In this document: positions 1-64,000 of the stretch, piece by piece
How the letters are laid out: each line of letters opens with the position of its first letter
Numbering within the stretch: position 1 is the stretch's first letter
Virus record (IMG/VR): IMGVR_UViG_3300035670_000091
From: a virus
Length of the DNA: 64,000 nucleotides
Direction: 5' to 3' (one strand)
The notes under the pieces: model-generated
Told to the model about the DNA's origin: nothing
The model's database searches: none
The model's input: the letters and a program-made list of their open reading frames with translations, nothing else
Position numbers and translations under genes: made by a program

Positions 1-710
1 GTGATTATGTGTCCGTTAATTGAACCATGCCTAGCTGGAATGGTTACTATTGAATTGCTGTTTGGGTAGTCTACCCCGTTGTAACGAAGCCAGACCCGTA
101 CATCATGGTCAGAAGAGTCAGTATTTGAAAACTGACCTGACCACTGCAGGTTATACGTTCCTACGTTAGAAATCGTTATCTTGCTGCCATCAACTATGGA
201 CATGTTGCTAGCAAAATCAACTGTGTTTAGCGAGATTGCTTGCGGAGTGTTGATAGTAGCTTGAGTCTGAGTAGTGGTGTCGTAAAACGAACCATAGTTT
301 CTTTCCATTAGCTTCGTAGCTAAATTAAGTAGGGTCTGCGTAACATCCAGCTCTGTAGTGGTATTAGTTACTGGGACCTGCTCAATAAGGAAGTCAATCT
401 CCTCAAAGACATCGTCGGGGTCTAACCTATTTAGTTGCAGCTTAGAGTTGGTACTTTGGTCTTTACCAAACACCCCATGCCAAACAGGGTAAGCGGGGTC
501 GCCTCCCTCAAACATAACCCATACCCCCTGGCCAACATCAGGCAGGGGAACTTGCACTCCAGAGATGTTTATAGGCCAAGCCCACTCTGTGTGCGAGTCA
601 GCAAACAGCTGAGGAACCTTTAGTCGCAGACGCCCCTGATTAAGAGGGTCTTTGTTGCTGAATACGGTTCCCCTGTAAACCCCAGGGTAGTAATTACTAG
701 GACCAGGCAT
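1..710 (-). CDS. Baseplate spike-like protein, gp5/VgrG OB-fold N-terminus plus C-terminal beta domain (runs off the window; not in ORF track)
   Basis: Hand translation from ATG 710 (TAATG overlap with upstream stop) is open to base 1: MPGPSNYYPGVYRGTVFSNKDPLNQGRLRLKVPQL...WAWP...GQGVWVMFEGGDPAYPVW, the gp5 OB-fold signature. Confidence 0.85.
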   Translation of the reverse strand, partial: MPGPSNYYPGVYRGTVFSNKDPLNQGRLRLKVPQLFADSHTEWAWPINISGVQVPLPDVGQGVWVMFEGGDPAYPVWHGVFGKDQSTNSKLQLNRLDPDDVFEEIDFLIEQVPVTNTTTELDVTQTLLNLATKLMERNYGSFYDTTTQTQATINTPQAISLNTVDFASNMSIVDGSKITISNVGTYNLQWSGQFSNTDSSDHDVRVWLRYNGVDYPNSNSIVTIPARHGSINGHII

Positions 711-2584
711 TACGCCCTCGAAACAATTACTGTGTAAACCTTGAAGGTACTGTTGTCTCCAGCAGCCACTACTACAGGGATTGTAGTTACAGTCGCTGCA
801 GGCGTATCGACTGGGAGGGTAGGTGAGGCACCATTAATGGTGACTGTCGCTGTGCTGTCAGCAGCTGTAGGTGTAAGAAGAACAGTATTAGTACTTACAC
901 CAGTCAAGTTGTAGGTGAAGAAGTTGGCATTAAATGCAGGAGATAAAGACGTTCCCGCAGGCACGCCTAGAGCTGACAACAAAGCGTTACTAGAGCTCTC
1001 AGAGATAGTCAAGTTAGCTTCTTGGAATACAAAAATTTCGTTGGGCTGTCCTACTAGAGAGTTAATACCTAGGGTGTTGCCTGTAGTTCGTGCCAAAGAA
1101 GTCACCTGCACTACTCGGACGCCTTCCACCTGCTTCAACTGAAATTCGATGTCTTCAGGAGTAATAAGGTCGCCAAATGTGACTCGGTTGTATGAAAACT
1201 CGTTCAGTAGTCTCAACTTAATCGCAGCACTTACTTGCTCTGCTGTGTACTGAGGAAGTCTGGTGTACTTGATGCTCACATTTACTGGGACATAAGTAGG
1301 TGGCGATACCGTTACCGAGACACCAATCTGAGTCTTGTCTACCAGATACGCTTGGGTATCACTTTGAAGCGCTAGCCACTCTGTAGTGAGAAGAGTACCC
1401 GCCTCGTTGTAGCCAGGGAAGATGTCTCCACTGCCCTCGTTACGCTGTGGAGCAACATATAGGTTGACTGACGTTGGAGTTGCAGCCTCTGCCTTAGCCT
1501 TGCCTAGGTTAGGAAGCGCTAGTACTAGGTTTTCATAGTCTTTCAAGCTAACCGCACGAGTGATTGCGCTCAGTAGCTTTGGGGCATTAGTGCGAATGCT
1601 GCTAGTGCTTTCTGGGCTAGACCCACCTACACCAGCAGTAGTGTTCGTCACAAGAAGGAAGTCGCTTACGTTTGCTACCTGTGCATCAGTAAGGCCAGGG
1701 ATTCTGTGTAGGCTGTCAATAACTCCTACAGAGCAGTTACCGATTTCTCCACCACCGACGTCGTACACAACCTTGATGTTGGCAAGAGGGTTAGGGACAG
1801 CGCCAGATACGCCATCACCAAAGATGACGTAAGAGATGTTGTCTGCATCCAGTCGCACTGAGTACACAGCGTCTGATGGGCCAAAGTCTCCGAGGTGAAC
1901 TACCTGCTGCCAAGGCTCGTAGACATCGCCATTCTGTACCCAAACCTGAATGGAACCTTCAACAATTCGGTCTTCTGACAGCGGATAGCTTTGGTTTGGC
2001 TGACCGTTCGATGCCGCAACAAACTCACCGCTAATGTCGTTAGCACTTGTGGCCAAGTTTTCTGGGCGAAGAGCAATGCTCTCAGCGTGGCTAGCTCCTA
2101 CGGTAGCAATACCTGCTGCTCCGCCTACGGCGGCAGGCACAGTTACAGCCTGCAGAGTAGTAAAAATTACGTCCTGCACTAGGTCGTCGACAACAATCTG
2201 GCCCATCAACTGGGTGCCTGCAGGAACCGTGTAGGCTGTTGCTCCGTTATTAGAAAAACGGATAGTCGTGTAGGCAGCCCTAAAGCCAGCAGGTCGGTAG
2301 CCGTACAACTCAGCAAGGTTAATTACATTCTGTCGCTGGCTTGCAGTAGGTAGGTAGGACTCGTTAGCTACACGGTCAATGTAGTAGTTGAGGATGTCAC
2401 CCATGTAGGCAAAGGCTTCGACCAAGGCAACACCAAAGTCAGAAGGGTCTTCACCAGTCCAACGGCGGTTTGACGGAGCGTTGGAGTTTACAGCAAGGCG
2501 TACTCGGTTAAGTAGGTCCTCACGCAGAGAGTAGTAGTCTCGGCTGGTGTAGTCAATTCCTACAGGAATGTTTTCGTTTGTCAT
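710..2584 (-). CDS. Baseplate wedge J / gp6-like protein with C-terminal cadherin-like beta-sandwich
   Basis: DYTSRDYYSLREDL, DFGVALVEAFAYMGDILNYYIDRVANESYLPTA, FGDGVSGAVP, RAVSLKDYE motifs. Confidence 0.9.
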   Translation of the reverse strand: MTNENIPVGIDYTSRDYYSLREDLLNRVRLAVNSNAPSNRRWTGEDPSDFGVALVEAFAYMGDILNYYIDRVANESYLPTASQRQNVINLAELYGYRPAGFRAAYTTIRFSNNGATAYTVPAGTQLMGQIVVDDLVQDVIFTTLQAVTVPAAVGGAAGIATVGASHAESIALRPENLATSANDISGEFVAASNGQPNQSYPLSEDRIVEGSIQVWVQNGDVYEPWQQVVHLGDFGPSDAVYSVRLDADNISYVIFGDGVSGAVPNPLANIKVVYDVGGGEIGNCSVGVIDSLHRIPGLTDAQVANVSDFLLVTNTTAGVGGSSPESTSSIRTNAPKLLSAITRAVSLKDYENLVLALPNLGKAKAEAATPTSVNLYVAPQRNEGSGDIFPGYNEAGTLLTTEWLALQSDTQAYLVDKTQIGVSVTVSPPTYVPVNVSIKYTRLPQYTAEQVSAAIKLRLLNEFSYNRVTFGDLITPEDIEFQLKQVEGVRVVQVTSLARTTGNTLGINSLVGQPNEIFVFQEANLTISESSSNALLSALGVPAGTSLSPAFNANFFTYNLTGVSTNTVLLTPTAADSTATVTINGASPTLPVDTPAATVTTIPVVVAAGDNSTFKVYTVIVSRA

Positions 2585-3000
2585 TTAGCTACATCCTCAG
2601 TTAGCGGTAGATTTCCATCAAGTGTGGCAAAGCCGAGCAGTACTACTTCCGTAGTTCTATTAGGCAAAGAGTAAGTTATTTCGGCTTCAAGAGTGCTGTT
2701 TGCAGAGTCCAAAGTGACTACAGTTGACACCAACTTTAGAAGTCTAAGGTCCCTAGAAAAAGCAAGCTCTACTTGTTGCTTCAAGATTTCAGCAGCAGAC
2801 TCAAGGGTGTCAAAGGTACTTGCAGGAATCTCGGTCCCATAGTCTGGGCGCATAACCCTTTCGCCTACAGCGGTACCTACAGCAGAGCGCACACGGTCTG
2901 CCCATATCTTTTCCTGAGAAGTAGTTGTAGAGATAGTGCCAAACTCGCTGACGCTAAACGGCAGGGTCAGTGCAATCTCGGAAACTCTAATGTCAACCAT
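2581..3000 (-). CDS. Baseplate gp25/GPW-like protein
   Basis: GERVMRPDYGT motif; position upstream of J. Confidence 0.9.
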   Translation of the reverse strand: MVDIRVSEIALTLPFSVSEFGTISTTTSQEKIWADRVRSAVGTAVGERVMRPDYGTEIPASTFDTLESAAEILKQQVELAFSRDLRLLKLVSTVVTLDSANSTLEAEITYSLPNRTTEVVLLGFATLDGNLPLTEDVAK

Positions 3001-3003
3001 TCT

Positions 3004-4383
3004 TTACCTTCTTATGTCCAGAGCCTTGCCAGGAACTGTACTCCTCCAGATGTGAGGAGTAGAGGTGATGCCTGGTTTTGCCATAGTAGTCTTGTTTTGT
3101 ATCAAGTGGTCGATGTTGGTGGAGTTCTTTAGAGTCGCTGAAGCCTCAGTCGTTCTGGCCCCTGACGGAAGCTTTACTACAGTGGTATCTGTCGTGCTGT
3201 TATTAAAGACAGCAGAAGACAAATATGACTCTAGGTCTATTTTACCCACAACCGAGCGGTCTAATGGGCGTGAAGATTTGAAGGAATTTCCTAGGTAGTC
3301 AATAGAGCTAGTTCCAAGTCCGTCTGTAGCAGCCATAATCTCCGCAGAGTACTCTCCTGCTCGATTCATCTTGTGTGACACAGTACGTACTAGCCAACCA
3401 CCGTCAGTTTGGCTGCCTGTTCCATCCACGTACACAAGGCCGTACGGATGAATTCGAGGGTCACCCTGACCAACTAGTTTGGCTGGCAGATTGAATCTAG
3501 CAAGCTGAGCTTCAGAAGAAGCGACTTGCTTTGCCCATGAGTAGCTATTCGCTACGAAAGTCGACTGCGAGGTAAACAGTACGCCGCTCTGGTCTTTCCT
3601 AAGTTGATTGCCCACGTTTATGGGGGAGTTCTTTGCCAAGAACGGTTTTCCAGAGATAGGGTTTACTCCACCTACTTGCTTGTTGGTACGCAAGTCCGTG
3701 CCCCATTCCACATACTCTCCGCTGAGCACTTGGATTGAGTCAAGCGTTCTGTCTATAGCGTGCTGAACGCTTGGCGTAGGCATGCCCCAGTACTGAAGTA
3801 GAGGGATGTTAGACACATCTTGGTAAATAGCTTTGTCAATTGGTCGGAAGATTAAGTCCACGCCATCTACGTAGCAGATGTACCCAATGAGGCGAGCATG
3901 CTCCTGAAGCCATTCCCAATAGCTCTCCGTAGTAATTGATAGCTGTGACCACCTAAACGTGGTGTTCTCACCAACAAATCTCAGTCCAACTTCTTTAGCA
4001 AGAATCGCAGCAACTTCAGGGACTGTCTTATTCTGAAAAATCCTTGGCTGGCTTTCTTTCAGCAAGAAAGAAGAACCAATGCAGTACACCTTTGTTGGCC
4101 TATCGGTTTGGGCTGCCTTAGTCTCAGTAGTTACAGTGACGTAGCCGTACCACACTTTTTTGCGGGAACCTTGGGTCCACGTAAGTTGTATAGGCACACC
4201 TGTGCGTAGTTGCCTAAAGAGCTCTCCACGGTTACTGGTATACGTCAACTGGAGGACGTCATGTTGACCAGCAGCTTGTCTGAGCTCTAGAAACTCAGGC
4301 TGAATCGCAAACGAGGGCAAAGTAGGGAACTCCACTCTGTAACGAGTAGATTTTCTAGGCTTTCCTACTAACTGCTTAGACAT
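3004..4383 (-). CDS. Baseplate hub (gp27/gpD-like)
   Basis: QLSITTESYWEWLQEHARLIGY, GQGDPRIHP...GGWLVRTVSH pattern; synteny. Confidence 0.75.
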   Translation of the reverse strand: MSKQLVGKPRKSTRYRVEFPTLPSFAIQPEFLELRQAAGQHDVLQLTYTSNRGELFRQLRTGVPIQLTWTQGSRKKVWYGYVTVTTETKAAQTDRPTKVYCIGSSFLLKESQPRIFQNKTVPEVAAILAKEVGLRFVGENTTFRWSQLSITTESYWEWLQEHARLIGYICYVDGVDLIFRPIDKAIYQDVSNIPLLQYWGMPTPSVQHAIDRTLDSIQVLSGEYVEWGTDLRTNKQVGGVNPISGKPFLAKNSPINVGNQLRKDQSGVLFTSQSTFVANSYSWAKQVASSEAQLARFNLPAKLVGQGDPRIHPYGLVYVDGTGSQTDGGWLVRTVSHKMNRAGEYSAEIMAATDGLGTSSIDYLGNSFKSSRPLDRSVVGKIDLESYLSSAVFNNSTTDTTVVKLPSGARTTEASATLKNSTNIDHLIQNKTTMAKPGITSTPHIWRSTVPGKALDIRR

Positions 4384-4651
4384 TTGGAATCCTCAAGGTG
4401 GTTCCAATAGGAATGTCCAGGCCGTTACTAATCTCAGGGTTGTAGTCCAGGATTCTCCACCATAGGTCAGGATTGCCCAGCTTTTCTAAAGCCAGCTTGT
4501 CTAGGCGGTCTCTAGAGGTCCAGACGTAGTAGTAAAAGGACGAAGAGTCTTTTGGGAAACTCCGCATGACACCGACAGTATTTGTGTTAGTTCTAGCATC
4601 ATAAGACTTCTGTAGATATCCATCAGAGTATCGGCTGTCTGCAAAAATCAT
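4376..4651 (-). CDS. LysM / tail X-like baseplate protein
   Basis: DRLDKLALEKLGNPDLWWRILDYNP...IPIGTTLRIP. Confidence 0.85.
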   Translation of the reverse strand: MIFADSRYSDGYLQKSYDARTNTNTVGVMRSFPKDSSSFYYYVWTSRDRLDKLALEKLGNPDLWWRILDYNPEISNGLDIPIGTTLRIPNV

Positions 4652-4653
4652 GG

Positions 4654-5892
4654 CTATCCTTCCTTTGCGATGCCCTGGAAGTCTGGAACTCGGCTAGCAG
4701 AAATGCTGACCACAGAAGACAGAGGCACCATTCGGTTGTCAAATAAAGAGTGAGTAATGTCAATGCTGTTGATGACTACTAGGTACCGCATTGACTTCCC
4801 GATGTGTAGCTCAACAAGTCGACCAATCAAAAAGCCTAGGTCTGCAGTAGTTCCACGGAACTGGGTGTTCATTTCAAATCCAACAACAGTCTTGAACAAG
4901 TACTCAATGTCATACATAGTTCCAAGCTTGTGGATTTTAGCTAGTTCTTCAGTTGCCCCTGCTGTCGCTGCAGAGCCGTAGACCTGCTCAATAGTTAGGT
5001 TGTCCCTTAGCGAACCGTCTGACCTGATGTACTGGAAGTCGTGCATGCGGTTCAGCAAAATGGAGAACCCAATAGCTCCAGAAGTCCCTGTGTCAGGCAT
5101 AACTTTGACAGGAGAAGCCACGTACTTCATGTAATCAACAGCTGCAGTTCCAGACACACTCATCGTGATGGATTGAGGGTTGTATAGGAACTGGAATCCG
5201 TACTTATTCATGTTGCTGAAGTTAGACACTGTAGCGATGTCGTTTGCACTAGCAGCGTCTACACCAGCAAAGATGTCGTTGAAGTAGTTAGTCTTTGGGA
5301 TGTAAGTCTGAATCATTCCCTTGCTAGCTTGGCTCGTAGTCCACAGCTGTAGGGCGTCCGTTACACGGGCAGGGGTGTTGTTGATGTACATAGTCTTGTC
5401 AACAACTCCGCCTCTTCCTACTAAACCTACTTTTCCGTTGTCCATCAGACTGATGTTTCCAAAGTAAGCGTCTTTTACTCCACCAATGTTGTAAGTAACT
5501 GGCTTACCTGCAGCGTTGCCAGGGTCAACCGTAGGAGCAGCAGGAGTACCGCCTTCTTTGGCAGAGATAGTTGCTTGCGCAGCAGCGATGTCGCTCGTTG
5601 CTTTAGAGATGTCAGTCTGTAGGTTAGTGCGCTGAGTAGATTTAGACGCACGCTCTTCTGCAAGCACAGCTAGTTGAGCATTAATCTTTGCAATCTCAGC
5701 TTCGGTAGCCGCTCTTTGTGCAGTAGTTAGGTTAGTTGCCAGAGCGCTCTCTAGCCCCACCTTCTCTGTCTTTAAGTTAGCAATCTGGTTATCTAGATTT
5801 CTCAGCTCTAAGTTCAGAGTGGTTACCTGCTCTCTAGCAGCAACAAGTGCTGTAGAGCCTAGAAATGACCGCCAGTCAGTAGCTACTACCAT
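4654..5892 (-). CDS. Putative tail tube initiator/baseplate protein with N-terminal coiled coil
   Basis: FQFLYNPQSITMS motif of tube-initiator-like proteins; located between tape measure and LysM genes. Confidence 0.55.
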   Translation of the reverse strand: MVVATDWRSFLGSTALVAAREQVTTLNLELRNLDNQIANLKTEKVGLESALATNLTTAQRAATEAEIAKINAQLAVLAEERASKSTQRTNLQTDISKATSDIAAAQATISAKEGGTPAAPTVDPGNAAGKPVTYNIGGVKDAYFGNISLMDNGKVGLVGRGGVVDKTMYINNTPARVTDALQLWTTSQASKGMIQTYIPKTNYFNDIFAGVDAASANDIATVSNFSNMNKYGFQFLYNPQSITMSVSGTAAVDYMKYVASPVKVMPDTGTSGAIGFSILLNRMHDFQYIRSDGSLRDNLTIEQVYGSAATAGATEELAKIHKLGTMYDIEYLFKTVVGFEMNTQFRGTTADLGFLIGRLVELHIGKSMRYLVVINSIDITHSLFDNRMVPLSSVVSISASRVPDFQGIAKEG

Positions 5893-7871
5893 TACCTAGC
5901 TCCCATCTGCGACATGAATGAATCCTCTTCTAGTTTTTGCTTAACAAGTTCTGCAAACCTCATAGCTTCAGCCTCGCTGGCGCTAGCTATGTTTAGGTGG
6001 ATAGTTACAGAGTTACTTCCTCTGCTCACCAGAGTTGTTCCGCTAGCAGAAGAGCTGCCACTACTTGGAAGAAGAAGTGAAGCATAGTTAGACAAACTTG
6101 AACCGCCACCTACAGGTCCACCGCTAAGGCCTGCTCCACTACCTGACAATAGGCTTCCGCCACCGCTTCCGCCTGATGTGGGGAACAAGCTAGGCCTCAG
6201 GTCCTTACCAGTCTCACTGTTCTGCACTTCAAAGTGGAGATGAGGCTCAGCAGTTCCTGTGGAACCAGAAAGACCGATTTGCTGGCCCTTAGCTACTCTG
6301 TCTCCCTCTGAGACAAGGAACTCAGACAAGTGAGCGTAAATGGTGTCATACCCGTTACTGTGGCGTAGGCGGATGTACTTTCCGTAACCCTTAGTTAGCG
6401 AGCTCTGTCTAGCCTCTTCTACATAGCCATCGGCTGCAGCGTAGACAGGTGTACCTACGCCTACTCCGTAGTCAATTCCATTGTGAGTGCCATCCCAGAA
6501 CTGAGTGCCAGGCTTACCGTAACCAGCGCTGACTGAGCCAGCGTCTGATACAGGAAGCCCTAAGTTGCCGCCAAGGTCAGTGTCAAACATTCCTCCACCA
6601 CCGCCAGCGTTACCACTATCTACTCCCATAAAGTTGAATGGGTTTAGCATCGATAGCGCCACAGCTCCTAGCGCAGCCCCGAATCCTTCTGCGTCAAAAG
6701 CAGTGCCCGCAGCTCCCATGGCGTTTACGCTCATCAAAGCTGCAGCAGATACAGGGTTACCAAGGTTGGCACCTAGGTCATTGCCAAGAAGAGTAGATAG
6801 GAAGGCGTTTAGTTCACCGAACTCAGAGGCTGTCTTAGACACGTTCTGGTACAGAGTTTCTAGAGCGCCAGCAGCATTTGCAAGACCCTTGGTATAGCTA
6901 GGACCAAACTGCTCTAGTGAGCCTGTTTCTGCAGCATTGATTTTATAGATGTCAGCGAATGGGTTAGTGTAAGTCTCTAGCGCTCCTCCAGGACCAAACG
7001 CATCAGACATGCTTTTCTCGCTGGTAAAGTCCAGAGTTTTTCCTCCAGCCCTAGCGATAAGGTACATCTTTAGTCGCTCTTTAGCGGCAGCATCAATGTC
7101 AAGGCTTTCAATATTAGCTCCGAGGAATCCTCTACGAAGTTCGTCTTGAGTTTCAGCTACGCTAAGGTCGCCTACGATAGTCCTTCTAGCAAACTGTTCA
7201 AAGATGTCAGACTCTTTCATAGACTGACCAGTAAGCGGATTAGATGTAAAAATTCCTCGCTGTAGCAAGCTGGCGGATGTGCGTCCGCCAGTTAGGTTAG
7301 CCATGGACTGAGCAGCGACCTCATTCTCCATGTTCATGTAACGGCCGACGTTACCGATTTGGCTAATTAGAGTGTTGTAGTAAGGACTACTAGTGTTGAC
7401 GCCTCGGCCCGAGAGAATAGCTGAAACAGTAGCGTCTGCCCCTACGGAAGTTACGCCGCCAAGAGCCGACAGGCGGCCTAGAGTTCTATTCTTAAGGTCC
7501 TCACGGCCGCTGGTACCCATAGAGTACATGCCCGCCATGTAGTATCCGCTTTCACGGACAGCATACTTCTCCATGCTGGGCATAAGAGATGTCAGTACAC
7601 CAGTTCCAGCTAAAGCAAGGCCACCACCAGATAGGGCTCGACCAAAGAGGCTTCTTACAGCCCCACCAGTCATCATTCCTGAAATAGGGTTGCTTGTGTC
7701 AAACCCACCGAATGCGTTAGAAGATACACGGCCCAAAGAGGACGGCATCATGCTTCCGCTGCTAGCGCCGCCACCAGCTAGACCTGCTAAGTCATCTTTT
7801 AGACCACGCAGTTCTTGGCGGAGCGACTGTATGTCAGCGGTAAACGAATCAATCGTTGGGTTAGACGCCAT
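5892..7871 (-). CDS. Tape measure protein with C-terminal M23 peptidase
   Basis: Ala/Gly-rich helical body; HNGIDYG, YAHLS, PHLHFEV M23 motifs; follows chaperone genes. Confidence 0.85.
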   Translation of the reverse strand: MASNPTIDSFTADIQSLRQELRGLKDDLAGLAGGGASSGSMMPSSLGRVSSNAFGGFDTSNPISGMMTGGAVRSLFGRALSGGGLALAGTGVLTSLMPSMEKYAVRESGYYMAGMYSMGTSGREDLKNRTLGRLSALGGVTSVGADATVSAILSGRGVNTSSPYYNTLISQIGNVGRYMNMENEVAAQSMANLTGGRTSASLLQRGIFTSNPLTGQSMKESDIFEQFARRTIVGDLSVAETQDELRRGFLGANIESLDIDAAAKERLKMYLIARAGGKTLDFTSEKSMSDAFGPGGALETYTNPFADIYKINAAETGSLEQFGPSYTKGLANAAGALETLYQNVSKTASEFGELNAFLSTLLGNDLGANLGNPVSAAALMSVNAMGAAGTAFDAEGFGAALGAVALSMLNPFNFMGVDSGNAGGGGGMFDTDLGGNLGLPVSDAGSVSAGYGKPGTQFWDGTHNGIDYGVGVGTPVYAAADGYVEEARQSSLTKGYGKYIRLRHSNGYDTIYAHLSEFLVSEGDRVAKGQQIGLSGSTGTAEPHLHFEVQNSETGKDLRPSLFPTSGGSGGGSLLSGSGAGLSGGPVGGGSSLSNYASLLLPSSGSSSASGTTLVSRGSNSVTIHLNIASASEAEAMRFAELVKQKLEEDSFMSQMGAR

Positions 7872-8068
7872 CAGGTGTACTTCCTAGCTAAAACTCCGTA
7901 AGTTTTGGACATCTCTATCCAGTTCTTACGCTCTCGGTAAGTCATCGACTTGATTTCCTGGTAGCCCCAGCCAGGGTAGCTGCGGCTTACCAGTGCCCAC
8001 TCAAAAAGAAGTTCTTCGTAGCCTAAAGACTTAGAAGCGAAAGATAGCCCCGAGACTAATCGGGACAT
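7871..8068 (-). CDS. Small tail assembly chaperone (GT-like segment)
   Basis: YEELLFEW...YPGWGYQEIKSMTYRERKNWI; ATG 8068 with GGAGG upstream, or reached by frameshift. Confidence 0.6.
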   Translation of the reverse strand: MSRLVSGLSFASKSLGYEELLFEWALVSRSYPGWGYQEIKSMTYRERKNWIEMSKTYGVLARKYT

Positions 8069-8849
8069 CCACCTTTCCTCCGCAGTCCTCACAGGCTGCT
8101 TGCACAGAGCTGAACTGAGGTCCAGGATTTCTAGAAGTGATAGCATCCATGATTGCTCGTCTATCTGCAATTCCAATCGCTTGGACTTGCGTCTTAGACA
8201 GAACAGGCTGGCTACCAATCTGAACTACGCATCCTTCTAGAAGAATGGAGTTTAGTTCTCCTGCAGTCTTATCTGCATTGTGCATCATTTCTTTTTGAGT
8301 TTTACGGGACGGTAGCTTGACGGTGTAATCCGTCTTTCTACCTTTCACAGTAAATACTCGGTCTCCAACAGGGTCTAGCAGACTCTTGACGGTGATGTCC
8401 TCGTTGAGGTCTACTTCTACTCGCTTTACTACGGAGCAACCTTCGCAGTAACCGTTTAGTACGACAGTGTTGCCGAACGTGACTTTGTAGATGCCCAACA
8501 TCAGGGCGTCTGCATCGCCAGACAACAGGTTGTCCAGTAGAGCCTCAGTAGCAGGCTCTTCACCTACAGAGACTACAGCTCTGCTGAGGATGGTGGTTAG
8601 AGACTTTCCAATAGTTGCTTGACGAGAGATTGCCTCTTCATCAAGACCATTTAGCTCTCTAACCTCAGCGGTGCTGTAAACCTCCCCGAGGCCACTTAGG
8701 TAGCCACCAGGGAGGGTTACAGAACCATCTGTAGGAGGTAGAAGAGTAATAGTCGGTAGCTCTTCAACAGGAGCAGCGGACATTGCCTGCTGTGCCAGTT
8801 GGTTTGCTAGTGCTGGGTTATCCGCAGCATTTAACGTATTGTTTGCCAT
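8031..8849 (-). CDS. Tail assembly chaperone (T4 gp26-like, two CxxC motifs)
   Basis: LLSGDADALMLGIYKVTFG, CEGC and CEDCG; position between tube and tape measure. Confidence 0.75.
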   Translation of the reverse strand: MANNTLNAADNPALANQLAQQAMSAAPVEELPTITLLPPTDGSVTLPGGYLSGLGEVYSTAEVRELNGLDEEAISRQATIGKSLTTILSRAVVSVGEEPATEALLDNLLSGDADALMLGIYKVTFGNTVVLNGYCEGCSVVKRVEVDLNEDITVKSLLDPVGDRVFTVKGRKTDYTVKLPSRKTQKEMMHNADKTAGELNSILLEGCVVQIGSQPVLSKTQVQAIGIADRRAIMDAITSRNPGPQFSSVQAACEDCGGKVDVPISLGAIFRF

Positions 8850-8871
8850 GTTTTTCTCCTAGGTTGAATTA

Positions 8872-9516
8872 TTAGCGGCCAGCGCCTACGTTGTCGAACG
8901 TAGCAGCGCCAGTGCCAGCGGCAACACCAGTTGCCCAGTTGACATCGAATCCTTCGTGAACCAGAGTCATGGACTCTACGAAGAGTGCGTTGTCAGCAGC
9001 GTTCAAGTCAGAGTACGCTACTGCGGTGACCCATGCGTTGTATACGTTGAAACGTAGCGCAACGTGGTCGTTGTCAGCTGAGTTAATGTTGTTTACATTG
9101 CCAGTGTTAGTTCCGCCAGCAGAACCTGGGATTGGGTGCGATAGCACTGCAATCTCTAGGTCGCAACGGAAGCTCTCACCCTGAACGTTCTGTGCACCGC
9201 CCTGAACGGTAGCGAATAGCTTGCGCATCCACTCCCAGTTCTGAGAAGTACCGACCTGAACACCACGGACCAAGTTAATTGGCTGGAAAGTGGTCTGGCC
9301 AGGAATCTGGTGAACAGTAGTGTTGTAGCCACCCTCACGGTAAGGGATACTCTCAGTGGTAACTGCCAAACCAGAAACTGAGACGAATCCCAGAGTCGAG
9401 TTCTTTAGTGCCGCAGGAACACCAGCTACGCTGTGTGGCTTGAAGGTAACCAGAAACCTAAAATTTCTGATTGGGTCGGTCGTTAGTGTCGACCTGTTAT
9501 TGATGATAGTTGGCAT
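8872..9516 (-). CDS. Tail tube protein (T4 gp19-like)
   Basis: FRFLVTF, GFVSVSGL, YREGG, PGQTTF..INLVRG motifs. Confidence 0.92.
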   Translation of the reverse strand: MPTIINNRSTLTTDPIRNFRFLVTFKPHSVAGVPAALKNSTLGFVSVSGLAVTTESIPYREGGYNTTVHQIPGQTTFQPINLVRGVQVGTSQNWEWMRKLFATVQGGAQNVQGESFRCDLEIAVLSHPIPGSAGGTNTGNVNNINSADNDHVALRFNVYNAWVTAVAYSDLNAADNALFVESMTLVHEGFDVNWATGVAAGTGAATFDNVGAGR

Positions 9517-9534
9517 TAGCTATTTCTCCTTCGG

Positions 9535-11034
9535 CTAAGCAGCGGTGGTCTGAGTCAGGTTGATGACAATGAACTCCGCAGGGTACTGCAGCGCAACTCC
9601 TACCTCAATGTGAACTTCGCCGTTAGCAATAGTTGCCTCGGTGTTGTTCTCTCCATCACACTTGACGTAGAACGCATCTGCAGGGGTGGTGCCACGTAGG
9701 CCGCCCTGGTTCAGGTAGCTAGTCAAGAAGACAGTTACGGTAGTACGTAGCTGAGACCATAGCTTTTCGTTGTTGTTCTCAAACAACGCAAACTCGGTCA
9801 GGTCCTTCAGGTACTTGCGGATGTAGATAAGTGAACGGCGCATGTTTACGTAACGGTTTGCGGTGCCGTCTTGCTGCAGGGTGCGAGCACCCATAGCAAC
9901 CACGCCAGCGCCTGGAAGGTTACGGACAGCGTTCACAGGAGACACACTGTTGTTTAGCGAGTCAAGTTCAGCAGAGGTAAACGCACGCTCTACAGCGACA
10001 GCGCCACGTAGCTGAGCACCAAGACCTGCTGGCGACTTGAATGGGCCAGTCTGCTTGTCAGTCTGGATGTACAAACCAGCAACTGCACCTGCAGGACCAA
10101 CACGGCGAAGAGCAGCAGAGCTGCGGCCTAGTGGGTCAGAGATGTAGATGTGTGGGTAGTACAACGCAGCGTAGCTGGTGTCCTGCAAGCTAGCAGAGTA
10201 CGCAACAGCCTCAGTTGGAGTTAGGTCAGCAGCAGTGTCTACAACAGCGAAGCCGTTGTTGTTAGCAGCCCAGCTGATTACAGCGTCCTGAACAGTCTTT
10301 CCATTGGTGCTTCCTAGTACCTCAAGGATAGAAGGAGCAAACAGAACTAGAGGACGGTCAACAGCACTGAACCCTGATACAGCGTTAGTGAAGTCAGAAG
10401 CGGCTACAGCAGACCCATTAGTACCACCAGTTAGTGGTAGACGGCTAGTTGCTGGGGCAGCGACAGTGCTGGTGATGTCTACTGAGATGTACTGTGAGCT
10501 AGTGTTCACGATGGTTTCAATGTAGTTAGATGCAGCAGAGTCCGACATGCTTAGGCTGTTGAAGCGCTCAACAATGATGTCGTTGGTTGCGTCTACGTCA
10601 CCGCTCGAAGAGCCACCCTCTTTGTAGACAACAAGGTTTACGAGACCGTTGTTTACAGAAGAGAACTGGATGCGAAGGTTGTTTCCGTCAGCGCCCTTGT
10701 TCTTAGCAGTGATAGTTCCTAGGGAAGTGCTACCAGTTGCAGGTGCGATGGTAACTGCAGCCTGAGCTGCGTTCGAGGCCAGCACACGCTTTACGTAGAG
10801 CTCACTTCCGCCATTCTGGAAGTAAAGCCCTACACCAAAGGTTGCTGGGTAAGAGGCGTTGTATCCGCCGAACTTCTGTACGAAGTCGTACCAAGAAGTT
10901 ACAAGCGTAACAGCCTCGGGACCCTGAGCAAACTCGCCTAGAACGGCACCAGCTGCATTAGCGGTACCCGTGGTAGCGATTGTCGCAGGGAGTTGGCGCT
11001 CATTAATGTAAACGCCAGGACGACTGTAGGTCAT
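9535..11034 (-). CDS. Contractile tail sheath protein
   Basis: YSRPGVYINE start; YVNMRRSLIYI, FENNNEKLW, AFYVKCD, PAEFIVI. Confidence 0.95.
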   Translation of the reverse strand: MTYSRPGVYINERQLPATIATTGTANAAGAVLGEFAQGPEAVTLVTSWYDFVQKFGGYNASYPATFGVGLYFQNGGSELYVKRVLASNAAQAAVTIAPATGSTSLGTITAKNKGADGNNLRIQFSSVNNGLVNLVVYKEGGSSSGDVDATNDIIVERFNSLSMSDSAASNYIETIVNTSSQYISVDITSTVAAPATSRLPLTGGTNGSAVAASDFTNAVSGFSAVDRPLVLFAPSILEVLGSTNGKTVQDAVISWAANNNGFAVVDTAADLTPTEAVAYSASLQDTSYAALYYPHIYISDPLGRSSAALRRVGPAGAVAGLYIQTDKQTGPFKSPAGLGAQLRGAVAVERAFTSAELDSLNNSVSPVNAVRNLPGAGVVAMGARTLQQDGTANRYVNMRRSLIYIRKYLKDLTEFALFENNNEKLWSQLRTTVTVFLTSYLNQGGLRGTTPADAFYVKCDGENNTEATIANGEVHIEVGVALQYPAEFIVINLTQTTAA

Positions 11035-11079
11035 CTGTTTTCTCCTTAACTAATAGGGTGTTCTATGGGTGCCGAGTTG

Positions 11080-11694
11080 TTACGAAATGCTGAACGGAGG
11101 GATTCCTGAGAAACCAGCGGTTTCTGCAGAATCAAATTCGATACTTTGTACTTTTTCTAGTGTCTTTAGGGTTCCCTGCGCAATCTCGGATGAGATACGC
11201 ACAGTTATTGCATTCATGAACAGGCGTCTGCCTTGCTCAACTAGGTCCCTCTTGCTGAGGCCTAGGACATCAAAGCGGCGGACAGTGTTGTCCTCCAGCT
11301 CAATGATGCCGAATCTTAGGGCCAGTCTTCCGTCTAGAAGAGTGGCCAACATCTCACGGTCATGCCGTGGGTGACGAGCGAACGTGGTGATTTGGTAATC
11401 AATGTTCACTGGAATTGGGTAGTCAATCTCAAACCCCTGGTCTTCAGGGAGGTCTGACGGACGAAGGTACGACGCATCTGTAATGCCACGGTGCTCTCGC
11501 TCAAGGGCACGGCTGATGTCAATCATGTCAATGGTGATGTAAGGGTAAGCCTGGTCACGGATTTCTTGGTCAGGCTGACCAAACCACACTCCGACTTTTC
11601 TGGTGGTCTCGTCAGCATCTGCTTTTTGGTCAGTTACCGTGATGCCCTGCAGTCTCTGGCGAAGGGCCTTGTCCTCAGATAGTAGGAAAGTCAT
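11080..11694 (-). CDS. Putative tail/sheath terminator
   Basis: YPYITIDMIDI...PIPVNIDYQIT pattern; immediately upstream of sheath. Confidence 0.6.
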   Translation of the reverse strand: MTFLLSEDKALRQRLQGITVTDQKADADETTRKVGVWFGQPDQEIRDQAYPYITIDMIDISRALEREHRGITDASYLRPSDLPEDQGFEIDYPIPVNIDYQITTFARHPRHDREMLATLLDGRLALRFGIIELEDNTVRRFDVLGLSKRDLVEQGRRLFMNAITVRISSEIAQGTLKTLEKVQSIEFDSAETAGFSGIPPFSIS

Positions 11695-11993
11695 TAGTCT
11701 GCCGCCTTTCCTAGCATGTCTAGAAAGGTGGAGCTCTCAGCGTTGCCGAACTTCAGCTTGCGAATTACAGCAGTAGGACGACGATTACCATCGCCATACT
11801 CAAATTTCCAGGCAGCCTCGTCGTACTCAGGAGGAACTACTACATCGAACTTGTCGCCTGAGTAGTTAACTGAAAGACTGCTGGCAACTTGTGGGTCCCA
11901 CCCACTGTCCATGGCTGAGCGGCGCAAATTAGCCGTCAGTTTTCTGGCGGCTAGGTCAGCAGTGGAGTCAAAGGCGTCTAGAATCTGCTTCAT
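11694..11993 (-). CDS. Hypothetical neck-region protein
   Basis: Translationally coupled ORF in the morphogenesis operon. Confidence 0.6.
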   Translation of the reverse strand: MKQILDAFDSTADLAARKLTANLRRSAMDSGWDPQVASSLSVNYSGDKFDVVVPPEYDEAAWKFEYGDGNRRPTAVIRKLKFGNAESSTFLDMLGKAAD

Positions 11994-12187
11994 TTACCCT
12001 TGCCCTTGTTGGAGATACGATGGCCGAGATAAGCTGCTAACACGCCTGAAATCATCAAGGAGGCTCCGACAGCCTTTGGTGATGCGAACTTATTGCCAAC
12101 TACGCCTTTGAGAAACTCTTCTTTCTCTTTAGCGTTTTCAAAGTCGGCAGCCCGTTCATACCAGGGTTTCCAGTTTTCGGCAGACAT
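11990..12187 (-). CDS. Small protein with C-terminal hydrophobic helix
   Basis: AVGASLMISGVLAAYLG segment; coupled to downstream gene. Confidence 0.6.
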   Translation of the reverse strand: MSAENWKPWYERAADFENAKEKEEFLKGVVGNKFASPKAVGASLMISGVLAAYLGHRISNKGKGK

Positions 12188-12261
12188 CGCAAAATCCCCA
12201 ATCGAGGCGCAAGTTATAGCAGGTACGTAGGGTCCCGCATGGATTCCTACATCTATAGGGT

Positions 12262-12287
12262 AAAGAAAAAGCCTGCACTTGGCAGGC
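12262..12287 (-). terminator. Intrinsic terminator
   Basis: GCCTGC/GCAGGC stem followed on the minus strand by TTTTTCTTT. Confidence 0.75.
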
Positions 12288-12304
12288 TAAATCTTTGTCA
12301 GTAT

Positions 12305-12589
12305 TTACTTCTTCTTGGCTTCACGCTTCTCTTCAGCCTTTTCGCCCTTCTTGCCTTCCTTGGCTTCGTGGCGCTTTTCGTCAGACTTAATCTTCTTGAT
12401 TATGCCTTTGTCAATCTTCTTGTCCTCCTGAAGAGTCTTAGGCTTCTTTTTCTCGCCGTGAGCCTTATCCATCTTCTCGAACTTTTCCTTCTGCTCCTTG
12501 TCAAGGCCAGCCTTCTTCATAAGGTAGGCGTCCTTCTTCTCGTCAGCAGACTTGGTGTACTTTCCAGTCATCTTTGGCTTAGTGGCCAT
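12305..12589 (-). CDS. Lys/Glu-rich small protein
   Basis: 94 aa, very K-rich. Confidence 0.7.
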   Translation of the reverse strand: MATKPKMTGKYTKSADEKKDAYLMKKAGLDKEQKEKFEKMDKAHGEKKKPKTLQEDKKIDKGIIKKIKSDEKRHEAKEGKKGEKAEEKREAKKK

Positions 12590-12631
12590 CTGGGTCCTTC
12601 TTTCCGCATCCGCAGTTCTTGCATCCGCACA

Positions 12632-12937
12632 TTATTTACCTGCTCTCCGCTTATTCTCTTTGCCGATGTTGGCTTTAGCGCTCATGGCCCTTAGGTTACC
12701 CTTAGAGTCATTGTTCTTGTTGTTGTCCTTGTGGTCAACATGGGTGTCTTTAGACAGCTTGCCGTTCTTAGCCTCGTAGTCAGCACGAGCCTTGTTCTGA
12801 GAGGTAGCCTTCCAGCCATCCTTGGTCTTGGTTTTGGTGACGTAAATTTTACGACCACCATTCTCCTCAGAGCCTTTGTATGGGCCAAACTTACGCTTAG
12901 TACCTACAGGAACAGCTTTTCCACCCATTGTTACCAC
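12632..12937 (-). CDS. HNH-like protein
   Basis: THVDHKDNNKNNDSKGNLRAMSAKAN. Confidence 0.7.
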   Translation of the reverse strand: MVTMGGKAVPVGTKRKFGPYKGSEENGGRKIYVTKTKTKDGWKATSQNKARADYEAKNGKLSKDTHVDHKDNNKNNDSKGNLRAMSAKANIGKENKRRAGK

Positions 12938-13224
12938 TTAACCTTGTCGGCCCAATAAGCAGCAGACATCTTGCCTTTAGCGATGTTTTTAGCGTGACGA
13001 GCCTTGAATGACTCCCGCTTGTCTTTCATCTTTTCAGACTCTCCAGCTTTAGGCTTTCCCGCAGTCTTAGCTCCCTGCTCTCCAAAACGAATAGTCTTCA
13101 CTTGGTCACCTTCTTTAGCGACAACAATGTGGGACTTCTTTGGGTGGTCAGGGGTGCGCTTAGGCTTGTTATACCCAGAAACACCCGCCGCCGCTAGGCG
13201 TGGGTCCTTTTTACTTTCCGCCAT
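12931..13224 (-). CDS. Conserved small basic viral protein
   Basis: IRFGEQG...RESFKARH...KMSAAYWADKVKW; likely start MAESKK at 13224. Confidence 0.7.
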   Translation of the reverse strand: MAESKKDPRLAAAGVSGYNKPKRTPDHPKKSHIVVAKEGDQVKTIRFGEQGAKTAGKPKAGESEKMKDKRESFKARHAKNIAKGKMSAAYWADKVKW

Positions 13225-13297
13225 ACTTTGCTGCTTTCTTAGTTGACTTCGCCTTCTTACGGCATGCTGGGCATGAGCCACACTTACAAGTTGCCAT
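13211..13297 (-). CDS. 28-aa Cys/Lys-rich peptide MATCKCGSCPACRKKAKSTKKAAKYGGK (not in ORF track)
   Basis: Hand translation; TAATG coupling to upstream ORF, overlaps next start. Confidence 0.55.
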   Translation of the reverse strand: MATCKCGSCPACRKKAKSTKKAAKYGGK

Positions 13298-13458
13298 TAT
13301 TTCTTCTTCTTTCTGGCAGCGGCCATGTTATCTACAAGGTTTGGATAGGGACGACCAGCGGCTTTAGCTTTAGCTTTAGCACTTGCTTTTTGCGATTTGC
13401 TTAATGGCTTGTCTTTTTTGGTTGGGTCTTTCTTTTCCCATACTGGTTTATCAGCCAT
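13297..13458 (-). CDS. 53-aa basic protein MADKPVWEKK...AKAKAKAAGRPYPNLVDNMAAARKKKK (not in ORF track)
   Basis: Hand translation; overlapping start/stop with both neighbours. Confidence 0.65.
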   Translation of the reverse strand: MADKPVWEKKDPTKKDKPLSKSQKASAKAKAKAAGRPYPNLVDNMAAARKKKK

Positions 13459-13633
13459 GACTCTTCTTATACCTTATCTTTGCAGTTGGTTTACGAGCGA
13501 TACCGCCCGCTTTAGCACGGGGTTTGGACCCGCCACCACTTTTGCGGTTTCCCGTAAAGGTCGTTTCAATGTTTGCTTCTGGGTTTTTGCCTGCCCGAGC
13601 CCCCACTCTTGGGCCTTGCTTCTTCTTAGTCAT
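13451..13633 (-). CDS. Small basic protein
   Basis: 60 aa K/R/G-rich; coupled. Confidence 0.6.
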   Translation of the reverse strand: MTKKKQGPRVGARAGKNPEANIETTFTGNRKSGGGSKPRAKAGGIARKPTAKIRYKKSHG

Positions 13634-14198
13634 TTAGTAGGGTCCTTAGGTCCTGTCCTGTCGGACTTGCGTACTTTAGGAATTGTGGGTCGTTGACTAG
13701 CTCTTCTGCGGCAACCTCGACGCAGTCGATAGTAACGACGGCCCAGCGGAAGCTGAAAGCTCCTCTTGGGTTGATGCGGCTAGGAGTAAACACCTGGCCA
13801 CGGTACAAAATGCGGTCTTTAATTGACTGGTTAGGCTCATTCCTAAGAATCTCGGGGATGCGCTTCTGAACTTCACCCGAGCTTACAACTAGGCGCAGGG
13901 TGTCCACAGTATAAAAACCACGCTCATTCATTTGGTTGCCACCACGCATCATTTGTGCGCTAATTACTGGCATCTTAAATGGGGCCATCCAGCGGCGTCC
14001 GCCGCCAGCCACAGAGCTAGATACATCGTAGATGTCGTCTACAACGTTGTTAGCGGGGTCCTCTAAGTACCAGTCCTGCCAGCGGAACCAGTCTACGTTA
14101 ATACCGACTTTGTCAGTAAGCTCTTCAGCCATGCCTTCATACATTGAGTCAGCCTCATGGTTGAGGTCGAATCTACCTACTAGTTTTTGTCCTCGCAT
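13626..14198 (-). CDS. Putative head closure/stopper protein
   Basis: Position and size; beta-rich pattern (KDRILYRGQVF...GAFSFRWAVVTIDCVEV). Confidence 0.5.
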   Translation of the reverse strand: MRGQKLVGRFDLNHEADSMYEGMAEELTDKVGINVDWFRWQDWYLEDPANNVVDDIYDVSSSVAGGGRRWMAPFKMPVISAQMMRGGNQMNERGFYTVDTLRLVVSSGEVQKRIPEILRNEPNQSIKDRILYRGQVFTPSRINPRGAFSFRWAVVTIDCVEVAAEELVNDPQFLKYASPTGQDLRTLLND

Positions 14199-14209
14199 AA
14201 TAACCTCTC

Positions 14210-16300
14210 TTAGAAGACTGACTTAGACCAAGCAGTACCGCTGTACAAGTAGACCGTTCCACGTACCCACGTAGTTCCGTCGTACACGTACACCTCTTTG
14301 TCGGACCATTGTCCGTCAGCAAACAGCTTTAGGTTTCCACCTAAATCAGGCTGTATTGTTCCTGAATAGTCTTGGGCGATAGAGCCGTCAGCGTTAGTGG
14401 CTGTGATAGTAAAGGAGTAGCTAGTTCCTACAGCTCCCGTAGGGGTGCCTGATACTACTCCAGTAGAAGAAGCCAGGCTGATTCCTGCAGGAAGGGAGCC
14501 TGTAGTTACGCTATACGTAGGAGAGTTAGACGCCGTGACGCTGTCGGAGTACTCTACCCCAGTAATAAACGAGCCCAACTGGTTGTCAATCCAGTTAGGT
14601 GGCAGCTTAATTGTGCCGCTGAAGTTAGCCGTAATGCTGCCATAAGTATTTGTAGCAGTAATAGTAAAGCTGTATGCCCCAGTACCTGTTGGGGTGCCTG
14701 TGATTAGGCCAGTGGCTGAGTTCAAAGACGTACCAGCAGGAAGAGTCCCAGCAGTCACGGAGTATGACGGAGAGTTTGTGGCGACAACGCCGTCAGAGTA
14801 TGCCCTGCCCTGAAGGAAGTTCCCTAGCGTCTGGTCAGTCCATGCAGGAACAGCCGTGACTGTTCCACTATAAGTAGCCGTCACAGCTCCGTCAGCGTTA
14901 GCGGCCCTAATAGTAAAGGAGTAAACACCAGCAGTAGTAGGGGTTCCCGTTACAGCTCCAGTCACTGAGTTTAACGAGATTCCTGCGGGTAGTGCGCCCG
15001 CAGTAATAGTGTACGAAGGGGAGTTGGTTGCTGACACGGAGTCTGAGTAAGGAGTGCCTACAGCAAATGTATCTGCCAGCACGTTGTCCACCCAGAGCGG
15101 AGGATTAAAGGTGAACACTGTAATGGTTACAGTGCTACCTAAGCTAGCTGAGCTACCACCTGACGGACTCTGAGACGACACAGTGGCGTTATTACCAGAG
15201 TTAGCTCCAACAGAAGTGGTGTTGATTGAAACGACAAACCCTGCATTTTGCAGCGTAGTGGTTGCTGCAGCTTGAGTTTGTCCGACAACATTTGGCACAG
15301 TGGCAGCAGGGGGAACATAGTTGTAGGTAACTATAGATACCGTAGTTCCTAAGTTAGCTGTTGTTCCACCAGAAGGACTCTGACTTGCTACTGTTCCGTT
15401 GTTCCCAGAAGTAGCGCCCACCGTAGTTGTAGATGTAGACGCTGTAAATCCTGCATTTTGAATGTTTGAAACTGCAGTGGCTTGAGCCTGACCTAAGACG
15501 TTAGGCACTGTTCCCGTAGGAGGCACGTAGTTATACACAGTGATTGACACTGTGCTCCCCAAATTAGCTGTTGTTCCGCCACCTGGGCTCTGACTAGCAA
15601 CTGTGCCGTTGTTGCCTGCCGTAGCGCCAGACGTAGTTGTGCCGACAGAAGCGCTAAACCCAGCGTTCTGAATGGTAGACACCGCCGTAGATTGCGATTG
15701 ACCAATTACGTTAGGAACTGTTCCAGTAGCAGGAGGGGCAGGGGCGATTGTAATAGACCATGACCCCAAAGCACTTTGCCCAAAGTCGTCTGTAGCAGTA
15801 GCGCTAAAAGAGTACGTTCCTGCGCTTGTTGGAGTTCCATCTAAAATAAACCCAGTAGTTCCTTGATATATAAGGCTTAGCCCTGGGATTGATGGGGCAG
15901 TATTAAACCCCCAAGTAACGTAGTCGCTACTGTAAGCATTTGCTGCCCCACTATAGGGAACGCCAACTTGGCCATTTGGAAAGTTTGCGTTCCAAACAGG
16001 TGGGGCTGGAGTTTCTACGCCTGTTGTTGCATAAACTGTTCTAGTTCCCAAAAATTCAAAGTTGCTTGCACGACGAATGGTCATTACAAACGTGTAATTT
16101 GTGCCCTGAGCAAGACCTCCGCTAACAATGTAGCCGTAATCAAATGCGCCTGCGGCAACTACGGTGCTACCAAGGATAGTTGCGCCAGTTGTCTCGTTAG
16201 CAATACTCACCCGAACATTGAACGAGTAATCATTGCTGGCTTCCCAGTACAGGCCTACTTCACGATAGTCTGTGTAGTCAACGGAGAGTGAAAATGGCAC
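14210..16300 (-). CDS. Virion surface protein with three PASTA repeats and several putative Ig (He_PIG-like) repeats
   Basis: 3x TVPNV(I/L/V)GQ...AGF...V.SQSP.GG....LG.TV.I; repeated GALPAGISLN..TG..TGTPT..G.YSFTI.A.N. Confidence 0.85.
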   Translation of the reverse strand: MPFSLSVDYTDYREVGLYWEASNDYSFNVRVSIANETTGATILGSTVVAAGAFDYGYIVSGGLAQGTNYTFVMTIRRASNFEFLGTRTVYATTGVETPAPPVWNANFPNGQVGVPYSGAANAYSSDYVTWGFNTAPSIPGLSLIYQGTTGFILDGTPTSAGTYSFSATATDDFGQSALGSWSITIAPAPPATGTVPNVIGQSQSTAVSTIQNAGFSASVGTTTSGATAGNNGTVASQSPGGGTTANLGSTVSITVYNYVPPTGTVPNVLGQAQATAVSNIQNAGFTASTSTTTVGATSGNNGTVASQSPSGGTTANLGTTVSIVTYNYVPPAATVPNVVGQTQAAATTTLQNAGFVVSINTTSVGANSGNNATVSSQSPSGGSSASLGSTVTITVFTFNPPLWVDNVLADTFAVGTPYSDSVSATNSPSYTITAGALPAGISLNSVTGAVTGTPTTAGVYSFTIRAANADGAVTATYSGTVTAVPAWTDQTLGNFLQGRAYSDGVVATNSPSYSVTAGTLPAGTSLNSATGLITGTPTGTGAYSFTITATNTYGSITANFSGTIKLPPNWIDNQLGSFITGVEYSDSVTASNSPTYSVTTGSLPAGISLASSTGVVSGTPTGAVGTSYSFTITATNADGSIAQDYSGTIQPDLGGNLKLFADGQWSDKEVYVYDGTTWVRGTVYLYSGTAWSKSVF

Positions 16301-16308
16301 AGTCTCTC

Positions 16309-16578
16309 CTAGCTCTTAATCCAGATGTCTCCTGCGACCATGCCAGACGATGGCGCTGAGGACTGTACGTATAGCTTGCGGCCATCTAGCTTTAGGGCGT
16401 TGTCTGCGGTGCCCGAACCGACGTATGCCAGTGAAGTCCACGCAGCGGAGCCGTTGCCCAGCTTTAGCTTTAAAGTGTCAGTCTCCAGCCCAAGCTCACC
16501 AGCTGCAAGGGTAGGGTTAGCTGAGGTCCAGTTAGCCGCAGTATCTCTGCGAACCTGAATGTTTGCCAATCTAGGCAT
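16309..16578 (-). CDS. Short fibre-associated protein with Mtd N-terminal-like domain
   Basis: IQVRRDTAANWTSANPTLAAGELGLETDT.KLKLGNG..AWTSLAY. Confidence 0.8.
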   Translation of the reverse strand: MPRLANIQVRRDTAANWTSANPTLAAGELGLETDTLKLKLGNGSAAWTSLAYVGSGTADNALKLDGRKLYVQSSAPSSGMVAGDIWIKS

Positions 16579-16616
16579 GGATACCTCCGAAAAGTCTTAG
16601 TACTAGTTTGCCTTAT

Positions 16617-16841
16617 TTAGGCGGTTGTATCAGCGCTTACTTCGCTCCATTTACCTACAGGGCAGACGGAATGAGGTAGCTGAGTTTTTAGGTCCATAAA
16701 GCAGCCACATTTACCGCATTGTCTAGTGGCTAAAAAGTGCTCACACGATTCGCATATGGCGAGTCTAGAAGACTTAATCTCTACTGATACCTTTTTAATT
16801 TTGGGATTTAGCATGTCCCAAGGTCGGGCTGGCTTAGTCAT
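16617..16841 (-). CDS. Small Cys-rich protein (DUF6171-like)
   Basis: RLAICESC...QCGKCGCFMDLKT.L...CPVGKW; GGAGA RBS before ATG 16841. Confidence 0.75.
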   Translation of the reverse strand: MTKPARPWDMLNPKIKKVSVEIKSSRLAICESCEHFLATRQCGKCGCFMDLKTQLPHSVCPVGKWSEVSADTTA

Positions 16842-16854
16842 ACGTTCTCCTAAT

Positions 16855-17790
16855 TTATCCACCAACTGCAGAGCGCAAGTAACGCAATACTACAACGCCA
16901 GCTCCACCATTGCCTCCAACAGGACCACCCCAGCTAGAACCAGAGCCTCCACCGCCGCCACCTAGATTAGCGGTACCGTTAGCGCCACTTCCGCCAGCAC
17001 CGCCGCCTGAGCCCCCACCGCCGTTGCCGCCAGTACCTGCAGCCGCTCCTCCGTTGCTACCTGAACCACCGCCACCTCCGCCAGCGTAGAAAGTACCATT
17101 TAACCACTGTCGTCCTACACCTCCATTACCGTTACTGTCGTGCCCGTTAGCTCCTGCGCCTCCTGCTCCACCTCCACCAGCACCACGCCTTACAGAACAA
17201 CCAGAAGCGTTACCACCGACGTTACCAAAACCACCCCATTGAGATGTGGGCTGAGTAGCAGTTCCACCGCTTCTACCTGGAGTATCACACTCGGCGGAGG
17301 CACCGCCACCAGAACCACCGTCAGCTCCAGTAGTTGTGCTAGTTCCGTTTGGGTCAGAACCACCACCACCTCCGCCTAGAGCGGTGTATAGAGTTCCAAA
17401 AGTAGTATTAACACCGTTAGCGCCTTTGACTGTTCCAGAGCTAGAGCCGTTACCACCACCACCAATCGTGATAGTGTACGAGCCTGCACTCAAAGATGCG
17501 GCACTTACAGGAAGGTAACCACCAGCGCCTCCACCACCAGCGCCGTCACCATTGATGTTGTTTTCACCTTTACCCCCACCACCTCCACCGCCGACAATAA
17601 GGAGGTCAGCAGTAAGTGGGGCGTTTGAAATAGTGAGGGTGCCACTAGCTGTAAAGGTGTTGTAGTAATAGGTCGCATCTGAGGTTAGGGTTCCTCCAGA
17701 TACTACGGCTGCCCTAATATTTCCAGCAGAAAAGTTCCTGTAAGTCTGTTGAGTACGTATGCCAGACCGTTTAAACGATTTAATTCCCAT
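16855..17790 (-). CDS. Glycine-rich domain fibre/decoration protein
   Basis: SGGTLTSDATYYYNTFT...DLLIVGGGGGGG...GGAGVVVLRY. Confidence 0.85.
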   Translation of the reverse strand: MGIKSFKRSGIRTQQTYRNFSAGNIRAAVVSGGTLTSDATYYYNTFTASGTLTISNAPLTADLLIVGGGGGGGKGENNINGDGAGGGGAGGYLPVSAASLSAGSYTITIGGGGNGSSSGTVKGANGVNTTFGTLYTALGGGGGGSDPNGTSTTTGADGGSGGGASAECDTPGRSGGTATQPTSQWGGFGNVGGNASGCSVRRGAGGGGAGGAGANGHDSNGNGGVGRQWLNGTFYAGGGGGGSGSNGGAAAGTGGNGGGGSGGGAGGSGANGTANLGGGGGGSGSSWGGPVGGNGGAGVVVLRYLRSAVGG

Positions 17791-18662
17791 TATGCCGCCG
17801 CACTCTTGAGGTATCTAATAATCACAATGCCAGAACCACCAGCGCCGCCTGCAGTTGAGTCTTTTCCACCGCCACCGCCAGAACCTGTTTGCGCAGTACC
17901 GTTGATGTGCCCAGAACCAGAGACGTTTCCACCAAGATTTTGGTTGTAAGTTCCACGGTCATAGTAGCCAGAACCAGCGCCACCTTCAGCGTACCATTTA
18001 GCTGTTCCGCTTATGCTGGACTGAATACCTGGTCCACCACCTGCTGGCTCATTAGTGAATGCGTTGGCAGCAAAGTGATTACCCATACCTCCAGCACCTC
18101 CACCACCTCCACCACCAGAGTCGCTACTAGAACTTGATGTAGAGCCGTAACCACCAGCATATCCCTGTCCAGTTACAGGTGCACCACCAGCCTGACCCAC
18201 ACGGTTACCACCTCCACCAGAACCTCCAGCACCACCCTGCTGACCAACGTTACTTGCCCCAAAGCCACCGCCATACGCAATTAAGCTGTTGAAAGTCGTG
18301 TTGGAACCAGTTGCCGCAATACCGCCACCAGCACCCACAACGATTGGGTAGTTAGTGTTTCCAGTTAAGGTTGTGTTTGTGAGCTGAATAACACCTCCAG
18401 CTCCACCACCACCACAACGGCTAGCTCCTGGGGTTCCACCGCCACCGCCACCGCCAACAATTAGCGCATCAATAACCACATTGCCACCAGTAATGCTTAG
18501 AGTATCACTGCCAGTAAATGTGCGGTAATTGTAGGTTGCATCAGAGGTTAGTGTTCCTCCTGTAACAACTGGTAGATTTAAGAATTTGGCATTTCCTGCC
18601 AACATGCTGTTGTTTTTTAGGAATGTCTTAATGCCTGACTTTTTTAACGAAGTTGAAGCCAT
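17790..18662 (-). CDS. Glycine-rich domain fibre/decoration protein
   Basis: Paralogue of 16855-17790; ends GGSGIVIIRY. Confidence 0.85.
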   Translation of the reverse strand: MASTSLKKSGIKTFLKNNSMLAGNAKFLNLPVVTGGTLTSDATYNYRTFTGSDTLSITGGNVVIDALIVGGGGGGGTPGASRCGGGGAGGVIQLTNTTLTGNTNYPIVVGAGGGIAATGSNTTFNSLIAYGGGFGASNVGQQGGAGGSGGGGNRVGQAGGAPVTGQGYAGGYGSTSSSSSDSGGGGGGGAGGMGNHFAANAFTNEPAGGGPGIQSSISGTAKWYAEGGAGSGYYDRGTYNQNLGGNVSGSGHINGTAQTGSGGGGGKDSTAGGAGGSGIVIIRYLKSAAA

Positions 18663-18670
18663 AGCAGCCC

Positions 18671-19000
18671 TTAAGAAAGCTCAGTACCAAAAGCAGTAAA
18701 ACTTAGGTTAGCAGTAGAGGCATATACAGTTAAAACGTCTGCAGCATCCATCGTTATACCAATAGTTAAATTAGTAGAGTCTGCTCCACCTACAGTTACA
18801 TCATAGGCAACGTAGTGCTGGTTAGCCAAAGTTGCACCATTTGGCCTGACAGCAATCCTGTAGGTCGCATCCGTACCAGCACGATTAGCCACTACGAGTG
18901 TGCTAATAACTACTTGAGTGTTGGACGGGACAGTGTAAATGTCTGTAGCTGTAGTAGCGCTAGGAGCGCTCTGGGCTAGTACTTTATATACGGTCGGCAT
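18671..19000 (-). CDS. Small beta-sandwich fibre-module protein
   Basis: YKVLAQSAPSATT.TDIYTV; close paralogue of 28332-28658. Confidence 0.8.
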   Translation of the reverse strand: MPTVYKVLAQSAPSATTATDIYTVPSNTQVVISTLVVANRAGTDATYRIAVRPNGATLANQHYVAYDVTVGGADSTNLTIGITMDAADVLTVYASTANLSFTAFGTELS

Positions 19001-19489
19001 TTAGGCTCCTAAAAATAGAAATGAATTAAAGTTTGCTTCTCCTGAAGGGCCTTGTGGTCCTTCTACCCCATCTGCACCAGCCACTCCCGCAGGACCTTGT
19101 GGGCCAGTAGCAGTACCAAACTCTACCCAGTAAGAGTCATAGTAAATGAAAAACTTACCTGCAGTAGAGTCAAACCACGCATCTCCAGCAGAAGGAGACG
19201 AAGGGGCCGTTTCAGATACAGTGTACTTTCCAGCATCCCCTGTAGCACCTGTGGGGCCAGTAGCTCCAGTTGCACCTGTCGCACCAGTAGCTCCAGTGGC
19301 TCCCTCTAAAGAGGCAATCCATTCGGATTCAGTACCGACAAATCCGTTTTCAACAGCAATGTCATAGGCAGACTTAGATGCGGTTCTAGGGTTTAACACC
19401 CATACAGAACCGTTGTATGTCCAAGTCTTACCGCCAGCACTAAAACTAGTGCCGTTACTTGGGCTATTTGGGAAATCAATTGCTGGCAT
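19001..19489 (-). CDS. Fibre adaptor with collagen-like repeats
   Basis: MPAIDFPNSP start, (GAT)n Gly-X-Y repeats, ends SFLFLGA. Confidence 0.8.
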   Translation of the reverse strand: MPAIDFPNSPSNGTSFSAGGKTWTYNGSVWVLNPRTASKSAYDIAVENGFVGTESEWIASLEGATGATGATGATGATGPTGATGDAGKYTVSETAPSSPSAGDAWFDSTAGKFFIYYDSYWVEFGTATGPQGPAGVAGADGVEGPQGPSGEANFNSFLFLGA

Positions 19490-21132
19490 TATCCACCTAC
19501 GTACATAGCTGTTGGAGGGGTAAAGTTTGATGTGTATTTAGCTGTTCCAATGTACATTCTAAAGTCTTGGATGTACCCGTTAAATGACTTTGGATAGCCA
19601 GGAACCCATCTGTAGCTACCGATTCGCATTTCACGACTGGTAGGGTGGGTAATGTTGGCACTGCTAGTAGTGGTTCCAATCTGAGTCCCGTTAAAGAACA
19701 TTCTAAAGGTGTTGCTACTTCTAGTAACAGCAATGTGGTGCCAAGTGTTCGTAGTAGGAACGGTACTAGAAGAGATTCCGACATCCCATCCACCATTTTC
19801 TGATGCGTAGAAATATAGTGGGTTATTTGCCTCTGTAATAATAATCCAGCCATTTTGCTGGTCGGCTGAGTCACCACTGTGAGACGCAAGGCACTGATAG
19901 CCAATGCTTGTTGCAGTAAAGTAGAACCAACCTTCGATGCAGAAGTTGTTATTAGTGACCGCTAAATCTGAAGAATTAGGTATTGATAAGTACCTGTCTT
20001 GGCTTACTGTCCCATTATTTAGAGAACCAGTATAGAACTTATACTGAGCAGAAACGATGTCTGAGCCGTTGACAGGGGTTACTACACGGTTAGTACCACT
20101 GCCAGAGATACTTGCAGAGTAGTCTTGAATTCCTAGACCAGTTCCTAAAGGAAGAGCTACCTTCAAATAAGGAGCAAACTCATCAGTTGCCCAAATAGTC
20201 GTGCTTTCTTGAACAGCGGTCTTAGGGTACCTAAGCACTACTATTCCAGAACCACCAGCACCACCGTTAAGCCCAGAGTTATCGCCAGCCCCAAGGCCAC
20301 CACCGCCACCGCCACTATTGGCGATACCATTACCTGCAGGTGGGTATGAGCCAGTGTCATCGCTGCCGTTGCCGCCACCGCCAACTCCGCCAGCAGATGC
20401 TCCGCTGCCGTTAGACCCTGCGCCTCCGCCACCTGCGTAGTAAGCCCCATTTAGCCATTGAAGCCCTACGCCACCAGCACCAGCCGCCGAGCCGCTACCA
20501 TTGCCACCAACAGCGCCAGCACCTCCGCCGCCACCGCCTGCGTAAGCATTAGCTGAGTTAGAACCTGAACCACCATTATTACCCTGGCCCGGAGTTCCAG
20601 CACCGCCAGCGTTGTTGTTGCGGGCTCCACCACCGCCAGAACCACCGCTGGCTCCTCCAGTACCGTTAGGATAAAGGTAGCTTTGCCCAGTACCTCCACC
20701 GCCTCCAACAGAGGCTGTAAGTGCGCCAAACTGAGAGTTACCGCCAGAAGAACCTCTAGTAGTGTTCTGAGAAGTAGCCCCAGCTCCGCCAGAACCGACA
20801 GTCACTGTGTAGCTACCAGAACCTAAAGACTGGGATAAGAATGACTGGTAACCACCAGCTCCACCACCACCACCGAGAGCTTTACCGCCACCACCGCCAC
20901 CAGCAACTACCAAAATATCAGCAGTAACTGGCCCATTAGAAACGGTCAAAGTGCCACTACCAGTAAACATACGGTAGTAATACGTTGCATCTGAAGTCAC
21001 TGTTCCACCAGTTAAAGACGGCTTAGGAGCCCAAACTCCATCCCTTTGAAACTGGTACTGTTCAGATACGTCAAATACCCCTTTTGTAGTGGTAGTTGCT
21101 GTAGGCCCTAATCGCCCACCGTTTTTAGGCAT
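19489..21132 (-). CDS. Glycine-rich protein with C-terminal LamG/ConA-like lectin domain
   Basis: Gly-rich module, then FCIEGWFY...WHHIAVTR...FNGYIQDFRMY...YTSNFTPPT. Confidence 0.85.
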   Translation of the reverse strand: MPKNGGRLGPTATTTTKGVFDVSEQYQFQRDGVWAPKPSLTGGTVTSDATYYYRMFTGSGTLTVSNGPVTADILVVAGGGGGGKALGGGGGAGGYQSFLSQSLGSGSYTVTVGSGGAGATSQNTTRGSSGGNSQFGALTASVGGGGGTGQSYLYPNGTGGASGGSGGGGARNNNAGGAGTPGQGNNGGSGSNSANAYAGGGGGGAGAVGGNGSGSAAGAGGVGLQWLNGAYYAGGGGAGSNGSGASAGGVGGGGNGSDDTGSYPPAGNGIANSGGGGGGLGAGDNSGLNGGAGGSGIVVLRYPKTAVQESTTIWATDEFAPYLKVALPLGTGLGIQDYSASISGSGTNRVVTPVNGSDIVSAQYKFYTGSLNNGTVSQDRYLSIPNSSDLAVTNNNFCIEGWFYFTATSIGYQCLASHSGDSADQQNGWIIITEANNPLYFYASENGGWDVGISSSTVPTTNTWHHIAVTRSSNTFRMFFNGTQIGTTTSSANITHPTSREMRIGSYRWVPGYPKSFNGYIQDFRMYIGTAKYTSNFTPPTAMYVGG

Positions 21133-21491
21133 TAAGCAATCTCCTCATAAGAGATAAGAATTACTAGGTCGCTGTTTTCAGATGCTGAGGCGTAGATGCC
21201 TTTACCTTCTTCTACATAAATAGCGCTTGATTTATCTAAAACTGTAAGAGCAGAGTCAGAAGGTACCGAGATAGTGCTAGCAATTGGCGACGCAGCTACA
21301 GCGGTACCATAAGACACAGTGACGTCAGCAGCGTTTGTGCCGTCAATGTTGGTGACAATAATGGTGTTAATCTTCAGCACTTTGCCGCTAGAGCTGCTGT
21401 TAGTCACTATGCCCTCTGTAGTAGTGGTTAGAGCAGCGGTAACGGTTTTACCATAAATGCTAGTTACGTTGACAATGTTTGGATTAGCCAT
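21132..21491 (-). CDS. Small beta-sandwich fibre-module protein
   Basis: MANPNIVNVTSIYGKT...ISYEEI; same slot as the KVLAQSAP paralogues. Confidence 0.75.
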   Translation of the reverse strand: MANPNIVNVTSIYGKTVTAALTTTTEGIVTNSSSSGKVLKINTIIVTNIDGTNAADVTVSYGTAVAASPIASTISVPSDSALTVLDKSSAIYVEEGKGIYASASENSDLVILISYEEIA

Positions 21492-21650
21492 TTATCCTCC
21501 AAAGACAATAGCCATGGCAATGGCTTTTCCAGTAGAAACAGACCCCTCTGCAATCGCTTCCCAGCGAGTACCTGTGTACTCCCAAGTCTTACCGTCAACG
21601 GTGTATGTTTCTCCAGTAGTAGGGCTGTCAGGAAAATCAATAGCAGGCAT
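21492..21650 (-). CDS. 52-aa fibre adaptor MPAIDFPDSP...KAIAMAIVFGG (not in ORF track)
   Basis: Hand translation; paralogous N-terminus to 19001-19489 and 22497-23024. Confidence 0.75.
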   Translation of the reverse strand: MPAIDFPDSPTTGETYTVDGKTWEYTGTRWEAIAEGSVSTGKAIAMAIVFGG

Positions 21651-21690
21651 GTATCTAGTTTGCCTTATTTATTTGATTTAGGCAGGGTTA

Positions 21691-22497
21691 CTAACCGCCA
21701 ACTGCAGACTTGAGATAGCGAACAATCACTACACCAGAACCACCAGAACCAGCAGAACCTGAGTTTGCGTAGAGTGTTCTACCGCCACCGCCACCTCCAG
21801 TATTCACAGTTCCCGAACCTACGTTATACGCATTCCAGTTTGCACCAGAGCCATTTCCACCACCGCCAGCGCCACCATTGGCAGGACCTGTCCATGTTCC
21901 ACCGCCACCACCGCCTGCGTATAGTGCGTACTGAGTTTGCCCAAATCCCCGTGTAGTGGTGCCTTGACCTGCTCCATCTTGCCCGCTTCGTCCAGGAGCC
22001 AAGGAGCCTACTCGCTCTCCATCACTACGGCCATTACCGTAACATCCTCCACCAGAACCACCGTTACCACCATCGTAGTAAGGGCTACCAGAAGCGTACC
22101 CAGCTTGCCCAAATCCACCGCCGCCACCGTTTACAGACAGTGCTCCTAACGAGCTACCTGCTCCAGCAGAGCCGTTACCTCCACCTGAACCTGCTCCTCC
22201 ACCTCCACCGCCAATAGTCACAGTGTAGTTTCCAGTTAAAGGTTGGTTAGAGTGAGTAGCCGTATAGCCACCGCCGCCGCCACCACAGTACACTCCTGCG
22301 ATGTTATCGACGGTGCCACCTCCACCACCGCCTCCTACAAGAAATACGTCTGCAGTAAGAGGAGCTGCTGATACGGAAAGGGTATTACTAGCAGTAAATG
22401 TACGGTAGTAATAAGTGTCGTCTGAAGTAAGGGTTCCCCCAGTTACTATAGGAAAAGCAACCGAGGAGGCACCCATGGTTCCTAGTGTAAAAGGCAT
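21691..22497 (-). CDS. Glycine-rich domain protein
   Basis: TGGTLTSDDTYYYRTFT...GGSGVVIVRY. Confidence 0.85.
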   Translation of the reverse strand: MPFTLGTMGASSVAFPIVTGGTLTSDDTYYYRTFTASNTLSVSAAPLTADVFLVGGGGGGGTVDNIAGVYCGGGGGGYTATHSNQPLTGNYTVTIGGGGGGAGSGGGNGSAGAGSSLGALSVNGGGGGFGQAGYASGSPYYDGGNGGSGGGCYGNGRSDGERVGSLAPGRSGQDGAGQGTTTRGFGQTQYALYAGGGGGGTWTGPANGGAGGGGNGSGANWNAYNVGSGTVNTGGGGGGRTLYANSGSAGSGGSGVVIVRYLKSAVGG

Positions 22498-23024
22498 TAC
22501 GCCGCCAAATCTCCTACTAGTACGTAGGTATTAGTAGCTATACACTTCAGAGTAGCAGGAGAGTACTGAGCAGAAGTTTTTCTATTGTTACTCTTGCTAT
22601 TGAGCGTAATTCCAGAACCTGGAGTAAACGTAATCTGTGCCGCATTTGTCTGAATAAAGTCAACTTGTTCACCGACAGCAAGGCCCTGAACAGTGACAGT
22701 AACTGCGCCTGAGTTGGTGTATAACTTTCCTTTATCAGAAGATTGCAAGGTGTAATTTGTGGATAGATTAGCTACAGTCTGCGCTGTATCAAACCCACCA
22801 TCAGCACCGTCAGCACCGTTAGCGCCAGCAGCACCGTCAGCCCCAACAAGAGACGCAAGCCATTGGGCTTCAGTGCCTACAAAACCATTTTCTACGGCAA
22901 TAGCATAAGCAGACTTACCTGCGTTTATTTTGCGCCAAACTTCGCCATCCCACTGCCATAGAAAGCCACCAAGCGTCTCCTGCTGATTCAGCGTAGGAGA
23001 AGAGGGAAAGTCAATAGCAGCCAT
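22497..23024 (-). CDS. Fibre adaptor (xAIDFP family)
   Basis: MAAIDFPSSP; C-terminal YTLQSSD.GKL...LVGDL domain. Confidence 0.75.
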   Translation of the reverse strand: MAAIDFPSSPTLNQQETLGGFLWQWDGEVWRKINAGKSAYAIAVENGFVGTEAQWLASLVGADGAAGANGADGADGGFDTAQTVANLSTNYTLQSSDKGKLYTNSGAVTVTVQGLAVGEQVDFIQTNAAQITFTPGSGITLNSKSNNRKTSAQYSPATLKCIATNTYVLVGDLAA

Positions 23025-23060
23025 AGGCTTATTTTACTTTCTAATAGAAGTAGTTACAGG

Positions 23061-24329
23061 CTAAGCAGGAGTCAGGTAACGGATGATGACTACACCAGAG
23101 CCGCCCAGTCCAGACACAAACCTTTGTGAGCGTCCTGCATTTCCGCCATTACCCGTGTTAGCAGCAGCATTGCTTGCGCTACCTGTGCCGCCACCAGATA
23201 GCCCAGTACCACCAGTAGCGTATGTAACGCTAGTTCCAGTAATAGAGTTTGCAACTCCAGGGCCAGCAGTAGGGGTTCCTCCAGCACCACCAGCACCACC
23301 ACCGCCACCAGATGTAGAGCCAGCTCCACCAGAGTTACCGTTTCCTCCAGCGTAGCCTTCTACGGGGGAGTACCCTCCAGCGTTACCTGCTGCTCCAGTA
23401 AGAGTGCCTGGAGTACCACCACCACCACCAGAACCACCAGAAGTAGGCTGTACGTAAGTACCTCCACCAGAACCACCCGCACCGCCACCAGTAGCGCTTG
23501 TGCTCAAGAAAGAGGAATTGCTTCCAGGAGTTCCCACTCCTTCAACGGCACCACCAGCGCCTATAACTACGCTGTATGAGCCTGGCTGCAGAACTTGAGA
23601 GGTTAGGTATCGATATCCTCCAGCACCACCAGCACCAGTGTTGTAGTCAACTAGCGATGTGGTTGACCCCCCAGACCCTCCTCCTGCAACCACTAGGTAG
23701 TCAACAGTTGCTGGGCGCAAAAGGTTAAACGTACCAGAGCTAGTGAAAGAGTGGATGGTGTAACCGCCACTGGCTGTTACTGTTCCTCCCTGGGCTACTG
23801 GAGAAGCTTTGGTTAGTCCGTCTGCGCCACGTTTTATGCCGTATAAAGAAGCGTATGAGTACTGCACAAAAAGCCCTGTAGCTGCAGCTATAGTCAGGCT
23901 TGTAATAGGAGCAGAGTTACTCCAAAGAGCCTCTGTAATAGCGTTAATTGCTGAGGCATCGTTTCTTTCAACGGATGTTTCTGCGCTAATTCTCTTGTTA
24001 TTTGCAGAGCTGTACCCAGAAAACATAACTGATGAGTTACTAAAGGTATTAGCAGTGTTATTTCCACGAGCAGTCTGATGGTAAATAACTGCTGGAGTGT
24101 TTACCAACGTTCCTGTAGTAGTAGAAAACCCATACAAAGCTCTAGAGGCCATGTTTGCAGAGGAGCCATTCGGATAAACAAACGCATTTTCCCAACCCCC
24201 AGCTGCGACGTTGTCTCTTAAAGAAGTTACTAGTAGTAAATCGTCGTAAATCTGAGGGATATTACTGAAGATAATATTTGCTGAACCACCAGACCCGACC
24301 TCAATTGTTTGAATGTGATACTTAAGCAT
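23061..24329 (-). CDS. Fibre-module protein, N-terminal beta domain plus Gly-rich domain
   Basis: IQTIEV.SGG...I.FSNIPQ.Y.DL plus Gly-rich module. Confidence 0.8.
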   Translation of the reverse strand: MLKYHIQTIEVGSGGSANIIFSNIPQIYDDLLLVTSLRDNVAAGGWENAFVYPNGSSANMASRALYGFSTTTGTLVNTPAVIYHQTARGNNTANTFSNSSVMFSGYSSANNKRISAETSVERNDASAINAITEALWSNSAPITSLTIAAATGLFVQYSYASLYGIKRGADGLTKASPVAQGGTVTASGGYTIHSFTSSGTFNLLRPATVDYLVVAGGGSGGSTTSLVDYNTGAGGAGGYRYLTSQVLQPGSYSVVIGAGGAVEGVGTPGSNSSFLSTSATGGGAGGSGGGTYVQPTSGGSGGGGGTPGTLTGAAGNAGGYSPVEGYAGGNGNSGGAGSTSGGGGGAGGAGGTPTAGPGVANSITGTSVTYATGGTGLSGGGTGSASNAAANTGNGGNAGRSQRFVSGLGGSGVVIIRYLTPA

Positions 24330-24811
24330 TACGCAATCCTCCCGTACAGTGAGAAGGTTGAGCCGATGGCAAAACTTTGAGCGGTCATGTAGAAAGTTAG
24401 GGAGTTAATAGCAGCCGTACTTCCCCACCGCACTGCCAAAGCGTTAGTGTTCGCACCTGCCCACCTACTTAAATACAACTTATTTTTATCTGTAGCGTTT
24501 GAATCGACTATAGTTACCGTGCACAAATCAAAATTTGAAGTTGAAGGGAACACGTTAGGAGTTAGCCATCCACCAGTAGTAGTACCTGTGTTGGACAGCG
24601 TGCCTGAGCCGTCTCCCGCTATTTGAATAAAGCTGTAGTTAGACCCTGTGTCCCCATTGATTCTCATTCGGGGCTCTGCTCCAGAAGTGGCTTTTATGCT
24701 AGTTACAACTACTAAATCTCGGTAATTATTGGGAATTCCAATAAAAGAAACCTCTGTGGCTGCAGACTGTAAAGTGATAGTAGCTAAGGCGGTCGTTGAT
24801 TGAAGGGCCAT
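24329..24811 (-). CDS. Fibre-module beta domain protein
   Basis: LATITL.SAATEVSF.GIP.NY.DL...FSLYG. Confidence 0.75.
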   Translation of the reverse strand: MALQSTTALATITLQSAATEVSFIGIPNNYRDLVVVTSIKATSGAEPRMRINGDTGSNYSFIQIAGDGSGTLSNTGTTTGGWLTPNVFPSTSNFDLCTVTIVDSNATDKNKLYLSRWAGANTNALAVRWGSTAAINSLTFYMTAQSFAIGSTFSLYGRIA

Positions 24812-25401
24812 TACGCAGTCACCCCATATAAAGAATATCTACTACCGATTTGAAACGCATTACCGCCTTCAGCAACTAGCTTGATAGAAGTAATAGGAGA
24901 TGTGCTCATCCAAACTCCTGAGAACATGCTCACTATGCTTGCGTAAGAAATTGCTCCAGTAAGGGACCTTACTGTTTTGTTTTTTACAGAAGAAGACCAG
25001 TCAAGTATTTCAGCTTCTGCAATTCCAAAGTTTCCAGCGTTAGTGCTGCCGTGAGGATTCCAGGAAGAAAGAATTGAGCTGTAAGGCACGGCGGATTCCG
25101 ACGCAAGAGTTCCGTTATACCCTCTAAGAGCATGGTAAGTGTAGTTGTTGCCGCTATCGTTATTGAACTGAGTAATTAGTGCTCCAGTTCCAGTATTACT
25201 AGTGTTTCTAGTAGCAACTACCAGCCTTAAATGACGGTACACTCCGTGATACTGACTTAGATTTGCAAACTCTACGGAAGTTGCAGTGCCGCTTAATACG
25301 ACGGTCTCAATTAGGTATTCGCTAGAAGGAACGTTAAATGTGTCTAAGTTGCGGTACTTGACATCATTGGTAAGGCTAGACTGCGAAGCAGACTTAATCA
25401 T
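24811..25401 (-). CDS. Fibre-module beta domain protein
   Basis: LIETVVL...VEF.NL.QY...Y.HL; paralogue of 27754-28323. Confidence 0.75.
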   Translation of the reverse strand: MIKSASQSSLTNDVKYRNLDTFNVPSSEYLIETVVLSGTATSVEFANLSQYHGVYRHLRLVVATRNTSNTGTGALITQFNNDSGNNYTYHALRGYNGTLASESAVPYSSILSSWNPHGSTNAGNFGIAEAEILDWSSSVKNKTVRSLTGAISYASIVSMFSGVWMSTSPITSIKLVAEGGNAFQIGSRYSLYGVTA

Positions 25402-25411
25402 GTTCTGCTCC

Positions 25412-25648
25412 TTAGAGAACTAGAAGCGCTGCCTCTTCTTCGGTGAGAGGCTGGCCTGAAACAAGCTTTGCACGAGCAGAAGCCTTCAGTGCTTCAAGCT
25501 CTGCCTCTGCAGCTTCACGAGCAGCCTGCTCCTCAGCAGCTTGAGCTGCTAGTGCCTCACGCTCGGCAATCTCTTCCTCAGAAAGAGGTACGTAAGTCTG
25601 TGCGCCAGTGGCACAGTCAACTACAAGCTTCATAGGGGTGTCTGACAT
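25412..25648 (-). CDS. Small fibre chaperone-like protein
   Basis: VVDCATG.Q.YVPLSEEE...AKL..L.EEEA..L. Confidence 0.65.
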   Translation of the reverse strand: MSDTPMKLVVDCATGAQTYVPLSEEEIAEREALAAQAAEEQAAREAAEAELEALKASARAKLVSGQPLTEEEAALLVL

Positions 25649-26013
25649 TATTCTCCTTCAGAAATTGGCTCAGGATTTGGGGCAGGTAGCTCTACCCAGG
25701 ATACAGACTCCTCATTCCAACCATAGATACGGCCATCTTGTGGGTAAGCTACTGGAGCCTGCCAACGACATGTCTCCTCATTAAGCTCCCAAGACTCAAA
25801 GGGTTTTGGTGGAATGAAAGCGTCACGCTCTTCATCGTACACATAGCCAATGCCCGCAAAGTTCTTACGGATAGTAGAGTTGTATGACGTCTGCACCCAG
25901 CGACCACCTAGGTTCTCCACGAACCAGTCGTAGCCCTCGTTAGGCATGTTGTTGTCGCCTACAAGAACACGTAGGACAACGTTATTCTCATCAAGTTCTG
26001 CAAAATGTGACAT
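25648..26013 (-). CDS. Conserved fibre-associated protein
   Basis: HFAELDENN.V.RV.V...W.QTSYN..RKNFAGIGY.YD...DAFIPPKP..SW.L.E.TC.W.AP. Confidence 0.75.
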   Translation of the reverse strand: MSHFAELDENNVVLRVLVGDNNMPNEGYDWFVENLGGRWVQTSYNSTIRKNFAGIGYVYDEERDAFIPPKPFESWELNEETCRWQAPVAYPQDGRIYGWNEESVSWVELPAPNPEPISEGE

Positions 26014-26027
26014 GTCTTTATTCTATC

Positions 26028-27293
26028 CTAATCTGCTCTGTATCTAATGATAACTACGCCTGAACCACCGTTGCCCGTAAAAGCCTGGGTGCCGCCACCG
26101 CCACCGCCAGTGTTAGCAGTTCCCGCAGTACCCGCAACACCTTCTCTGCCGCCATTTCCACCGCCTCCTAAACCACCAGTTCCACCAGTGTAATAGCCTT
26201 CACCTCCACCCCCACCTGCGTAGTAGTTGCCGTTCCACAGTATGCCGATACCGCCAGCTCCGCCAGTACCGTTAGTAACACCATTAGCACCTACTGCGCC
26301 TGCGCCACCGCCGCCACCCGCCCCACGTTGCGCAGACAAGCTGTTGCTGGTTCCGTTGCCTCCGTTGCTACCCTGACCTGAGGTGCCAGCCCCGCCAGCA
26401 GAGCCATTAAATGTTCCGCCACCACCGCCAGAGCCACCAGATGCTCCAGCAGCTTGATAGCCACCACCGCCACCGCCTCCGACAGTGGATGTAGAAAGAA
26501 ATATGGAAGAGGTGCCACTTGAACCATTACCAGCTCCTGCTCCACCTGAACCGATTACTACAGGTAAGCTTCCTGCAGATACAGCCACTCCAGAAAGAGT
26601 ACGTGCTCCTCCAGCACCACCACCGCCGCCTACGTCGCCACCTCCACCGCCACCAGCAACGATTAGAGCGTCAACTGTCAGGTTTTGTTGGCAAGAAAAC
26701 GTGCCAGAACCAGTGAATGTGTGTACCCAGTAGCCATTCGAATAGGTGATGTTTCCACCAATAGCTTTAGGTTTACCCACAGCTGTTTTTCTAACAACAC
26801 CATATAGAGAAACTGACGAGCCCGCAGCGAACTGACCTCCTCCGTCAACAAGCCTTATAGAGGTGACTGCGGCTGTGCCCGACCACCTGCCCCCTGCTAA
26901 AGAGGTGTATGTAGTAGATGTGCTTGTATTAGGTGCTACAGCTTCTCCAAGAATCATCTTGGTTCTAGAAGACGTGTAGTCCATAATGGTGTATCTGCCG
27001 TTAGAAAATACGCCAGCCCCATGAGAGCTGCCTGTATTATCTCCTAGGTACATGTAAGTGAGTGTCGCACCATAAGCAGTGAGGCTAGACCCTGCGTCAC
27101 CTTGTGACAGCTGAAAGGTGTAGTTGGAGCCAGTGTCCCCATTCAGCTGAAGGGTTGTGTACCTATTTGAGTTACCAGAATTTCTTAAGGAGTAAACAAC
27201 TTGTAAGTCTGTAAAGTTCTGAGGAATGTCGGACAGCACGATGTCGTTAGCTGCCGAGTCTAGAACTACTCGTCTGATTAATGAGAACGACAT
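26028..27293 (-). CDS. Fibre-module protein, N-terminal beta domain plus Gly-rich domain
   Basis: Paralogue of 23061-24329. Confidence 0.8.
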   Translation of the reverse strand: MSFSLIRRVVLDSAANDIVLSDIPQNFTDLQVVYSLRNSGNSNRYTTLQLNGDTGSNYTFQLSQGDAGSSLTAYGATLTYMYLGDNTGSSHGAGVFSNGRYTIMDYTSSRTKMILGEAVAPNTSTSTTYTSLAGGRWSGTAAVTSIRLVDGGGQFAAGSSVSLYGVVRKTAVGKPKAIGGNITYSNGYWVHTFTGSGTFSCQQNLTVDALIVAGGGGGGDVGGGGGAGGARTLSGVAVSAGSLPVVIGSGGAGAGNGSSGTSSIFLSTSTVGGGGGGGYQAAGASGGSGGGGGTFNGSAGGAGTSGQGSNGGNGTSNSLSAQRGAGGGGGAGAVGANGVTNGTGGAGGIGILWNGNYYAGGGGGEGYYTGGTGGLGGGGNGGREGVAGTAGTANTGGGGGGTQAFTGNGGSGVVIIRYRAD

Positions 27294-27754
27294 TAGCCCC
27301 TCACTCCAAATACGTCGATTACGGAGCCTGCACCAAGACTTCCTGAGTTGTTAAATAGAAGCAAAGAAGTGACTGCAGCCGTGCTATTCCACCTGCTAAC
27401 GTAAAAGCTGTTAGGACCTCCCACCGTGAATGCCCTAGTAATAATCGTCTTAGTTTTTGTAATGTCTGTATAGTCAATTACATAATTACGAGAGATTATG
27501 TCGCTATTGGAGGGGTTGTACCACATACTGGCCTCAGTAGAGGTGCCGCTAGCAAAGCTGCTTCCAGTAGAGTCCATGTAGATTAGCGAAGCTCCAGAAG
27601 AGCCGTTTAGTCTTAGCTGGTACTGATTAGCGGAGTTTCCCCTGACATCAATAATTAGCGAAACGTAATTTTGAGGAATGTTAGAAAAAGTTATCGCACC
27701 TGTACTTGCCGCTAGTTCTATGGTGTTTATTAACTCATAAGTTGGTGTAGGCAT
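27293..27754 (-). CDS. Fibre-module beta domain protein
   Basis: TYELINTIEL...ITFSNIPQNY. Confidence 0.75.
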   Translation of the reverse strand: MPTPTYELINTIELAASTGAITFSNIPQNYVSLIIDVRGNSANQYQLRLNGSSGASLIYMDSTGSSFASGTSTEASMWYNPSNSDIISRNYVIDYTDITKTKTIITRAFTVGGPNSFYVSRWNSTAAVTSLLLFNNSGSLGAGSVIDVFGVRG

Positions 27755-28323
27755 TACTTCACTCCATACAAGTAAAAGTCTGACCCTGCAGCAAAAGAGG
27801 CTGACTCAGGGAATAGGCGAATGCTAGTAATTGACGCTGTGCTGTTCCACACGGAGTTGTGGAAGTGAATGTAAGTAGCGTCTCCCCCAGAAATAGAGCG
27901 AACTGACTTGGTTTTAGTAGTGGAAAACGCATCAGTTATTTCAGCGATACCTTGAGCGAACAATGTAGCAGCCGATGTGTACCCCAAAGATGCGGCAACT
28001 CCTTGGTACGAGTACACGCCTCTACCCCCACCTTCTGCCAAAATAATGTGTCTCCAGTAATTTGTCTGAGTGGTGTCCCCATTAAATTGAGCAAAAAGAA
28101 TGGCTTGATTGCTACCTGAGGTGCCTTTGCAATTCCACCATAGTTGAAGATGGTCGTAATCTACAGAGTACTGTTGTAGATTAGAGAACACGACTTCTGA
28201 AGCATTTGCTCCCAATTTAACGGTTTCTAAATGGTGAAAGTCGTTACCGCTATACCCAGTAAGCAGTGAGTTAACTGCTGGGGTTTGTCTAACAGATGAT
28301 TGGGCAAGGCTTTTGACTGCCAT
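27754..28323 (-). CDS. Fibre-module beta domain protein
   Basis: Paralogue of 24811-25401. Confidence 0.75.
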   Translation of the reverse strand: MAVKSLAQSSVRQTPAVNSLLTGYSGNDFHHLETVKLGANASEVVFSNLQQYSVDYDHLQLWWNCKGTSGSNQAILFAQFNGDTTQTNYWRHIILAEGGGRGVYSYQGVAASLGYTSAATLFAQGIAEITDAFSTTKTKSVRSISGGDATYIHFHNSVWNSTASITSIRLFPESASFAAGSDFYLYGVK

Positions 28324-28331
28324 TATGCCCC

Positions 28332-28658
28332 CTAAGCAGCGGTCTCTGAACCGAAGACGCTAAAGCTCAAGTTTGCAGTAGAGGCGTACACAGTGAGTAC
28401 GTCAGAAGCGTCCATGGTGATACCCGAAGTAATGGTGGTTGAGTCAGATGCTCCAACAGTAACGTCGTATGCAATGTAGTGCTGGTTAGCAAGAGTAGCA
28501 CCGTTTGGACGTACAGCGATTCTGTAAGTCGCAGGAGCTGCCGAACGGTTGCATACGAAGATGGTAGAGATAACCGTCTCAGTGCTTGAACCTACAGTGT
28601 AGATGTCGGTGTTGGTAGTAGCGCTCGGTGCGCTCTGTGCTAGTACTTTTACTGCCAT
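28332..28658 (-). CDS. Small beta-sandwich fibre-module protein
   Basis: Close paralogue of 18671-19000. Confidence 0.8.
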   Translation of the reverse strand: MAVKVLAQSAPSATTNTDIYTVGSSTETVISTIFVCNRSAAPATYRIAVRPNGATLANQHYIAYDVTVGASDSTTITSGITMDASDVLTVYASTANLSFSVFGSETAA

Positions 28659-28659
28659 C

Positions 28660-29040
28660 TTAGGCTCCCATCAATAAGAAGATTTGTTTGGTTGGGTCAG
28701 TGGTCACTGCGGCCCAACTTGCGTTAGTTCCATCAGTAGTTAGATACTTACCTGTGTTACCAGTCTGGCTTGGTAGGGCGTCAATGTCAGCGTTAACCCA
28801 GTTAGTTCCGTTGTACTGAAGAACCTGACCAGTAGTAGCAGAAGTGATTACAACGTCACCTACGTTGTCTAGCTCTTCTAGGTTTCCGAAGTAAGCTAGG
28901 GAAGTCCAAGCGGTAGAGCCATCACCAAGCTTAACCTTGCCAGTGTTGGACTCTAGGCCCCACTCACCAGCGGCTAGGGTTGGGTTAGCGGTGGTCCACT
29001 GGGTGGCGGTACCACGTCTAATCTGAATTTTAGTTGGCAT
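28660..29040 (-). CDS. Fibre adaptor with Mtd N-terminal-like domain
   Basis: IQIRRGTATQWT.ANPTLAAGEWG.E..TGK.K.GDG; ends IFLLMGA. Confidence 0.8.
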   Translation of the reverse strand: MPTKIQIRRGTATQWTTANPTLAAGEWGLESNTGKVKLGDGSTAWTSLAYFGNLEELDNVGDVVITSATTGQVLQYNGTNWVNADIDALPSQTGNTGKYLTTDGTNASWAAVTTDPTKQIFLLMGA

Positions 29041-29729
29041 TAGAAACTACTCGCATCTCCACCGTCAATGGCATCCCCAGTGTAAATAGAGCTAGGGTCG
29101 CCTCCATCAATTGTACTAGTAACAGGGGCAGGTCCGTTTACCCAAAGTCCACTAGTTGCGTCATACTGCAGGATGTCGTTATCCGACAAAACCCCTAGGT
29201 TTACATCCGTCAGACCAGCTAGGTCAGTAGAGATGTCAATCCACTCAGTGTCGTAGTCAGTGGCGCTGTTCTTTGCTAGAACCTGACCAGTAGTGCCGCC
29301 CACTGGAACACCAGCAGCGCCACCAGTTGTAGGGTCTACCCAAAAACCGTCGTAGTAAACGTAGATAACACCCTCGGAGGTACTGAACCATACATCACCA
29401 ACAGTAGGATTAGCAGGAGCAGTCTCCGAGACAATGTAGCCACCGCTGTTGTCTCCAACTTCTACCCAGAAACTGTCGTAGTAGATGTAGCTTTTAGCCG
29501 TAGTTGAGTCAAACCAGTAAGTGCCCTCGCTAGGGTCTGACGGAGCAGTAGCCGACACGATAACGCCGCCACCGCTTCCACCAGAGCCTTGAGCAATAAC
29601 CCACGTCGTCCCATCATGAACGTAGATTTTTGACTCATCTGATTTAAAGAAGAGGTCACCCGCCGCTCCCGCAGATGGCAGGCTCGTACCACTGGGGAGT
29701 CGGGGAGGTGTGAGAAATCTTCTTGACAA
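29040..29729 (-). CDS. Fibre-associated protein
   Basis: Repeated VS.TAP..P..G..WF.S...YIYYD.FWV; GGTTGQVLAK.SATDYDTEW. Confidence 0.7.
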   Translation of the reverse strand: MSRRFLTPPRLPSGTSLPSAGAAGDLFFKSDESKIYVHDGTTWVIAQGSGGSGGGVIVSATAPSDPSEGTYWFDSTTAKSYIYYDSFWVEVGDNSGGYIVSETAPANPTVGDVWFSTSEGVIYVYYDGFWVDPTTGGAAGVPVGGTTGQVLAKNSATDYDTEWIDISTDLAGLTDVNLGVLSDNDILQYDATSGLWVNGPAPVTSTIDGGDPSSIYTGDAIDGGDASSF

Positions 29730-29739
29730 CTAGGTATCC

Positions 29740-31137
29740 TTAGCCGATTACTACTACTCGGTAGCTATCTGCAGCTACGTTAGCGCCTGCTACCCATGAA
29801 AGGGTAACAACTGAAGTGGAAGTGCGAACTACATCGACCTCAACAGAAGCGTCAGTAGCTAGGTCGTAAACCTGTACGGTTACGTCCTTGGTCCCAAGGT
29901 TGTGGGTAACAGTCCAAGTAACGATGCCAGAAGAAGGAACTAGTAGCTCGTTGCTAGCTGCATAGCGGGTCATGAACCCTAGGTTGGTCTTTGCACCAGC
30001 AGCGTCAGAGGCTCCAGTACCACCGTAAGCTACGCCTACGTCAGTACCCTGCCAAGTACCAGTGGCGATAGTTCCTAGAGTGGTGATTGAAGTCTGACCA
30101 ACGTAGCTAGACGCAATGTCAATGCTGTCTGAGTTTACGGTAATACGGTCTGCGGTACCTACTGCGTCAATGGTGTTACCAGTCTTGGTAAGACCTGCAC
30201 CAGCGGTAATCTGACCAGCACCAGAGAACTGAGCAAATGCAAGCTCTGTAGTTCCTAGGGTGATGGTGTCGTTGGTAGTTAGCACCCATCCAGAGTCTGC
30301 GTTGACAGTACCTTCAGATACAAAGGTAAACATACCTGCAGTAACTTCGGCAGAGCTGTTAGCGTCATCGGCACGTGACCATCCGCTGGCAGATGCTACA
30401 TAGATACCGTTCTCAGCAGCCGCAGACTGGTTCTTTACGAGAACACGGTTACCAGCAACAACCGAAACACCATCAATTGTTTGCTCACCAGACAGAGTAA
30501 TCTCTGCAGTGGTAGCTGCACGGACAGATGCCTTTACATCTAGACCAGAACGAGCTGCGTCAACATATGACTTGGTAGCGGCGTCCTGAGGGTCTACTGG
30601 GTCAGCTAGACTAACAATCTTCTGGCTGTTCATGGAGAACGAAGCAGAAGGTGCAGTCAGGCTGTTTACAGTGTTGGTGCTGAGGATTACGGTACCAGAA
30701 GCGTCTGGAAGAGTAATAGTGCGGTTAGCGGTGGGGTCAGTAGCGGTAACAGTAAGCTCGTTACCGTCTGCAGTTGAGCCTTCAAACACCAAATTACTGA
30801 CAAGGCTCACATCCCCAGTGAACACTGGGTTGTTAATTGGAGCCTTGGCATCTAGCTGTCCCTGAATACCAGATGTCACACCGTCTACGTAGTTCAACTC
30901 AGTAGTGGTTAGAGTTGCGCCATCTAGGATGTTAATCTCTGCAGCGGATGCAGTAACACCATTTAGACCAACAGCCTCGAACTCAGTGCCGTTGTAGACA
31001 CGCATCTCATTGAGAGATGTGTTGAAGTAAATCTGACCTAGAACAGGGTTCGATGGGTCATTCGCCAGATTTTGAATTCTGGCATTTAGCAGCTCATTCT
31101 TATTCAGATTGAGCGAAGTCAAAAACTGACGAGCCAT
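29740..31137 (-). CDS. Tail/head fibre protein
   Basis: DAATKSYVD...LDVKASVRAATT...DG......RVLVKNQ...ENGIY fibre module. Confidence 0.75.
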   Translation of the reverse strand: MARQFLTSLNLNKNELLNARIQNLANDPSNPVLGQIYFNTSLNEMRVYNGTEFEAVGLNGVTASAAEINILDGATLTTTELNYVDGVTSGIQGQLDAKAPINNPVFTGDVSLVSNLVFEGSTADGNELTVTATDPTANRTITLPDASGTVILSTNTVNSLTAPSASFSMNSQKIVSLADPVDPQDAATKSYVDAARSGLDVKASVRAATTAEITLSGEQTIDGVSVVAGNRVLVKNQSAAAENGIYVASASGWSRADDANSSAEVTAGMFTFVSEGTVNADSGWVLTTNDTITLGTTELAFAQFSGAGQITAGAGLTKTGNTIDAVGTADRITVNSDSIDIASSYVGQTSITTLGTIATGTWQGTDVGVAYGGTGASDAAGAKTNLGFMTRYAASNELLVPSSGIVTWTVTHNLGTKDVTVQVYDLATDASVEVDVVRTSTSVVTLSWVAGANVAADSYRVVVIG

Positions 31138-31146
31138 TTAATTTCC

Positions 31147-31449
31147 TTAGGATAGTTGAGCAAGACCCGACATGGGGGACGAGAATTGCAGGGTTAGTTG
31201 ATTAACGCTGTTGTGAATTACGTGGCCTTCCACAACATCGTTCGCACTGTCGAAGACAGTGACGTTTGGCTTGAACCCAAGATTGTGCGTAACTACCCAC
31301 TGAGCAGCGGCTGCGCTCTGAGTGTGGGTGTATGAGACGAGCGGTATGATTTGCTTTGAGGTTACTCTCTGCGGAACTGCAGGGAGAAAATTAGTGTCTA
31401 CAACAGGGTATAGAGGGTCGACGTTAGTTTCTGGGTAAAACTCAGGCAT
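31147..31449 (-). CDS. Small fibre-associated protein
   Basis: YTHTQ..A..QW.VTHNLG.KP.VTV.D. Confidence 0.7.
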   Translation of the reverse strand: MPEFYPETNVDPLYPVVDTNFLPAVPQRVTSKQIIPLVSYTHTQSAAAAQWVVTHNLGFKPNVTVFDSANDVVEGHVIHNSVNQLTLQFSSPMSGLAQLS

Positions 31450-32507
31450 TAGGTAAGTACCGCCGTTCCTACACGCTCAGTGAAGAAGTTTCCACCCTTG
31501 ATTTCAATAATCTCACCTGTGTTGTCATCCACGGATGCAATCTGCCAGTACGTACGCTCTGCTGTTCTGCGGGTCTCATCTGCAGTAAGTGAGATAGTCG
31601 CAGTGTAGTTGCTGCCTACAGATGTAACTGATAGAGCAAAGTTACGTACCACATAGGCACTACCACGCTGTAGCAGCAGTCGTGCGATAAACGACTTGTC
31701 GGTGAAGACACCTGAGAATGTGACAGTACCTGTGTAGGCGATGCCCTGGTAAGCCGTAAGCTCTCCACCGTCTGTCGGCCATGGAGCCGCTGCGTGTCCG
31801 TAAGTAGGTAGCGGGATGTCCACTCTCTGTGGGTGGGACCTGTCGTCGACCTCTTGTGGGCGGTAAATTGGGACGTAACGGTTGGTACGCTGAGAGATTC
31901 TACGGAGGCTGAATACCTCGATGTTGTACATACCAATACCGAGCTGGATGCAAAGCTCACGGTATTGAGTCTGGCGAGCGTCAATCATCTCCATCAGCTG
32001 GCGGTAGCGCTCAGAACGAGGGATGGTTACGCCGTCAGGGGCGAAGATGTTAATGTCGAAGGAAGCATCAGTGGCTAGAGTGTATAGAGCCAGAGTCGTT
32101 GCGTACAACGCAACAGGATACTCTTCGATTACAGGCAGGTTAGCAATAGTTATCTTGCGGCCCAAGGCGTCTACGTCACGGCCAGCGTGCTGCGTTAGGG
32201 CGCTTTCTACAATTTTCTCTAGCTCAGCGGTAGTGAAGTAGCGGTAGTAGTTTCCAGTGACGGTGAACTCATCGTCAATCTCTGGTAGGGCGTCGAGCAC
32301 TAGGACGCCTGTGTGCTCTTCAATAGCGCACTGGTCAGAGATGTCTACGCCGTTCTTAAATACCTGTACGTTAGGCCCGTCTACAGGGGCATACTCGAGG
32401 CGGTAGCGGTTGGTGCTGATATCCGAGATGAACTGAGTTACGAATGACTTAGGCATGTCGCCTAGCTCAAACCGTACTCGCTCAACTAGCGATGCCAAGG
32501 TTGCCAC
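31449..32507 (-). CDS. Putative head-tail adaptor
   Basis: Start re-assigned to GTG 32507 (GGAGG RBS); LVERVRFELGD and YFTTAELE motifs. Confidence 0.6.
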   Translation of the reverse strand: MATLASLVERVRFELGDMPKSFVTQFISDISTNRYRLEYAPVDGPNVQVFKNGVDISDQCAIEEHTGVLVLDALPEIDDEFTVTGNYYRYFTTAELEKIVESALTQHAGRDVDALGRKITIANLPVIEEYPVALYATTLALYTLATDASFDINIFAPDGVTIPRSERYRQLMEMIDARQTQYRELCIQLGIGMYNIEVFSLRRISQRTNRYVPIYRPQEVDDRSHPQRVDIPLPTYGHAAAPWPTDGGELTAYQGIAYTGTVTFSGVFTDKSFIARLLLQRGSAYVVRNFALSVTSVGSNYTATISLTADETRRTAERTYWQIASVDDNTGEIIEIKGGNFFTERVGTAVLT

Positions 32508-32570
32508 AAAACCTCCAAAAACTCTCGTAATAATGGTCTCGCAAATGGAGACAAAATACTTGCCAAACAT

Positions 32571-32617
32571 AAAAAGCCCGCTCCGCTGGGAGGAGGGCAG
32601 GAACCAGCGGAACGGGC
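32571..32617 (-). terminator. Intrinsic terminator after the capsid operon
   Basis: GCCCG.TCCGCTGG / CCAGCGGA.CGGGC stem plus T5 on the minus strand. Confidence 0.7.
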
Positions 32618-32632
32618 AGCTTATTAGGCGAT

Positions 32633-33004
32633 TTAGTTAGGTCGCCAAATGTAACCGAGACCCTCTAGGTAATCTGCGAGGTCTCGTGGGACTGAGTACT
32701 TCACTCCAGCCTTAAAGGTGTAAGTGTTTCCTACTCCGTAAGTCATGTCATCGATGTCAGTGATGGTGCGGATAATAACCTTGTCGTTATTAACTGCTAC
32801 ACCTAGCTCCTCGACCTCATCCAACAGAATTGGCTCATCTGGCTTCTTTGGGTCGAATACAGCGGTCTGTAGGAGCTCATCCTCCTGCTGACGCATCAAA
32901 GTGATTTCGTCTTGGCGCTTTCTCAGCTCTGCAGCGTTGCGCTTTGCAGCATCTTCTGCTGCCTTGCCCGTAGCATCTAGCGGGCTTGTCTTTTGTGTTG
33001 CCAC
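32633..33004 (-). CDS. Capsid-adjacent hypothetical protein
   Basis: AGGAG RBS with GTG start; YTFKAGVKYSVPRDLADYLEGLGYI. Confidence 0.7.
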   Translation of the reverse strand: MATQKTSPLDATGKAAEDAAKRNAAELRKRQDEITLMRQQEDELLQTAVFDPKKPDEPILLDEVEELGVAVNNDKVIIRTITDIDDMTYGVGNTYTFKAGVKYSVPRDLADYLEGLGYIWRPN

Positions 33005-33037
33005 GTTATTTTTCTCCTAGTGTTGAATGTTTGTGTT

Positions 33038-33062
33038 GGGGACGGGGCCGAAGCCCCGCCCC
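33038..33062 (-). terminator. GC-rich UUCG hairpin after the major capsid gene (terminator or stabiliser, no U-tract)
   Basis: GGGGCGGGGC-TTCG-GCCCCGTCCCC on the minus strand. Confidence 0.55.
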
Positions 33063-33078
33063 CAAACAGGTTTGGCTA

Positions 33079-34191
33079 CTAAGCGGTGTAAACCTTAACA
33101 ATAGCCTGGTCGGTGATAACACCGAGACCCCAGATGGCGTACCATGCTAGTGCGTGCTCACGACCGAAGTCTAGAACACCACCGTCACGGAGCTCAACTG
33201 GAAGGGAGATTGCGTGACCAAATGCGTTGTCACCAATCATGATGGACTCGTAGACGTCAGTCTGAGTGGTGCCAGTTGGGGCAGTTGCACCTGGCTGCTC
33301 TGGGTTTCCACCAGAACCAGGAGCGGTGTTTGCCTTGACTGGAGCAGACCAGTAGTCAGATGGAGCACCAACCTGAGAGCTGTAGTTAACAGCGGTGCCC
33401 GAGGCAATCTTCTTCACCTGAGTGGTCTCGATGAAGACTACGTCGTATAGACGACCAATCTCACCGAGCATGAAGTTACCTGGAGCAGCGTACTTGGTAA
33501 CTTCGATGAACTCTGGGTTCGAGCGAAGGTCACGAGACTGCTTAGGGTGGATGAACTGAACATAGGTCTCACCTAGGCGAGGGATGTTCTTACCAGCAAG
33601 GGTAAGAGCTGCATCCTTGATTGCGCCAGTGGTCAGCTTGTGGTTTGCGGTAACACCAGCGATGTTGGCAGCCTTGGTGCCCTCATCGTAGTTGGTGAAT
33701 GCGCCACCAGAGATGCCTGAACGGTCGTAACCGAATACTGCAGAAGTAGCTGCAGATAGGGTGTTACGAGCCTGCAGGTCTAGGTACTGTGCCATGTGGC
33801 GGCCTAGGAGACGAGAAGCCGAAGCCATTACGTCGTCGAAGGAAGCGTTTAGCAGCAGCTCTGATACAGCAGTTGCGTAACCGTGCTCAGCAACGGTGAT
33901 AGCAATCTGCTCTGCAGTCAGAGAGTTGGTGGTCATACGGACACCTTCGGTAAGTGGAGTTGGGTCCACTGCGAAGTTCTTGTAGCGAAGGAAGTTGACA
34001 CGGAGACCAGGAGCTACGCCGAGCTCGGTCTTCTTGACAGCAAACTGCTCAAAGCGAAGAATTGGCATCGCCTGGAACAGAATTTCCTTCGACCAGATTG
34101 TCTGGATTGCTGCGCTTAGCTGGGAGTTAGTTCCCGAGTAAGCGGTAGGTGCGCTAGCCAGCTGGCTAGAACCAGTAATACCTGAAGCCAT
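33079..34191 (-). CDS. Major capsid protein, N4-gp56 family (HK97 fold)
   Basis: IQTIWSKEILFQAMPILRFEQFA, EHGYA..VSELL, GEIGRLYDVVFIET, DFGREHALAWY. Confidence 0.92.
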   Translation of the reverse strand: MASGITGSSQLASAPTAYSGTNSQLSAAIQTIWSKEILFQAMPILRFEQFAVKKTELGVAPGLRVNFLRYKNFAVDPTPLTEGVRMTTNSLTAEQIAITVAEHGYATAVSELLLNASFDDVMASASRLLGRHMAQYLDLQARNTLSAATSAVFGYDRSGISGGAFTNYDEGTKAANIAGVTANHKLTTGAIKDAALTLAGKNIPRLGETYVQFIHPKQSRDLRSNPEFIEVTKYAAPGNFMLGEIGRLYDVVFIETTQVKKIASGTAVNYSSQVGAPSDYWSAPVKANTAPGSGGNPEQPGATAPTGTTQTDVYESIMIGDNAFGHAISLPVELRDGGVLDFGREHALAWYAIWGLGVITDQAIVKVYTA

Positions 34192-34227
34192 AGTGGTTCA
34201 AGTCCTTTCGGTCGTTAGATTGTTGGA

Positions 34228-35004
34228 TTAGTTGTTGAACAAACCCTGTCCACGGTTGTTGCCAGCATTGCCAAGTAACTTGGCACGGTTCTTCGCATAG
34301 TCAGCCATTGACATGTTTGCAATGTCATTAGGAGAGTACGAACGTTGTTCCGAGTCGTTGTCGAGGGGTCCAGAGGCAGGTACGGTCACCCGTGCTCCCA
34401 CCATGTCTTTTCTCGTCTGTACACTCGCCTGAGCCACAGAGTCGAAAATCTTTGCAGACTTCTCTTTTAGTGCGAGGATGCTCTGCTCAATCTCATCCTC
34501 AGAGTTTCCCTGAATCATGTCAATGAGTTCGGGAATGATGTTGTCACGCTCTTGCTCCAGTCTCTGCTGGCGGTAGTTGCTCAGCTGCTGGAAACGGCGT
34601 TCCTGCTCCAATAGGGCAAAAGCCTTTTCACGCTCTTGGCGCTCGGCCTCAAGCTGCTCCTGCCACTCTTGTTCCTTCTTAGTAAGAAGCTGGCGAACCT
34701 CTAGTTCGGCCTCTTCTTCCTCTTTCTTCTTCTTAGCTAGTTCAGCATCACGCTTCTTGCGCTCTTCACGGCGCTTCTGCTCTTCTGCCTCACGTTCCTG
34801 CTCACGCTGCTTCAGAATTGAAAGCTCTTCCTTGAGTTTCTCAAGCTGTGGGTACAGCTTCTCCTTCTCCTGAGCTCTAGCCTTAGCTATGTCATCAGAA
34901 GTAAAGGCACCAGGTAGAGGGTTAACCTCTGCGTTGGTAGACTCTAGGTTTTGTACGGGGGCTTCGACGTTAATAGTTTCGTCTGTCATAGTTGTTTCAT
35001 CCAT
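34228..35004 (-). CDS. Capsid scaffolding protein
   Basis: Acidic coiled coil, C-terminal MSMADYAKNRAKLLG; between portal and capsid; likely start MDETT. Confidence 0.8.
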   Translation of the reverse strand: MDETTMTDETINVEAPVQNLESTNAEVNPLPGAFTSDDIAKARAQEKEKLYPQLEKLKEELSILKQREQEREAEEQKRREERKKRDAELAKKKKEEEEAELEVRQLLTKKEQEWQEQLEAERQEREKAFALLEQERRFQQLSNYRQQRLEQERDNIIPELIDMIQGNSEDEIEQSILALKEKSAKIFDSVAQASVQTRKDMVGARVTVPASGPLDNDSEQRSYSPNDIANMSMADYAKNRAKLLGNAGNNRGQGLFNN

Positions 35005-35118
35005 AGTGAAATTACTCTTCTCGTTCTCTTGGTCGTTTTCCGTATTAGTAGCTCGTGACCTGTTACTTGTTACGTAATAAGTGTTTAGCATTTTGAGACC
35101 GTTGTCTCGCTAAACTCT

Positions 35119-36852
35119 TTATTTGGTTATGTTGCGCCTTGGTGGAATCTTCGTTCCGTACGCTTCAGTAACCAAAGTCTCTCGAATTGCGGCTTCGCTC
35201 TGCTCTGCCATCATCTGCAACTCTTCGCTTAGTGGGTTCTCCATGTTCTGTGGAGTTGGTGCGCCCATTACGCCGTCACCAATGACGTCGCCAGTTGCGT
35301 CTGCAGTTGGAGCCATAGGCATACCAGTACCGTCAGGTCCTGGTGCCATGCCAGTCAAGTCCATAATCTGCTTTTGAATCTGCATCTTTACAAGGCTTAG
35401 GGCACCCTCAGACTTAGCATCCTCCATGAGCTCGTAACGAATCTCTTCGAGCTTCTCTTCTGGGAACTCCTCACCAAGAGCACGTAGAGCACCTTCCTTA
35501 GACTCAAGTCCCATAGCCATCTTCTGCTGTAGCTCATTAAGAAGAACTAGCTGGTCTAGTGGTAGTGGAGGAGGGAAGTGTACGTATGACTGGTAAGTCA
35601 ATGGGTCATTAGGGTCAAGCCTTGGGAGCTGACCCTCCTTGATTGGCCCATCTTCTTCAGGGTTGTAAACCAATACTTCTGGCTCTTTAACAACCAAGTT
35701 GAGCATGATTAGCTCGTTAATCTTCTGTAGTCCAGCGCCATACTGGGCAATCTTCTGGGACCAGCGGTTCATCAGCGGCTGGTACTGGATAGAAAGTGCA
35801 ACACCTGAGGTGTTGGAAATCGGCTGAACCTGTCCAAGAGCAGTCTCTGGCACGTTCATCATTTCGTGCATAGAGCGCTTTAGTGACTCTAGGTAGGTTA
35901 GAGCTCCTTGGATTCCTGAGCCGCCACCTTCGAGGTTGAAGACCTGAGCGTCTTTTGGCAGACCTCCCCAGACCTTCTTTGCACCCTTCTCAAGGTTAGA
36001 AGCCTTTGCGCCCACGATAACGGTAACTGGAGCAGCATGATAATTAATGATATCTGCGATATCAGTCGAGATTTCATTGTAGGACCTGTTTATGGTAATA
36101 ATGTCATGAGCATCAGGAAGGCCCCAAGGAGAACCAGAGACAGGGATGTTTGGTATGTGTACAACAGGGATAAGCCCCAGCGGATTAGGTCTCGAATCAA
36201 TGAGCTCATCGTTAATGTACTCCTCAATAATGTCGTCCGTAAGAATCTCGGTGTAAGTAAATACCTGACGGGTACCTTCTAGAGATGTTCCCCAGAAGCG
36301 GTACTTCTGCTTGAAACGTAGTAGGCGGGTACGGTCGTGAGGGTGGAACTCTGGGAAACAGAAAGCTGAGTTAAGGGGGAGAACACGTACACGCCCAGGG
36401 TGGAAACGACCAATAGAGTCTTCCCATGCCTCTTCATAGGCAATCTTGACAAAGCAGTCACCAGTGATGCCGCCAATCTGGGCCATCTCAAATAGGATGC
36501 GCTGCTTGTCATTATCGACTTCCCAGACTCGCTCTAGGCGGTCAGGAACGATAGCTTCGGTAGCCTTTGGTGAGCGGAAGCTGACGCCCTTACCAAAAGT
36601 AAATCTTGCGATGTAGTCAACAAATGCACGGTAGTAGTTAACCGCAATCTGCATCTCGCCTTGCTCACGGCGGTATCCCCAGTGGTGGCCAAGGTACATG
36701 GCCCAGTTAAGTGAGTAGCGGTTTAGGCGAGGGCCGTGTACTTCAAACTCTTCATCAGCAAGCTCAACAAGTCCCAGAGGGGAAATGGAGATAGTTAGGT
36801 CAGAGGACGCCGCTCTATAGCTTGGTGGTGAAAAATCAAAGTATGAAGACAT
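35119..36852 (-). CDS. Portal protein (SPP1 gp6-like)
   Basis: 577 aa; NYYRAFVDY, NPLGLIPVVHIPN..G..D...I; downstream of terminase. Confidence 0.9.
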   Translation of the reverse strand: MSSYFDFSPPSYRAASSDLTISISPLGLVELADEEFEVHGPRLNRYSLNWAMYLGHHWGYRREQGEMQIAVNYYRAFVDYIARFTFGKGVSFRSPKATEAIVPDRLERVWEVDNDKQRILFEMAQIGGITGDCFVKIAYEEAWEDSIGRFHPGRVRVLPLNSAFCFPEFHPHDRTRLLRFKQKYRFWGTSLEGTRQVFTYTEILTDDIIEEYINDELIDSRPNPLGLIPVVHIPNIPVSGSPWGLPDAHDIITINRSYNEISTDIADIINYHAAPVTVIVGAKASNLEKGAKKVWGGLPKDAQVFNLEGGGSGIQGALTYLESLKRSMHEMMNVPETALGQVQPISNTSGVALSIQYQPLMNRWSQKIAQYGAGLQKINELIMLNLVVKEPEVLVYNPEEDGPIKEGQLPRLDPNDPLTYQSYVHFPPPLPLDQLVLLNELQQKMAMGLESKEGALRALGEEFPEEKLEEIRYELMEDAKSEGALSLVKMQIQKQIMDLTGMAPGPDGTGMPMAPTADATGDVIGDGVMGAPTPQNMENPLSEELQMMAEQSEAAIRETLVTEAYGTKIPPRRNITK

Positions 36853-36855
36853 GGG

Positions 36856-37104
36856 TTACTTGGAACTCTTTCGCTTGTCGTGGTCTTTGCCGTGGTCCGA
36901 CTTGTGGGACATGGCTTCACGATACTGCTCTAAAGCTGCTTTTTTGCGGTTAATCTCAGCGGGGTCATAAAACTTGCCACCGCTTTTTACATACTGGTCG
37001 TGAACCCAGTGGCTTGCGCCAGGAGATGGGTAAGTAGCAAAACGAGCTCTGGCCTGAGTAATAATCATCTGCCAGAGCTTTGGATTAGTTGGTTGCTGTG
37101 CCAC
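36856..37104 (-). CDS. Small conserved viral protein (DUF5872-like)
   Basis: PTNPKLW...ARARFATYPSPGASHWV..QY.KSGGKF. Confidence 0.6.
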   Translation of the reverse strand: MAQQPTNPKLWQMIITQARARFATYPSPGASHWVHDQYVKSGGKFYDPAEINRKKAALEQYREAMSHKSDHGKDHDKRKSSK

Positions 37105-37172
37105 GACATCTCCTCCACATAACCTGCGCCTACTGTCAAACTAACAGTAGGCCCAGGCTGTGTGTTGCTAAA

Positions 37173-37568
37173 TTAGTCGTTGACTACGGTTGGGCTCATA
37201 CGCTGAGTACGAGCACCGCTGCGGGCAACAACTTCGACCTTCTGCTCTGCGTAGTCAGTGAAGGAACCGTGTGAGAACTCACCTAGGTAGGTAGGTGCCT
37301 CAATCCAAGCAGCGGAACCTACGTGGGCACGCTCGCTCATGGTCTCCTCAGCTGGCTTCTGCCAGACAGGGGCGTTACGGTTTGGACGACCTGGAGCAGC
37401 AGCGGAACCGCTGGCAATGCCCTTCTGGAAGTCGCTTGGTACGTCGGTGTCAGAAGCGATACCTTCCTCAAAACGTAGTGGGCCACGACGGTCATAGTTG
37501 TCCGCCATCTTGCGCTCGTACATCTGAGGGGCACGCTCTGGGAACATAGGTGCAGGACCAATACCCAT
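37173..37568 (-). CDS. Hypothetical protein
   Basis: TAAGGAG RBS; 131 aa. Confidence 0.7.
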   Translation of the reverse strand: MGIGPAPMFPERAPQMYERKMADNYDRRGPLRFEEGIASDTDVPSDFQKGIASGSAAAPGRPNRNAPVWQKPAEETMSERAHVGSAAWIEAPTYLGEFSHGSFTDYAEQKVEVVARSGARTQRMSPTVVND

Positions 37569-37657
37569 TGGAAAACTCCTTAATTTGTGGAATGTCGACT
37601 GTTTCCAGTAATAAGTGTGGAGCCAAATTACTTTTTTGTATTGGTCAACTCAAATTT

Positions 37658-39253
37658 TTATGCAAAGAACGGACTTGAGCTTTCAGATACCTCAGGCATA
37701 ATTAGGTCCACCGTCATCGCACAGGCGATAGCTAGTGAGTCTACAAAGTCGTCGTGGGCATGGGCCTCATCTGGCGCAGCAACCGAGAAAGTGTTTCCCT
37801 TGTACTTAATCTCAGCGTCAGTCATCTGCTGGTAGAAGCGCTTCCATGTGCGCAGACGCCTTGTCTTTGCATGGCCAGGGAAGCCCAGCATGCGGCGCTG
37901 TAGCAGGGCCTGTAGGTGCTTAAACCTCTTTGACTGCTCTGAGGGAGAGGATGTGAGCGCAATTACTTCTGAGCGGGGGAGAAGAATCTTAAGACGCTGA
38001 GCAACAGCGTCACCGACACCGTTCGCATCCACTCCGACAGCCAAGACATCGTAGTTCGAAAGGAAGTTGACAATCTGGAAATACTGTTCCTCCCAGTCGT
38101 CGCCTTGAAGTTCCAGCCAGTTAAGGACACGATGGTCGAAATAGCCAAACTCATCGGGACGGTCCCAGTCAACCCAGACAACCGTAACAACAGTGGAGTC
38201 CATCTTTCGAGCGGGGTCAATTCCAACGACGACAGGAGTTTGATGCCAGACTTTGACAATTTCTTGTGACTTGTCACTGAGTTCGTCCATGAGAGATGAG
38301 GTAACAAACATGCCTCTTTCTAGTAGCCACTTACAGTTATACGACATCTGGAACTCGTCAGAGTCCTCACCAATTCGCATCATCTCTTTCTTGATGAACT
38401 TGGAGTAGTTGTCGTTTACTTTGGCGACGTCTCTCCAGTCCCACTGGAAGTGGTTCTGGCGCTTACCACGCTCAGTTTGGCGTCGCCTATTCAGTTGGAT
38501 AGACCTATAGAAGTTGTTCTTGCTGGTAGTTGGTGTGCCAGTCTTTATCATCGTTCCTGCGTAGTACGCAAGCATCGGGGAGATGGACTTGGAAACTACG
38601 AAGTCATCGGCTTCCTGGCACTCGTCGATGACGATGACGTGGAACGACTTTGACTCAATCTTGGCTCTTGGGTTGGCTGTCATCATTGTGAGGGTAGAGC
38701 CAGACTTCTTGAGCTTAATCATTCTGGTAACGCCACCTACACGCTTAGCGTCGTCGTCAATCTCAGGGTCGTTAAGAATCTCTACTGCACGCTCGGAGGT
38801 TAGGCGTGTAACGGTACGGCTGAACAGCGTCTCAGCCTGAGATTCAGTAGGGGCGAACATGCCGACCCAAAGTCCGTCTTTGAATTTGCCTAATAAGTCT
38901 GGGTAAAGCTTTGCTAGCAGAGGCAGAATAACCATCAGAGTAGACAGGGTGTCTGACACCGTTTCAGTTTTACCTGACTGACGGGATGCTAGGGCAGTGA
39001 TTTCTTCACCGTCATTGATGATGACGGACTCAATGATGCGCCTAGCTAGTGGTTTTTGGTAAGGGTGCAAGTCGTGACCTACTAGTACCACCATGAACTG
39101 CATGATTTTGTCAATGATTCTGTCCACAAATGCTTGGGACAGTTCATCTACTTCTTCGTCGTCTCCGTACTCTGGGGCAGACTCGTGCTCGTCCTGATAG
39201 TACTCAGGACTAATCTCTTCGAATTTATCGTCTAGGTATTCTTCTTCATCCAT
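37658..39253 (-). CDS. terL: Terminase large subunit
   Basis: ASRQSGKTE Walker A, VIVIDECQ Walker B, VGIDPAR and HDDFVDS nuclease motifs. Confidence 0.95.
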   Translation of the reverse strand: MDEEEYLDDKFEEISPEYYQDEHESAPEYGDDEEVDELSQAFVDRIIDKIMQFMVVLVGHDLHPYQKPLARRIIESVIINDGEEITALASRQSGKTETVSDTLSTLMVILPLLAKLYPDLLGKFKDGLWVGMFAPTESQAETLFSRTVTRLTSERAVEILNDPEIDDDAKRVGGVTRMIKLKKSGSTLTMMTANPRAKIESKSFHVIVIDECQEADDFVVSKSISPMLAYYAGTMIKTGTPTTSKNNFYRSIQLNRRRQTERGKRQNHFQWDWRDVAKVNDNYSKFIKKEMMRIGEDSDEFQMSYNCKWLLERGMFVTSSLMDELSDKSQEIVKVWHQTPVVVGIDPARKMDSTVVTVVWVDWDRPDEFGYFDHRVLNWLELQGDDWEEQYFQIVNFLSNYDVLAVGVDANGVGDAVAQRLKILLPRSEVIALTSSPSEQSKRFKHLQALLQRRMLGFPGHAKTRRLRTWKRFYQQMTDAEIKYKGNTFSVAAPDEAHAHDDFVDSLAIACAMTVDLIMPEVSESSSPFFA

Positions 39254-39482
39254 TATTTGCACGCTTTTTCAGCTCTAATGTGATGGCGTACAGTGCTTCA
39301 GCACCTAATACTGCCTCTTCATACTGTTCAGGCGATTTTGCGCCTGTGCCAGCTATGTTCTTACCAATAACAAATAGAGCGTTCTCTACCCATAGCACTA
39401 GCTCATGCGTAGGGATTTTCTCCACTCTCTGCATCAATTTCGTCGGGAGCTGGGGTCCAGCCTTTTTCTTCAACAAAGTCAT
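39246..39482 (-). CDS. Hypothetical protein
   Basis: Coupled to terL. Confidence 0.6.
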   Translation of the reverse strand: MTLLKKKAGPQLPTKLMQRVEKIPTHELVLWVENALFVIGKNIAGTGAKSPEQYEEAVLGAEALYAITLELKKRANNG

Positions 39483-39729
39483 CGTATGTCACGTCCCGTC
39501 GTTGTATCGCCCGCTCTAGTGCGGATTCTTCGTCTAGTGTGCCTGTCCATTTACCTAGGACTAGCGCCCTATAGAAAGGAAGTCTAATAATCAAAGCGTT
39601 ATCTGTGGTGCGAAACGGCTCGTCAATCTCTTGGGTCCAACCCCTAACAGCGAACTTCTTGCCCCATTGAACAGGAAACTTGATGACTTGGAAGAAGTGT
39701 TGTGCACCGATGTTGTGAATCTTAGGCAT
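39403..39729 (-). CDS. Hypothetical protein
   Basis: Start MPKIHN at 39729, preceded by TAGACT at 7 nt (leaderless-like). Confidence 0.55.
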   Translation of the reverse strand: MPKIHNIGAQHFFQVIKFPVQWGKKFAVRGWTQEIDEPFRTTDNALIIRLPFYRALVLGKWTGTLDEESALERAIQRRDVTYDDFVEEKGWTPAPDEIDAESGENPYA

Positions 39730-39739
39730 GCGAGTAAGT

Positions 39740-40594
39740 CTATGGTTTCTTTCTTGTGTTAGCTGGGTTACTACCGAGAGTAGAGGAGTTTGCTTTGCGT
39801 GGTCTGCCTGCTCGACCTGAGCGCAGACCTTGGTTTGTGGCGGAGAACACTTTGCGCTTAGAAGAGTCTTCCTGGTACACCAGCTGTGAAGCACGAATGG
39901 TACGGTAGCGGGTCTCCATAGCAACGTCGCTCAAGAAGCCTAGCTCTGCTTCACCACGAGGCTTGTTGTACAAGTAGTTCACATAGCCAGGGGTCTGGTG
40001 CTGGTTCAGTAGAGGTCCCTTAGTAGGGGAAATCTTGAACGTCTCCCACTCAGTGTCGGTGACATCATAGTAGTTATAGTACGTACCGTCACGGAACACT
40101 ACGGTCAGTTTGCCTAGTCGAGGGTTATCTGGATAGGCTTCCCAACCTGCGGCTACTGTTCTAGGACGGTTTACGTCTGTAGTGGAGGTAGGACGAAGAG
40201 TAAGAGGTGCTGGGCCATCTGTGCGGTCCATGGCAGGGCCAGAACCAACTAGCGTTCCAGCAAGGTTCTGGTACCTAGGACCAGCGGGACTCATTCCCTG
40301 GTAGTACGTGCCTGCAGTTACGTCATACCCGAAGTTGGCGGCATCAATGTCGTACTTGGTGTTGTTGACAGGAGTACCCGTCATGTCATTGAATACTGCG
40401 TAGCCCTCAATGAAAGCACCAGAGCGGGCCTGTAGTCCTTTAGGAGAAGGCTGCGGCAATTGCGCAAAAGGGTCTTGGCTTACCCCTTGACTGCGCTCAA
40501 ATTGTCGAATCTCATCGACTACGTCTTGGCGAACACCGTAGTATCCAGCTACTCCTCTGCCTAGAGGATTAGGTAGCTTACCAGTTCTAGCCAA
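39740..40594 (-). CDS. KTSC domain protein
   Basis: LTVVFRDGTYYNYYDV...WETFK.SP.KG.LLN; TAAGGAG RBS with TTG start. Confidence 0.7.
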   Translation of the reverse strand: MARTGKLPNPLGRGVAGYYGVRQDVVDEIRQFERSQGVSQDPFAQLPQPSPKGLQARSGAFIEGYAVFNDMTGTPVNNTKYDIDAANFGYDVTAGTYYQGMSPAGPRYQNLAGTLVGSGPAMDRTDGPAPLTLRPTSTTDVNRPRTVAAGWEAYPDNPRLGKLTVVFRDGTYYNYYDVTDTEWETFKISPTKGPLLNQHQTPGYVNYLYNKPRGEAELGFLSDVAMETRYRTIRASQLVYQEDSSKRKVFSATNQGLRSGRAGRPRKANSSTLGSNPANTRKKP

Positions 40595-40676
40595 GATGCT
40601 CCTTATTAGAAGGCGGCCCCTGCCCAGGTAGCTGACAGATGTCAGGAGGGCAGGGGCCTAGAGGTGCAGTAGCATT

Positions 40677-40713
40677 ACTAAGCCCCTAGTAACAATGGTA
40701 CTAGGGGCTTAGT
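40677..40713 (-). terminator. 15-bp hairpin (terminator-like)
   Basis: ACTAAGCCCCTAGTA / TACTAGGGGCTTAGT with 7-nt loop. Confidence 0.55.
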
Positions 40714-40745
40714 GTTTACGAACGCTAAGTTCGTGAGAGAGGTAC

Positions 40746-41465
40746 TTACTGGTGGTCTACTGCTACAGTTCCCAAGTCGAAACTGGAGGCGTTAGGACCA
40801 GCTAGTCCTGCTAGTTCAGCACGGAGAGCGGCTGACGAGAAGGTAGTTGCGGTCACATTGTCAATTAGCCAATCACCATTTACATCGTACTCACCTGAAG
40901 GAGTACGGTTACCGCTGGCGTCAACTACGTAGTATCCGCTTGCACGTACCCAGTCACCGACAGCTACAGTGTGTCCTGACTTAGCGAATGACCAACCGAT
41001 GTCTGCAAACCCATCTAGAGCTACGCCAGTAAAGGTTTCGTCTGCGGTAACAAAGCCTTCAGGAAGTAACTCATAAAGGGATAGGGTCACAGTGTCACCG
41101 AGGTTAGCGTTAGAACCTGCTGCTGGAGACTGGGAGGCTACATTACCGTCGTTCTCTTCGGTAGCACCTTCGTTAACGGTTACAGGCTCTGCTACCTCTA
41201 GCCCTGCATCAACAAGGATGCCAGCGGCTTCAAGGCCATTAAGACCTACAACGTTAGGAACGACAACGTTAGGAACGTCGTCGCCATCGCCAATCCACGA
41301 TGGGTTGTAGCCTGGGAAGCCGTAGCGACCAGTCTCTACAATCTCGTGGTTGTCTAGGGTGTAGTCGAGCACGTTTTCGCCACGTGCGTCGTTTGGTTGC
41401 ATGGGCATGTTGCCCCAGACGTGGTCAACTCTTACGTTGCCTGCGTCATCTACTGGATTTGCCAT
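40746..41465 (-). CDS. PASTA domain protein
   Basis: VVVPNVVGLN..EA..IL..AGL...GNVASQSPAAGSNANLGDTVTL. Confidence 0.75.
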   Translation of the reverse strand: MANPVDDAGNVRVDHVWGNMPMQPNDARGENVLDYTLDNHEIVETGRYGFPGYNPSWIGDGDDVPNVVVPNVVGLNGLEAAGILVDAGLEVAEPVTVNEGATEENDGNVASQSPAAGSNANLGDTVTLSLYELLPEGFVTADETFTGVALDGFADIGWSFAKSGHTVAVGDWVRASGYYVVDASGNRTPSGEYDVNGDWLIDNVTATTFSSAALRAELAGLAGPNASSFDLGTVAVDHQ

Positions 41466-41704
41466 TAGTATTCTTCTCTTTCGCATTCATGAATGGATAG
41501 TTGCTCCTCATAGAGAACCTCTCCGCAATCCCGACAACGGAACATGCGAACGTCATCTAGTGCTTCGTGTAGGGAGTCCGAATGTGATAAGTCGTGTACC
41601 ACCCGAGTTTGCGCAAGAATCTCAGGTGGAAACGGTCCATGAGGCCTATATGCAGTCTTAGGGACATCATGTCCTTGTACTGCAAACTTTCTAATTACGC
41701 CCAT
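41465..41704 (-). CDS. Small Zn-binding protein
   Basis: FRCRDCGEVL...IHEC. Confidence 0.6.
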   Translation of the reverse strand: MGVIRKFAVQGHDVPKTAYRPHGPFPPEILAQTRVVHDLSHSDSLHEALDDVRMFRCRDCGEVLYEEQLSIHECEREEY

Positions 41705-41931
41705 TACTCCTCCGTTGGAGCTAGTTCCTCTTCTGGCTCAGCTGGGGCGTCGGTCTTGGTTGACTTCTTGGTCGCCTTTGGAGCTGGTGCTTCGTAGTAC
41801 TGTACCGCTCCAGAGTCTTTTTGACTTCTCAAAAACTTAGGAAGGTGGAGTCCGCAGTAGTAGATTGGAAACGCAGGGTTTACAGAGTAAACGTAAACAG
41901 CGTCGAGTTCGCAGTTATTACAGGTTTGCAT
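41704..41931 (-). CDS. Small Zn-ribbon protein
   Basis: TCNNC...YCGLHLP. Confidence 0.6.
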   Translation of the reverse strand: MQTCNNCELDAVYVYSVNPAFPIYYCGLHLPKFLRSQKDSGAVQYYEAPAPKATKKSTKTDAPAEPEEELAPTEE

Positions 41932-42764
41932 TACTTGTCATCCTTTAGCTTTGCTTTACGGCTAGCTAGGTGGGCTGCTTCTTGTGCGCTGAGCTTAGCG
42001 TCCCAACCTGCTTCGGTTAGCTTGCCTGAATCAGGGCTCTTCATGAGCTTAGGGCCCTTCATTTTGCCCTTAGTCGCAGTGCTGCCCATAGCAATAGCGC
42101 CACCACTCTTCAGCTTGTCTGCAATTGCAGGCTGGGCCTTAGTTGGTTGGTCCATGAAGCTGCCCGCCTTTACTACGTCCGTGGTGCTGGCCTTGAACAT
42201 TGGCTTAGCAGCCGCTGGACGAGAGCCTGCTTGAGCTCCCATGTCAGTAGCCTTACCGCCTTCTAGTGCCATTGGCTGAGGGCGAGAGGAAGATACTCTG
42301 ATTGCTGCTGGAGGTAGAGTAATAACGTTGTGGGCACCAGGCAATGCTGCTGCATCTCCCGAGTATCCGTGAGTCTGTGAAAATCCAGCGCCTGGGTGGC
42401 CGTGCACGTCGGCGCTAGGGTTGTGGGCACGGTCTACAGGCATGCCAGGCTCAGATTGAGCTCGGACCTTTACATCTGGAGTATCGTGCTCAATAGTGTG
42501 AAAGCCTGCAGCCTTCAAGTCAGTCATAGCTTTAGTTGACTGGTCAATGCGAGTAGCACGGTTTTGAGTGTCGATGTCAGCTACCTGACGGTAAGCCTCT
42601 ACCTTGGTGTTCATCACCTTGCGGTACTTGCGAGCAGACATGCTCATTCCACCGCCACTGTTCAGGGGGTTCTTAGGCTGCTGCATCTTTCTACCAGCAG
42701 CAGATAAAGCACCTCCAGCTGCACCTAGAGCGCCACCAGCGTTACCGAATGACATTGCGGGCAT
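41931..42764 (-). CDS. Hypothetical Ala/Lys-rich protein (possible internal virion protein)
   Basis: Long coupled ORF; low complexity. Confidence 0.55.
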   Translation of the reverse strand: MPAMSFGNAGGALGAAGGALSAAGRKMQQPKNPLNSGGGMSMSARKYRKVMNTKVEAYRQVADIDTQNRATRIDQSTKAMTDLKAAGFHTIEHDTPDVKVRAQSEPGMPVDRAHNPSADVHGHPGAGFSQTHGYSGDAAALPGAHNVITLPPAAIRVSSSRPQPMALEGGKATDMGAQAGSRPAAAKPMFKASTTDVVKAGSFMDQPTKAQPAIADKLKSGGAIAMGSTATKGKMKGPKLMKSPDSGKLTEAGWDAKLSAQEAAHLASRKAKLKDDK

Positions 42765-42766
42765 TA

Positions 42767-43108
42767 TTAACCAACTTTCTGTTCGAGCTCTGCGATGCGT
42801 GCAGCTAGCTCTTCGAACTTGCGGTCACCCTCAATGAGTCTTTTCTCAATTCGGTTGACAGTGTCCTTAATAGATTTTCCACCATTTCGCTTCAGTTCGC
42901 CGTCTATATTGTTTAGACGTTCCATGACACCAGGAACGGCGTCTCTGCCGTCCCTGGCGGGCTCTCCAGCCCAATCTCGCATGAACTCTTTCCATTCGTG
43001 CAACATTGCTTTAATTGGCTTTAAAACTTGATTGATTGCCAATCCTGCTCCTACTAAAGTTGTTACTGCTACAGCGAGGCTAAGTACTAGTTCTAGCGAG
43101 ACCGTCAT
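42767..43108 (-). CDS. Membrane protein, one TM helix plus coiled coil (lysis cassette)
   Basis: LAVAVTTLVGAGLAI helix; GGKSIKDTVNRIE. Confidence 0.7.
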   Translation of the reverse strand: MTVSLELVLSLAVAVTTLVGAGLAINQVLKPIKAMLHEWKEFMRDWAGEPARDGRDAVPGVMERLNNIDGELKRNGGKSIKDTVNRIEKRLIEGDRKFEELAARIAELEQKVG

Positions 43109-43114
43109 GAGGAA

Positions 43115-43507
43115 CTACCTGAAGTCCTCGTCCTTGTCTGGCGTAATGTCAGACTCGTCGTTGATGTCGAACTCTGGGTCTTCGTCGTCGAACTCTACGT
43201 CTTCAAAAGTGAAGTCGCCGTCTTCTTCGACCTTCAGAGCTGCCTCTAGGTTTTCGTTGCTTTCAGCGGCTTTAGCTACTGCTGCACGAAATGCGTTGGC
43301 CACATCCTTGCTGTCCAAGGAGCCCTGCCAAGTGAGCGATACGCCCAGCATGGTCAAAACTGCAGCGAAAGCGGTTCCTACACCGATGATGGAACCGAGC
43401 CACCAGTCACCATTGGTTGCGATAGAACCTACTCCAGTACCAGCGAAAAAGGTCGCCAAGAATAGACCTACTGCACGAGCAACAATCTGCTTTACGATGT
43501 CCTTCAT
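43115..43507 (-). CDS. Holin-like membrane protein
   Basis: Two hydrophobic helices and acidic tail; next to endolysin. Confidence 0.6.
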   Translation of the reverse strand: MKDIVKQIVARAVGLFLATFFAGTGVGSIATNGDWWLGSIIGVGTAFAAVLTMLGVSLTWQGSLDSKDVANAFRAAVAKAAESNENLEAALKVEEDGDFTFEDVEFDDEDPEFDINDESDITPDKDEDFR

Positions 43508-43947
43508 TATGCGTTCTCCTTAATAGCTTTGTACAAATCTGCTTTGGATGCGGTTGGGCCAAATACGCCTTTTACCTGACGGGATAGAGTGGCATGGAGG
43601 TGAGGCCCACTTGAGGCGCTGCCAGTATTCCCGACTAGGCCAATAGTGTCTCCCACGGCAAGCTTTGCGCCTACCTCGAGAGTTGGCTCGGACTTTAGAT
43701 GGCAGTACCCGATGTACCAGATTTTGCCTTCTTTGTCCATAGCAGACTGGACTAGAACCCAGCCTAGAACTTTGCTGAACTGTACTAGCTTGACAGTTCC
43801 TTTTGCGATTGCGGGAATCTTAGTTCCCTCTGGCATTGCCCAGTCGGTACCGCTGTGGGCTTGCATTCCGTTCTTGCGGCGGAACTCCGACATTGTGCCA
43901 TAGTGCCCAGTAATCTTCTTATCTGGGAAGGGCAGCTTCCAACTCAT
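43507..43947 (-). CDS. M23 family peptidase (endolysin)
   Basis: AHSGTDW (HxxxD), GYCHL, GPHLH. Confidence 0.88.
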   Translation of the reverse strand: MSWKLPFPDKKITGHYGTMSEFRRKNGMQAHSGTDWAMPEGTKIPAIAKGTVKLVQFSKVLGWVLVQSAMDKEGKIWYIGYCHLKSEPTLEVGAKLAVGDTIGLVGNTGSASSGPHLHATLSRQVKGVFGPTASKADLYKAIKENA

Positions 43948-43989
43948 AGTATTCCTTAGACGTCCGTTGCCCTCGGAATCAATTGTGAC

Positions 43990-44160
43990 TTATTCGAACG
44001 GATTTGGGGGTCTAAGCTCTGGGGTATAGCGCAGCGATTGCATATACCACCAGACAAACTCTGAGTACTCGTCAGGAGAAAGCTTTCTTCCTATGCGGGC
44101 TTCTGTCTGACGAGCCTCAAAGTCTGCCTTAGCAAATAACTCGTCGTTACTTAGTGTCAT
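43990..44160 (-). CDS. 56-aa hypothetical protein MTLSNDELFAK... (not in ORF track)
   Basis: Hand translation; fills the gap and overlaps the upstream stop region. Confidence 0.45.
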   Translation of the reverse strand: MTLSNDELFAKADFEARQTEARIGRKLSPDEYSEFVWWYMQSLRYTPELRPPNPFE

Positions 44161-44335
44161 CTCGTTCATAACGTAGTGGGAAGGTAATGACCCACACTCC
44201 TAGGGTCACCCAGATTAGCATGCCTACTACGTCTTTTGCTGAACCTTCCAATACAACCCACGCAACGAACATACCGAGCAAGGTCCATGCTTGGTCGATA
44301 ATGTCCTTGAATAGGGCCTTAATGAACTTCAACAT
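44147..44335 (-). CDS. Small two-TM membrane protein
   Basis: DQAWTLLGMFVAWVVLEGSAKDVVG. Confidence 0.7.
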   Translation of the reverse strand: MLKFIKALFKDIIDQAWTLLGMFVAWVVLEGSAKDVVGMLIWVTLGVWVITFPLRYERDDTK

Positions 44336-46056
44336 TATGGTCTCCTTGCTGCAGCTGCTGCTGCACTAGTTGCGGCTGCTGTTGCGGTCATCGCTACTTG
44401 CCCAACGATGACGGCTGCAATAACAACCTTTTCTGATTGTTCACGGACCTGCGGGGACATATCTGCTCCCGCATTTCCTAGGGCGTTGAATACTTCAACT
44501 GCTGCTCCAGCTACGTTTCCAATAAGCGGTATCGCCGCTAGTTCCTCATCTAATACAATGTCGTCTGCCTGAGCAGCTACGAGAAGCAGGTCTAGTGCCT
44601 GCTCATACTCCTCAGACCCAGGCTCTGCTGTTTCAAATGTCTGTAGAGCTACGCTTACCAACACTTCAACCTGTGCCTCCGTTAGAGTGGTTGGATTCAC
44701 GTTTTCAATAACAGCTGCTACGTCAGCGATAGGAGTATCAGATGTCGCCTCTTCTGGAGTGGTCGGGACAAGTTCTGGGACAGGACTGGGCTTGGGTTCG
44801 GGACTTGGTGTTGGTGTCGGGGTTGGTGTGGGGGTTGGTACTGGCACTGACGGACTTGGGGTCGGAGTAGGCGATGGTTGAGCTGTTTCTGATGGTTTTG
44901 GTGTTGGCTGCTCTGTTGGGGTGGGCGTTGGAGTCGTGGTCGGAGAAGGCTCTGGCTCAGGACTCGGAGTCGGTGTTGGGTCTACGGGTTCGGGTGTTGG
45001 CTCAGGTTCTGGAGAGGGTGTGGGACGGGGTGTTTCTGACGGTGTCGGTTGTGGTTCTGGTGTTGGTTCTGGCAAAGGTGTTTGGGTAGGTGTTGGTTCA
45101 GGTGTCGGTTCGGGCGATGGGGTCAACGTCGGCTCAGGTTGCGGCTGTGGAGTCAACGTGGGCTCTGGGGTCGGCTGTGGTGTGGGTTCTGGGGTTGGTT
45201 CTGGTGTCGGGGCTGGTGTTACACTGGGCTCAGGAGAAGAAGTAGGCCCTGGGTCTGATACAGGCGCTGAAGCATAAGTAAAGTTAACTACTAGTTTTTT
45301 GTACCAACCTGGACATGGGTCACCAAAAGTGCCGTTATCTGCAGCAATACTCGACGACGTCTTACCGTCAAATTGTGCAGCTACTATTTCTGATACGTCA
45401 ATACCACACTCTGTATCATGCGCTACGTATCGTGCAGTTGCTCCAGAAAAGACCATGCCTGTTGGCGCAGTAGCCTCAAGTATGCTACCTTCATTAGCAA
45501 CGTAGTCCCAGGAGGTAGGGGTTGGAGATACAGTTTGTTCTTGTGAGACGCTTGGAGCTGAAGAGGGTGACTCTGTCACTTCTTCTGACACTGTTGGCGA
45601 CTCTGTCTGTGGTTCTGGTGAGCTGGTCAGTTCAGGAGCTGGGCTTATCGTTTCTGACTCTGTTGGTTCTGGGCTCGTTGATGCCGATTCTGTGGGAGTG
45701 GGCTCTGGAGAAGAGGTTGGCTCAGATTGAGGTGATTCGCTCGGACTCGGTGCGGGAGTGGGTTCTGGAGCAACGCCGTTATAGTACCGAAGCGACTCGT
45801 CAGTAAGAGTGTCTGACACGTAAGTTGCGCCTTGACCTAAAGGCGAAAACCCGCCCTCACAGTAGAGCGCAGCGATGTTCCCCTTGCCTTCAAAGAACTG
45901 GTTTGAGTTATCCCAAGCAACCTGATAAGTGCCTTGGGTGCCGTTCTTCTCACAAGTGATAAGTACAGCTCCTGTTTGAGCTGCTTGTGCTGGAGTAGCG
46001 ATAAATAAGTGACCAAATGCTAGGAATAGTGCTGCGAATATTCGCAGGTTCCTCAT
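44335..46056 (-). CDS. Exported Pro/Thr-rich protein with SUEL/Gal_lectin-like domain and C-terminal hydrophobic anchor
   Basis: Signal peptide ending AQA; [14 protein letters not shown] motif; long (PTPEP)n stalk. Confidence 0.75.
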
Positions 46057-46319
46057 TTCTTCTTAGGGTCCTCTTCCTCTACATTCTTCAAAGCAACAGT
46101 CTGACGGAAAGCGGCGTTAATCTCTGCCAGCGTCAGCTTGCCATCTTCAAGGAAGGCTAAGGCTAGTAGCTCAATAACTTTAGCTACAGCCAAGATACCG
46201 CCCATAGCGGCGGCAATCCACAGGTCTACACCCATGATTGAGCCTGCACCAATGACTCCTAGTGCAGATGCGACAAACGTAGCTACTATGCGTAGCATTA
46301 CATTTCCGAATAACTTCAT
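46053..46319 (-). CDS. Small membrane protein (holin-like)
   Basis: Two TM helices; [14 protein letters not shown]. Confidence 0.7.
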
Positions 46320-46377
46320 TATCTCTCCAGGTTAGGCCCCCCTGATGCGCCTTATTGGAGACGGAGTAATTAACTAA

Positions 46378-47778
46378 TTAATCAGTTGGGTTCTTGTAAG
46401 CCCAGCTAGTAAACCCTTTGCTACGAGACTCTTTTGGTCCCTTAGCAGTGTCAGTGCCCTCAGCTTTACCAGTTTCTTTTGGCTTTCCGCTTTCTGCTCC
46501 TGGTCGAGCAGAGAAGGTAGCCATTCCTGGAGCTGTAGCAGCTGCTCCCTTTTGAATGACAGTAGATGTATTGCCTCTGAATTCTTGCCAGTCAGACTGC
46601 ACAGCACCTGGCTCCACAGGGCTTCCTTCTAGGCTTGGGAAGTTGACTCTAGGTAATGGGAATCTGAGCCTTGGAGCATTGGTACTTGTGTTAGTACGAG
46701 TAGCGGTGTTAGTAGCAGTCCTGGCAGCCGTGTTAGTTGTGGCTTGAGAACCAACATTAGTAGTAGTTCCAGTGGTGGTGCCCCCAATAGTGCTAGTTCC
46801 TGGAAGGGAAACAGCACCAGAACCTACAGCAGCTCCAGAGCCTACGCCAACGGCACTTCCTGTACCTGTAGCAGCGCCAGTGGCTGCACCAGTAGCAGTG
46901 CCTGGTACTGCAACGTCACCACTTCCTACTCGAGCACCAGCGGCGGTGCTTGAGCCAGTAGCTACATTTGCTGGGGTTCCAGTTACTGCAGGCTTGGATA
47001 CCGTGTCAGCGGGCAAAGAAGTACCACCAATAGATGATGGTATAGAAGTGCTTCCGCCAGTAGTAGTTGGACGAGCAACGGAGTCTGCTGGGGTCCATAC
47101 CTTACCGTCTTTTGCACTAGGCACACCCGCAGTGCTTCCTCCAGTAGTCGTAGGACGAGTGGTAGGAGCGGCGCTAGAGCTAGTGATTGCGTCTTTAATT
47201 GGACCAACAGCAGCAGAGCCAGCAGCCAATGTACCTGTAAATGCCAAGGTGTTTTTTGCTACTGGGCTGTTCTTAATCGCAGTGGTTACATTCTTGACGT
47301 CTGCAGCCATATTTGCGACACCTGCTGCTGCGTTAAACGTAGGCCTAGATACAGCCGCTGCACCTGATTGAGCTACAGACAAGGCTGGACCTGCTACTTT
47401 AGGGGCAACAGTTGTAGCCGCTTTTGGAGCTGCTTTCACTGCTGTAGTGGCAGCAGGTGCTACTACTTTGGTTACAGTGGAAGCTGCTTTAGCAGCGGTA
47501 GTAGCAGCTTTGGCTCCAAGACCTATGCCTCCAGGGATGAACGTAGCAGCGGCCAAAGCAACGTCTTTGCCAGTTACGGCATTCCAGCTCTTCTCACCAC
47601 GCAGAGCACCAGCGATGTTTTCTCCAAGAACAAAGTTAGTTACTGCCTTAAAAGGCTCAGAAGTAGCTTTGTTTGCAGGAGTAACGGTAGGGCTGCTGGC
47701 TGACGTGGTTGCAGCCGTAGTTGGCTTGACGACTACTTTTTCGCCAGCCTTACGTGCGGCGTTATCTGCTAGGCCCAT
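46378..47778 (-). CDS. Thr/Ala/Gly-rich hypothetical protein
   Basis: TAAGGA RBS; 466 aa low complexity with DVALAAATFIPGG segment. Confidence 0.65.
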   Translation of the reverse strand: MGLADNAARKAGEKVVVKPTTAATTSASSPTVTPANKATSEPFKAVTNFVLGENIAGALRGEKSWNAVTGKDVALAAATFIPGGIGLGAKAATTAAKAASTVTKVVAPAATTAVKAAPKAATTVAPKVAGPALSVAQSGAAAVSRPTFNAAAGVANMAADVKNVTTAIKNSPVAKNTLAFTGTLAAGSAAVGPIKDAITSSSAAPTTRPTTTGGSTAGVPSAKDGKVWTPADSVARPTTTGGSTSIPSSIGGTSLPADTVSKPAVTGTPANVATGSSTAAGARVGSGDVAVPGTATGAATGAATGTGSAVGVGSGAAVGSGAVSLPGTSTIGGTTTGTTTNVGSQATTNTAARTATNTATRTNTSTNAPRLRFPLPRVNFPSLEGSPVEPGAVQSDWQEFRGNTSTVIQKGAAATAPGMATFSARPGAESGKPKETGKAEGTDTAKGPKESRSKGFTSWAYKNPTD

Positions 47779-47843
47779 TAATCCGTTCCTTAGTTAAAGT
47801 CTGGTATTAGTGTGCCACAAGCAGCTACAGCGTTAGGCCTAAA

Positions 47844-48467
47844 CTAGCTTGTTTGCAGCAACCGCCTATACGTAATCGTGGAATGTTTTCCTGCAAACTT
47901 GCTGATTGAAGCAAGCTCAGTAGCATCACCACGACCGCCACCAGCGTGAATCATCGTGTCTGAGTCTACGTAGATGCCTACGTGATAAGCAGACTTTCTA
48001 CCGTTGTAAATAAATACGACGATGTCACCTGGCTTTGGTTCATTGACTTGTACGCCAGCGTGCTGTTGTTTAGACGCTCTGTGCTCTAACTCAATACCTA
48101 GCTCTCCATAGGCCCACACCACAAGGCCTGAGCAGTCCCATCCGCCAGGAGTAGACCCCGAGAATACGTAGCGAGTCTTACCTATACGGTCAGTGAGGAT
48201 GTTTAGGACACCGTTTACTCGAGCAGTGTTGTGCTCACGTAGCTGTTGTTCGGCTAGCTTTCTAGCACGGTCTTCAGCTTGTTTGGCTTCTATTTGTTCT
48301 TGCAGCGTCTGCTGCTCTGCGGCCTCTTCTATGTGGGCCAATAATGACGGGGAGTTGATAGTAGTCCGTTTAGGACTATGGACGGGCTCCGAATCTGCTG
48401 AGGCTGGACCTACACATGTAGTCAGACCTAGGAGAATGCTGCCCATCATCAATACGTGTTTCTTCAT
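47844..48467 (-). CDS. Secreted NlpC/P60 peptidoglycan hydrolase
   Basis: Signal peptide; GWDCSGLV (catalytic Cys), HVGIY, MIHA. Confidence 0.9.
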   Translation of the reverse strand: MKKHVLMMGSILLGLTTCVGPASADSEPVHSPKRTTINSPSLLAHIEEAAEQQTLQEQIEAKQAEDRARKLAEQQLREHNTARVNGVLNILTDRIGKTRYVFSGSTPGGWDCSGLVVWAYGELGIELEHRASKQQHAGVQVNEPKPGDIVVFIYNGRKSAYHVGIYVDSDTMIHAGGGRGDATELASISKFAGKHSTITYRRLLQTS

Positions 48468-48551
48468 TTAGCGACCTACCTTTCCTGATTGAGAGTAATT
48501 TCTCGGTCGTTTATTGTCGAATCGACATTGCTTATTCAGTTATGAGGCAAA

Positions 48552-48581
48552 ACCCTAGCATGGAATTTACTTTAAGTTCAA
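48552..48581 (-). promoter_or_regulatory. SigA-type promoter for the NlpC/P60 gene
   Basis: TTGAAC-N18-TAGGGT with TGn extension. Confidence 0.5.
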
Positions 48582-48599
48582 CTTGACAGCAAAAAAAGA

Positions 48600-49001
48600 T
48601 TAGTTTTCTTCAGACTCTACTCTGCGGCGATAAGTACGGTCTCGATGACAGTTTGCACAGACTATTTCGCATTTTTCAATCTCAGCTTTGATACGAGCTA
48701 AGTCAGTTGTGTGGCTTCTGAACTGTCCAATAGTGAACTCTTTTTCGGATAAATGGTCAAACTCTAGCTGCCAGTAGCGATAGGCGATACCGCACTCTAC
48801 GCAGTGCTGGTTATCTTTGACTCCAGCGATAAAGCGAGCTACTTTGGCTCGTTGGTCGTTCTGGCGCTTGTGTGTCTTTTCTTTTTGGCCTTCACCTAGA
48901 TAATAGGCAATAGTGCCTTTAGAGCACTTAAGTTGAGCTTGAATCTGGTCGTAGGTAGCCCCATGCTCTCGCAGAGCGATGATTTGTTCTCTGAGAGTCA
49001 T
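48600..49001 (-). CDS. HNH endonuclease with N-terminal HTH
   Basis: CVECG...LEFDHL...KCEIVCANCH. Confidence 0.85.
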   Translation of the reverse strand: MTLREQIIALREHGATYDQIQAQLKCSKGTIAYYLGEGQKEKTHKRQNDQRAKVARFIAGVKDNQHCVECGIAYRYWQLEFDHLSEKEFTIGQFRSHTTDLARIKAEIEKCEIVCANCHRDRTYRRRVESEEN

Positions 49002-49004
49002 AAG

Positions 49005-49178
49005 CTAAAACTTGGAGGAACCCCAGCCGTTACCTTTAAATATGGTGGCTCCAACGCCGAACAACTTAGTTCTAGGCGCATAACACTTTTCGCACAAGAT
49101 TTCAGGGGTGTGATTTATAGGGTGAGAGATTTCTGTTTTGGTATCGCACTTTTTGCAGTAGTACTCATAAACAGGCAT
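49005..49178 (-). CDS. FmdB-family zinc-ribbon protein (not in ORF track)
   Basis: Hand translation MPVYEYYCKKC...CEKC...IFKGNGWG; AAGGAG RBS. Confidence 0.85.
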   Translation of the reverse strand: MPVYEYYCKKCDTKTEISHPINHTPEILCEKCYAPRTKLFGVGATIFKGNGWGSSKF

Positions 49179-49297
49179 TCTTACTCCTTTGTAAATAGCG
49201 GTAGGGACAAGACCCAGAAGACGTAATTGAAGATTTTGTTAGGTTTATAGGTTAGTTGTTTTATTTTTACTTACCCTTGTCCCCACCACTATTCAGT

Positions 49298-49525
49298 TTA
49301 CTTAACTTCCTCGTTTTGGGACACAACCCCCTCAGAAGAAGTGTATTCAGAATACTCCAAAGCAGCTATGGCGTGATACGACACGCTGAAAAACTCAGCT
49401 GACTGTGGAAGCAAGTCGAGGACATATGCCCCGTCTTTGCCGTATGTCTGCTCCAAGTATTCCTGCAGAGCTGGACCGAACACCTCTACAAAACGACTTG
49501 GAGTCATATCTTTATTAATATTCAT
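49298..49525 (-). CDS. Hypothetical protein
   Basis: Coupled to hsp20. Confidence 0.55.
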   Translation of the reverse strand: MNINKDMTPSRFVEVFGPALQEYLEQTYGKDGAYVLDLLPQSAEFFSVSYHAIAALEYSEYTSSEGVVSQNEEVK

Positions 49526-50043
49526 TAGCTAATCTCAATCTGCTTAGGCTTCTTTTCTTCAGGAAGCTCAAGCTCTAGCTTAATGGTTAGTAGTCCGTCT
49601 TCAAGCTTGGCGCTCTTTACCTCAATGTACTCTGCAATAGCAAAGGTAGTGGTGAAGTTACGCTGAGCGATGCCGTGGTGGATTACCTGACCGAACTTGC
49701 CCTCTTCAGGGATGTCGTTGCGGTCTTCGATGTCTGAGCGCACCGTGAGCACACGGTCCTTTACAAACACCTCTACCTCGTCCTTCTTGAACCCAGCAAG
49801 AGCCATGGTGATGGTGTAGCTATCACCAGACTTAGTTAGGTTGTATGGAGGAAAGGAAGGCTTGTGCTGCGCTAGCTCTGTAAGGGTGTTGAATACAGAG
49901 TCATAGCCAATACCCCAACGGTCAATGTTAGGGAAGAGAGTGTAGATAGTAGCAGGCTTCTGGTCTACTGCTTTTGGTTTGGTTTTAGCAGGTGGATAGG
50001 TGTGGTCATTCCACGGCTGAATTTCAAATGGATTTCTGGACAT
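49525..50043 (-). CDS. hsp20: Small heat shock protein (Hsp20/IbpA family)
   Basis: FPPYNL, ITMALAGF, HHGIAQRNF...F.IAEY.EV..A.LEDGLL.I.L. Confidence 0.93.
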   Translation of the reverse strand: MSRNPFEIQPWNDHTYPPAKTKPKAVDQKPATIYTLFPNIDRWGIGYDSVFNTLTELAQHKPSFPPYNLTKSGDSYTITMALAGFKKDEVEVFVKDRVLTVRSDIEDRNDIPEEGKFGQVIHHGIAQRNFTTTFAIAEYIEVKSAKLEDGLLTIKLELELPEEKKPKQIEIS

Positions 50044-50175
50044 TGTATCTCCTTAGACGATACGTGCCTCGAGCATCCCTGCCCGAAGCACAGGTTGAGT
50101 TATGAACACCCAGTTGGCATGTTCGGTAACAGTATACAGGATTTTCAATAAATGAAGGTTATTGTTCGTTTAATG

Positions 50176-50214
50176 AAAATAGGGCCAGACGTGCCGCAGC
50201 AATGCGTCTGGCCC
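50176..50214 (-). terminator. Intrinsic terminator closing the tRNA transcript
   Basis: GGGCCAGACG/CGTCTGGCCC 10-bp stem followed by TATTTT. Confidence 0.75.
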
Positions 50215-50287
50215 CCAGTAAGTTCGTAGGGCTGCGACTTTAGGTGTTATATAACCCCAAGTCCGTTACGAAGGAACTTACTGTTTG

Positions 50288-50359
50288 CTCTCCCCCCTGG
50301 GGTCGAACCAGGAACCACCCGATTAACAGTCGGACGCTCTGCCATTGAGCTAGGGGAGA
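50288..50359 (-). tRNA. trnN: tRNA-Asn (GTT), CCA not encoded
   Basis: Full cloverleaf: TCTCCCC/GGGGAGA acceptor, GCTC/GAGC D-stem, CTGTTAA anticodon loop, CCTGG-TTCGACC-CCAGG T-arm, G discriminator. Confidence 0.95.
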
Positions 50360-50588
50360 AAGCAAACTCCCGACGAGTATTCCCATCAGGAGTTTCAGCC
50401 TTGCTCAAGACGCACCTCAGGCTGTGCGGTGTCAGACTACTACTCTAGAATTCATCTGAACGGCTGTGTGACCTACCCGAAGGTTATCAGGGACAGCTCC
50501 GTCGTCGTACTCTAACAGGCCCAAGGGCCTACCCTGACTACGCAGAATCAGGGCCTGTAATTATTAGTATAAATGAAAAAACTCATGT

Positions 50589-50930
50589 TTACTTATACAA
50601 GTTTAATTTGGCAGCATCTTCAATAGCCTCTTCACGACGCTGTCTCGCCTTGGACCTGTCCATAGCCTCGTCATACTTTTCTTGAAACATGTCCATAAGC
50701 ATAGTGACAGTGTCCTGGGCAAGCTGTAGCTCTTCCATTCTCTTTGTACGCTCACCAATAACGTCGCCAATGTAGTAGACAGCTTGCGTATCCTCTAGAC
50801 TGTTGCGTAGACGCTCCATAGCAGTCATGGTAATGTTGTGACAATCTGCCATGCCCTCCCAGTAAGCCTCGTAAGACTGGTCAGATAACTGCTTTAAGGT
50901 AAATACCTTTGGTTCTTTCTTAGTTGCCAT
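50589..50930 (-). CDS. Hypothetical protein
   Basis: AGGAG RBS. Confidence 0.7.
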   Translation of the reverse strand: MATKKEPKVFTLKQLSDQSYEAYWEGMADCHNITMTAMERLRNSLEDTQAVYYIGDVIGERTKRMEELQLAQDTVTMLMDMFQEKYDEAMDRSKARQRREEAIEDAAKLNLYK

Positions 50931-51344
50931 TTAGTTCTCCTTTAAGAGGTACTCTACTAGGTCAGGATTATCTCGCAAAATCATTAGTAGAGAGTTTTCC
51001 CAAATACCAATGAAGTGGTGCTCCCACTCTTCAAACTCGGCGTTCTTCTTTGGCTTTGTAGGGTTTTCAAACACCATACGAGCAGCGTGCATCACCTCAT
51101 GCAAAAGTGTTACACCTTTTTTGCTGTGGTGGATGTCTTTGTCAATAACGATTGTGTTATGGATGTCAAGAGTGTAGCCATAGCTGCCGTCGTTTAGCAT
51201 CCCATCTTCCTTGTGGGAGCGCTCAATTACCTCAAAGACCTGAGGACCGACTTTAATCTTCTTTGGCAGCATTCGGCTCTTTGATGTGGCAACGGCAGCT
51301 GCAGAGCGCCGTGGAGCCTTCTCCTGGGCAGTTTTCATGGTCAT
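50931..51344 (-). CDS. HExxH zinc metallopeptidase-like protein
   Basis: TLLHEVMHA with downstream EEH. Confidence 0.7.
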   Translation of the reverse strand: MTMKTAQEKAPRRSAAAVATSKSRMLPKKIKVGPQVFEVIERSHKEDGMLNDGSYGYTLDIHNTIVIDKDIHHSKKGVTLLHEVMHAARMVFENPTKPKKNAEFEEWEHHFIGIWENSLLMILRDNPDLVEYLLKEN

Positions 51345-51391
51345 TCATGCTACACCAGCCAAACATACCTGTCGTCCTTACTGCAGACCAT

Positions 51392-51604
51392 TCACTGGCC
51401 TTGGATGCGCTTGATTTCGTCCTTGATGTAGAAGATGGCTTTTTCAAGGTCTTGGATGTGGGTGTCTTCATTCTTAATACCTGCCCTCCACAGATACTTC
51501 ATCGCATTACCAATATTGTAGTTACGGTGTCTCAATACTGTAATAGCCTCTACGCCAGAGGGGTCGCTGGTGTAGTGAGGCGGGTGATTAACCATGTCAG
51601 TCAC
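51392..51604 (-). CDS. DUF3310 (SaV-like) protein
   Basis: DMVNHPPHY...EAI...GNAMKYLWRAG.K...DLEKA.FYI. Confidence 0.88.
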   Translation of the reverse strand: MTDMVNHPPHYTSDPSGVEAITVLRHRNYNIGNAMKYLWRAGIKNEDTHIQDLEKAIFYIKDEIKRIQGQ

Positions 51605-51795
51605 TTCTGCTCTCCTTTGATTAGTGCGATAACAGACTGAATAGGATTGTCATAATCCCAGCCTCTTGGATAATCATAAATACCCTCTAGCAGCTTGATA
51701 ATGCGTTCCTCCGCATCCTCCCAACCCCAGTCATAGCACTGGCGTTCCCACTTAGTCATTTGGTTTCTAGCAGCACTGTTAGTTGGTTTACTCAC
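51601..51795 (-). CDS. Small hypothetical protein (ERIIKLL...IALIKGEQK family)
   Basis: GTG start overlaps upstream stop; paralogue of next gene. Confidence 0.6.
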   Translation of the reverse strand: MSKPTNSAARNQMTKWERQCYDWGWEDAEERIIKLLEGIYDYPRGWDYDNPIQSVIALIKGEQK

Positions 51796-51821
51796 TTCTG
51801 CTCTCCTTTGATTAGTGCGAT
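51601..51821. repeat. 30-nt exact direct repeat (51601-51630, 51792-51821)
   Basis: tcacttctgctctcctttgattagtgcgat twice. Confidence 0.9.
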
Positions 51822-52004
51822 TAGCAAACCTAAGTGGTGCGGGGAAGTGCAAAGGTTTTCTGAATGGTGAGAGCCATCTAATACGCAGCTATGTTTCTCT
51901 AGCAGCTTAACAATTCGCTCTTGCTCATGTTCCGCCCCCTGGTCCCAGGTCTCAGCCTGCAGCCTGTACAAGCTTTCTGGAGTCAGTGTCTTTGGGTCTA
52001 TCAT
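51792..52004 (-). CDS. Small hypothetical protein (ERIVKLL...IALIKGEQK family)
   Basis: Paralogue of 51601-51795. Confidence 0.65.
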   Translation of the reverse strand: MIDPKTLTPESLYRLQAETWDQGAEHEQERIVKLLEKHSCVLDGSHHSENLCTSPHHLGLLIALIKGEQK

Positions 52005-52183
52005 GTCCAGTCATCCTCTCTGTAGTCCCAGACAAAGTCTTCTGGGTTACCTACAGTTCGAGTATAGTCGGAGCCACCGTCAATAGAGATAGCCCCACAG
52101 TTACATGATTTAAAATCGTGCCTATGCTCTGAACGAATAACGTCGTAGCATTTTGCACACATTACTTGTGGTCCTGGAGTCAT
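52001..52183 (-). CDS. Small Cys/His Zn-binding protein
   Basis: CAKC.D.I.S.HRHDF..C.CG.ISIDGG..Y.R; leaderless promoter. Confidence 0.75.
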   Translation of the reverse strand: MTPGPQVMCAKCYDVIRSEHRHDFKSCNCGAISIDGGSDYTRTVGNPEDFVWDYREDDWT

Positions 52184-52200
52184 GTCCAGATACTACCACT

Positions 52201-52623
52201 TTAGCGAGGGTCGTAGCCCCATTCGTGGATGGAGTTTCCATCATTCCACAGATGCTTAGCTGGCACCTTCTTAGAGATAATTCGGTACTGGCCCTGAAGA
52301 GTGCTCTCGCCATGCTGGATAGCGTACTCCCTAGTCGGGGTTACCCAGTCACCAGGGTTAATGGCAGCGTGGCGGGCAGTTGAGGGCACGGCACGGAAGA
52401 CGTGGACCATAGCGTCAGGTTTGTGGCGGAGAGAAGAGATTTGAGCGTGGGTGCCTACATCGAGGCGGTGGTATCCAGAGCCGTACCATTGACGGCCTTT
52501 GTCTGAATAGAAGTCTTCAGGGAACACCCCGACTGGACCAGCTACGTCATGGAACGGAGAACCGAAGTCGGAACTCGGCGCAACATGCGAGCCACGGTAG
52601 TCAGAAGTGTTATCTTTTGACAT
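52201..52623 (-). CDS. ADP-ribosyltransferase-fold-like domain protein
   Basis: FRAVP...INPGDWVT.TREYA..HG...I....VPA..L..DGNS..EWGY. Confidence 0.55.
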   Translation of the reverse strand: MSKDNTSDYRGSHVAPSSDFGSPFHDVAGPVGVFPEDFYSDKGRQWYGSGYHRLDVGTHAQISSLRHKPDAMVHVFRAVPSTARHAAINPGDWVTPTREYAIQHGESTLQGQYRIISKKVPAKHLWNDGNSIHEWGYDPR

Positions 52624-52708
52624 CGTGTTTAGCCTCACAGTCTCTTGCTAGTGATGGAACAGGAAATCTTTTCTTGCAAATCTTGCAGGTCCATTCGTTC
52701 TCATTCAT
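52610..52708 (-). CDS. 32-aa Zn-finger-like peptide MNENEWTCKICKKRFPVPSLARDCEAKHDVKR (not in ORF track)
   Basis: Hand translation; CxxC...C...H; overlaps next start. Confidence 0.55.
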   Translation of the reverse strand: MNENEWTCKICKKRFPVPSLARDCEAKHDVKR

Positions 52709-52887
52709 CTTTACTCAAGGTTAGAGCTTGACTCTGACTTTTTTGACCTAAATGCTCTGCTAACAATTTTTTGTGCACTTTTTGAAAAAAATGAAGTCAC
52801 ACAAGCCTCATAGAAGGCATAACTCAACTTAGTTAGGGTGATTGTATCAAAGTGGGGGGAAAACCCGCCAAAGTGGCGCACAAGGCC

Positions 52888-53124
52888 TTATTTCTTACCG
52901 TACTTGCCTTTAGGTGCTGGCTTACCCTCAAAAAGTGGAATATCACCAGGATATTGAGTCAAGTGGTCTGCACCAGCCATAATTTGGTGAAAAGTAGGAA
53001 AACTTTTTCCACCTTCTGGGTTTGCCTGCAAAAACTGACGTGATGCTTTCACTACTCTGTGGGCAAAGAGGTAGCCCTCTACTCCATCATTTGCCTTTGG
53101 TGGAATCCAATCGTGCTTTCCCAT
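52888..53124 (-). CDS. Hypothetical protein
   Basis: GGAAAGG RBS. Confidence 0.6.
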   Translation of the reverse strand: MGKHDWIPPKANDGVEGYLFAHRVVKASRQFLQANPEGGKSFPTFHQIMAGADHLTQYPGDIPLFEGKPAPKGKYGKK

Positions 53125-53169
53125 ACTTACCTTTCCAAAACGGCCCCGTATTTTTTCGGGCCCGAAGTT

Positions 53170-53703
53170 TTAGCGTGCGCCCTCAAACTGTTTGAAGTTG
53201 CCTGGATGAACATCCGATGGCATCCAACCACTGTGCTCCACAATACGATTGTCGATGTGCAGAGGAGCACCGACGTTAATCTTCTTACGGTCCCCTAAGT
53301 CGGCCCCTGTAGTTATGGCAACTGGCAAATGAGTTACCCCAGCCTTGATGGCTGCAGCGAGTCGGTGGTTACCTTCAACTAGTACACCCCACTTGTTCTT
53401 GTGGTCGTACTTCATCCATAGTGGCTCACGAATAGCTTGTGGCCCGCCTTCACGTAGTTCACCTGCAATTGATTCAATTGTCTGTGCGCTGTGCCCCATA
53501 CCTTGGCGGGTACGGTCATACTCGGAGAAATGAGCTAGAGAGCTGATTGGCACTAAGGCGGTGTGCTTGTCCCACTTGGCCCCTGGCTCATCTGCTGGAC
53601 GGTTAGTGCGCTCCCCTAATGCGTGATTGCGCCAGCCACCAATGTCAGCTTTGCCTTCTCCGTCATAGCTGGGGAACTGTGCGCCGATGTTATCTGGGTG
53701 CAT
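53170..53703 (-). CDS. ParB/Srx-like domain protein
   Basis: IREPL...LVEGNHRLAAA..AG...LPV. Confidence 0.75.
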   Translation of the reverse strand: MHPDNIGAQFPSYDGEGKADIGGWRNHALGERTNRPADEPGAKWDKHTALVPISSLAHFSEYDRTRQGMGHSAQTIESIAGELREGGPQAIREPLWMKYDHKNKWGVLVEGNHRLAAAIKAGVTHLPVAITTGADLGDRKKINVGAPLHIDNRIVEHSGWMPSDVHPGNFKQFEGAR

Positions 53704-54305
53704 TAGCGAACCTCGTTAGGTAGGTGTTCCTCGTGGTACTTCTCGTAACGCTTACGTGGGTTACCGTACGCACGGATGAATACGCCCTCACCTGGGTTTA
53801 GCGCCTCACCGCAGTGCTCGCACGTACCATCAAACGCATTTGCTCTAGGTACCTGAGTCTCTTTGGCCTTTTCGTATAGGCGCTGCTGCTTCTGGTATGC
53901 CCTATTGGTGTTGTAAGCAGTACGCTTTTGAGTCCTAGCCTGCATGTCTAGGTAGTCTTGGCCGACAATCTTTACAGGAACAGGCTTGTTAGGGAACAAG
54001 TGCAGAGCTACCGCTAGGCGGTGGTGGCCTTCGTGTACAAGAGGATTGCTTGGGTCAGCGTGGTTAAGCACGATTGGCTTAGACGAGTCAAAGCCCTTCT
54101 TCTTCATCTGATGCAATAGTCCACCGTCAAAGCCAGGGTTAGGAGAAAAAATGTTTAGCCCTGTAGGTCTTTTCGATGCTGATTCTAGGCTAGAGCGCAT
54201 AGCCTCTTCTTTATCGGTGTTAGGGTAGTCCCCCAGCCCGTGGGTAGCAAGAATCTGCTTAGGAGTCATGTGAGTTACCCCGTTAAACTGCTGTCCAAGT
54301 TCCAT
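53703..54305 (-). CDS. ParB/Srx-like domain protein with C-terminal Zn motif
   Basis: KPIVL...VHEGHHRLAVA...VPV; GTCEHCG...YHEEH. Confidence 0.7.
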   Translation of the reverse strand: MELGQQFNGVTHMTPKQILATHGLGDYPNTDKEEAMRSSLESASKRPTGLNIFSPNPGFDGGLLHQMKKKGFDSSKPIVLNHADPSNPLVHEGHHRLAVALHLFPNKPVPVKIVGQDYLDMQARTQKRTAYNTNRAYQKQQRLYEKAKETQVPRANAFDGTCEHCGEALNPGEGVFIRAYGNPRKRYEKYHEEHLPNEVR

Positions 54306-54511
54306 TACAGCTTCTCCACATTCGTACGGTGCATAGTTACATTCCTGGTTGCTCTGACATCAGAGTTCTGCCAAGTCCAGCACTCACCTGTGTCGTCCTG
54401 GAAGCATACCCACTGGATGTTGTGCTCTGGTCCCATGTCGATTAGGAAATGGGCTAGAGCAGAGCCTTTAGGCGTATAAAACGGTAGCGGCGGATTTAGC
54501 TGCAGAATCAT
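54305..54511 (-). CDS. Small conserved phage protein
   Basis: QLNPPLP..TPKG.ALAHF.ID.GPEH...WVCF....GECWTW.N..VRA..N.T..R. Confidence 0.7.
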   Translation of the reverse strand: MILQLNPPLPFYTPKGSALAHFLIDMGPEHNIQWVCFQDDTGECWTWQNSDVRATRNVTMHRTNVEKL

Positions 54512-54981
54512 CAGTCCACCTCCTTGACCTGACGGTCTTTAGGGTGCTTAACAAACACTTCGCCCTCATGAGGGTTTCCTATAGCCACAATATCGGACTT
54601 AGGTACTTGCCACTCATACGTTTTAGCAGGAGGAGTTTCCTGAAACGCTCTCCAAGACTTCCACCCAGGAATTAGAGACACGTTAGTAACGCCCTTCTTA
54701 GGCTCACCTGTGCGGCGAACCGTCACTGTGTCACCTACTCCTGAGCTAGTCAGCACATGTTGGATTGTGCGGTAGTGGTCCTCAGCGGTAGCGTCTCCCA
54801 TGTTCATCACATCTTGGATGTACTCTCTAGGGTAACGGTGCCCTCCCATAGTGGTTGGGTTACCGTGGATAAAGTGGTCCAGGGAAGGCTCGCTATTCAT
54901 TTGGCCCGCATAATACGGGTAATCATCTTCAGCGTTCTTTATGAACGAATGCAGATTGAAGTCTGCGTTATTTCTACCCAT
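54511..54981 (-). CDS. Possible ART-fold protein
   Basis: VTVRR.G...NVSL...YEW.VPKSDI..IG...EGEVFV. Confidence 0.45.
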   Translation of the reverse strand: MGRNNADFNLHSFIKNAEDDYPYYAGQMNSEPSLDHFIHGNPTTMGGHRYPREYIQDVMNMGDATAEDHYRTIQHVLTSSGVGDTVTVRRTGEPKKGVTNVSLIPGWKSWRAFQETPPAKTYEWQVPKSDIVAIGNPHEGEVFVKHPKDRQVKEVD

Positions 54982-55250
54982 TACTCGCCCCCTGCTAACC
55001 CTGTCACCCTGAAGCCATCCTTAGAGTGGTAGATACCGAACTCTTTTGCCGCTCCTGCTTGTCTGGTTACCTCACCCATTGGCTCTACCTTGTAAACATG
55101 CTTGCCATAACCAGCGGCTACGTCACGATTAGTAGAGGCATAGGCAACGTTAGCGTAGCTACGAGGCTCAACAATGTCGCCAACGCTGAAAGCGTGGTCA
55201 GAGCCATGAAAGAGCACGCTGTCCTTGAAGTGAGCGTTGCGGTTAGCCAT
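54981..55250 (-). CDS. Arr-like (rifampin ADP-ribosyltransferase fold) protein
   Basis: LFHGS...VGDIVEP...AYAST...A..YG.HVYKVEPMG; start MANRN overlaps upstream TGA. Confidence 0.6.
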   Translation of the reverse strand: MANRNAHFKDSVLFHGSDHAFSVGDIVEPRSYANVAYASTNRDVAAGYGKHVYKVEPMGEVTRQAGAAKEFGIYHSKDGFRVTGLAGGE

Positions 55251-55984
55251 CAGTACATCTTTCCGATGTGCTCTTGCAGCTTCTCGTGGTCGTACATGTT
55301 TCCGTACCACTCAGAGTGAATCTCGCCCAGTTCATCAATGTCGCCGTGGGCCTTGTACATGTAGGTAGAGTAGTCAGGGTGCTTAGGGCCTACCTTGGCT
55401 GCGGAGTCTAGGTAGTCGTGAGCAGACTCTACGTGGTGGCGTGCTAGCTCGTTGCCCTCGTCATCCATGCCGTTTTCAATCATCTTGGCGTGGAACTCGT
55501 TCAGGTGAGACTTCAGAGCAGGGATAGTAGTATCACGCATGCTCTCCCAGTTGCGGCTGCGGAAGTCGTGGTCCTCTACTACGTGATGCTCTTTTGGAAT
55601 TACTCCGCCTACAGCTCTGGCCCAGGCGTCTCCTGACTCGGTGCGGCTCTCGGAGTGCTTAGGAGCAGGAATGCTGTCGATGTCTTCGTGTAGCTCATGG
55701 CCAAACTTGTAAAGTTTGGTAGCTAGGCCTTGACGCCTCAGGTCCTCGTGCACCTCAATGTGCTGGATAGTGCCATCGTGGTCCAGGCCCATACTGCCGA
55801 CCATACGCTTGTTGCTGTCGTGCATCATGAAGTTGTGGGCAGAAGAGCCAAACCCCATAGCGCCGTGGTGGTAAGTGATTTCATGGGTACCAAGGTCATC
55901 TGTGGTCTTCCACGCCATAAGCTGCTTGTGCTTAGGGTTGTCGCCTACCTGGGCCTTAGTTGGGTCGTAGGATTCTTCATCCAT
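55250..55984 (-). CDS. GNAT acetyltransferase domain protein
   Basis: IQHIEVHEDLRRQGLATKLY (R/QxxGxA/G CoA motif). Confidence 0.8.
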   Translation of the reverse strand: MDEESYDPTKAQVGDNPKHKQLMAWKTTDDLGTHEITYHHGAMGFGSSAHNFMMHDSNKRMVGSMGLDHDGTIQHIEVHEDLRRQGLATKLYKFGHELHEDIDSIPAPKHSESRTESGDAWARAVGGVIPKEHHVVEDHDFRSRNWESMRDTTIPALKSHLNEFHAKMIENGMDDEGNELARHHVESAHDYLDSAAKVGPKHPDYSTYMYKAHGDIDELGEIHSEWYGNMYDHEKLQEHIGKMY

Positions 55985-56232
55985 TAGTACCGCCTAAACT
56001 GCTGTCCAATCATCTGGTCCATGCGTCTGCCTTGACCGTCAATTGGGTTGACCTGGTGCGCCCATGCCTTTAGCTGGTTGCGCTCTTCCTGGTCCAGCGT
56101 GTTCATCGGCTGGTTGTTTAGGTAGTTCTCGCCCTGGTGCATCCAAAGGCCTGGCACCTTACGCCCGTACGGACGAGGCTGGTGTGGCTCGATTGGGTCT
56201 TTGCACTCTTCACAATAAAACTGACTAGTCAT
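55984..56232 (-). CDS. Hypothetical protein
   Basis: FYCEEC...LWMH; ends IGQQFRRY. Confidence 0.55.
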   Translation of the reverse strand: MTSQFYCEECKDPIEPHQPRPYGRKVPGLWMHQGENYLNNQPMNTLDQEERNQLKAWAHQVNPIDGQGRRMDQMIGQQFRRY

Positions 56233-56503
56233 TCTGGCCTGCCTTGTGTACTGCACCCATAGCATGCCAATCGGCGCTAGGGATGTCTCGACCGTAGATT
56301 ACGTCGTCGGAAGCAAAGTCTGGGTTGTGTTGGCTGATGTGGTCAACTACCGCACGGTAAGTTTTTTGGGCATGTAGGCGCACAGGGTGGTCGGCGGGTA
56401 GGGCTGACTGGTTAGTCCACTGGGTCTGAACGACGGCTTGGGCAGCCTTGGCTGCTCTGGTCGTTAGCGCTGAGAACTCAGGCCCGTGCTTGAACTCTGC
56501 CAT
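56225..56503 (-). CDS. Hypothetical protein
   Basis: Coupled ORF. Confidence 0.6.
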   Translation of the reverse strand: MAEFKHGPEFSALTTRAAKAAQAVVQTQWTNQSALPADHPVRLHAQKTYRAVVDHISQHNPDFASDDVIYGRDIPSADWHAMGAVHKAGQND

Positions 56504-56505
56504 GG

Positions 56506-56739
56506 TTATCGTCTGGCGTTGTTAGCTGCGTCGTTCATGTGGGCACGGCGACCGTATACAGCAGCGGTGACAGCAGCGGTACCAGCTGCCAGTGCAGCGG
56601 ACTTCATGTCTGGTGCGACGATTGCCTGCTGAATTGGGTGAGCAGGGTCCTGAAGCAGGTTGGAGGTAGCGGCCATGACGGTGCCGCCAGCAACAGCTGC
56701 AGCGGTGCCCATCCTCTTAGCAGTGTCTTTAAATCCCAT
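56506..56739 (-). CDS. Small protein with two hydrophobic Ala-rich helices
   Basis: Leaderless promoter TGG-CACACT-N6-ATG. Confidence 0.6.
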   Translation of the reverse strand: MGFKDTAKRMGTAAAVAGGTVMAATSNLLQDPAHPIQQAIVAPDMKSAALAAGTAAVTAAVYGRRAHMNDAANNARR

Positions 56740-56770
56740 GAATAAAGTGTGCCAGCTTCTAGGCCTATTG

Positions 56771-57325
56771 TCAGACTAAAGATTTCAAATACTCAAACAC
56801 CAAAAGGTGCCTTTTTGCGTCCCACTCTGCGTCGTGCGGCTTGTAGTCGTCTACTGCAGCGTGCGCACGGTTCATCGAGTCGCTCTTCCACGTCTCAAAA
56901 TTTTTGCCATCCTTGCCGTGGAACAACCACATCATCCCGTTTAGCTCGGCGGTCCGCCTGGACAGCAGCGCATACGTCTTTGGCAACTGCATTTTGATAA
57001 ATGGCAGGTCGAACCCCGTTATGTTGAATCCGACAGGCACATTTTTCTCTCTACGCTTGGGGTGAGCGCCCCTGTCAATCAGCCACTGGTGCAGTTCGGT
57101 GTCAACGCTATCCTGAGAACGCCCCTGCTGTATGACTGTCTCGTACGAAATGCCGTGCACCGCTGCCGCTCTGGCCTCCCAGGTCATCTCGCCAGGGTTG
57201 ATAAGCCAGCCTTGGGAGTCAATTTGGCCATCTGGCAGTCTGACGGCTACGCCAATCTGGATGAGTCGGCCGCCCTCGGCCAAATTTGGCGTACTCATCT
57301 CGCCGTCAATCCCAATAAATAGCAT
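56771..57325 (-). CDS. DEDDh 3'-5' exonuclease (DnaQ/oligoribonuclease-like)
   Basis: FIGIDGEMS, GFN.TGFDLPFI, HDAEWDA. Confidence 0.88.
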   Translation of the reverse strand: MLFIGIDGEMSTPNLAEGGRLIQIGVAVRLPDGQIDSQGWLINPGEMTWEARAAAVHGISYETVIQQGRSQDSVDTELHQWLIDRGAHPKRREKNVPVGFNITGFDLPFIKMQLPKTYALLSRRTAELNGMMWLFHGKDGKNFETWKSDSMNRAHAAVDDYKPHDAEWDAKRHLLVFEYLKSLV

Positions 57326-57331
57326 CCGACA

Positions 57332-57340
57332 AGGGTACCA
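57332..57340 (-). promoter_or_regulatory. Extended -10 promoter for a leaderless mRNA
   Basis: TGG-TACCCT-N6-ATG. Confidence 0.65.
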
Positions 57341-58219
57341 AACGGCAGGGGCGCTGTCAGGATAGCCGTCAGGCGTCCGACAGGGGGGGAAAAAGTGACT
57401 AAAGTGACCAAAGATAACGATTTGGTAACGATGACTGCGCTAGTTGTGGCGATTTTCGTGCTATGGCACAAAAAACTGCGGATTCCGCACTGTTTTGGGC
57501 CTTAAAACGTCATTTTTCGTGCGTTAGCACAGATTTTGCCACGATAAGCGTGGCTGGACGTCGGCTACTGCCTCAGAAAGTAGACGTGACCTGGGTGTTT
57601 CACCTGGGGGGAACTTTGTGGCAGCGTCGCCTAACCCTCCCCCCCTTGCTGACGGCTGTCTACCCCCCCTTGACGGCCGTCAGGCATCCGTCACCACCCT
57701 GCCCCCTGACTCGCAGTCAGGTGGCACACCCCTGCAACCCGCTCCACAGCTGGGCTGACGGCCTGCTCGGTGGCACACCCGATGGCGGGCCAGCCCGACC
57801 ACCCCTGCCACCCCTGCCAAGGTGGCCAGTTCGGCTACTGCTGGGCCAGCTGGTCGGCCTGTGTGGGAGCCACCAGACCACCACTACCACCCCCCTGCTG
57901 TTACCAGCTACGAGGCCAGCCAGCGACCCACTGAGACCAGCAGGCCAGCCCAGCCAGTGGGTGTGTCTCTCTCTCTCCTCTGGAGCCTCTACAGGACCTC
58001 ATGGACCCTGCTCCCGACCAAGGGGGGAGGACCCCCCTGAGACCCCCCCGAAGGCCATGTGGCAGGGGCGCTTCTAGGCCAGCCCTACGGACGGCTAACG
58101 GCCGTTGTTACCAAACTGTTACAAACGCCGACAACCCAGTGCTGGTGCGGGTTGTGGGCCATCCCGACACGCCCAACGGACAGACGTGTTGGACTTTCCA
58201 ACACAGCTGTGCTTTACTG

Positions 58220-58830
58220 GTTCCTGTCGGCGGTAGGGCAACCGAGTCGGCAGGGCCCTCAGCCCCCCGAGAGGGGGGCGGGGGCACCACCCGAAACTTC
58301 ACAACTCCACAGCAGACTTGCAAAACCCCAGCTGTATGGCTGGCACTGGCGCATCGCTTCGGTGCGTTGCTTGCGGACACCCTCGGCCATCGGCCACCGT
58401 CCGCCTCTCTCGGCAACGCCTCTACCGCACAGCGGTCACGCCCCAGTCCCAAACCGCAGTGGCAACACCGTAAACGACCCCTGTCAGGGCAACGTGATAC
58501 CCACTCTGCGGAGTGGCGGTGAGTAGCCTGTAGGGAGGATGCTCGATACCAACCATGTGAAACGTTGGCGGTGTGCACTGCGTGCCGAGTAGGGACTGGT
58601 AATCCCAACGCAGTCAGTATGAACGACCAAGTAGGGCTTCGGCCCAAGTGCCATCTGCTTCAAGGCTCAGCCAGTGTCCCGCAGGAGGGACGGTCGTGAC
58701 AGTTACCCCATCAGTCTTTGGTGCAGGGGCGCTTCGGTGTCCCTGCCCACTGATAGGCACAGGGGGGCAACCCCCCTGAGACCCCCCCTTGTCTCGCCTC
58801 CCTGTGCTTACCAGTGGCTGTGCCACTATC
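58220..58830 (+). ncRNA. Candidate large structured RNA / 5' leader, family not identified
   Basis: At least 10 stems readable by eye, including two C(UUCG)G and two GNRA loops and nested multiloops. Confidence 0.55.
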
Positions 58831-58851
58831 CGACACGACTAAGGAGAAACC

Positions 58852-59079
58852 ATGTTCAAGTTCCACTTCACCGCCAACACCCCGACCCGTAAGCCAACCC
58901 GCTACGGTTGGGTTCCAAACGTGGAGGGCTGGGTGTTCGCTCAGTCCATCGACCACGCCGAGGGCCTGCTACAGGCCAAGGGCTGGAGGCGCATCAGCCT
59001 GACCCGCTACAACAAGGACACCGAGTTCCAGCCACACTGGGCCACCGAAGGGTGCGACTGGGTGGAGGTGAACGCCTAA
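58852..59079 (+). CDS. Hypothetical protein (75 aa)
   Basis: TAAGGAG RBS. Confidence 0.8.
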   Translation: MFKFHFTANTPTRKPTRYGWVPNVEGWVFAQSIDHAEGLLQAKGWRRISLTRYNKDTEFQPHWATEGCDWVEVNA

Positions 59080-59083
59080 CCAA

Positions 59084-59141
59084 GGTCGAAACCGAGCTCC
59101 CCCCAGCTCGGTCTGCCAGTCATGCTGGCACTGACGAGACC
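59084..59141 (+). ncRNA. Type II hammerhead ribozyme 1 (predicted cleavage 59113/59114)
   Basis: GGTC-GAAA-stem III ACCGAGCT/AGCTCGGT-C-stem I TGCCAG/CTGGCA-CTGACGA-GACC. Confidence 0.93.
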
Positions 59142-59174
59142 GTATCCAATCCGACTCAACTAAGGAGAAGCACC

Positions 59175-59303
59175 ATGGGACTACAAGCTAAGTTCGAAGA
59201 CGGCACCGAGGTGTTCGTCACCATCACCCCTGACCTGTATTCCGAGACCCTGACGGCCCTTATCAAGGCGGGCGCTGTCTCAGTGGATTACATCGCCCTG
59301 TGA
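59175..59303 (+). CDS. 42-aa protein MGLQAKFEDGTEVFVTITPDLYSETLTALIKAGAVSVDYIAL
   Basis: TAAGGAG RBS; sits between the two hammerheads. Confidence 0.75.
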   Translation: MGLQAKFEDGTEVFVTITPDLYSETLTALIKAGAVSVDYIAL

Positions 59304-59307
59304 CCAA

Positions 59308-59363
59308 GGTCGAAACAGTGGGCCACCCCACTGTCTGCTGGTTAGGCCAGCACTGACGAGACC
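59308..59363 (+). ncRNA. Type II hammerhead ribozyme 2 (predicted cleavage 59335/59336)
   Basis: GGTC-GAAA-stem III ACAGTGGG/CCCACTGT-C-stem I TGCTGG/CCAGCA-CTGACGA-GACC. Confidence 0.93.
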
Positions 59364-59403
59364 GTCAGCCATCACCAATCCGACACGACTAAGGAGACAA
59401 CCC

Positions 59404-60774
59404 ATGTTCGGAGTAATCATTCAGCACACTGGCGCATCGGCATCCGAGCCAGCCCAGACCCTGCTCGTCCCATTCAACGGTGCCACGCTGGTGTTCCAGC
59501 GTGACGGCGTTGGCAAGCGTGGCTCAGCAGGAGCGTGGCGCAGGGAGCCTAGCCCTAGCCTCGCCAGCACCAAGGTCATTGGAGCCCCAGTGGCCGTCCG
59601 TCTGACAGAGTCAGACATCGACACCCTCGGTATCCACGAGACCAACCCAGCCATCCTGCCGAACGTCCTGTTCCAGAAGGCTGACCGCAAGGTCCGCAAG
59701 TTCACGTCCGTCACCAGCCACGCTGTGGCCGAGGTCGTGGCCGAGATTGACAAGAGCCTGTCCGTCGACCCATCAGGCGCAGGCCTGTCCCGCTTCGACG
59801 GCCGTCGTGTGCTCATTGACACCCCGAGCATCAAGGTCGTGGCCCCTGCTCCTGTCGTAGCTCCTACGGCTCCAGCTCCTGTGGCATCGGTGCCCGCAAC
59901 AAACCATGCGCCATCCGAGGTCCAGTGGGCCAGCCTCACCGTCCCACAGCTGTCCGACGTGGCCAGCTACCGAGTCCGCACCAACCTGCTCGGTGGCACC
60001 GTCTCGGAGGTCGACGTGTTCGACAAGTGCCGAGCATCCCAGCGCACCGTCTCCATCGTCGGCCACGCTGGCACTGGCAAGACTTCGTCCGTCACCCACT
60101 ACAGCGCACTGCGTGGCCTGCCACTGGTAGTCCTCGAGTGTGACATCGCTCTGGACGAGACCCAGACCGAGGGCACCTACATCCCCACTGGCAACGGCAA
60201 CGAGCTGGTGTGGGCCTACAGCGCTCTGGCCACAGCCATCCGTCAGCCGTCCGTCATTCTGCTCAACGAGCTGTCCCGACTAGCACCCAAGAACGCCTCC
60301 CTGTTCTTGTCCCTGCTGGCCGAGCGCCGTCTGATTGTCGGTCAGCGCCAAGGCGAGGTTATCAACGTCCACCCTGAGTGCCTGATTGTGGCTGACATGA
60401 ACCCAATCGGTTACTCGGGTGTGAGCAAGCAGGACCAAGCCCTGCTCGACCGCTTCAAGTTCGCCGTCACCTACGAATACGACCTAGACATCGACCGCAT
60501 CTGGTGCAAGTCTGAGTCGTTCCTGCGTGAGGTCGTTCAGCACTGGCGCAACAACCAGCAGGCTGACCCAAGTGCCACGCCGTTCAGCCACCGCCTCACC
60601 GAGGCGTTCAGCTGGGCTGTGAGCAACTTCGGGCTCAAGCCAGCAGTGCTCCAGTTGCTGGAGCGCTTCCAGCCAACCGAGCGTGACGTTCTCAAGCTCA
60701 CCATTTCCAAGTCGGCCACCGAAATCGCCAGCGAGTTTGGCGTGGACGTGGACGGCATCGACACCCTGCTCTAA
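59404..60774 (+). CDS. MoxR-type AAA+ ATPase (CobS/CbbQ-like)
   Basis: IVGHAGTGKTS Walker A, VILLNELSR Walker B variant, ADMNP.GYSG, ALLDRF arginine finger. Confidence 0.88.
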   Translation: MFGVIIQHTGASASEPAQTLLVPFNGATLVFQRDGVGKRGSAGAWRREPSPSLASTKVIGAPVAVRLTESDIDTLGIHETNPAILPNVLFQKADRKVRKFTSVTSHAVAEVVAEIDKSLSVDPSGAGLSRFDGRRVLIDTPSIKVVAPAPVVAPTAPAPVASVPATNHAPSEVQWASLTVPQLSDVASYRVRTNLLGGTVSEVDVFDKCRASQRTVSIVGHAGTGKTSSVTHYSALRGLPLVVLECDIALDETQTEGTYIPTGNGNELVWAYSALATAIRQPSVILLNELSRLAPKNASLFLSLLAERRLIVGQRQGEVINVHPECLIVADMNPIGYSGVSKQDQALLDRFKFAVTYEYDLDIDRIWCKSESFLREVVQHWRNNQQADPSATPFSHRLTEAFSWAVSNFGLKPAVLQLLERFQPTERDVLKLTISKSATEIASEFGVDVDGIDTLL

Positions 60775-60793
60775 TCCGAAAGCGAGTTCTATC

Positions 60794-62779
60794 GTGAGCA
60801 TCCAGTTCGGCCTCAACCAAGAGGCAATCCAGCACGACAGTGCCATCCGCATGACTCAGGTCGTGCAACAGTTCGCCACCATGTTCGTTGGTCGCAAGGT
60901 CGGTGTTCGCTTGTCGAACAACACCGTTGCGCCAGCATGGTCGACCAGCAACACCATCGAGTTCAGCGAGCCTCAGCTCCCTGACCTACAGACTGCTGAC
61001 GGCGTGCTATCCGTTAGGGGCCTGACGTTCCACGAGCTGAGCCACATCCTGTTCACCCCTCGTGCTCAGTCGGACATCGCCATCTGGGTGCGGGACAACA
61101 GCTACGGCTCAGCGTTCAACGCCCTCGAGGACCAGCGCATCGAGACCCTGATTACCGCTCGGTATGGGGCCCTCAAGCTCTGGCTCACTGGCACCATCGC
61201 CCAGCACCTGTTCCACTCGCCTCAGGCTATCTCGCAGGCGTTCCCGCTGGTTCGTGGTCGCAAGTATCTGCCAGTGGAGCTCCGCAAGCTGGCACGTGAC
61301 CGCTACGCCAACCCGCAGGACATCGACGAGCTCGCCAGCATCATCGACGAGTATCGCCTCCTGCTGTTCCCTCAGGACACCGAGCGTGCCAAGCCACTTA
61401 TCGCACGCTACGCCGAGCTGGTCCGCAACCTGCCTGAGCAGGGTGCTGGCATGCCTGACCCATACGGCCACAGCTCACGCCCTGACTCCGAGCACCACTC
61501 CAGCATCAAGGACAAGCCACTCAGCAAGTCCGAGCAGGAGCGCACTCGTGAGCGTGCCAAGGCACAGGACGAGCAGGTCGAGGACGAGGACGAGTTCAAC
61601 TGGGGCAACCCTGACCAGCAGGACGAGGACCGCAACAAACCATCCGACACCGACGAGCAGGACACTGACTCTGACGGCCAGCCATCGGACAGCGAGTCCG
61701 ACAGCACCGACTCTGACGAGTCCGCATCCGACAGCGACAGCGACTCCGACAGCGAGTCCGACAGCACCGACAGCTCCGACAGCGACTCCGACATCGACGG
61801 CGAGCCAACGGACAACGTGTCCGACAGCTACGGTGACGGACAGTCCGACAACGACCACGAGTCCGACAGCACCGAGACCAGCTCTGGTTCCGACCTGAGC
61901 AAGGCCAACGCTGAGGTTCGTGAGCTCATGGAGGACGTGCTCGACTCGCTCAAGCAGTCGCTCGGTTCAGCCATCGCTGACGAGGTGGCCAAGTATGGCG
62001 GTGACGTAGTCCTGCAGGGCATCCCTGCCAAGACCCCACGTCCTGCCTACAACTACCCTGAGGTTGTCTCAGGTGGCGGTGTTCAGGCATCCGTTGCGTT
62101 CAAGCAGGAGCTCCTCAAGCTCAAGCAGGAGCACGACCCAAGCTGGGACCGCAAGGTTCGCAAAGGCCGTCTCAACCCACTGCGTTACGCTCAGGGCCAC
62201 GACATCGACGAGCTGTTCGACAAGTTCGAGCATGGTCGTGACGATGCTGTGGACATCGAGGCTGTAATTCTGCTGGACACCAGCGGTTCAATGTCAGGTG
62301 ACAACATCCGTCGGGCCAACGAGTCCCTGTGGGGTCTCAAGTCCGCTCTGGATGCCGTCAACGCCTCCTGCACTGCGGTGACGTTCAGTAGCGATGCCAG
62401 ACTGCTCTACTCAGCAGACGAGCGTGTGAGCTCCATCATGCGCTTCGCCCCTGCTCAGGGTGGCACTGACCCGCTCGAGGCCCTCCAGTATGCCAACCAC
62501 GTGCTGGCCACCAGCGACCGCAAGGTCAAGGTGCTGTTCGTCATTACTGACGGCGCATGGAACGGTGACGTGGAGCGTGCTGAGCGCATCATCAAGAACC
62601 TGCGAGACGGTGGCGTTGTCACTGCCTTGTCCTACCTTGGTTACGTTGGCGAGTCACTGGCCAACGTTGACCGCCACGAGTGCGAAGCGGTGGCTCACGT
62701 CACCAATGCTTCGGACCTACTCGAGGTCGGCAGGTCGGTAGTCAAGCTGGCTATCGCTCGCAACCTAGTCAACGCTTAG
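60794..62779 (+). CDS. vWA domain protein (CobT-like) with N-terminal HExxH domain and acidic Ser/Asp linker
   Basis: FHELSH...NALEDQRIE; LLDTSGSM, GGTD, ITDG MIDAS; in-frame GTG 60794 avoids overlap with the ATPase. Confidence 0.88.
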   Translation: MSIQFGLNQEAIQHDSAIRMTQVVQQFATMFVGRKVGVRLSNNTVAPAWSTSNTIEFSEPQLPDLQTADGVLSVRGLTFHELSHILFTPRAQSDIAIWVRDNSYGSAFNALEDQRIETLITARYGALKLWLTGTIAQHLFHSPQAISQAFPLVRGRKYLPVELRKLARDRYANPQDIDELASIIDEYRLLLFPQDTERAKPLIARYAELVRNLPEQGAGMPDPYGHSSRPDSEHHSSIKDKPLSKSEQERTRERAKAQDEQVEDEDEFNWGNPDQQDEDRNKPSDTDEQDTDSDGQPSDSESDSTDSDESASDSDSDSDSESDSTDSSDSDSDIDGEPTDNVSDSYGDGQSDNDHESDSTETSSGSDLSKANAEVRELMEDVLDSLKQSLGSAIADEVAKYGGDVVLQGIPAKTPRPAYNYPEVVSGGGVQASVAFKQELLKLKQEHDPSWDRKVRKGRLNPLRYAQGHDIDELFDKFEHGRDDAVDIEAVILLDTSGSMSGDNIRRANESLWGLKSALDAVNASCTAVTFSSDARLLYSADERVSSIMRFAPAQGGTDPLEALQYANHVLATSDRKVKVLFVITDGAWNGDVERAERIIKNLRDGGVVTALSYLGYVGESLANVDRHECEAVAHVTNASDLLEVGRSVVKLAIARNLVNA

Positions 62780-62786
62780 TTGACTC

Positions 62787-62827
62787 AGCCCTGACGGACA
62801 GCAGTTGTCTCCCTGTCCGTCAGGGCT
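62787..62827 (+). terminator. 15-bp perfect hairpin (terminator or processing site, no U-tract)
   Basis: AGCCCTGACGGACAG / CTGTCCGTCAGGGCT. Confidence 0.55.
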
Positions 62828-62885
62828 CCGCCACAAACCATCCAAACTTCAAACCCTCAACATCCACTTCAACGTTAGGAACATC

Positions 62886-63527
62886 ATGCTAAGCAAGCAG
62901 ATTCTCGCACTACCCCTCGGCACCGAGCTGGTTGTATCCAGCCGTTACCTTGGTCACCGAGTTGCCCACAAGGACAACAAGACCCCTGAGCGCATCAAGG
63001 AGCACGATGCTCACGTCGGCACGCTCTACGCTTACGACAACTACGAGGAGTCCCACTACCGCTCCAACACCGACCACCACTCGGACTGGACCAAGACCAC
63101 CACTGACCGCACCAAGCGATTCCTGCTCAAGTTCAAGGACACCGCAGGCTCCGACGTGTGGGCCATCATCCCTGTGCAGGACATCATCGCCACCAAGGTT
63201 GAGGTTGAGCCACGCTGGGCACAGGAGCGCACTGAGCGGGCCATCGCTCAGGCAGAGGCTGACCGCATCGCACAAGCCCAGCAGGCCATCGAGGAGAAGC
63301 GCAAGCTGACCGAAGAGAGTGTCAAAGAGGCCGTCCACACCAGCCTGCTCGAGCTCTTCGGTGCTGACTACTCAAACAAGGGTGTCCGCATTGGCTACAT
63401 CCGCACCTACAGCAGGGTGAACGCTGGTCCTGACGGCCAGCTCACAACCAAGCTGGAGAACGGTGGAGACATCGAAATCCCTGTGGACCTATTCCTTCGC
63501 ATGGTCGAGCGCTTCGCCAGCGAGTAA
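62886..63527 (+). CDS. Hypothetical protein
   Basis: TTAGGA RBS before ATG 62886; C-ending codon bias like neighbours. Confidence 0.75.
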   Translation: MLSKQILALPLGTELVVSSRYLGHRVAHKDNKTPERIKEHDAHVGTLYAYDNYEESHYRSNTDHHSDWTKTTTDRTKRFLLKFKDTAGSDVWAIIPVQDIIATKVEVEPRWAQERTERAIAQAEADRIAQAQQAIEEKRKLTEESVKEAVHTSLLELFGADYSNKGVRIGYIRTYSRVNAGPDGQLTTKLENGGDIEIPVDLFLRMVERFASE

Positions 63528-63535
63528 CACCAACA

Positions 63536-63633
63536 GCCAGACCAGCAGACACCGAGGTGCGAGTCCTCGGCTGGCACGAGTGCCGAACCAATCAGTAGGC
63601 CCTACAGACCTGAGCACGTCGCTAAACGGCTCA
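63536..63633 (+). ncRNA. Candidate structured intergenic RNA with T-loop-like hairpin
   Basis: CCGAGG-TGCGAGT-CCTCGG plus three further stems. Confidence 0.45.
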
Positions 63634-63660
63634 CCCATCCGACAACACTAAGGAGCACCA

Positions 63661-64000
63661 ATGACCACCACGTTCAAGCCAGCTGGCGCACCAGCCAGCA
63701 ACCAATACGGCCAGTTCACTGTCCGTTACGCATCACCTGCCCAACAGCGATACATCCGTCAGCTGTTGGACGAACGCCAGCACGACTTCGGGGAGGACTT
63801 CGACCCAGCAACCGTCAACGTGCAGAACGCATCGCACGTCATCGACCAATTGCTACGGACACCTGTCAGAGCCGACAAGGTTGTTCCAGCATCCGACAAG
63901 CAGTTGGCATTCATCGAGTCGCTGAAGACCCAGCGTCAAGGTGCGGTCCAGTTCCTGACGGACTACCTTGCCCTACACAAGTCCGACAGCTTGTCAGCCC
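63661..64000 (+). CDS. Hypothetical protein, truncated by window end (not in ORF track)
   Basis: MTTTFKPAGAP...; internal repeat ASPAQQRYIRQL / ASDKQLAFIESL; TAAGGAG RBS. Confidence 0.75.
   Translation, partial: MTTTFKPAGAPASNQYGQFTVRYASPAQQRYIRQLLDERQHDFGEDFDPATVNVQNASHVIDQLLRTPVRADKVVPASDKQLAFIESLKTQRQGAVQFLTDYLALHKSDSLSA

Follow-up and report, generated by a model that had tools for sequence, protein, structure and literature searches.

The last 630 nt (58220-58850) of a gene-free gap in a phage genome fragment (IMG/VR record IMGVR_UViG_3300035670_000091, 64,000 nt, hereafter the window) on balance act as a cis-acting, untranslated plus-strand 5′ leader of the rightward operon, with a factor-binding core. 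The RNA most likely modulates operon read-through, stability or translation by binding some factor. Comparison among relatives identifies its 3′ 290 nt (58545-58830) as a conserved set of about twelve helices, and the element is best described as a new RNA motif, a lineage-specific structured leader with a riboswitch-like core, and not as a new giant non-coding RNA class.

The window, from a tailed phage, has genes for a tail sheath, a baseplate, a portal and a large terminase. The terminase is 50% identical to those of the Streptomyces phages BRock, LuckySocke and Alone3, which makes an actinobacterial host likely. The minus strand carries every gene in 1-57325 and the plus-strand operon begins at 58852 (Table 1): the two are separated by 1.5 kb without a credible gene (57326-58851). 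The stretch under study is the fast-evolving 3′ end of this conserved non-coding region, a context overlooked by the original prediction, which had read the stretch as an RNA of ~600 nt, densely paired, heading a ribozyme-containing operon. Both downstream hammerheads score 29.3 bits (E = 0.002) against an Rfam threshold of 37. The ATPase matches AAA_5 and also a PHROG annotated as porphyrin biosynthesis; the match of the vWA protein to CobT_C is weak. A blastn search of 57400-59400 against GenBank phages gave no match, and searches of IMG/VR for the locus with single proteins (ATPase or ORF1) returned nothing, an ATPase alignment being needed as the query. We found no description of the 58220-58850 RNA in the literature.

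Table 1 Features of the gene-free gap, the leader and the start of the plus-strand operon.
Feature	Position	Strand	Remarks
Deeply conserved older module, putative control region	57561..58100	+	upstream of promoter
GGCTACTG, two copies	57563, 57833	+	270 nt apart
ACCTGGGGGG	within 57561-58100
Imperfect inverted repeat centred on TGACT-CGC-AGTCA	57708-57720		extended arms with one mismatch
Tandem GGTGGC/GATGGC repeats	57769-88
ACCACCAGACC, CTGTTACCAG, G6-hairpin+C7 unit	within 57561-58100
Candidate sigma70-like promoter	58188..58216	+	conserved in alignment; predicted start near 58223
Length-variable G/C-rich 5′ hairpins	58224..58290	+	include hairpin 58262-79
GCCCCCC-GAGA-GGGGGGC	58262-79	+	read in sequence
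Conserved C/A-rich unpaired segment	58291..58330	+	motif CTT(G/C)A(C/T)AACTC(A/C)ACAG, i.e. CTT(G/C)AYAACTCMACAG
C-rich, G-poor, weakly structured middle	58331..58516	+	GC skew -0.18 to -0.30; holds variable hairpin 58501-16
CCACTC/GAGTGG	58501-16	+	read in sequence
Highly conserved, mostly unpaired block GAGUAGCCUG(C/U)AGG...CGAUAC	58518..58547	+	nearly invariant in seven lineages
Domain III, multi-stem core with conserved junction nucleotides	58545..58710	+	covariance model R1, 28 pairs
P1	58549-53 with 58564-68	+	supported
P2	58574-83 with 58608-16	+	supported; optional hairpin 58592-606
ACTGCGT/ACGCAGT	58577-83 with 58608-14	+	encloses GGGA-CTGGTAA-TCCC
P3, ACGACC/GGTCGT	58623-28 with 58692-97	+	supported; encloses P4, P5 and P6, with GGGC-TTCG-GCCC and GTCCC/GGGAC
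P4, variable hairpin	58634-45	+	inside P3
P5	58650-52 with 58664-66	+	short, poorly aligned; only 62% paired
P6	58676-80 with 58687-91	+	inside P3; supported
P7	58712-15 with 58749-52	+	encloses P8
ATCAGT/ACTGAT	flanks 58720-48	+	around UUCG hairpin
P8, 12-bp hairpin, UUCG loop	58720-32 with 58737-48	+	invariant G-U (G29-U40)
Three-way junction P9-P11	58757..58807	+
P9, GCACAGGG/CCCTGTGC	58757-64 with 58800-07	+	3 compensatory pairs, 100% pairing; flanks G/C hairpin and GAGAC/GTCTC
P10, G/C hairpin	58762-76	+
P11, GAGAC/GUCUC, C7 loop (58783-89)	58778-82 with 58791-95	+	GAGA/UCUC in relatives
P12, terminal hairpin AGUGGC-UGU-GCCACU (AGTGGC/GCCACT)	58813..58827	+	read in sequence; one base 5′ of translation start region
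AUCCGAC-N5-UAAGGAG ribosome-binding region and ATG (58852)	58828..58854	+
75-codon ORF, first of operon	ATG 58852	+
Type II hammerhead 1	59084-59151		after 75-codon ORF; Rfam cmscan, sub-threshold
42-codon ORF	between 59084-59151 and 59308-59374	+	between the hammerheads
Hammerhead 2	59308-59374		after 42-codon ORF; Rfam cmscan, sub-threshold
MoxR-like AAA_5 ATPase	59404-60774	+	AAA_5 match
vWA protein	after ATPase	+	last listed of plus-strand operon

Related uncultured phages, sampled in lake and other metagenomes, share the leader. Their ATPase homologues form a graded series from 89% down to about 33% identity, and the contigs that reach upstream share the layout of minus-strand operon, 1.3-1.8-kb gap and plus-strand operon; in every relative leader and operon are collinear. 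Across L120/L121, L123-L125 and L126/L127 the gap can be aligned over its full length (76-78% identity); L128 and L129 align over part of it, and nhmmer detected further homology in L138, L140/L141 and L142. Gap identity to L120, L123 and L126 is 0.80, 0.79 and 0.78, compared with 0.72, 0.64 and 0.59 at the third codon positions of the ATPase: conservation of the gap equals that of the neighbouring gene and exceeds that of its third positions. Even where the lineages' ATPases are only 45-83% identical, compensatory changes preserve the fold. The alignments show 58220-58850 to be under purifying selection.

This selection does not act on a protein. Long frames are open on both strands, as in ORFs 58001-58522 (+) and 58108-58647 (-), which raised the question of a decayed or unusual coding region; overlapping phases stay open because stops are rare in this composition. 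The open frames are not conserved in position between relatives, gene callers leave the region empty in most of them, and indels disrupt every frame: none of the 15 indels relative to L120 is a multiple of three, and only 4-7 of 22-43 are relative to L123, L126, L128 and L129, below the one-third expected by chance. Substitutions display no three-base codon periodicity, and the stretch has no Pfam or PHROG matches. We give a coding role practically no credence and treat it as excluded; the non-coding assignment made originally stands on the indels, the substitution pattern and the unconserved frames alike.

The best-supported structure is the core (domain III). Model R1 has one full-length match each, at 133-155 bits, in the window, L120, L123, L124, L126, L128, L129 and L142. 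It has no match in L138, L140, L141 and L143, nor in 550 kb of sequence representing 64 IMG/VR relatives at greater distance. In the alignment, which was fitted to the R1 model itself, 93.9% of cells pair and 15 of the 28 pairs change on both sides. This was reached by 0 of 500 shuffles, and sliding the partners by 1-3 columns lowered the pairing to 24-45%. As only ~6 independent lineages carry the core, the covariation counts represent few events. L142, whose ATPase is only 45% identical, retains the core with fully compensated stems. Around the helices, the junction and loop nucleotides GAGUAGCCUG, CGAUAC, GCGGUGUGC, GCCGAG, CAAGUAG, CAAGG-UCAGCC and ACAGGAG are near-invariant. The stretch therefore has what is generically expected of a riboswitch-like RNA, namely an aptamer-like core, covarying stems, invariant junctions and a position upstream of a gene. 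A 22-mer from P2 (GCGGTGTGCNCTNCGTGCCGAG) had 0 matches in IMG/VR; a metagenome scan returned only L128's own contig and chance matches in coding sequence, and a GTDB genome scan four chance matches inside genes, so no prophage or host copy was found.

Domain IV (58706-58832) continues the structure towards the start codon, and here the comparison is of the five closest sequences, the only ones that align. Pairing is found in 94.6% of cells (36-55% when slid), and there are five compensatory pairs, three in P9 and two in P8, along with one invariant G-U pair; P7 and P8 have 100% and 96.7% of cells paired. P12 shows no covariation because its stem is invariant in the five close lineages, with only the loop varying. 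Farther out, the 3′ hairpin part is rearranged in L128/L129 and replaced by other hairpins in L142; hairpins can be read by eye in the alignment at the place of P7/P8 in all three. Compensatory change, the test named with the original prediction, was thus found across both 58545-58710 and 58706-58832.

In the comparative structure the ribosome-binding region does not pair. Because the supported fold leaves the ribosome-binding site open, it reveals no switch mechanism; CCUCC at 58797-801 could pair with the Shine-Dalgarno sequence (SD), with no covariation there, and no U-tract terminator was found. The AUCCGAC-N5-UAAGGAG unit also follows both hammerheads (repeat family D1), and its DNA form occurs at 117 loci in IMG/VR, mostly as single unrelated matches, which were set aside. 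Some of these features would suit a passive leader that stabilizes or insulates the message, its hairpins blocking nucleases in the 5′ part or holding the ribosome site open while neither sensing a signal nor binding a specific partner. In its favour are the 5′-proximal G/C hairpins, the unpaired ribosome site, the hairpin directly 5′ of every AUCCGAC-SD unit of the operon (hammerhead stems hold that place elsewhere) and the turnover of the 3′ hairpins between lineages. However, many junction and loop nucleotides in 58518-58710 are invariant despite ATPase identity of only 45%, which protective hairpins do not need, and 630 nt far exceeds what protection requires. We therefore consider purely passive protection unlikely, if still worth keeping in mind, and prefer a leader with a factor-binding core.

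Upstream of the core, the leader is of a different character. We read 58188-58216 as a sigma70-type promoter with a weak -10 and a start near 58223: -35 TTGGAC (58188-93) is followed by a 17-nt spacer and TGC plus -10 TTTACT (58211-16), and the form TTGnAc-N17-(T/C)(T/A)TACT is kept in all aligned lineages, including the distant L138 and L142, while its flanks drift. A consensus promoter scanner made no call at 58188-58216 because the second position of the -10 is not A. A second candidate, TTCACA-N17-CAAAAC at 58297, was rejected for want of a consistent -10 in relatives. The C6/G6 hairpin at 58262-79, which sits within a length-variable stretch, is kept in the window, L120 (which has a 37-nt insertion), L123 and L126, and is absent from L128, L129, L138 and L142. 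The motif of the C/A-rich segment 58291-58330 is present in the window and all nine close and moderate relatives searched (among them L120, L123, L126, L128, L129, L138, L140 and L142), and L170, L177 and L188 have a similar version of it; no pairing partner was found for the segment. For the middle part, RNAalifold returned a consensus with a positive covariation term, in which many pairs are broken in L128/L129. A long hairpin model for 58331-58460 was rejected on its positive covariation term, and we do not regard 58331-58516 as a defined structure. Its hairpin 58501-16, deleted in L120, L126 and L128, is like hairpin 58592-606 an insertion present in some relatives only. The nearly invariant block at 58518-58547 could form a long-range helix with 58312-21, for which there is almost no covariation.

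All stems of the original prediction are present in the sequence at its coordinates. Its claim of ~600 nt of dense pairing holds well for the ~290 nt of 58545-58830 but not for 58286-58545, where the consensus fold is poor. The plus strand of 58220-58850 (631 nt) folds with -286.5 kcal/mol and z = -4.5 against dinucleotide shuffles, beyond chance; the minus strand has z = -2.4. Computed in six lineages between the inferred start and the start codon, z is -2.9, -3.1, -2.9, -4.1, -4.3 and -2.05 on the plus strand and -1.8, -1.2, -2.5, -1.7, -1.0 and -2.1 on the minus strand, the plus strand folding more strongly in five of six. RNAalifold energies of the forward and reverse-complement alignments are about equal and uninformative on strand. 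The sense predicted at the outset, plus, is the most likely one: it is favoured by the z asymmetry, the C-G-closed UUCG and GNRA loops, the fixed G-U pair and the collinearity with the operon. Taken by themselves, the 3′ 312 nt fold only marginally better than shuffles (z = -1.75), so the main support for the structure is comparative and not thermodynamic. The comparative structure of the 3′ half (-101 to -111 kcal/mol) is not the single-sequence minimum free energy fold (MFE, -124).

The part of the gap best conserved in distant relatives is not 58220-58850 but the module at 57561-58100. Its homology extends to L138, L140, L142 and L143, and it is common to dozens of 90-100-kb phage genomes with 36-63% G+C. 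Of the 64 IMG/VR relatives, whose G+C content ranges over 36-61%, 48 carry GGCTACTG on the plus strand, in 2-5 copies of which the last two are 195-280 nt apart, and one carries it on the minus strand. In a 42-lineage alignment the module consists of linear motifs in fixed order and spacing, with almost no consensus pairing. Its direct repeats, which have a 12-nt period, differ from lineage to lineage in a concerted way (GATGGC, GATAGC, GGTGAC, GATGAC). GTTAYC repeats stand five in tandem in L143, a G-run takes the place of a C-run in L138, L142 and L143, and GTTACC-N5-GTTAY sites form an inverted pair at 57414 and 58107. The linear motifs, the concerted repeats and the near absence of pairing suggest protein-binding DNA sites, of a control region or an origin. 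Further GGCTACTGCCT copies lie ~45 nt upstream of plus-strand gene starts in distant phages, which suggests a promoter-type signal. A search for GGCTACTG-N27-31-TCACCTGGGGG returned one true distant relative (L143) and 11 genome matches without further similarity. Genes for HNH endonucleases are inserted at the module's 5′ edge in L126 and L129. A small leader peptide starting at CAACCATG was considered and rejected: neither frame nor start is kept in the window's clade. Two long-range helices of a whole-gap consensus fold (GGCUACU 57833-39/AGUAGCC 58522-28 and 57601-04/58570-73) were not adopted, because they never vary and the partner is missing in L138 and L142.

If the whole 1.5-kb gap were a replication origin or control region of this kind, with inverted repeats, G/C runs and iterons that work as single- or double-stranded DNA, the pairing in 58220-58850 might be a by-product of a DNA element and the stretch no functional RNA. 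The behaviour of 57561-58100 (fixed-spacing linear motifs, concerted 12-nt repeats, GTTAYC repeats, the C-run/G-run swap), the inverted pair of sites and the similar forward and reverse RNAalifold energies all fit such an element. The 58545-58830 helices do not: they are nested and multi-branched, unlike simple palindromes, and covary as their loops drift, and repeated linear motifs of the upstream kind are absent from them. Strand-specific traits point the same way, namely the UUCG loops, the stronger plus-strand z and the fixed G-U pair, which would be C-A on the opposite strand. We judge it improbable that 58220-58850 is no more than part of a DNA element, and a purely DNA-level role for 58545-58830 is unlikely.

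The leader resembles no known RNA family. Searches with Rfam 15 (cmscan) at gathering threshold returned nothing in the gap and nothing in nine related loci, and at E up to 10 nothing meaningful inside the gap in 57300-59500, leaving 58220-58850 without a family match. GOLLD, ROOL, OLE, HEARO and raiA were absent from the cmscan results for the window, for 57300-59500 (E up to 10) and for the nine loci. Group I and group II introns, RNase P and tmRNA had no Rfam match, no interrupted gene flanks the region, and ARAGORN found 0 tRNA or tmRNA genes in 57300-59000. Riboswitch families at E up to 10 were also negative, including cobalamin, considered because the downstream genes resemble CobS/CobT. 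Rfam and ARAGORN thus bear out the failure to match the stretch by eye to introns, RNase P, tmRNA or a riboswitch. Self-cleaving ribozymes (hammerhead, twister, pistol, hatchet and others) were not detected by cmscan within 58220-58850. 6C RNA of Actinobacteria (RF01066) is defined by two hairpins whose loops have six or more C. Its one match, at 57649-57707, was discarded: with 25.3 bits (E = 1.3) it stays below the threshold of 47, it lacks the second hairpin and it lies outside 58220-58850, although C-run loops do recur within the leader (58783-89).

The original prediction had proposed a possibly new class of large non-coding RNA, released as a discrete species together with ORF 58852 by hammerhead 1. 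On a rival reading along these lines the RNA would be free-standing, large and ornate like GOLLD or ROOL and would act in trans, for example in particle assembly or host-factor sequestration. Its size and pairing density are in keeping with this, as are the two downstream hammerheads (E = 0.002, sub-threshold in Rfam) and the many conserved unpaired nucleotides, with repeated C-run loops and G-runs that could contact other molecules. However, nothing marks a separate gene: the stretch has no 3′ end or terminator of its own and runs directly into the ribosome-binding site, and cleavage would leave ORF 58852 attached. Nor is release by hammerhead 1 a defining feature, because L128 and L142 have the AAA+ ATPase gene immediately after the leader, without an intervening ORF call; blastn detected no hammerhead-like DNA in L128 and L129, and Rfam at gathering threshold gave no hammerhead match in L128 and L142. 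The small ORFs and hammerheads hence appear not to be part of the leader element. Only 290 nt are well structured, Rfam searches show no likeness to GOLLD, ROOL, OLE or HEARO, and the domain is confined to one sub-clade, being absent from L138, L140 and the 64 IMG/VR relatives. More distant relatives retain a long gap without the 58545-58710 domain, and it is therefore not essential to the operon. Given this narrow distribution, a lineage-specific leader fits better than a GOLLD/ROOL-like class, and a free-standing RNA is less likely; we think it decidedly doubtful.

For the cis-acting leader, a working model can be outlined. Transcription would start near 58223 from the conserved sigma70-like promoter, and the RNA would act in cis on its own message. 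The conserved core would bind a factor, which might be a small molecule, a protein or the transcribing or translating machinery, and the C-rich, poorly folded stretch 5′ of it is a plausible Rho entry site. Together, core and C-rich stretch would set the amount of full-length, stable, translatable operon RNA, with the variable 3′ hairpins as the output part. Where present, the hammerhead after the first ORF would release leader and ORF as one RNA, an optional step. A bolder version, which we offer as speculation with a small chance of being right, is that 58518-58710 is the sensor of a new cis-regulatory RNA class (riboswitch, protein-binding operator or antitermination element) that gates the MoxR/vWA operon of probably actinobacterial phages on a host signal, its G-runs and C-run loops making a long-range or intermolecular contact.

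Riboswitch-type and other cis-regulatory 5′ leaders likewise lie directly upstream of the first gene's ribosome-binding site and have a conserved multi-helix core (~150 nt) with invariant junctions and covarying stems, and a more variable region between core and start codon. Unlike them, the phage leader has no curated family match, visible terminator or anti-SD switch, is ~630 nt long including a 300-nt weakly folded part, and is found in one phage sub-clade. HK022 put and Bacillus EAR, which belong to the leaders of long or early operons, are cis-acting processive antitermination RNAs of 65-120 nt with defined two-stem folds. They too are structured RNAs in an untranslated leader 5′ of a long polycistronic unit, here apparently a phage early-type operon, and a further likeness may be that the phage leader adjoins C-rich sequence that could load Rho; the phage leader shows no similarity to put or EAR. 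The large ornate RNAs of phages and bacteria, GOLLD, ROOL and OLE (Nature 2025, PMC12286853), are also hundreds of nucleotides long, phage-associated, built of many helices and found by comparative analysis. In contrast to these, the leader is not a separate gene, has a smaller supported structure and a very narrow distribution, and displays no sequence or structure similarity to them (cmscan, E up to 10). Clustered type II hammerheads between phage genes have been described (Perreault et al. 2011, PMC3088659). Hammerheads of this kind lie in the same operon as the leader, where each processed segment would restart with a hairpin followed by AUCCGAC-N5-UAAGGAG, P12 occupying the equivalent place; the leader differs in having no hammerhead core or ribozyme-family match and in occurring without hammerheads in L128 and L142.

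The leader adds a ~290-nt, covariation-supported structured RNA with no Rfam 15 match to the few complex RNAs encoded by phages. The finding of broader reach may be the 1.5-kb region without genes, whose upstream module marks a conserved control hub of which we know no earlier description. The leader itself sits where the amount of the MoxR-like ATPase and vWA operon would be decided and, because of this place at the operon's control point, offers a practical way to study how an uncultured group of phages is regulated.

The motif GGCTACTG, most commonly in the form TTCGGCTACTGCC, occurs twice in the gene-free gap upstream of the rightward operon (see table below) and is strongly biased in orientation: 48 of the 64 distant IMG/VR relatives carry it on the plus strand and only one on the minus strand. 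Each such relative has two to five copies, the last two spaced by 195-280 nt, and additional copies lie about 45 nt 5' of plus-strand gene starts. The phages sharing the motif range in G+C from 36 to 61%. GGCTACTG is a candidate promoter-like or other strand-specific signal. Two separate lineages have HNH endonuclease genes inserted beside its first copy, at the conserved module's 5' edge.

Tandem direct repeats with a period of 12 nt precede the second GGCTACTG, and equivalent repeats are found at the same position in seven related contigs (L128, L138, L140, L143, L166, L170 and L199). The repeat copies vary in concert across lineages, reading GGTGGC/GATGGC in the window and GATAGC, GGTGAC or GATGAC elsewhere, a pattern typical of sites in co-evolution with a DNA-binding protein. 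The module is also flanked on both sides by GTTACC-N5-GTTAY, whose two inverted copies, 677 nt apart, are the only ones in the window; the more distant relative L143 has five tandem copies of related GTTATCAG units.

Within the clade of the window, a C7 run lies at a fixed distance of 32-33 nt 3' of ACCTGGGGGG. It is replaced by a G6-7 run (TTAAnGGTGGGGGG) in L138, L142, L143 and most of the IMG/VR relatives: this swap is a strand flip, which would not be tolerated by an RNA hairpin.

Positions of features in the window and in related contigs.
Feature	Location	Remark
GTTACC-N5-GTTAY	57414-57429 (-); 58107-58122 (+)	inverted
GGCTACTG	57563-57570; 57833-57840	
Module 5' edge	~57560-57589	HNH insertions in relatives
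C7 run	57639-57645	
C7-loop hairpin	57649-57707	
12-nt-period repeats	57769-57788	just 5' of second GGCTACTG
G6-N3/4-C6-UGAGA-C7	58021-58049; 58762-58788	duplicate, 89% identity
UGUCGG	58226-58231	
GGGA-CUGGUAA-UCCC	58592-58606	optional; window, L120, L123/L124 only
CCGACA	58830-58835	
HNH insertions	L126 3544-4539; L129 4205-4666	
GTTATCAG units	L143 5637-5690	

The duplicated G6-N3/4-C6-UGAGA-C7 unit appears in relatives, including the AT-rich L143, as a G5-6 hairpin followed by N5 and C5-7. With its runs in the order purine, pyrimidine, pyrimidine, the unit might pair in alternative ways or form a triple helix.

In the putative leader RNA, the 7-nt loop of the optional hairpin carries U in position 2 and A in positions 6 and 7, resembling an anticodon loop (GGU). 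Close to the predicted 5' end lies UGUCGG, a sequence complementary to CCGACA in the AUCCGAC motif of the ribosome site. The four lineages with AUCCGAC all keep GUCGG, and L128/L129 lack both; the candidate 5'-3' clamp shows no covariation in the lineages compared.

The gap and the rightward operon differ in composition from the structural genes: G+C is about 0.50 in the minus-strand arm and 0.59-0.63 from about 57000 onwards (57000-64000). The C7-loop hairpin matches the actinobacterial 6C RNA below threshold (25.3 bits, threshold 47), which, together with the similarity of the terminase to those of Streptomyces phages, hints at an actinobacterial host.

Follow-up and report, generated by a model that had tools for sequence, protein, structure and literature searches.

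What do structured RNAs that recur between the genes of an early phage operon do to its transcript? We addressed this question in an uncultured actinobacterial myovirus, in a stretch of 64,000 nucleotides (the window), whose early multi-gene operon lies on the + strand, as do all the operon features given below. Between 58220 and 64000, every gene and element listed in a preliminary description was found, on the + strand and in the same order, and that inventory was confirmed position by position. Our preferred reading, to which we give a probability of roughly 0.55, is that one early transcript is split by three conserved kinds of RNA element into segments that would be separately stable and separately translated, with possible effects on stability or stoichiometry. 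Processing of phage polycistronic RNA by hammerheads is not itself a new idea: it was proposed by Perreault et al. (2011; PMC3088659), where polycistronic fragments of ~2 kb were cleaved in vitro. Of five gene boundaries in the window, four carry a conserved RNA element. The preliminary description, which had placed elements at nearly every gene boundary, is upheld for the first six genes but not for longer related loci, which have 17-19 boundaries, 11-13 of them tight and element-free.

The proposed transcript would be one long + strand RNA headed by a large structured leader (about 58220-58851), conserved, unassigned to a class and without a match in an Rfam scan. Among relatives with 45-81% ATPase identity, the leader keeps long invariant blocks; RNAalifold gives 111 pairs, 26 of them changed on both sides, and several invariant G-U pairs are compatible with the + strand only. 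At its 3' end a G6-loop-C6 hairpin is followed by UGAGA-C7 (58764-58790) and then by a small hairpin (58812-58826). The first gene, g1 (58852-59079), encodes 75 aa of unassigned function with no match in a Pfam search, and shares 43% identity with its orthologue, the ORF in the matching slot of L115. A search for sigma-70-like promoters in 57000-64000 found none, a result limited to consensus sites in a setting where actinobacterial promoters are poorly modelled. The 64 kb contain exactly four copies of ATCCGACNNNACTAAGGAG, on the + strand only and each immediately upstream of a start codon (g1, g2, g3 and g6); 0.37 copies are expected by chance, and four were reached in none of 100 shuffles. 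The module of g1 spans 58828-58846 (ATCCGAC-N3-ACTAAGGAG, exact motif), and the exact-motif search places the others at 59149-59167 (g2), 59378-59396 (the ATPase gene) and 63637-63655 (g6). The last of these genes (63661-64000) is incomplete at the window end; the fragment up to 64000 found no match in a Pfam search, and by synteny its slot holds a gene with DUF6011 in L026 and L029. A strong stand-alone RBS follows every element, tight boundaries having simple coupled SDs, which agrees with the earlier claim that downstream segments restart with a ribosome binding site of their own. Could each gene instead have its own promoter, with the 19-nt ATCCGAC...CTAAGGAG as a phage-specific sequence of the T7/T3 type? 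T7/T3 promoters (AATACGACTCAC...; CACTAAAGGGAGA) do resemble the motif superficially, and it lies on one strand only; yet it terminates in a textbook AAGGAG, 5-7 nt from each ATG, lacks a TANNNT -10 element, and is missing from the more distant relatives L036 and L037, which nonetheless carry RNA elements. Nor was a single-subunit RNA polymerase gene seen in the window, where the largest ORF has 698 aa, or in the gene lists of relatives, and we consider such promoters very improbable. An analogue is provided by the start-associated sequences (SAS/ESAS) of Cluster K mycobacteriophages, whose 13-bp consensus, GGGATAGGAGCCC, lies 3-7 bp before start codons and has been linked to translation initiation (Pope et al. 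2011; PMC3203893). Both are asymmetric, contain an SD and occur in one orientation near start codons of non-structural genes. However, the motif described here reads ATCCGAC-N5-TAAGGAG and is confined to genes preceded by a structured spacer; membership of the SAS family was rejected on sequence, leaving an analogue only.

The first two internal boundaries carry type II hammerheads, at 59084-59141 and 59308-59363, on either side of g2 (59175-59303), an ORF of 42 aa; both sit between a stop codon and the following RBS. Each scores 29.3 bits against Rfam Hammerhead_II (E 0.007 and 0.0073, respectively) and is seen in a permissive Rfam scan only, because the gathering score of RF02276 is 37 bits. 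With a model of their own subtype (R1) they reach 69.3 and 67.5 bits. The core is defined by C3-U4-G5-A6-N7-G8-A9, G12-A13-A14, A15.1-U16.1 and H17 (PMC3088659), and the catalytic core is complete in both copies (CUGACGA / GAAA / GUC), with no core-adjacent mispairs; judged by their sequences, both are genuine full-consensus type II hammerheads. The minimum-energy fold of the first is a three-way junction with a predicted cut at 59113/59114, after GUC, and the predicted cut of the second falls at 59335/59336. In the second, stems I and III are unlike those of the first in sequence while the pairing is kept. Three helices surround the core, stem II being open; across 17 aligned sequences 99.6% of cells are paired and five pairs are changed on both sides, a covariation matched by none of 500 shuffles. 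For a tertiary contact of loop I with the tail that follows stem II, inspection yields 3-4 possible pairs only; the tail of the second hammerhead, CAGCCAUCA, agrees with the Rfam consensus tail. The same hammerhead lies between a stop and an SD-ATG in 20 unrelated viral contigs. Relatives, too, have hammerheads at their gene boundaries (L026, L027 (two), L029/30, L031/32, L036 (two) and L037). In vivo, self-cleavage would occur a few bases 3' of the g1 and g2 stop codons; the upstream piece would end in the stem III hairpin and a cyclic phosphate, and the downstream piece would carry a 5'-OH in front of the stem I hairpin, followed directly by the strong stand-alone RBS. Prophage clusters of type II hammerheads are likewise intergenic, flanking single genes or short blocks of varying identity, and gene-length mRNAs were proposed to arise by their cutting of long phage transcripts (PMC3088659). 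Here, by contrast, the hammerheads score below the Rfam threshold, occur in one operon together with conserved elements of two further types, and exchange position at orthologous boundaries with an element that is not a hammerhead.

The surroundings of these ribozymes also invite a different account, in which element-plus-RBS modules are mainly recombination linkers or gene-cassette (moron) passengers and their repetition reflects gene shuffling rather than RNA regulation. The two hammerhead spacers are paralogous (82% identity over 33 nt, with common flanks CCAA...GACCGT...CCAATCCGAC), hammerheads are restricted to loci with an added small ORF upstream of the ATPase gene, and the g2 slot holds variable cargo, the ORFs found there in relatives (35, 36 and 146 aa) being non-homologous. 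Nevertheless, stems I and III have diverged through compensatory changes, and therefore under selection on the RNA fold; orientation is always with transcription and the order always stop, element, RBS. Linker and RNA roles can, moreover, coexist, and shuffling as the main explanation appears to us quite improbable.

Downstream of g5 (62886-63527; 213 aa, function unassigned), a gene kept in its slot in all relatives, the boundary with g6 holds an element of another kind, a T-loop minihelix (63536-63577). It consists of P1 (63536-63540/63571-63575, 5 bp), an 11-nt bulge, and P2 (63552-63557/63565-63570, 6 bp) closed by the T-loop UGCGAGU, with a conserved AC 3' of P1; an additional base pair from bulge to loop makes it a pseudoknot. 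Model R2 scores this copy at 66.4 bits. Of 61 unrelated copies, 53 have a perfect 5-bp P1 and the fixed bulge, with 15 different P1 sequences. P1 covaries at four of its five pairs, P2 at five of six in this clade, and the bulge/T-loop pair is AU in 21 cases, GC in 16 and CG in 2. The motif typically lies 2-8 nt past a stop codon and ~40-55 nt upstream of the next SD-ATG, and spans phages of unrelated hosts. As the whole g5/g6 spacer is not unusually stable (z = -0.47), support for the minihelix comes from comparison and not from folding energy. The window has no Rfam match at this element with E up to 10, and sequence comparison identifies the minihelix as a representative of a phage intergenic RNA, widespread and strongly covarying, that is absent from Rfam.

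Several features ally the minihelix with the T-arm side of tRNA. The T-loop signature (equivalents of G53-C61, U54, C56, R57 and A58) is invariant in 41 sequences, the equivalent of position 55 being G in this clade; P1 continues straight from the 3' strand of P2, giving an 11-bp stack versus 12 in tRNA; and 3' of P1 come a conserved discriminator-like A and an invariant C, with no CCA. The pseudoknot pair, which uses T-loop positions 59-60, is a non-tRNA feature, and the motif seldom adjoins real tRNA genes. ARAGORN and the Rfam tRNA model found only a tRNA-Asn (50287-50359) in the window, leaving the minihelix uncalled; as a tRNA was called at the motif in none of 58 loci that carry this hairpin, a tRNA gene, with its cloverleaf of D and anticodon arms, was rejected. 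Rather, the minihelix resembles what host tRNA-processing enzymes act on and would most likely recruit host RNase P and/or RNase Z, self-cleavage being less likely. The preliminary description had the transcript cut without host RNases; this suits two of the five elements, the hammerheads, and probably fails for the minihelix. Plant mitochondrial t-elements offer a parallel, as they too mimic an acceptor stem plus T-arm within polycistronic RNA and, at mRNA ends, are thought to signal processing by RNase P and/or RNase Z (Forner et al. 2007; PMC1920247). Compared with these, the minihelix is smaller, with an 11-nt bulge that is conserved and a bulge/T-loop pair that covaries, and it occurs in phages of unrelated hosts.

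The two elements replace one another at orthologous boundaries. At the boundary 3' of g5, 10 loci have a minihelix but L037 has a hammerhead; at the boundary 5' of the ATPase gene, this phage and six relatives have a hammerhead but L114 and L115 have a minihelix. L115 also has the g1 orthologue, 43% identical. This exchange, new in this analysis, runs both ways, which argues that hammerhead and minihelix do the same job and suggests that both may be RNA-cutting signals, the minihelix 3' of g5 acting there much as a hammerhead would. One could go further and take the minihelix for a new class of small self-cleaving ribozyme, cutting the boundary without host enzymes; with two different RNA cutters available for one operon boundary, actinophages would be free to use either. 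It fills the exact hammerhead niche, swaps in both directions, and is compact and pseudoknotted, with many invariant unpaired bases; earlier ribozyme classes, too, came from hammerhead-associated neighbourhoods. Twister-sister likewise docks an apical T-loop hairpin on a junction and occurs in hammerhead-type neighbourhoods, and the loop of this clade (UGCAAGU/UGCGAGU) adds to the resemblance. The minihelix, however, lacks the multi-stem junction architecture of twister-sister, whose model found no match (E limit of 10 for the window and of 5 for loci that carry as many as five copies), and the Rfam ribozyme models in general remained unmatched even at E up to 5-10. At ~40 nt with a single bulge it is also small for a catalytic core, and a tRNA-enzyme substrate is the simpler account because the T-arm is canonical and the discriminator-like A is followed by C. 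We hold a new ribozyme to be unlikely; in the weaker form of this proposal, the minihelix would at the least be a cleavage module interchangeable with hammerheads. Conversely, only the hammerheads might cleave, the minihelix and the 15-bp hairpin discussed below being uncut structural insulators that uncouple translation, block exonucleases or bind protein. The stand-alone RBS after each element, set against the coupled SDs of tight boundaries, would fit such insulation, as would a hairpin without a cleavage signature and a compact pseudoknot that, from its predicted geometry, could stall exonucleases. Still, if cutting did not matter, it would be difficult to see why the minihelix and a self-cleaving ribozyme replace each other reciprocally, and a plain hairpin would do, yet tRNA-like invariant bases are kept across phages of unrelated hosts; we regard uncut insulators as rather unlikely.

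Segmentation of the transcript would spare one pair of genes. The ATPase gene (g3; 59404-60774, 456 aa), an AAA_5 member (MoxR/CobS-like; Pfam AAA_5 E 3.5e-15), is separated by 19 nt without any element from the gene for a vWA-domain protein (60794-62779, 661 aa, GTG start; Pfam VWA E 2.8e-10). We found 54 homologues of the ATPase; the AAA_5 and vWA genes, with Pfam matches above cut-offs, are adjacent in all relatives, and their junction (8-47 nt) is element-free in 12 of 12 related loci. The earlier claim that the pair is left joined is borne out by these loci, in none of which are the two separated, and ATPase and vWA protein would be translated in a coupled manner from one piece. Behind the vWA gene stands the 15-bp hairpin (62787-62827), with a perfect stem and a folding z of -4.9; in 12 loci the stems have 13-19 bp and differing sequences. 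The ATPase RBS, GGAGACAAC (59393-59401), has its reverse complement within the hairpin loop (62802-62812), at 62804-62812. This match was noticed after the fact, and 9-nt matches are common in a search of the whole region. Pairing of 6-10 nt is found in 9 of 11 locus types, the complementarity being missing in two lineages, and GGAGA/UCUCC becomes GGAGG/CCUCC, a covariation that a single branch with one double change could explain. An intrinsic terminator was rejected, since the hairpin is followed by CCGCCACAAACC, with no U-tract; the terminator scan omits it, and canonical U-tract terminators are present elsewhere in related phages. Because the U-tract is absent and the loop complements the ATPase RBS, the hairpin has the appearance of an element for 3' ends or feedback and is probably not a cutting site. 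The proposed cutting of the polycistronic RNA finds support in the ribozymes between stop and RBS and, through the swaps, in the minihelix, but probably does not extend to the hairpin. In our preferred reading, the hairpin would close the ATPase-vWA bicistron and shield its 3' end, and its loop, by pairing with the ATPase RBS, may damp translation of both genes. Bacterial anti-SD sRNAs with C-rich loops and 3'UTR-derived sRNAs similarly combine a stable hairpin with a CUCC-containing loop complementary to an RBS; here, in contrast, the RBS that matches the loop is the first one of the same bicistron that the hairpin follows, and the hairpin could act in cis or in trans.

The genes at 1-57325 all lie on the minus strand and include those for baseplate, tail sheath, portal and terminase, which makes this phage a myovirus. 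After 57325 comes a gap of ~1.5 kb without genes, and plus-strand genes run from 58852 on: g1 (58852-59079), g2 (59175-59303), an AAA_5 ATPase gene (59404-60774), a vWA protein gene (60794-62779, with a GTG start 19 nt past the ATPase stop), g5 (62886-63527) and g6 (from 63661). In the vWA protein, a long acidic Ser/Asp-rich repeat of TCCGACAGCGAG units with ~60-nt periodicity (61550-61870) precedes the vWA domain. The closest isolates are Streptomyces BRock-like phages (~50% terminase identity), and WhiB and integrase genes lie further downstream on the same strand in related contigs; thus, this is an uncultured, probably temperate actinobacterial phage. The metagenomes with this DNA are from subsurface, soil, and freshwater. 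A near-identity DNA search of INPHARED for close relatives gave no match, and a single-protein scan of IMG/VR with the ATPase found no relative. Over the window, Rfam at gathering thresholds returned only a tRNA-Asn (GTT), on the opposite strand to the early operon (50287-50359, minus strand); as a true tRNA within the long minus-strand operon, it would divide the transcript of that operon on its own, via RNase P and RNase Z. The elements of the preliminary description were all recovered: gene order, two hammerhead cores, the hairpin, the T-loop structure, and the motif before start codons. Its phrase "nearly every boundary" holds less widely, given that in longer related loci 11-13 of the 17-19 plus-strand boundaries are tight and element-free; within the operon, the elements mark off single genes and short runs of genes.

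A permissive Rfam scan placed Hammerhead_II at 59084-59151 and 59308-59374, each at 29.3 bits, below the threshold of 37; on inspection of the sequence, the type II core proved complete in each. Their order is GGUC, GAAA, stem III hairpin, GUC, stem I hairpin, CUGACGA, GACC, with stem II open; stems I and III differ in sequence between the two copies with pairing retained, and the predicted cuts fall at 59113/59114 and 59335/59336. The exact-core pattern matches 20 additional viral contigs, in nearly all of which the ribozyme lies 0-6 nt after a stop codon, with 10-35 nt between its end and a Shine-Dalgarno (SD) sequence and start codon. Across these contigs stem sequences vary and pairing is always kept; in formal counts over 17 sequences, 99.6% of cells pair, and the covariation score was reached by 0 of 500 shuffles. 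Syntenic contigs were reached through ATPase homologues, from 89% down to 39% identity, and searched with R1, a covariance model built from this hammerhead subtype. This search located hammerheads before the ATPase gene in the relatives L026, L027 (two copies), L029/30, L031/32, and L036; L036 has another one further downstream, and the one in L037 follows its g5 equivalent. In the 18 loci whose ATPase homologues share 28-37% identity, neither a hammerhead nor the T-loop element is present. Hammerheads before the ATPase gene are confined to loci with one or two small ORFs, not related to one another, inserted between the leader and that gene; g1 itself is conserved. A weak, non-significant Rfam match to Poribacteria-1 RNA (20.9 bits, E 3.4) covers 59031-59168, and the 3' consensus of that RNA, AAUCGAcUAAGGAGA, resembles the ATCCGAC...TAAGGAGA module.

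The T-loop element, here termed the minihelix (63536-63577), occupies the spacer 3' of g5 and reads GCCAG, an 11-nt bulge, CCGAGG-UGCGAGU-CCUCGG, CUGGC, AC. A pattern for the hairpin only matches 58 viral contigs, some with up to five copies in successive intergenic gaps. A perfect 5-bp P1 stands at a fixed distance in 53 of 61 unique sequences, with 15 different P1 sequences; P1 covaries at four of five pairs (41-sequence alignment) and P2, in this phage clade alone, at five of six. The final base of the T-loop covaries with a base in the bulge (AU 21, GC 16, CG 2), and the neighbouring C-G pair is invariant; from this pairing we infer an H-type pseudoknot geometry. Signature positions of tRNA are kept in the T-arm; the element draws no tRNA call from ARAGORN or Rfam and matches no Rfam family. 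Association with tRNA genes is weak: a same-strand tRNA call occurs in 5 of the 58 loci, one of undetermined type, at 115 nt from the minihelix in locus L077 and ~0.6 kb or more in the other four. Most relatives have a second minihelix further downstream (~1.85 kb past the first in L026, at 89% identity), so that additional elements are to be expected past base 64000. After the g5 equivalent of L115 (12033-12141), a variant with a ~17-nt bulge and a CGGAG/CUCCG stem was missed by R2, the minihelix covariance model, so the family is broader than R2. A minihelix also lies between the structured leader and the first gene in L115 (7587-7634) and L114 (7917-7964), which hints that the leader may be released there as a separate RNA.

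The two elements replace each other. After g5, ten loci have a minihelix and L037 has a hammerhead, following a protein that is the positional equivalent of g5 with weak homology (E 9e-6). Before the ATPase gene, the window and six relatives have a hammerhead, L114 and L115 a minihelix, and the L115 gene upstream of it is the g1 orthologue (43% identity). Given this two-way exchange at orthologous boundaries, with one partner a self-cleaving RNA, the pattern is most simply explained if both would perform the same function. This lineage hence offers a natural experiment, one gene boundary carrying a hammerhead or an uncatalogued tRNA-like minihelix depending on the phage. The exchange provides the first comparative argument for the minihelix as a cutting signal, and argues that what the phage requires is the cut, not the ribozyme; what phages use hammerheads for has been asked since 2011. 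The preliminary interpretation, that a polycistronic transcript is cut into units, is supported in part by the exchange and by published precedent for hammerhead processing: Perreault et al. proposed such processing of phage polycistronic RNA in 2011, and reported that ~2 kb polycistronic fragments are cleaved in vitro and that the ribozymes cleave themselves in vivo (PMC3088659). Since their proposal is already in print, the central inference was a known hypothesis, and the hammerhead part adds one more case to an arrangement already described. New variants are the punctuation of a single operon by mixed element types, the exchange of hammerhead and minihelix, and an anti-RBS (ribosome-binding site) hairpin loop. 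With the whole system within ~5 kb and cut sites predicted, it is directly testable.

That loop belongs to the hairpin 3' of the vWA gene, a perfect 15-bp inverted repeat at 62787-62827 (z = -4.9 vs shuffled sequence). A stem of 13-19 bp, variable in sequence, is found at this place in 12 of 12 loci, as judged from individual folds, the MAFFT alignment being too poor for pair counts; it is absent from both loci examined at 28-37% identity (n=2). An intrinsic terminator was rejected, as a C/A-rich spacer follows the stem without a U-tract; canonical U-tract terminators are present elsewhere in these phages. The loop includes GUUGUCUCC, which is exactly complementary to the ATPase RBS GGAGACAAC; no other site of this kind exists on the window's plus strand. 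The match measures 9 nt in L026 and L027, 10 nt in L035 (with a compensating A-to-G plus U-to-C change), 8 nt in L036, 7 nt in L033/34, and 6 nt in L037 and L115, with none in L029/30 and L031/32; in each locus, no other gene offers the loop a better target than the ATPase RBS. The match was spotted post hoc, the covariation is explicable by one double change on one branch, and 9-nt matches are common in a search of the whole region; one such match, of the g2 RBS to the region of the vWA stop (62775), was set aside as chance level. We give a functional loop-RBS interaction roughly even odds. A loop of this kind hints at an uncomplicated feedback device acting on a bicistron, which would be of use to synthetic biologists already working with ribozyme insulators.

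The gap before g1 is strikingly conserved among relatives. Its final ~560 nt, within the leader (~58220-58851), form helices that show compensatory changes, with invariant G-U pairs compatible with the plus strand only; the leader RNA falls in no known class, and neither leader nor hairpin found a match in Rfam. The sequence ATCCGACNNNACTAAGGAG occurs four times in the window, on the plus strand only and each time directly before ATG. Its ATCCGAC motif stands at every gene after a structured spacer, with plain SDs at tight junctions. A T7-like promoter was considered and rejected: the motif's 3' end is an optimally spaced SD, an RNA polymerase gene was not seen, and the distant relatives L036 and L037 have the RNA elements but not the motif. 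ATCCGAC is best read as a putative stand-alone initiation module, with an analogue in the start-associated sequences known from Cluster K mycobacteriophages (PMC3203893).

Several smaller observations concern the relatives and the gap. L037, a 45%-identity relative, has a manA RNA (RF01745) at 178-360 on the minus strand (57 bits, above the gathering score of 55.2). Gaps in L033 (9333-9465) and L035 (5732-5963) share a 17-bp hairpin and Cys-codon-rich sequence, and are probably an uncalled small zinc-ribbon-like ORF and not an RNA element. The upstream half of the gap (57326-58200) is also strongly conserved, in blocks comprising GGCTACTGC(C/T) twice, CACCTGGGGGG, CTAACCCTCCCCCCC, and CTGACTCGCAGTCAGGTGGCAC; it could hold divergent promoters with operators, or a second non-coding RNA. 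At 58024-58050 and 58764-58790, both conserved positions, a G6-loop-C6 hairpin is followed by UGAGA and a C7 run (GGGGG-loop-CCCCC-UCGAA-CCCCC in distant relatives); RNAalifold pairs the C-run of the second copy with an upstream AGGGAGG, and the arrangement could be a switch or pseudoknot. Finally, an operator-like palindrome, GTGTTGGA-CTT-TCCAACAC (58175-58215), kept in relatives as TGTTG-N8-CAACA adjoining TTGGAC...TTTACT, is a candidate for the early promoter/operator in a temperate phage.

Follow-up and report, generated by a model that had tools for sequence, protein, structure and literature searches.

Two hammerhead motifs (HH1 and HH2) that bracket a 42-aa gene in a tailed phage probably act as punctuation ribozymes, which would resolve a polycistronic phage transcript into linear, hairpin-capped single-gene mRNAs with standard leaders, and we place the probability of this reading at roughly 0.68. 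It is favored because the catalytic core and the helices are whole, a covariance model built from other phages (R2) gives both copies high scores, the stems covary, the motifs sit at a fixed place relative to stop and start codons, they recur in arrays in other phages, and solitary copies exist. It is weakened because the Rfam score lies below the gathering threshold, no pairing between loop I and the 3′ tail was seen, and HH2 has a competing fold.

The window, i.e., the whole stretch of 64,000 nucleotides that was analyzed (IMG/VR record IMGVR_UViG_3300035670_000091), is part of a tailed phage, with genes for the baseplate wedge, tail sheath, capsid, portal and large terminase on the minus strand up to ~57.3 kb and a plus-strand block from ~57.4 kb onward, in which the G+C content is 0.58-0.62 vs. 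~0.50. The G+C content climbs from ~0.50 to ~0.60 around 56000-57400, where the gene strand switches from minus to plus, and this shift suggests that the ribozyme-bearing block may be a mosaic acquisition. The block contains, in order, a structured 130-nt element, a 75-aa ORF, HH1, the 42-aa ORF, HH2, an AAA+ ATPase gene and the gene of a VWA protein. Neither a sigma-70-like promoter nor an intrinsic terminator was detected on the plus strand between 58 and 64 kb, which is consistent with a single long transcript. The features on which the analysis turns are the following:

58852..59079, plus strand: upstream 75-aa ORF, with its TAA stop (59077-59079) 4 nt ahead of HH1 stem II
59084..59141, plus strand: hammerhead 1 (HH1), type II, from Rfam RF02276, the independent covariance model R2 and fold prediction
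59084-59112, plus strand: HH1 stem II 5′ strand GGUC (59084-59087), GAAA (59088-59091) and stem III (59091-59112, 8 bp)
59113-59141, plus strand: HH1 C17 (59113), stem I (59114-59130), CUGACGA (59131-59137) and GACC (59138-59141)
59113..59114, plus strand: predicted cleavage site 1, after C17 (59113), by the hammerhead consensus on the sequence
59114..59335, plus strand: predicted excised RNA of 222 nt, between the two predicted cuts
59149..59167, plus strand: conserved leader ATCCGAC-N5-TAAGGAG with the Shine-Dalgarno sequence, 7 nt ahead of the ATG
59175..59303, plus strand: 42-aa protein gene, from ATG 59175 to TGA 59303
59308..59363, plus strand: hammerhead 2 (HH2), type II, beginning 4 nt past the TGA stop of the 42-aa gene
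59308-59334, plus strand: HH2 stem II 5′ strand GGUC (59308-59311), GAAA (59312-59315) and stem III (59315-59334, 8 bp)
59335-59363, plus strand: HH2 C17 (59335), stem I (59336-59352), CUGACGA (59353-59359) and GACC (59360-59363)
59335..59336, plus strand: predicted cleavage site 2, after C17 (59335), from the sequence
59404..60774, plus strand: MoxR/CobS-like AAA+ ATPase gene (Pfam AAA_5, 3.5e-15; PHROG 249)
60683-62779, plus strand: VWA-domain protein gene (Pfam VWA, 3.1e-10), after the AAA+ gene

The 75-aa ORF (58852..59079, plus strand) had no Pfam match. Just upstream of this first small gene of the block lies a strongly structured intergenic element (58706-58830, z -5.66) with a partial copy at 58023-58074; it holds G6, C6 and C7 runs with mutually exclusive pairings, plus two more hairpins, and is conserved upstream of a 39-aa gene in three related contigs (L016, L017 and L020). 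The element returned no Rfam match, and it could possibly be a processing site, an attenuator or a promoter-proximal element. A structured spacer at 63536-63633 occupies the same slot as the hammerheads, after a stop codon and before an ATCCGAC leader, and was matched by neither hammerhead model. The VWA-domain gene carries Asp/Ser/Glu-rich tandem repeats (61568-61870) with periods of ~42-63 nt, and the phage bears a tRNA-Asn (GTT) at 50287-50359 on the minus strand (62 bits). A blastn search of 57000-63999 against GenBank phages gave no match, the AAA+ protein as a query for related loci found no relative in viral contigs, and alignment A2 as a query against metagenome contigs yielded 106 pattern matches, none of which was confirmed. 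Among public sequencing runs, none of RNA was listed for 58600-59900 or for 59050-59420, and the runs that contain the stretch are DNA runs of a subsurface metagenome. The contigs of four DNA runs are collinear and jointless over 58600-59900, an observation on DNA that is silent on RNA topology.

Between 59076 and 59375 on the plus strand, each copy presents A-GGUC, GAAA, an 8-bp hairpin, GUC, a 6-7-bp hairpin, CUGACGA and GACC in this order, which is the type II permutation with capped stems I and III and an open stem II. The catalytic core (C3 U4 G5 A6 N7 G8 A9, G12 A13 A14, the A15.1-U16.1 pair and H17) is complete in both HH1 and HH2, which read CUGACGA ... GAAA ... GUC with A15.1-U16.1 and G10.1-C11.1, and these columns are invariant in 25 members of the subfamily. 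Between HH1 and HH2 themselves, stems I and III show compensatory differences. At the Rfam gathering threshold neither copy was recovered: with Hammerhead_II (RF02276) both scored 29.3 bits, under the gathering score of 37, at E-values of 0.0028 when 2.5 kb was searched and, for HH1, 0.071 over the whole window. Model R2, trained on 21 hammerheads from viral contigs other than the window, gave 70.2 bits for HH1 (E = 4e-20) and 66.5 bits for HH2 (E = 6e-19), while the next best match in the 64 kb reached 13.9 bits. A search of IMG/VR for exact matches to the shared core, the stems being free to vary, identified 15 viral contigs, on which a structural scan together with a covariance model recovered ~35 hammerheads of like build; RF02276 at its gathering threshold passes only 2 of these ~35 clear subfamily members (L001-L016, 14 loci), so the low Rfam score is a trait of the Rfam model or its seed and not a weakness of the motif. 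The subfamily is probably under-annotated in phage genomes, with the Rfam cut-off missing most members.

Across the three helices in the alignment of 25 subfamily members, 98.8% of the helix cells form standard pairs and 11 of the 13 variable pairs changed on both sides, a level of pairing and covariation matched by 0/500 shuffles, with slid registers also nowhere near it. The three-helix junction with looped stems I and III and an open stem II was predicted to fold in HH1, in HH2 and in the chimera that would arise by joining the ends of the excised RNA, and in HH1 this three-way junction is the minimum-energy structure. Sequence comparison thus confirms HH1 and HH2 as genuine type II hammerheads, far beyond chance, for which self-cleavage is predicted. 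The double excision of a single-gene RNA, as proposed in a first-pass annotation of this DNA, is supported in silico, and both hammerheads are real by R2 and covariation.

For HH2, the predicted hammerhead fold (-26.5 kcal/mol) lies 4.3 kcal/mol above a competing fold (-30.8 kcal/mol) in which CUGACG pairs with CGUCAG in the 3′ tail. This core strand/tail pairing spans 59353-59368, and a similar GACCGUCA tail is present in L016, L017 and L003; it may reflect refolding after cleavage or an off-switch. A competing fold of this kind would fit hammerheads that serve as conditional regulators, in which self-cleavage would race against translation termination 4 nt upstream or against alternative folds (e.g., the HH2 CUGACG/CGUCAG hairpin) and would thereby tune the decay or relative dosage of the neighboring genes rather than process the transcript constitutively. 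At the short distances between stop codon and stem II (0-7 nt), a ribosome that terminates would sit over stem II and a part of stem III, which points the same way, as do the HH2 alternative that is stabler than the hammerhead and the recurrence of the GACCGUCA tail in relatives. However, HH1 has no alternative hairpin, no ligand-binding or sensor domain accompanies either copy, and the tail sequence is variable across the subfamily, and we consider conditional regulation unlikely as the function of the pair.

In the published type II hammerhead consensus, loop I pairs with the sequence 3′ of stem II to form a pseudoknot. Comparison of loop I (consensus G-U-N-A-N-G-C) with the 3′ tails of the aligned members revealed no consistent complementarity, as judged by eye and without a statistic, and activity at physiological Mg2+ is for this reason only putative. 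The invariant U and G of the loop, together with the invariant A-GGUC, suggest that a contact of another kind may exist.

The placement of the motifs is shared well beyond the window. For most hammerheads in the scanned viral and metagenome contigs, the distance from the preceding stop codon to the 5′ strand of stem II is -1 to +7 nt. Another 12-40 nt separate stem II from the next start codon. Arrays of three (L008:4550-5390, minus strand), four (L012), four (L013:3668-5241, plus strand) and eight hammerheads (L015:2050-7666, minus strand) bound single-gene units of 149-590 nt, with each hammerhead right after a stop codon. Two other loci of 10-15 kb (L002 and L009) carry solitary hammerheads, which shows that hammerhead function needs no partner. 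The subfamily is also present in three bacterial assemblies, and the chromosome of the cultured Caballeronia sp. LZ033 (L023, 1958-3016) carries three hammerheads, at 1958, 2594 and 2943, which are 636 and 349 nt apart. As a by-product, the analysis defines a type II subfamily with an invariant A-GGUC/GACC stem II that lies directly after stop codons at up to 8 copies per 5.6 kb.

Between the two hammerheads of the window, the leader ATCCGAC-N5-TAAGGAG (Shine-Dalgarno TAAGGAG at 59161-59167) belongs to a repeat family, D3, with copies at 58825, 59146, 59375 and 63634. It precedes four plus-strand genes, with two of the copies directly after hammerheads, and looks like a standard translation-initiation module. 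The 42-aa gene differs from its counterparts in five related contigs by 8-9 synonymous and 2 non-synonymous codon changes at ~90% nucleotide identity, and judged from its sequence it is a real protein-coding gene. Its product has one homologous cluster (P0003, 95% identical) and no match in Pfam or Atlas, a degenerate back-translated pattern of its N-terminus had 0 matches in viral contigs, and single-sequence AlphaFold returned a low-confidence beta-beta-alpha-beta model (pLDDT 67).

The 222-nt interval that the first-pass annotation had drawn between the predicted cuts (59114-59335) proved exact in coordinates and arithmetic, and the RBS and the 42-aa ORF lie within it as described (TAAGGAG 59161-59167; ATG 59175 to TGA 59303). 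The end chemistry that it assumed, i.e., 5′-OH and 2′,3′-cyclic phosphate ends open to RtcB or reverse ligation, is established (PMC6765202, PMC7229834). From 5′ to 3′, the predicted RNA consists of the stem I hairpin, a core strand, the leader, the Shine-Dalgarno sequence, the 42-aa ORF, a core strand and the stem III hairpin; it would begin with the 5′-OH of U59114, where the stem I hairpin starts, and end in GUC with the cyclic phosphate.

Under the punctuation reading, the two elements are hammerheads of predicted active type, and each begins 4 nt past the stop of one gene and is followed by the standard leader for the next. Cuts behind C59113 and C59335 would place the 75-aa gene, the 42-aa gene and the AAA+/VWA genes on linear mRNAs of their own, each product having a 5′ end with a 5′-OH on a flush stem I hairpin and a 3′ end formed by the stem III hairpin with a single-nucleotide overhang (C17) and a 2′,3′-cyclic phosphate. 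By the established rules of bacterial mRNA decay, hairpin ends of this kind would resist 5′-end-dependent RNase E/J, 3′ exonucleases and polyadenylation. Because the linear product would be hairpin-capped at both ends, circularization would be superfluous for its stability. Cleavage would also give every gene a context-independent 5′ leader and so have an insulator effect. We infer that the hammerheads cleave in vivo with these stabilizing and insulating effects, and that linear RNA is the main product, beside which a minor circular fraction is conceivable.

A different fate for the 222-nt RNA had been put forward in the first-pass annotation, in which reverse hammerhead ligation or host RtcB closes it into an exonuclease-resistant circle, a persistent mRNA from which the 42-aa protein would be translated. 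The geometry is right for such a circle: as that annotation had stated, joining the ends gives a chimera (HH2 5′ half plus HH1 3′ half) that is predicted to fold as a canonical hammerhead at -25.1 kcal/mol, similar to its parents. The ends of the linear RNA can meet, because the two stem II strands (GACC 59138-59141 and GGUC 59308-59311) pair in its minimum-energy fold, with an ensemble probability of 0.25; in the circle the ViennaRNA probability of the chimeric stem II is 0.014 vs. this 0.25, under an energy model that omits tertiary contacts. RtcB closes hammerhead-cut monomers to 30-80% in vitro (PMC7229834), and engineered hammerhead constructs gave 6.7-9.5% circles in E. coli, as cited by a 2024 paper (PMC11592204). 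On the other hand, self-ligation of retrozyme monomers by the hammerhead itself reaches only 1-3% (PMC7229834), and neither circular nor spliced products were detected for the prophage hammerhead clusters described in 2011 (PMC3088659). The unit length of 222 nt is a multiple of 3, yet every frame around the circle holds at least one stop codon, which leaves no stop-free frame and rules out rolling-circle translation.

The circle would also be expected to re-open, because the reconstituted ribozyme should fold as readily as the parental ones and the RNA lacks the compact, rod-like self-pairing that could suppress it. Compared with shuffles, the 222-nt RNA folds with a z of 0.03, and the internal 166 nt (leader plus ORF) with a z of +1.61, 198 of 200 shuffles folding at least equally well; by these folding models, the internal part is structure-poor in the manner of an ordinary translated mRNA. 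Of the traits of viroid- or retrozyme-like RNAs, the 222-nt RNA has ends that would rebuild a ribozyme if joined, but it is neither a compact monomer nor conserved or repeated as a flanked unit.

The identity of stem II in the two copies, on which the circular proposal had leaned, does let the ends rebuild a hammerhead, but it is no signature of this locus: stem II is GGUC/GACC in 25/25 aligned subfamily members, a count to be read in light of a seed pattern that demanded GGUC/GACC, and further copies recovered with stem II left unconstrained have the same stem, apart from one weak exception. End-joining could therefore rebuild a hammerhead for any neighboring pair of the subfamily. That hammerheads of the subfamily also occur singly, and that the linear product would already end in a stable hairpin on both sides, speak likewise against a selected circle. 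RtcB had no match when 10 ORFs of 370-573 aa (RtcB-sized or larger) were compared with Pfam, which returned structural proteins only, and no ligase was found among the ~27 ORFs scanned, a weak result since the window covers a portion of the phage and no host genes. An exact scan of metagenome contigs for the predicted 28-nt back-junction gave 0 matches, which is uninformative on RNA circles as the contigs are not metatranscriptomes.

The arrangement in related phages bears on the same point. In 5/5 related contigs for which DNA was at hand (L016-L020), the 42-aa gene lacks the upstream hammerhead and has only the downstream one; there the gene (95% aa identity to that of the window) is translationally coupled to a preceding 39-aa CxxC...CxxC gene, with a TAACC spacer before its ATG, and the order runs from the structured element through the 39-aa gene, the 42-aa gene, hammerhead a, a 145/148-aa gene and hammerhead b to the AAA+ gene. 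HH1 and its leader share 98.9% identity with hammerhead b of L018, a copy that precedes the AAA+ gene there and has different flanking genes, and the 42-aa gene of the window with HH2 and its leader resembles the 42-aa gene and hammerhead a of the relatives at about 85%. The cassette of 42-aa gene, hammerhead and leader hence occupies a different slot in the window and in the relatives, and from these gene orders and identities the presence of hammerheads on both sides of the 42-aa gene is the outcome of a cassette rearrangement rather than a conserved excision unit. An origin of the cassette from a circle-derived copy integrated at the hammerhead cut was rejected, as homology ends near the Shine-Dalgarno sequence and the ATG and not at the ribozyme cut, and as HH1 aligns without a break to its orthologue over stem III, stem I and the leader.

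The circular mini-mRNA is a legitimate and old hypothesis, but as a selected function it is unsupported and meets some counter-evidence (unconserved unit, solitary copies, no compact fold, hairpin-capped ends); the comparative data lean against it, and we regard it as improbable. A broader version seems very unlikely, in which RtcB of some hosts circularizes a meaningful fraction of hammerhead-bounded phage cassettes, among them the 222-nt unit, into translatable mRNAs; a related idea is that RNA cut and rejoined at the invariant stem II junctions contributes to the cassette shuffling between relatives. If true, RtcB-closed phage cassettes would be the natural counterpart of engineered ribozyme-flanked circularization, and circular mRNAs from a DNA phage would amount to a new mode of bacterial gene expression. 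The array of Caballeronia sp. LZ033 is a place where the linear-versus-circular question could be settled by experiment.

The same rearrangements raise the alternative that hammerhead-plus-leader modules are portable junction repeats, either recombination substrates for cassette shuffling or selfish intergenic repeats, with RNA cleavage secondary or neutral. Besides the near-identical copy of HH1 and its leader between different neighbors in L018 and the changed slot of the 42-aa cassette, two near-identical contigs (L016:322-921 and L017:341-945) have exchanged the stem III hairpins of two hammerheads, with a divergent allele of the gene in between, so that the mosaic breakpoints are located inside the ribozymes. 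These exchanges indicate that the modules behave as mosaic junctions, and a further by-product of the analysis is that they mark mosaic breakpoints among related phages. Against repeats as the primary function stand the invariant catalytic core and the stems that covary to preserve pairing across distant phages, which argue for selection on the RNA and not on a DNA repeat, together with the precise placement relative to stop and start codons; we hold this explanation to be doubtful, with a low probability.

Punctuation of phage operons by ribozymes has been known since 2011, and its function is still poorly understood. Hammerheads of prophages often flank individual genes or short gene blocks and cleave in vitro and in E. 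coli, and Perreault et al. (2011; PMC3088659) suggested that they process single-gene mRNAs, noting also that cleavage and ligation could give spliced or circular RNAs; in our literature search, no subsequent paper described circular mRNAs arising from hammerhead pairs of phages. The clusters described there, e.g., the triple arrangement at Agrobacterium tumefaciens ardA and those of Clostridium scindens and Azorhizobium caulinodans (PMC3088659), share with the window several type II hammerheads in one phage transcript that bound single genes of varying identity. In contrast to those clusters, the window belongs to another phage, represented by a myovirus-like contig of a subsurface metagenome; its subfamily has an invariant GGUC/GACC stem II, no evident loop I-tail pseudoknot and scores mostly under the Rfam cut-off, and its unit is unusually small (222 nt, 42 aa). 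A close parallel in layout is the pair loc 2 and loc 3 of Desulfovibrio vulgaris, two type II hammerheads ~313 nt apart that also flank a small gene among phage-like neighbors and whose linear 2′,3′-cP and 5′-OH ends were captured in vivo by cyPhyRNA-seq (PMC8782182); the linear ends there are experimental whereas those of the window pair are predicted. For bacterial hammerheads in general, processing of polycistronic transcripts is the suggested role, and cleavage is reversible (PMC6765202).

Retrozymes and viroid-like circRNAs resemble the window in that tandem hammerheads excise a monomer (170-400 nt in their case) with ligatable ends that rebuild a hammerhead (PMC4918200, PMC7229834, PMC7761336). 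Their hammerheads, however, are of type I or III and stand in identical tandem repeats, whereas those of the window are of type II, with differing stems I and III, in the operon of a DNA phage. The retrozyme and viroid-like RNAs fold compactly, either are non-coding or act as replicons, and have been observed as circles, with tRNA ligase or RtcB as the closing enzyme; the cargo of the window is by contrast a structure-poor coding mRNA in a flanked unit that is not conserved and whose circle is hypothetical. Among engineered systems, Tornado-type designs use flanking ribozymes that leave RtcB-ligatable ends and add a long closing stem, compared with only the 4-bp stem II in the window. In RiboJ-type insulators, an engineered self-cleaving ribozyme upstream of a standard leader strips away the upstream context, which is the effect that we propose for HH1 and HH2.

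Follow-up and report, generated by a model that had tools for sequence, protein, structure and literature searches.

A tRNA-top-half-like RNA element in the gene boundaries of actinobacteriophages: a candidate RNase P cleavage signal

What fills the gap between two genes of a phage operon when equivalent gaps of the same operon hold hammerhead ribozymes? The gap considered here belongs to a 64,000-nt stretch of viral DNA (IMG/VR record IMGVR_UViG_3300035670_000091), the whole of which was analysed and is called the window below. The window is phage-like, with 51% G+C, and all features described are on its plus strand. The operon around the gap runs rightward from a start near 57463, and its products include a CobS-like AAA-ATPase and a VWA protein. 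On its upstream side, the gap follows a gene for 213 aa (62886-63527; stop TAA at 63525-63527), which has 14 homologues with 44-86% identity; the proteins P0001-P0015 span 211-214 aa. The downstream gene is PHROG 636-like, starts with ATG at 63661, and is interrupted by the window end. Its start is preceded by ATCCGAC (63637-63643) and TAAGGAG (63649-63655; context 63637-63663).

The original prediction regarded 63536-63633 as one 98-nt element with a T-loop hairpin of the twister-sister type, a candidate new ribozyme or motif in the same slot as the hammerheads. All the sequence strings that it listed are present where it placed them. The slot is indeed shared: ATCCGAC-N5-TAAGGAG occurs four times in the window, a number that none of 100 shuffles reaches, and two of the three other copies sit after type II hammerheads. 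These hammerheads have complete cores at 59084-59151 and 59308-59374, 4 kb upstream and in identical slots, and both score 29.3 bits, which is under the Rfam cut-off of 37 bits.

When the 1-kb region and the flanking proteins were compared with phages by blastn and tblastn, no matches were obtained. Translations of the spacer ORFs, which are possibly spurious, were sought in the protein collection, and none was found. The ribosome-binding-site context, searched as ATCCGAC-N4-CTAAGGAG, gave 24 single chance-like matches, none of them from relatives, and the exact pattern of the T-loop plus GGCACGAGTGCC gave no matches.

The core element, its homologues, and a second module

Single-sequence folding of the spacer region revealed nothing unusual (z of -0.47 and -0.69), and the 11-mer GGTGCGAGTCC alone occurs in the window at chance-level frequency. 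It is only the homologues that prove the feature to be real. A short-query blastn against phage records gave matches over 63531-63579, all in actinophage gaps that carry no annotation (Actinomyces xhp1, Streptomyces Yosif, phiCAM, phiScoe phages, and Mycobacterium Predator), and each matched site is flanked by same-strand genes. A loop-and-linker pattern was found at 70 IMG/VR loci, many of which carry two to four same-strand copies. Our covariance model R1, in whose seed the window copy is one of 67 sequences, returned 317 matches (E ≤ 0.001) from IMG/VR loci that total 711 kb; the other 316 include many outside the seed pattern. Within the window, R1 finds a sole copy, at 63531-63583 (65.6 bits, E 4e-13, model positions 1-53). 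The core, 63535-63578, encodes one copy of an RNA family that is defined in the present analysis.

With R1, nine copies were counted in Yosif, eight in a complete 49-kb UViG, six in Predator, two in the IMG/VR contig G001, and one in xhp1; phiC31 has no copy by this model. A further 43 matches are in actinomycete-genome loci, several of them in prophage-like clusters of four to five. As far as we searched, the family is confined to phages and prophages of Actinomycetota and to one MAG labelled Gemmatimonadota. At the family copies, ARAGORN called no tRNA, and Rfam gave only sub-threshold matches, namely to the tRNA-like domain of tmRNA (one Predator copy, 21 bits) and to mascRNA (RF01684; one copy, 26.2 bits against a cut-off of 42.5). 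The element of the window has no match in Rfam 15, not even at E ≤ 10 with the search limited to 221 nt. The expectation of a conserved structured RNA absent from Rfam 15 is thus borne out by the covariation of the homologues and by the Rfam searches, and the model can be added to the database directly. We found no paper that describes the family, and a survey of 10,006 csRNAs (PMC10690425) may contain it.

Positions 63530-63552 are also an exact 23-nt match to a coding sequence of lambda-like coliphages (E 0.03), which we take as chance.

The core is a ~41-nt RNA that resembles the top half of a tRNA. In the family alignment, column 1 corresponds to position 63531. Helix P1 (columns 6-10 with 41-45) mimics the acceptor stem, and its 5' strand GCCAG at 63536-63540 pairs with CUGGC at 63571-63575. 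For this outer stem, the original prediction had offered two alternatives; covariation selects GCCAG/CUGGC, and the alternative that uses CCAG at 63542-63545 is dropped. Helix P2 (columns 22-27 with 35-40) is the 6-bp stem CCGAGG/CCUCGG of the T-arm mimic at 63552-63570. It is capped by the 7-nt T-loop UGCGAGU at 63558-63564 (columns 28-34, U(U/G)CGAGU in the family).

Between P1 and P2 lies the 11-nt linker ACCAGCAGACA at 63541-63551 (columns 11-21, consensus ACCGGCAGACA), a minimal substitute for the D-arm whose contacts were identified by mutual information and pair counts. The 5' neighbour of the acceptor-like stem is an unpaired A at 63535 (position -1). At the 3' end, the alignment delimits an unpaired tail A-C-G at 63576-63578, which consists of a discriminator-like A (column 46), an invariant C (column 47), and a G that is U in most copies. 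The window copy has all that is constrained in the family: a 5-bp helix and a 6-bp helix that are nested and share an uninterrupted 3' strand, and the loop U-N-C-G-A-G-N. From the stop TAA to its first paired G there are 8 nt, and from its discriminator-like A to the ATG there are 84 nt.

The 98 nt are not a single element, as had been assumed, because they consist of two unrelated modules, 63535-63578 and 63607-63633, with non-conserved sequence between them. The spacer (63573-63605) can form two weak hairpins, GGCA-CGAG-UGCC at 63573-63584 and GUAG-GCC-CUAC with GUAG at 63595-63598 and CUAC at 63602-63605. The former overlaps P1 and competes with it. In the closest relative copy (L080/G001), neither GGCA/UGCC nor GUAG/CUAC is kept, and a different hairpin is found at that place.

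The second module, GACC-UGAGC-ACGUCGCUAAACG-GCUCA (63607-63633), is a hairpin in which the stem UGAGC/GCUCA (63611-63615 with 63629-63633) encloses a sequence-conserved 13-nt loop. A 37-nt match to N4-like Ruegeria phages was the starting point for a search pattern. With 20 specified bases, the pattern gave four IMG/VR matches, where ~0.02 are expected by a rough scaling from the 24 matches of a 15-base pattern. A looser pattern was found at no fewer than 120 loci, and 62 of its 124 matches form four or five of the five stem pairs, compared with an estimated ~7% by chance; the stems covary through many sequences. Among 45 distinct contexts, eight copies are located 1-4 nt before a tRNA called by ARAGORN, and several are inside phage tRNA arrays. 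Copies of the module had no Rfam match. Judged by these matches, it is a separate, widespread, and conserved module that is unrelated to the core. It is possibly a 27-nt H-type pseudoknot in which GAC would pair with GUC and UGAGC with GCUCA. The geometry fits, with an 8-nt third loop G-C-U-A-A-A-C-G, and the short stem GAC/GUC is invariant in a sample that is biased by the search pattern. Plausibly, the module protects the 5' end of a processed downstream message.

Covariation and elbow contacts

The fold was evaluated on 150 diverse copies. Paired bases fill 99.1% of the helical cells compared with 76% in shuffles, and the covariation score is 0.579 compared with 0.147, a value that none of 500 shuffles attains. 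Shifting the partners abolishes the signal. P1 is 99.9% paired, with double changes in four of its five pairs (in all five in the 67-copy seed set), and P2 is 99.4% paired, with double changes in four pairs. According to a tally from the per-pair table, the helical cells hold ~30 G.U pairs and six mismatches, a ratio of ~5:1. As G.U pairs outnumber mismatches and the copies are always oriented with the genes, the fold is that of the gene-strand RNA, which disfavours a feature at the DNA level.

The ends of the acceptor-like stem are tightly constrained. Its first pair is G-C in 227 of 233 distinct copies and in all 150 copies of the covariation set. Column 5 is A in 200 of the 233 copies. Columns 5 and 46 never form a Watson-Crick pair (AA 172, AG 17, CA 15, GA 9, GG 2). 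In the 100 distinct top-scoring copies, column 46 is A in 93%, column 47 is C in 100%, and column 48 is U in 86% and G in 10%; the looser set of 233 copies keeps the C of column 47 in 229. The U, C, G, A, and G of the T-loop are invariant or nearly so. UUCGAGU is the loop of 89% of the copies, and some copies have UGCAAGU.

Mutual information among the columns left "unpaired" revealed four further contacts, which neither the seed pattern nor R1 could have imposed. Within the linker, columns 12 and 18 form a Watson-Crick pair (CG 146, GC 57, AU 10, UA 2), which is C63542-G63548 in the window copy. Columns 19 and 34 join the linker to the last base of the T-loop (AU 166, GC 32, CG 11, UA 3, GU 2, UG 1; A63549-U63564 in the window copy). 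Columns 14 and 29 change in concert and are G.U in 194 copies and A.G in 19, with two exceptions. Columns 15 and 30 are invariantly G-C. From their positions in the alignment, the contacts 14-29 and 15-30 are the equivalents of G18-Psi55 and G19-C56 of tRNA, by which the elbow between D-loop and T-loop is rebuilt. The corresponding bases of the window copy are A63544 and G63559, and G63545 and C63560, so its tertiary contacts are C-G, A.G, G-C, and A-U. A.G is the minority isoform, and it is for this reason that the window loop is UGCGAGU rather than UUCGAGU. Both isoforms of 14-29 are present inside single phages (Predator, L054); hence, the switch has occurred more than once.

Repeats in early regions could also act as DNA, for example, as an operator, a promoter, a recombination site, or an attP-like remnant of a tRNA gene, the more so as the T-arm resembles the 3' halves of tRNA genes, which phages use as attachment sites. 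However, the compensatory changes keep the pairing rather than the sequence, G.U pairs are about five times as frequent as mismatches, and covariation of tertiary contacts across loops is sensible only for a folded RNA. The orientation is always that of the genes, and Predator, a lytic phage, has six copies. We consider a DNA-level element extremely improbable, and its variant as an attP site or tRNA-gene remnant runs counter to the covariation and the copy number.

Gene boundaries and the proposed cleavage

From the stop of the upstream ORF to the conserved G of the first pair, the median distance across 134 distinct contexts is 9 nt (interquartile range 7-18). On the other side, the nearest start with a Shine-Dalgarno (SD) sequence follows a median of 41 nt past the discriminator-like A (interquartile range 34-49), and the copies are always on the gene strand. 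With its 84 nt to the ATG, the window copy exceeds the latter range. Within Yosif gp67-78, a copy is found in nearly every gap: eight of the nine copies lie in gaps between gp68 and gp78, and the remaining copy overlaps gp67 at its annotated start. In Predator gp42-53, many gaps are occupied; five copies are in gaps between gp42 and gp53, and the sixth, which is weak, overlaps gp49 at its annotated start. Behind the tail, a stretch of 32 nt usually folds into a hairpin (mean MFE of -10.6 kcal/mol compared with -6.8 kcal/mol for shuffled sequences, 186 contexts); that of the window copy is weak (-4.7).

Element and hammerhead trade places at gene boundaries of two related phages. In the window, the second hammerhead (59308-59374) precedes the AAA-ATPase gene, which starts at 59404. 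Contig G001 encodes an AAA-ATPase that is 38.5% identical to that of the window and carries a near-identical copy of the core. There, the element (3763-3711) is located directly before the ATPase gene (start 3694 or 3679), that is, in the position held by the hammerhead in the window. G001 also carries a type II hammerhead whose core is intact; it occupies the space behind the next ORF, from immediately past the stop codon to shortly ahead of the SD sequence that comes next. The swap of element and hammerhead is the strongest argument, although an indirect one, that both RNAs serve one purpose, the cleavage of the transcript.

The linker (63541-63551) is exactly complementary over 11 nt to the cleavage-site region of the second hammerhead (59332-59342), a match at chance level (E 1.5).

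By analogy with tRNA-like processing signals, we think that the element probably serves as a cleavage signal for RNase P and perhaps also for RNase Z, in the manner of a t-element. RNase P requires a stack of acceptor stem and T-arm, an elbow, a G-C first pair, and a discriminator region. McClain, Guerrier-Takada and Altman reportedly described in 1987 that acceptor/T-arm minihelices are RNase P substrates. In the polycistronic message of the early genes, RNase P of the host would be guided by three features, namely the acceptor/T-arm stack, the elbow, and the A-C tail, and would cleave at a putative site ~8 nt past the upstream stop, either the A|G junction itself or a position adjacent to it. 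A second cut, behind the discriminator-like A, may be made by RNase Z or a different nuclease. Such cleavage would separate the cistrons. The downstream message would keep a structured 5' end, formed either by the tRNA-like fold or by later hairpins, to which the module at 63607-63633 would belong here. In this view, the element would correspond to the two hammerheads of the operon, with the difference that it depends on a protein enzyme. ARAGORN finds only one tRNA gene in the window, for tRNA-Asn, which does not encode its CCA; the host must therefore mature precursors without CCA.

Several features do not suit a cleavage signal for RNase P. The coaxial stack has 11 bp, whereas that of tRNA has 12 bp. 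The base at -1 is a conserved A, and E. coli RNase P prefers U at this position. The tail reads A-C-U or A-C-G and not CCA, and an invariant C after the discriminator may, with some uncertainty, disfavour RNase Z. A cut 8 nt past the stop would leave the 3' end of the upstream message unprotected, and the distance from the window copy to the next start is 84 nt, where ~41 nt is usual.

The suboptimal 11-bp stack and the A at -1 would suit an element that is not cleaved at all and acts in cis as a structural insulator or protein-binding site, by which the folding of neighbouring translation-initiation regions is kept separate, ribosomes or a phage protein are recruited, or exonucleases are blocked. 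The constant distance to the downstream SD sequence and the hairpin after the tail are consistent with such a role. A generic insulator, however, needs neither the tRNA-specific invariants nor a single-stranded A-C tail, and the interchange with hammerheads argues for cleavage. We regard an uncleaved element as rather unlikely.

If both ends were cut, a mini-tRNA of ~41 nt, perhaps with CCA added, would be released. In trans, it could serve as a sponge or decoy that captures host factors with affinity for the acceptor ends or elbows of tRNAs, such as tRNA-targeting toxins, modification enzymes, or the CCA-adding enzyme. The mimicry of elbow and acceptor end is faithful, the many copies per genome would provide a high dose, and mascRNA and the RNAs of t-elements are known to accumulate in stable form (PMC1920247). 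Yet the rigid placement, one copy per boundary, after a stop and before an SD sequence, suits a processing signal in cis. As the element has no anticodon arm, it cannot be a decoy for anticodon nucleases. A decoy would need the same cleavages as the RNase P signal and would add to that reading rather than replace it, and we hold such a role to be quite unlikely.

The shared slot and the swap with a hammerhead are also what a self-cleaving ribozyme of a new class would produce, with the T-loop organising the active site as it does in twister-sister. The fold is compact, of ribozyme size, and highly conserved in its tertiary contacts, and the loop UGCAAGU of some copies is near the UGCAAGC of a solved twister-sister construct (PMC7373991). 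Against this, no Rfam ribozyme model matches, even when E values up to 10 are included, and the loop of most copies is simply that of tRNA, UUCGAGU. The fold has neither a conserved internal loop nor a conserved bulge in which a scissile phosphate could lie. All the conserved features, that is, the invariants of the T-loop, the contacts like those of G18 and G19, the G-C first pair, and the discriminator-like A, are accounted for by tRNA mimicry. Nothing in the sequence points to self-cleavage, which is unsupported, and we judge a new ribozyme class very improbable.

A more speculative view, which we consider unlikely, is that early phage operons are built with swappable RNA "punctuation cassettes" and that the mimic either also self-cleaves through a core of T-loop and linker or is released in mass as a mini-tRNA that disarms host binders of tRNA ends.

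If RNase P, with or without RNase Z, does cut the element, many actinobacteriophages, including the cultured phages Predator and Yosif, would have their own version of the tRNA punctuation of mitochondria. A designer substrate of 41 nt would split one early transcript into single-gene messages. This would account for unannotated gaps of 100-180 nt in hundreds of phage genomes, and some start-codon calls would be corrected. Structural studies of RNase P would gain a natural minimal substrate that consists of elbow and acceptor only, and the swap with the hammerhead would mean that processing by a ribozyme and processing by an enzyme are modules that can stand in for each other functionally.

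Comparison with known RNAs

Type II hammerheads: The hammerheads of the operon use the same slot as the element and are interchangeable with it in a related phage. The region 63536-63633 contains neither the CUGANGA nor the GAAA core, and no hammerhead match was obtained in 63480-63700. A decayed hammerhead was rejected because the nearest strings, CUGAGCA and GACAC, break essential core bases and stem II is absent.

Other classes were considered for the same region. A canonical tRNA was rejected, as only 11 nt separate the acceptor and T stems, and the D-stem and anticodon arm are absent. For an HDV-like double pseudoknot, the partner of P2 is absent, and there is no GG for P1.1. A hairpin ribozyme was also dismissed, since helix 3 and an ACCAG like that of loop B are present but the GUAUAUUAC strand is absent. 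A fragment of a cobalamin riboswitch lacks the B12 box and an Rfam match.

Twister-sister (RF02681): In both RNAs, a T-loop of almost identical sequence caps a hairpin (UGCAAGC in the 5T5A construct, PMC7373991; UGCGAGU here), and twister-sister also occurs in hammerhead-associated gene neighbourhoods. The element is without the P1-P2 internal loop that holds the C-A cleavage site and without a multi-way junction, and in contrast to twister-sister its T-loop docks on its own linker, as in tRNA. RF02681 gave no match at E ≤ 10 in the cmscan of 221 nt and none in the searches of the whole window, in agreement with the original prediction, which had noted that the other core elements of twister-sister are absent. 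The assignment of the hairpin itself to the twister-sister type has to be revised: the hairpin forms the T-arm within a mimic of the tRNA top half, as indicated by the canonical UUCGAGU in most copies, the closing pairs of the G53-C61 type, the discriminator-like A, and the D-loop-like contacts.

Coremin-type xrRNA-C: The coremin motif of plant-virus xrRNA-C is GUCCGAAGACGUUAAACUAC, with the spacer GUUAAAC (PMC10520033). The second module (63607-63633) resembles it in a short helix of the GAC/GUC type that is followed by a G(U/C)UAAA(C/A) spacer, here the spacer-like GCUAAACG, and both precede protected RNA, although for the module this protection is predicted. Coremin-type xrRNA-C is defined by a 4-bp hairpin with a YGAD (or YGNNAD) loop, to which a conserved spacer of 8-10 nt and a second hairpin are added. 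The module has no hairpin with a YGAD loop, and the 8-nt "loop" of its first helix pairs after the spacer. Its hosts are bacterial and have no Xrn1, of which RNase J would be the analogue. We see a resemblance only and do not place the module in this class.

tmRNA and YrlA: The tRNA-like domain of tmRNA and the YrlA Y RNAs (PMC4201824), which are RNAs of bacteria and phages, share with the phage family the acceptor stem, the T-arm, and a reduced D-loop contact. Each of those RNAs has a gene of its own and carries a large additional domain (an mRNA-like region and a Ro-binding stem, respectively), whereas the phage family is located inside operons and has no extra domain.

mascRNA/MEN-beta (RF01684): This RNA is also a tRNA mimic, and RNase P uses it to form the 3' end of the upstream RNA. 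It differs in being part of a eukaryotic nuclear lncRNA and in having a full cloverleaf, and it has no sequence homology to the phage family.

t-elements: The t-elements of plant mitochondria are tRNA-like folds in mRNAs; their ends are the 5' or 3' termini of mRNAs, and RNase P and RNase Z are the enzymes that cleave them (Forner et al. 2007, PMC1920247). Like the phage family, they have a conserved T-arm (GGTTCRANYCC in t-elements) in a tRNA-like fold that is embedded in mRNA. They are organellar, degenerate cloverleaves of ~70 nt that derive from tRNA genes, with few copies per genome. In contrast, the phage family has a 41-nt design of two helices with a D-arm substitute of one base pair, it occupies up to nine boundaries per phage, and its cleavage is proposed from sequence. 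By analogy, the element is predicted to function like a signal of the t-element or mascRNA type, but it is a distinct minimal design.

Hammerheads and gene starts in the window operon

Two type II hammerheads with a complete core lie on the plus strand of the window at 59084-59151 and 59308-59374 (hammerhead 2). In both, the core elements follow the order GGUC-GAAAC, stem III, GUC, stem I and CUGACGAG-ACC. Each starts about 5 nt past a stop codon and is followed downstream by ATCCGAC-N5-TAAGGAG. As both score 29.3 bits with the Rfam model, against a gathering score of 37 bits, they would be missed by standard annotation.

ATCCGAC-N5-TAAGGAG occurs four times on the plus strand of the window (58828, 59149, 59378 and 63637), a count reached in 0 of 100 shuffles, and a start codon follows 5-7 nt beyond every copy. 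It looks like a conserved SD-extending sequence tied to gene starts. As a repeated motif, it was found in none of the IMG/VR contigs, which gave 24 single matches only.

Upstream of the first small gene in the hammerhead-punctuated segment, about 300 nt of the plus strand (about 58520-58830) are dense in hairpins and apparently carry no ORF. An Rfam search of this stretch at E ≤ 10 gave no match.

Slots of the tRNA-like element

In contig G001 from IMG/VR, which is distantly related to the window phage, a tRNA-like element and a type II hammerhead are found on the minus strand (3763-3711 and 490-414). The tRNA-like element precedes the AAA-ATPase gene, the position held by a hammerhead in the window, and the complete hammerhead directly follows the stop of the next ORF. 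The two element types hence trade slots between the window phage and G001.

Copies of the family also overlap annotated 5' ends of genes, namely gp67 (HNH endonuclease) in Streptomyces phage Yosif (43892-43944) and, as a weak copy, gp49 in Mycobacterium phage Predator (39202-39254). The start codons of both genes are probably annotated too far upstream.

The linker of the window copy, ACCAGCAGACA (63541-63551), is the exact reverse complement of 59332-59342, the part of hammerhead 2 around its GUC cleavage site and stem I. Because its E-value at window level is 1.5, this complementarity is probably due to chance.

tRNA genes and the 27-nt module

The tRNA-Asn(GTT) gene of the window phage (50287-50359, minus strand) has no encoded CCA; CAAAC follows the discriminator G, and the base at -1 is U. 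In phage tRNA arrays, Rfam tRNA matches at loci L176 (4206-4307) and L277 (3005-3104, 3252-3355 and 3427-3528) span 100-104 nt, far above class II tRNAs, which suggests that these genes hold insertions or introns.

A 27-nt hairpin or candidate pseudoknot lies at 63607-63633 of the window and recurs at loci L171 (404-430), L172-L175, L176 (4462-4488) and L277 (3109-3135 and 3222-3248). GACC comes first, and ACGUCG(Y)UAAA(M)G follows between the two 5-nt halves of a stem. The module, which has no Rfam entry, is widespread, with covariation in its stems; it often sits between tRNA genes of phage tRNA arrays and also before genes in unrelated phages. The third loop of the candidate pseudoknot resembles the spacer of coremin xrRNA.
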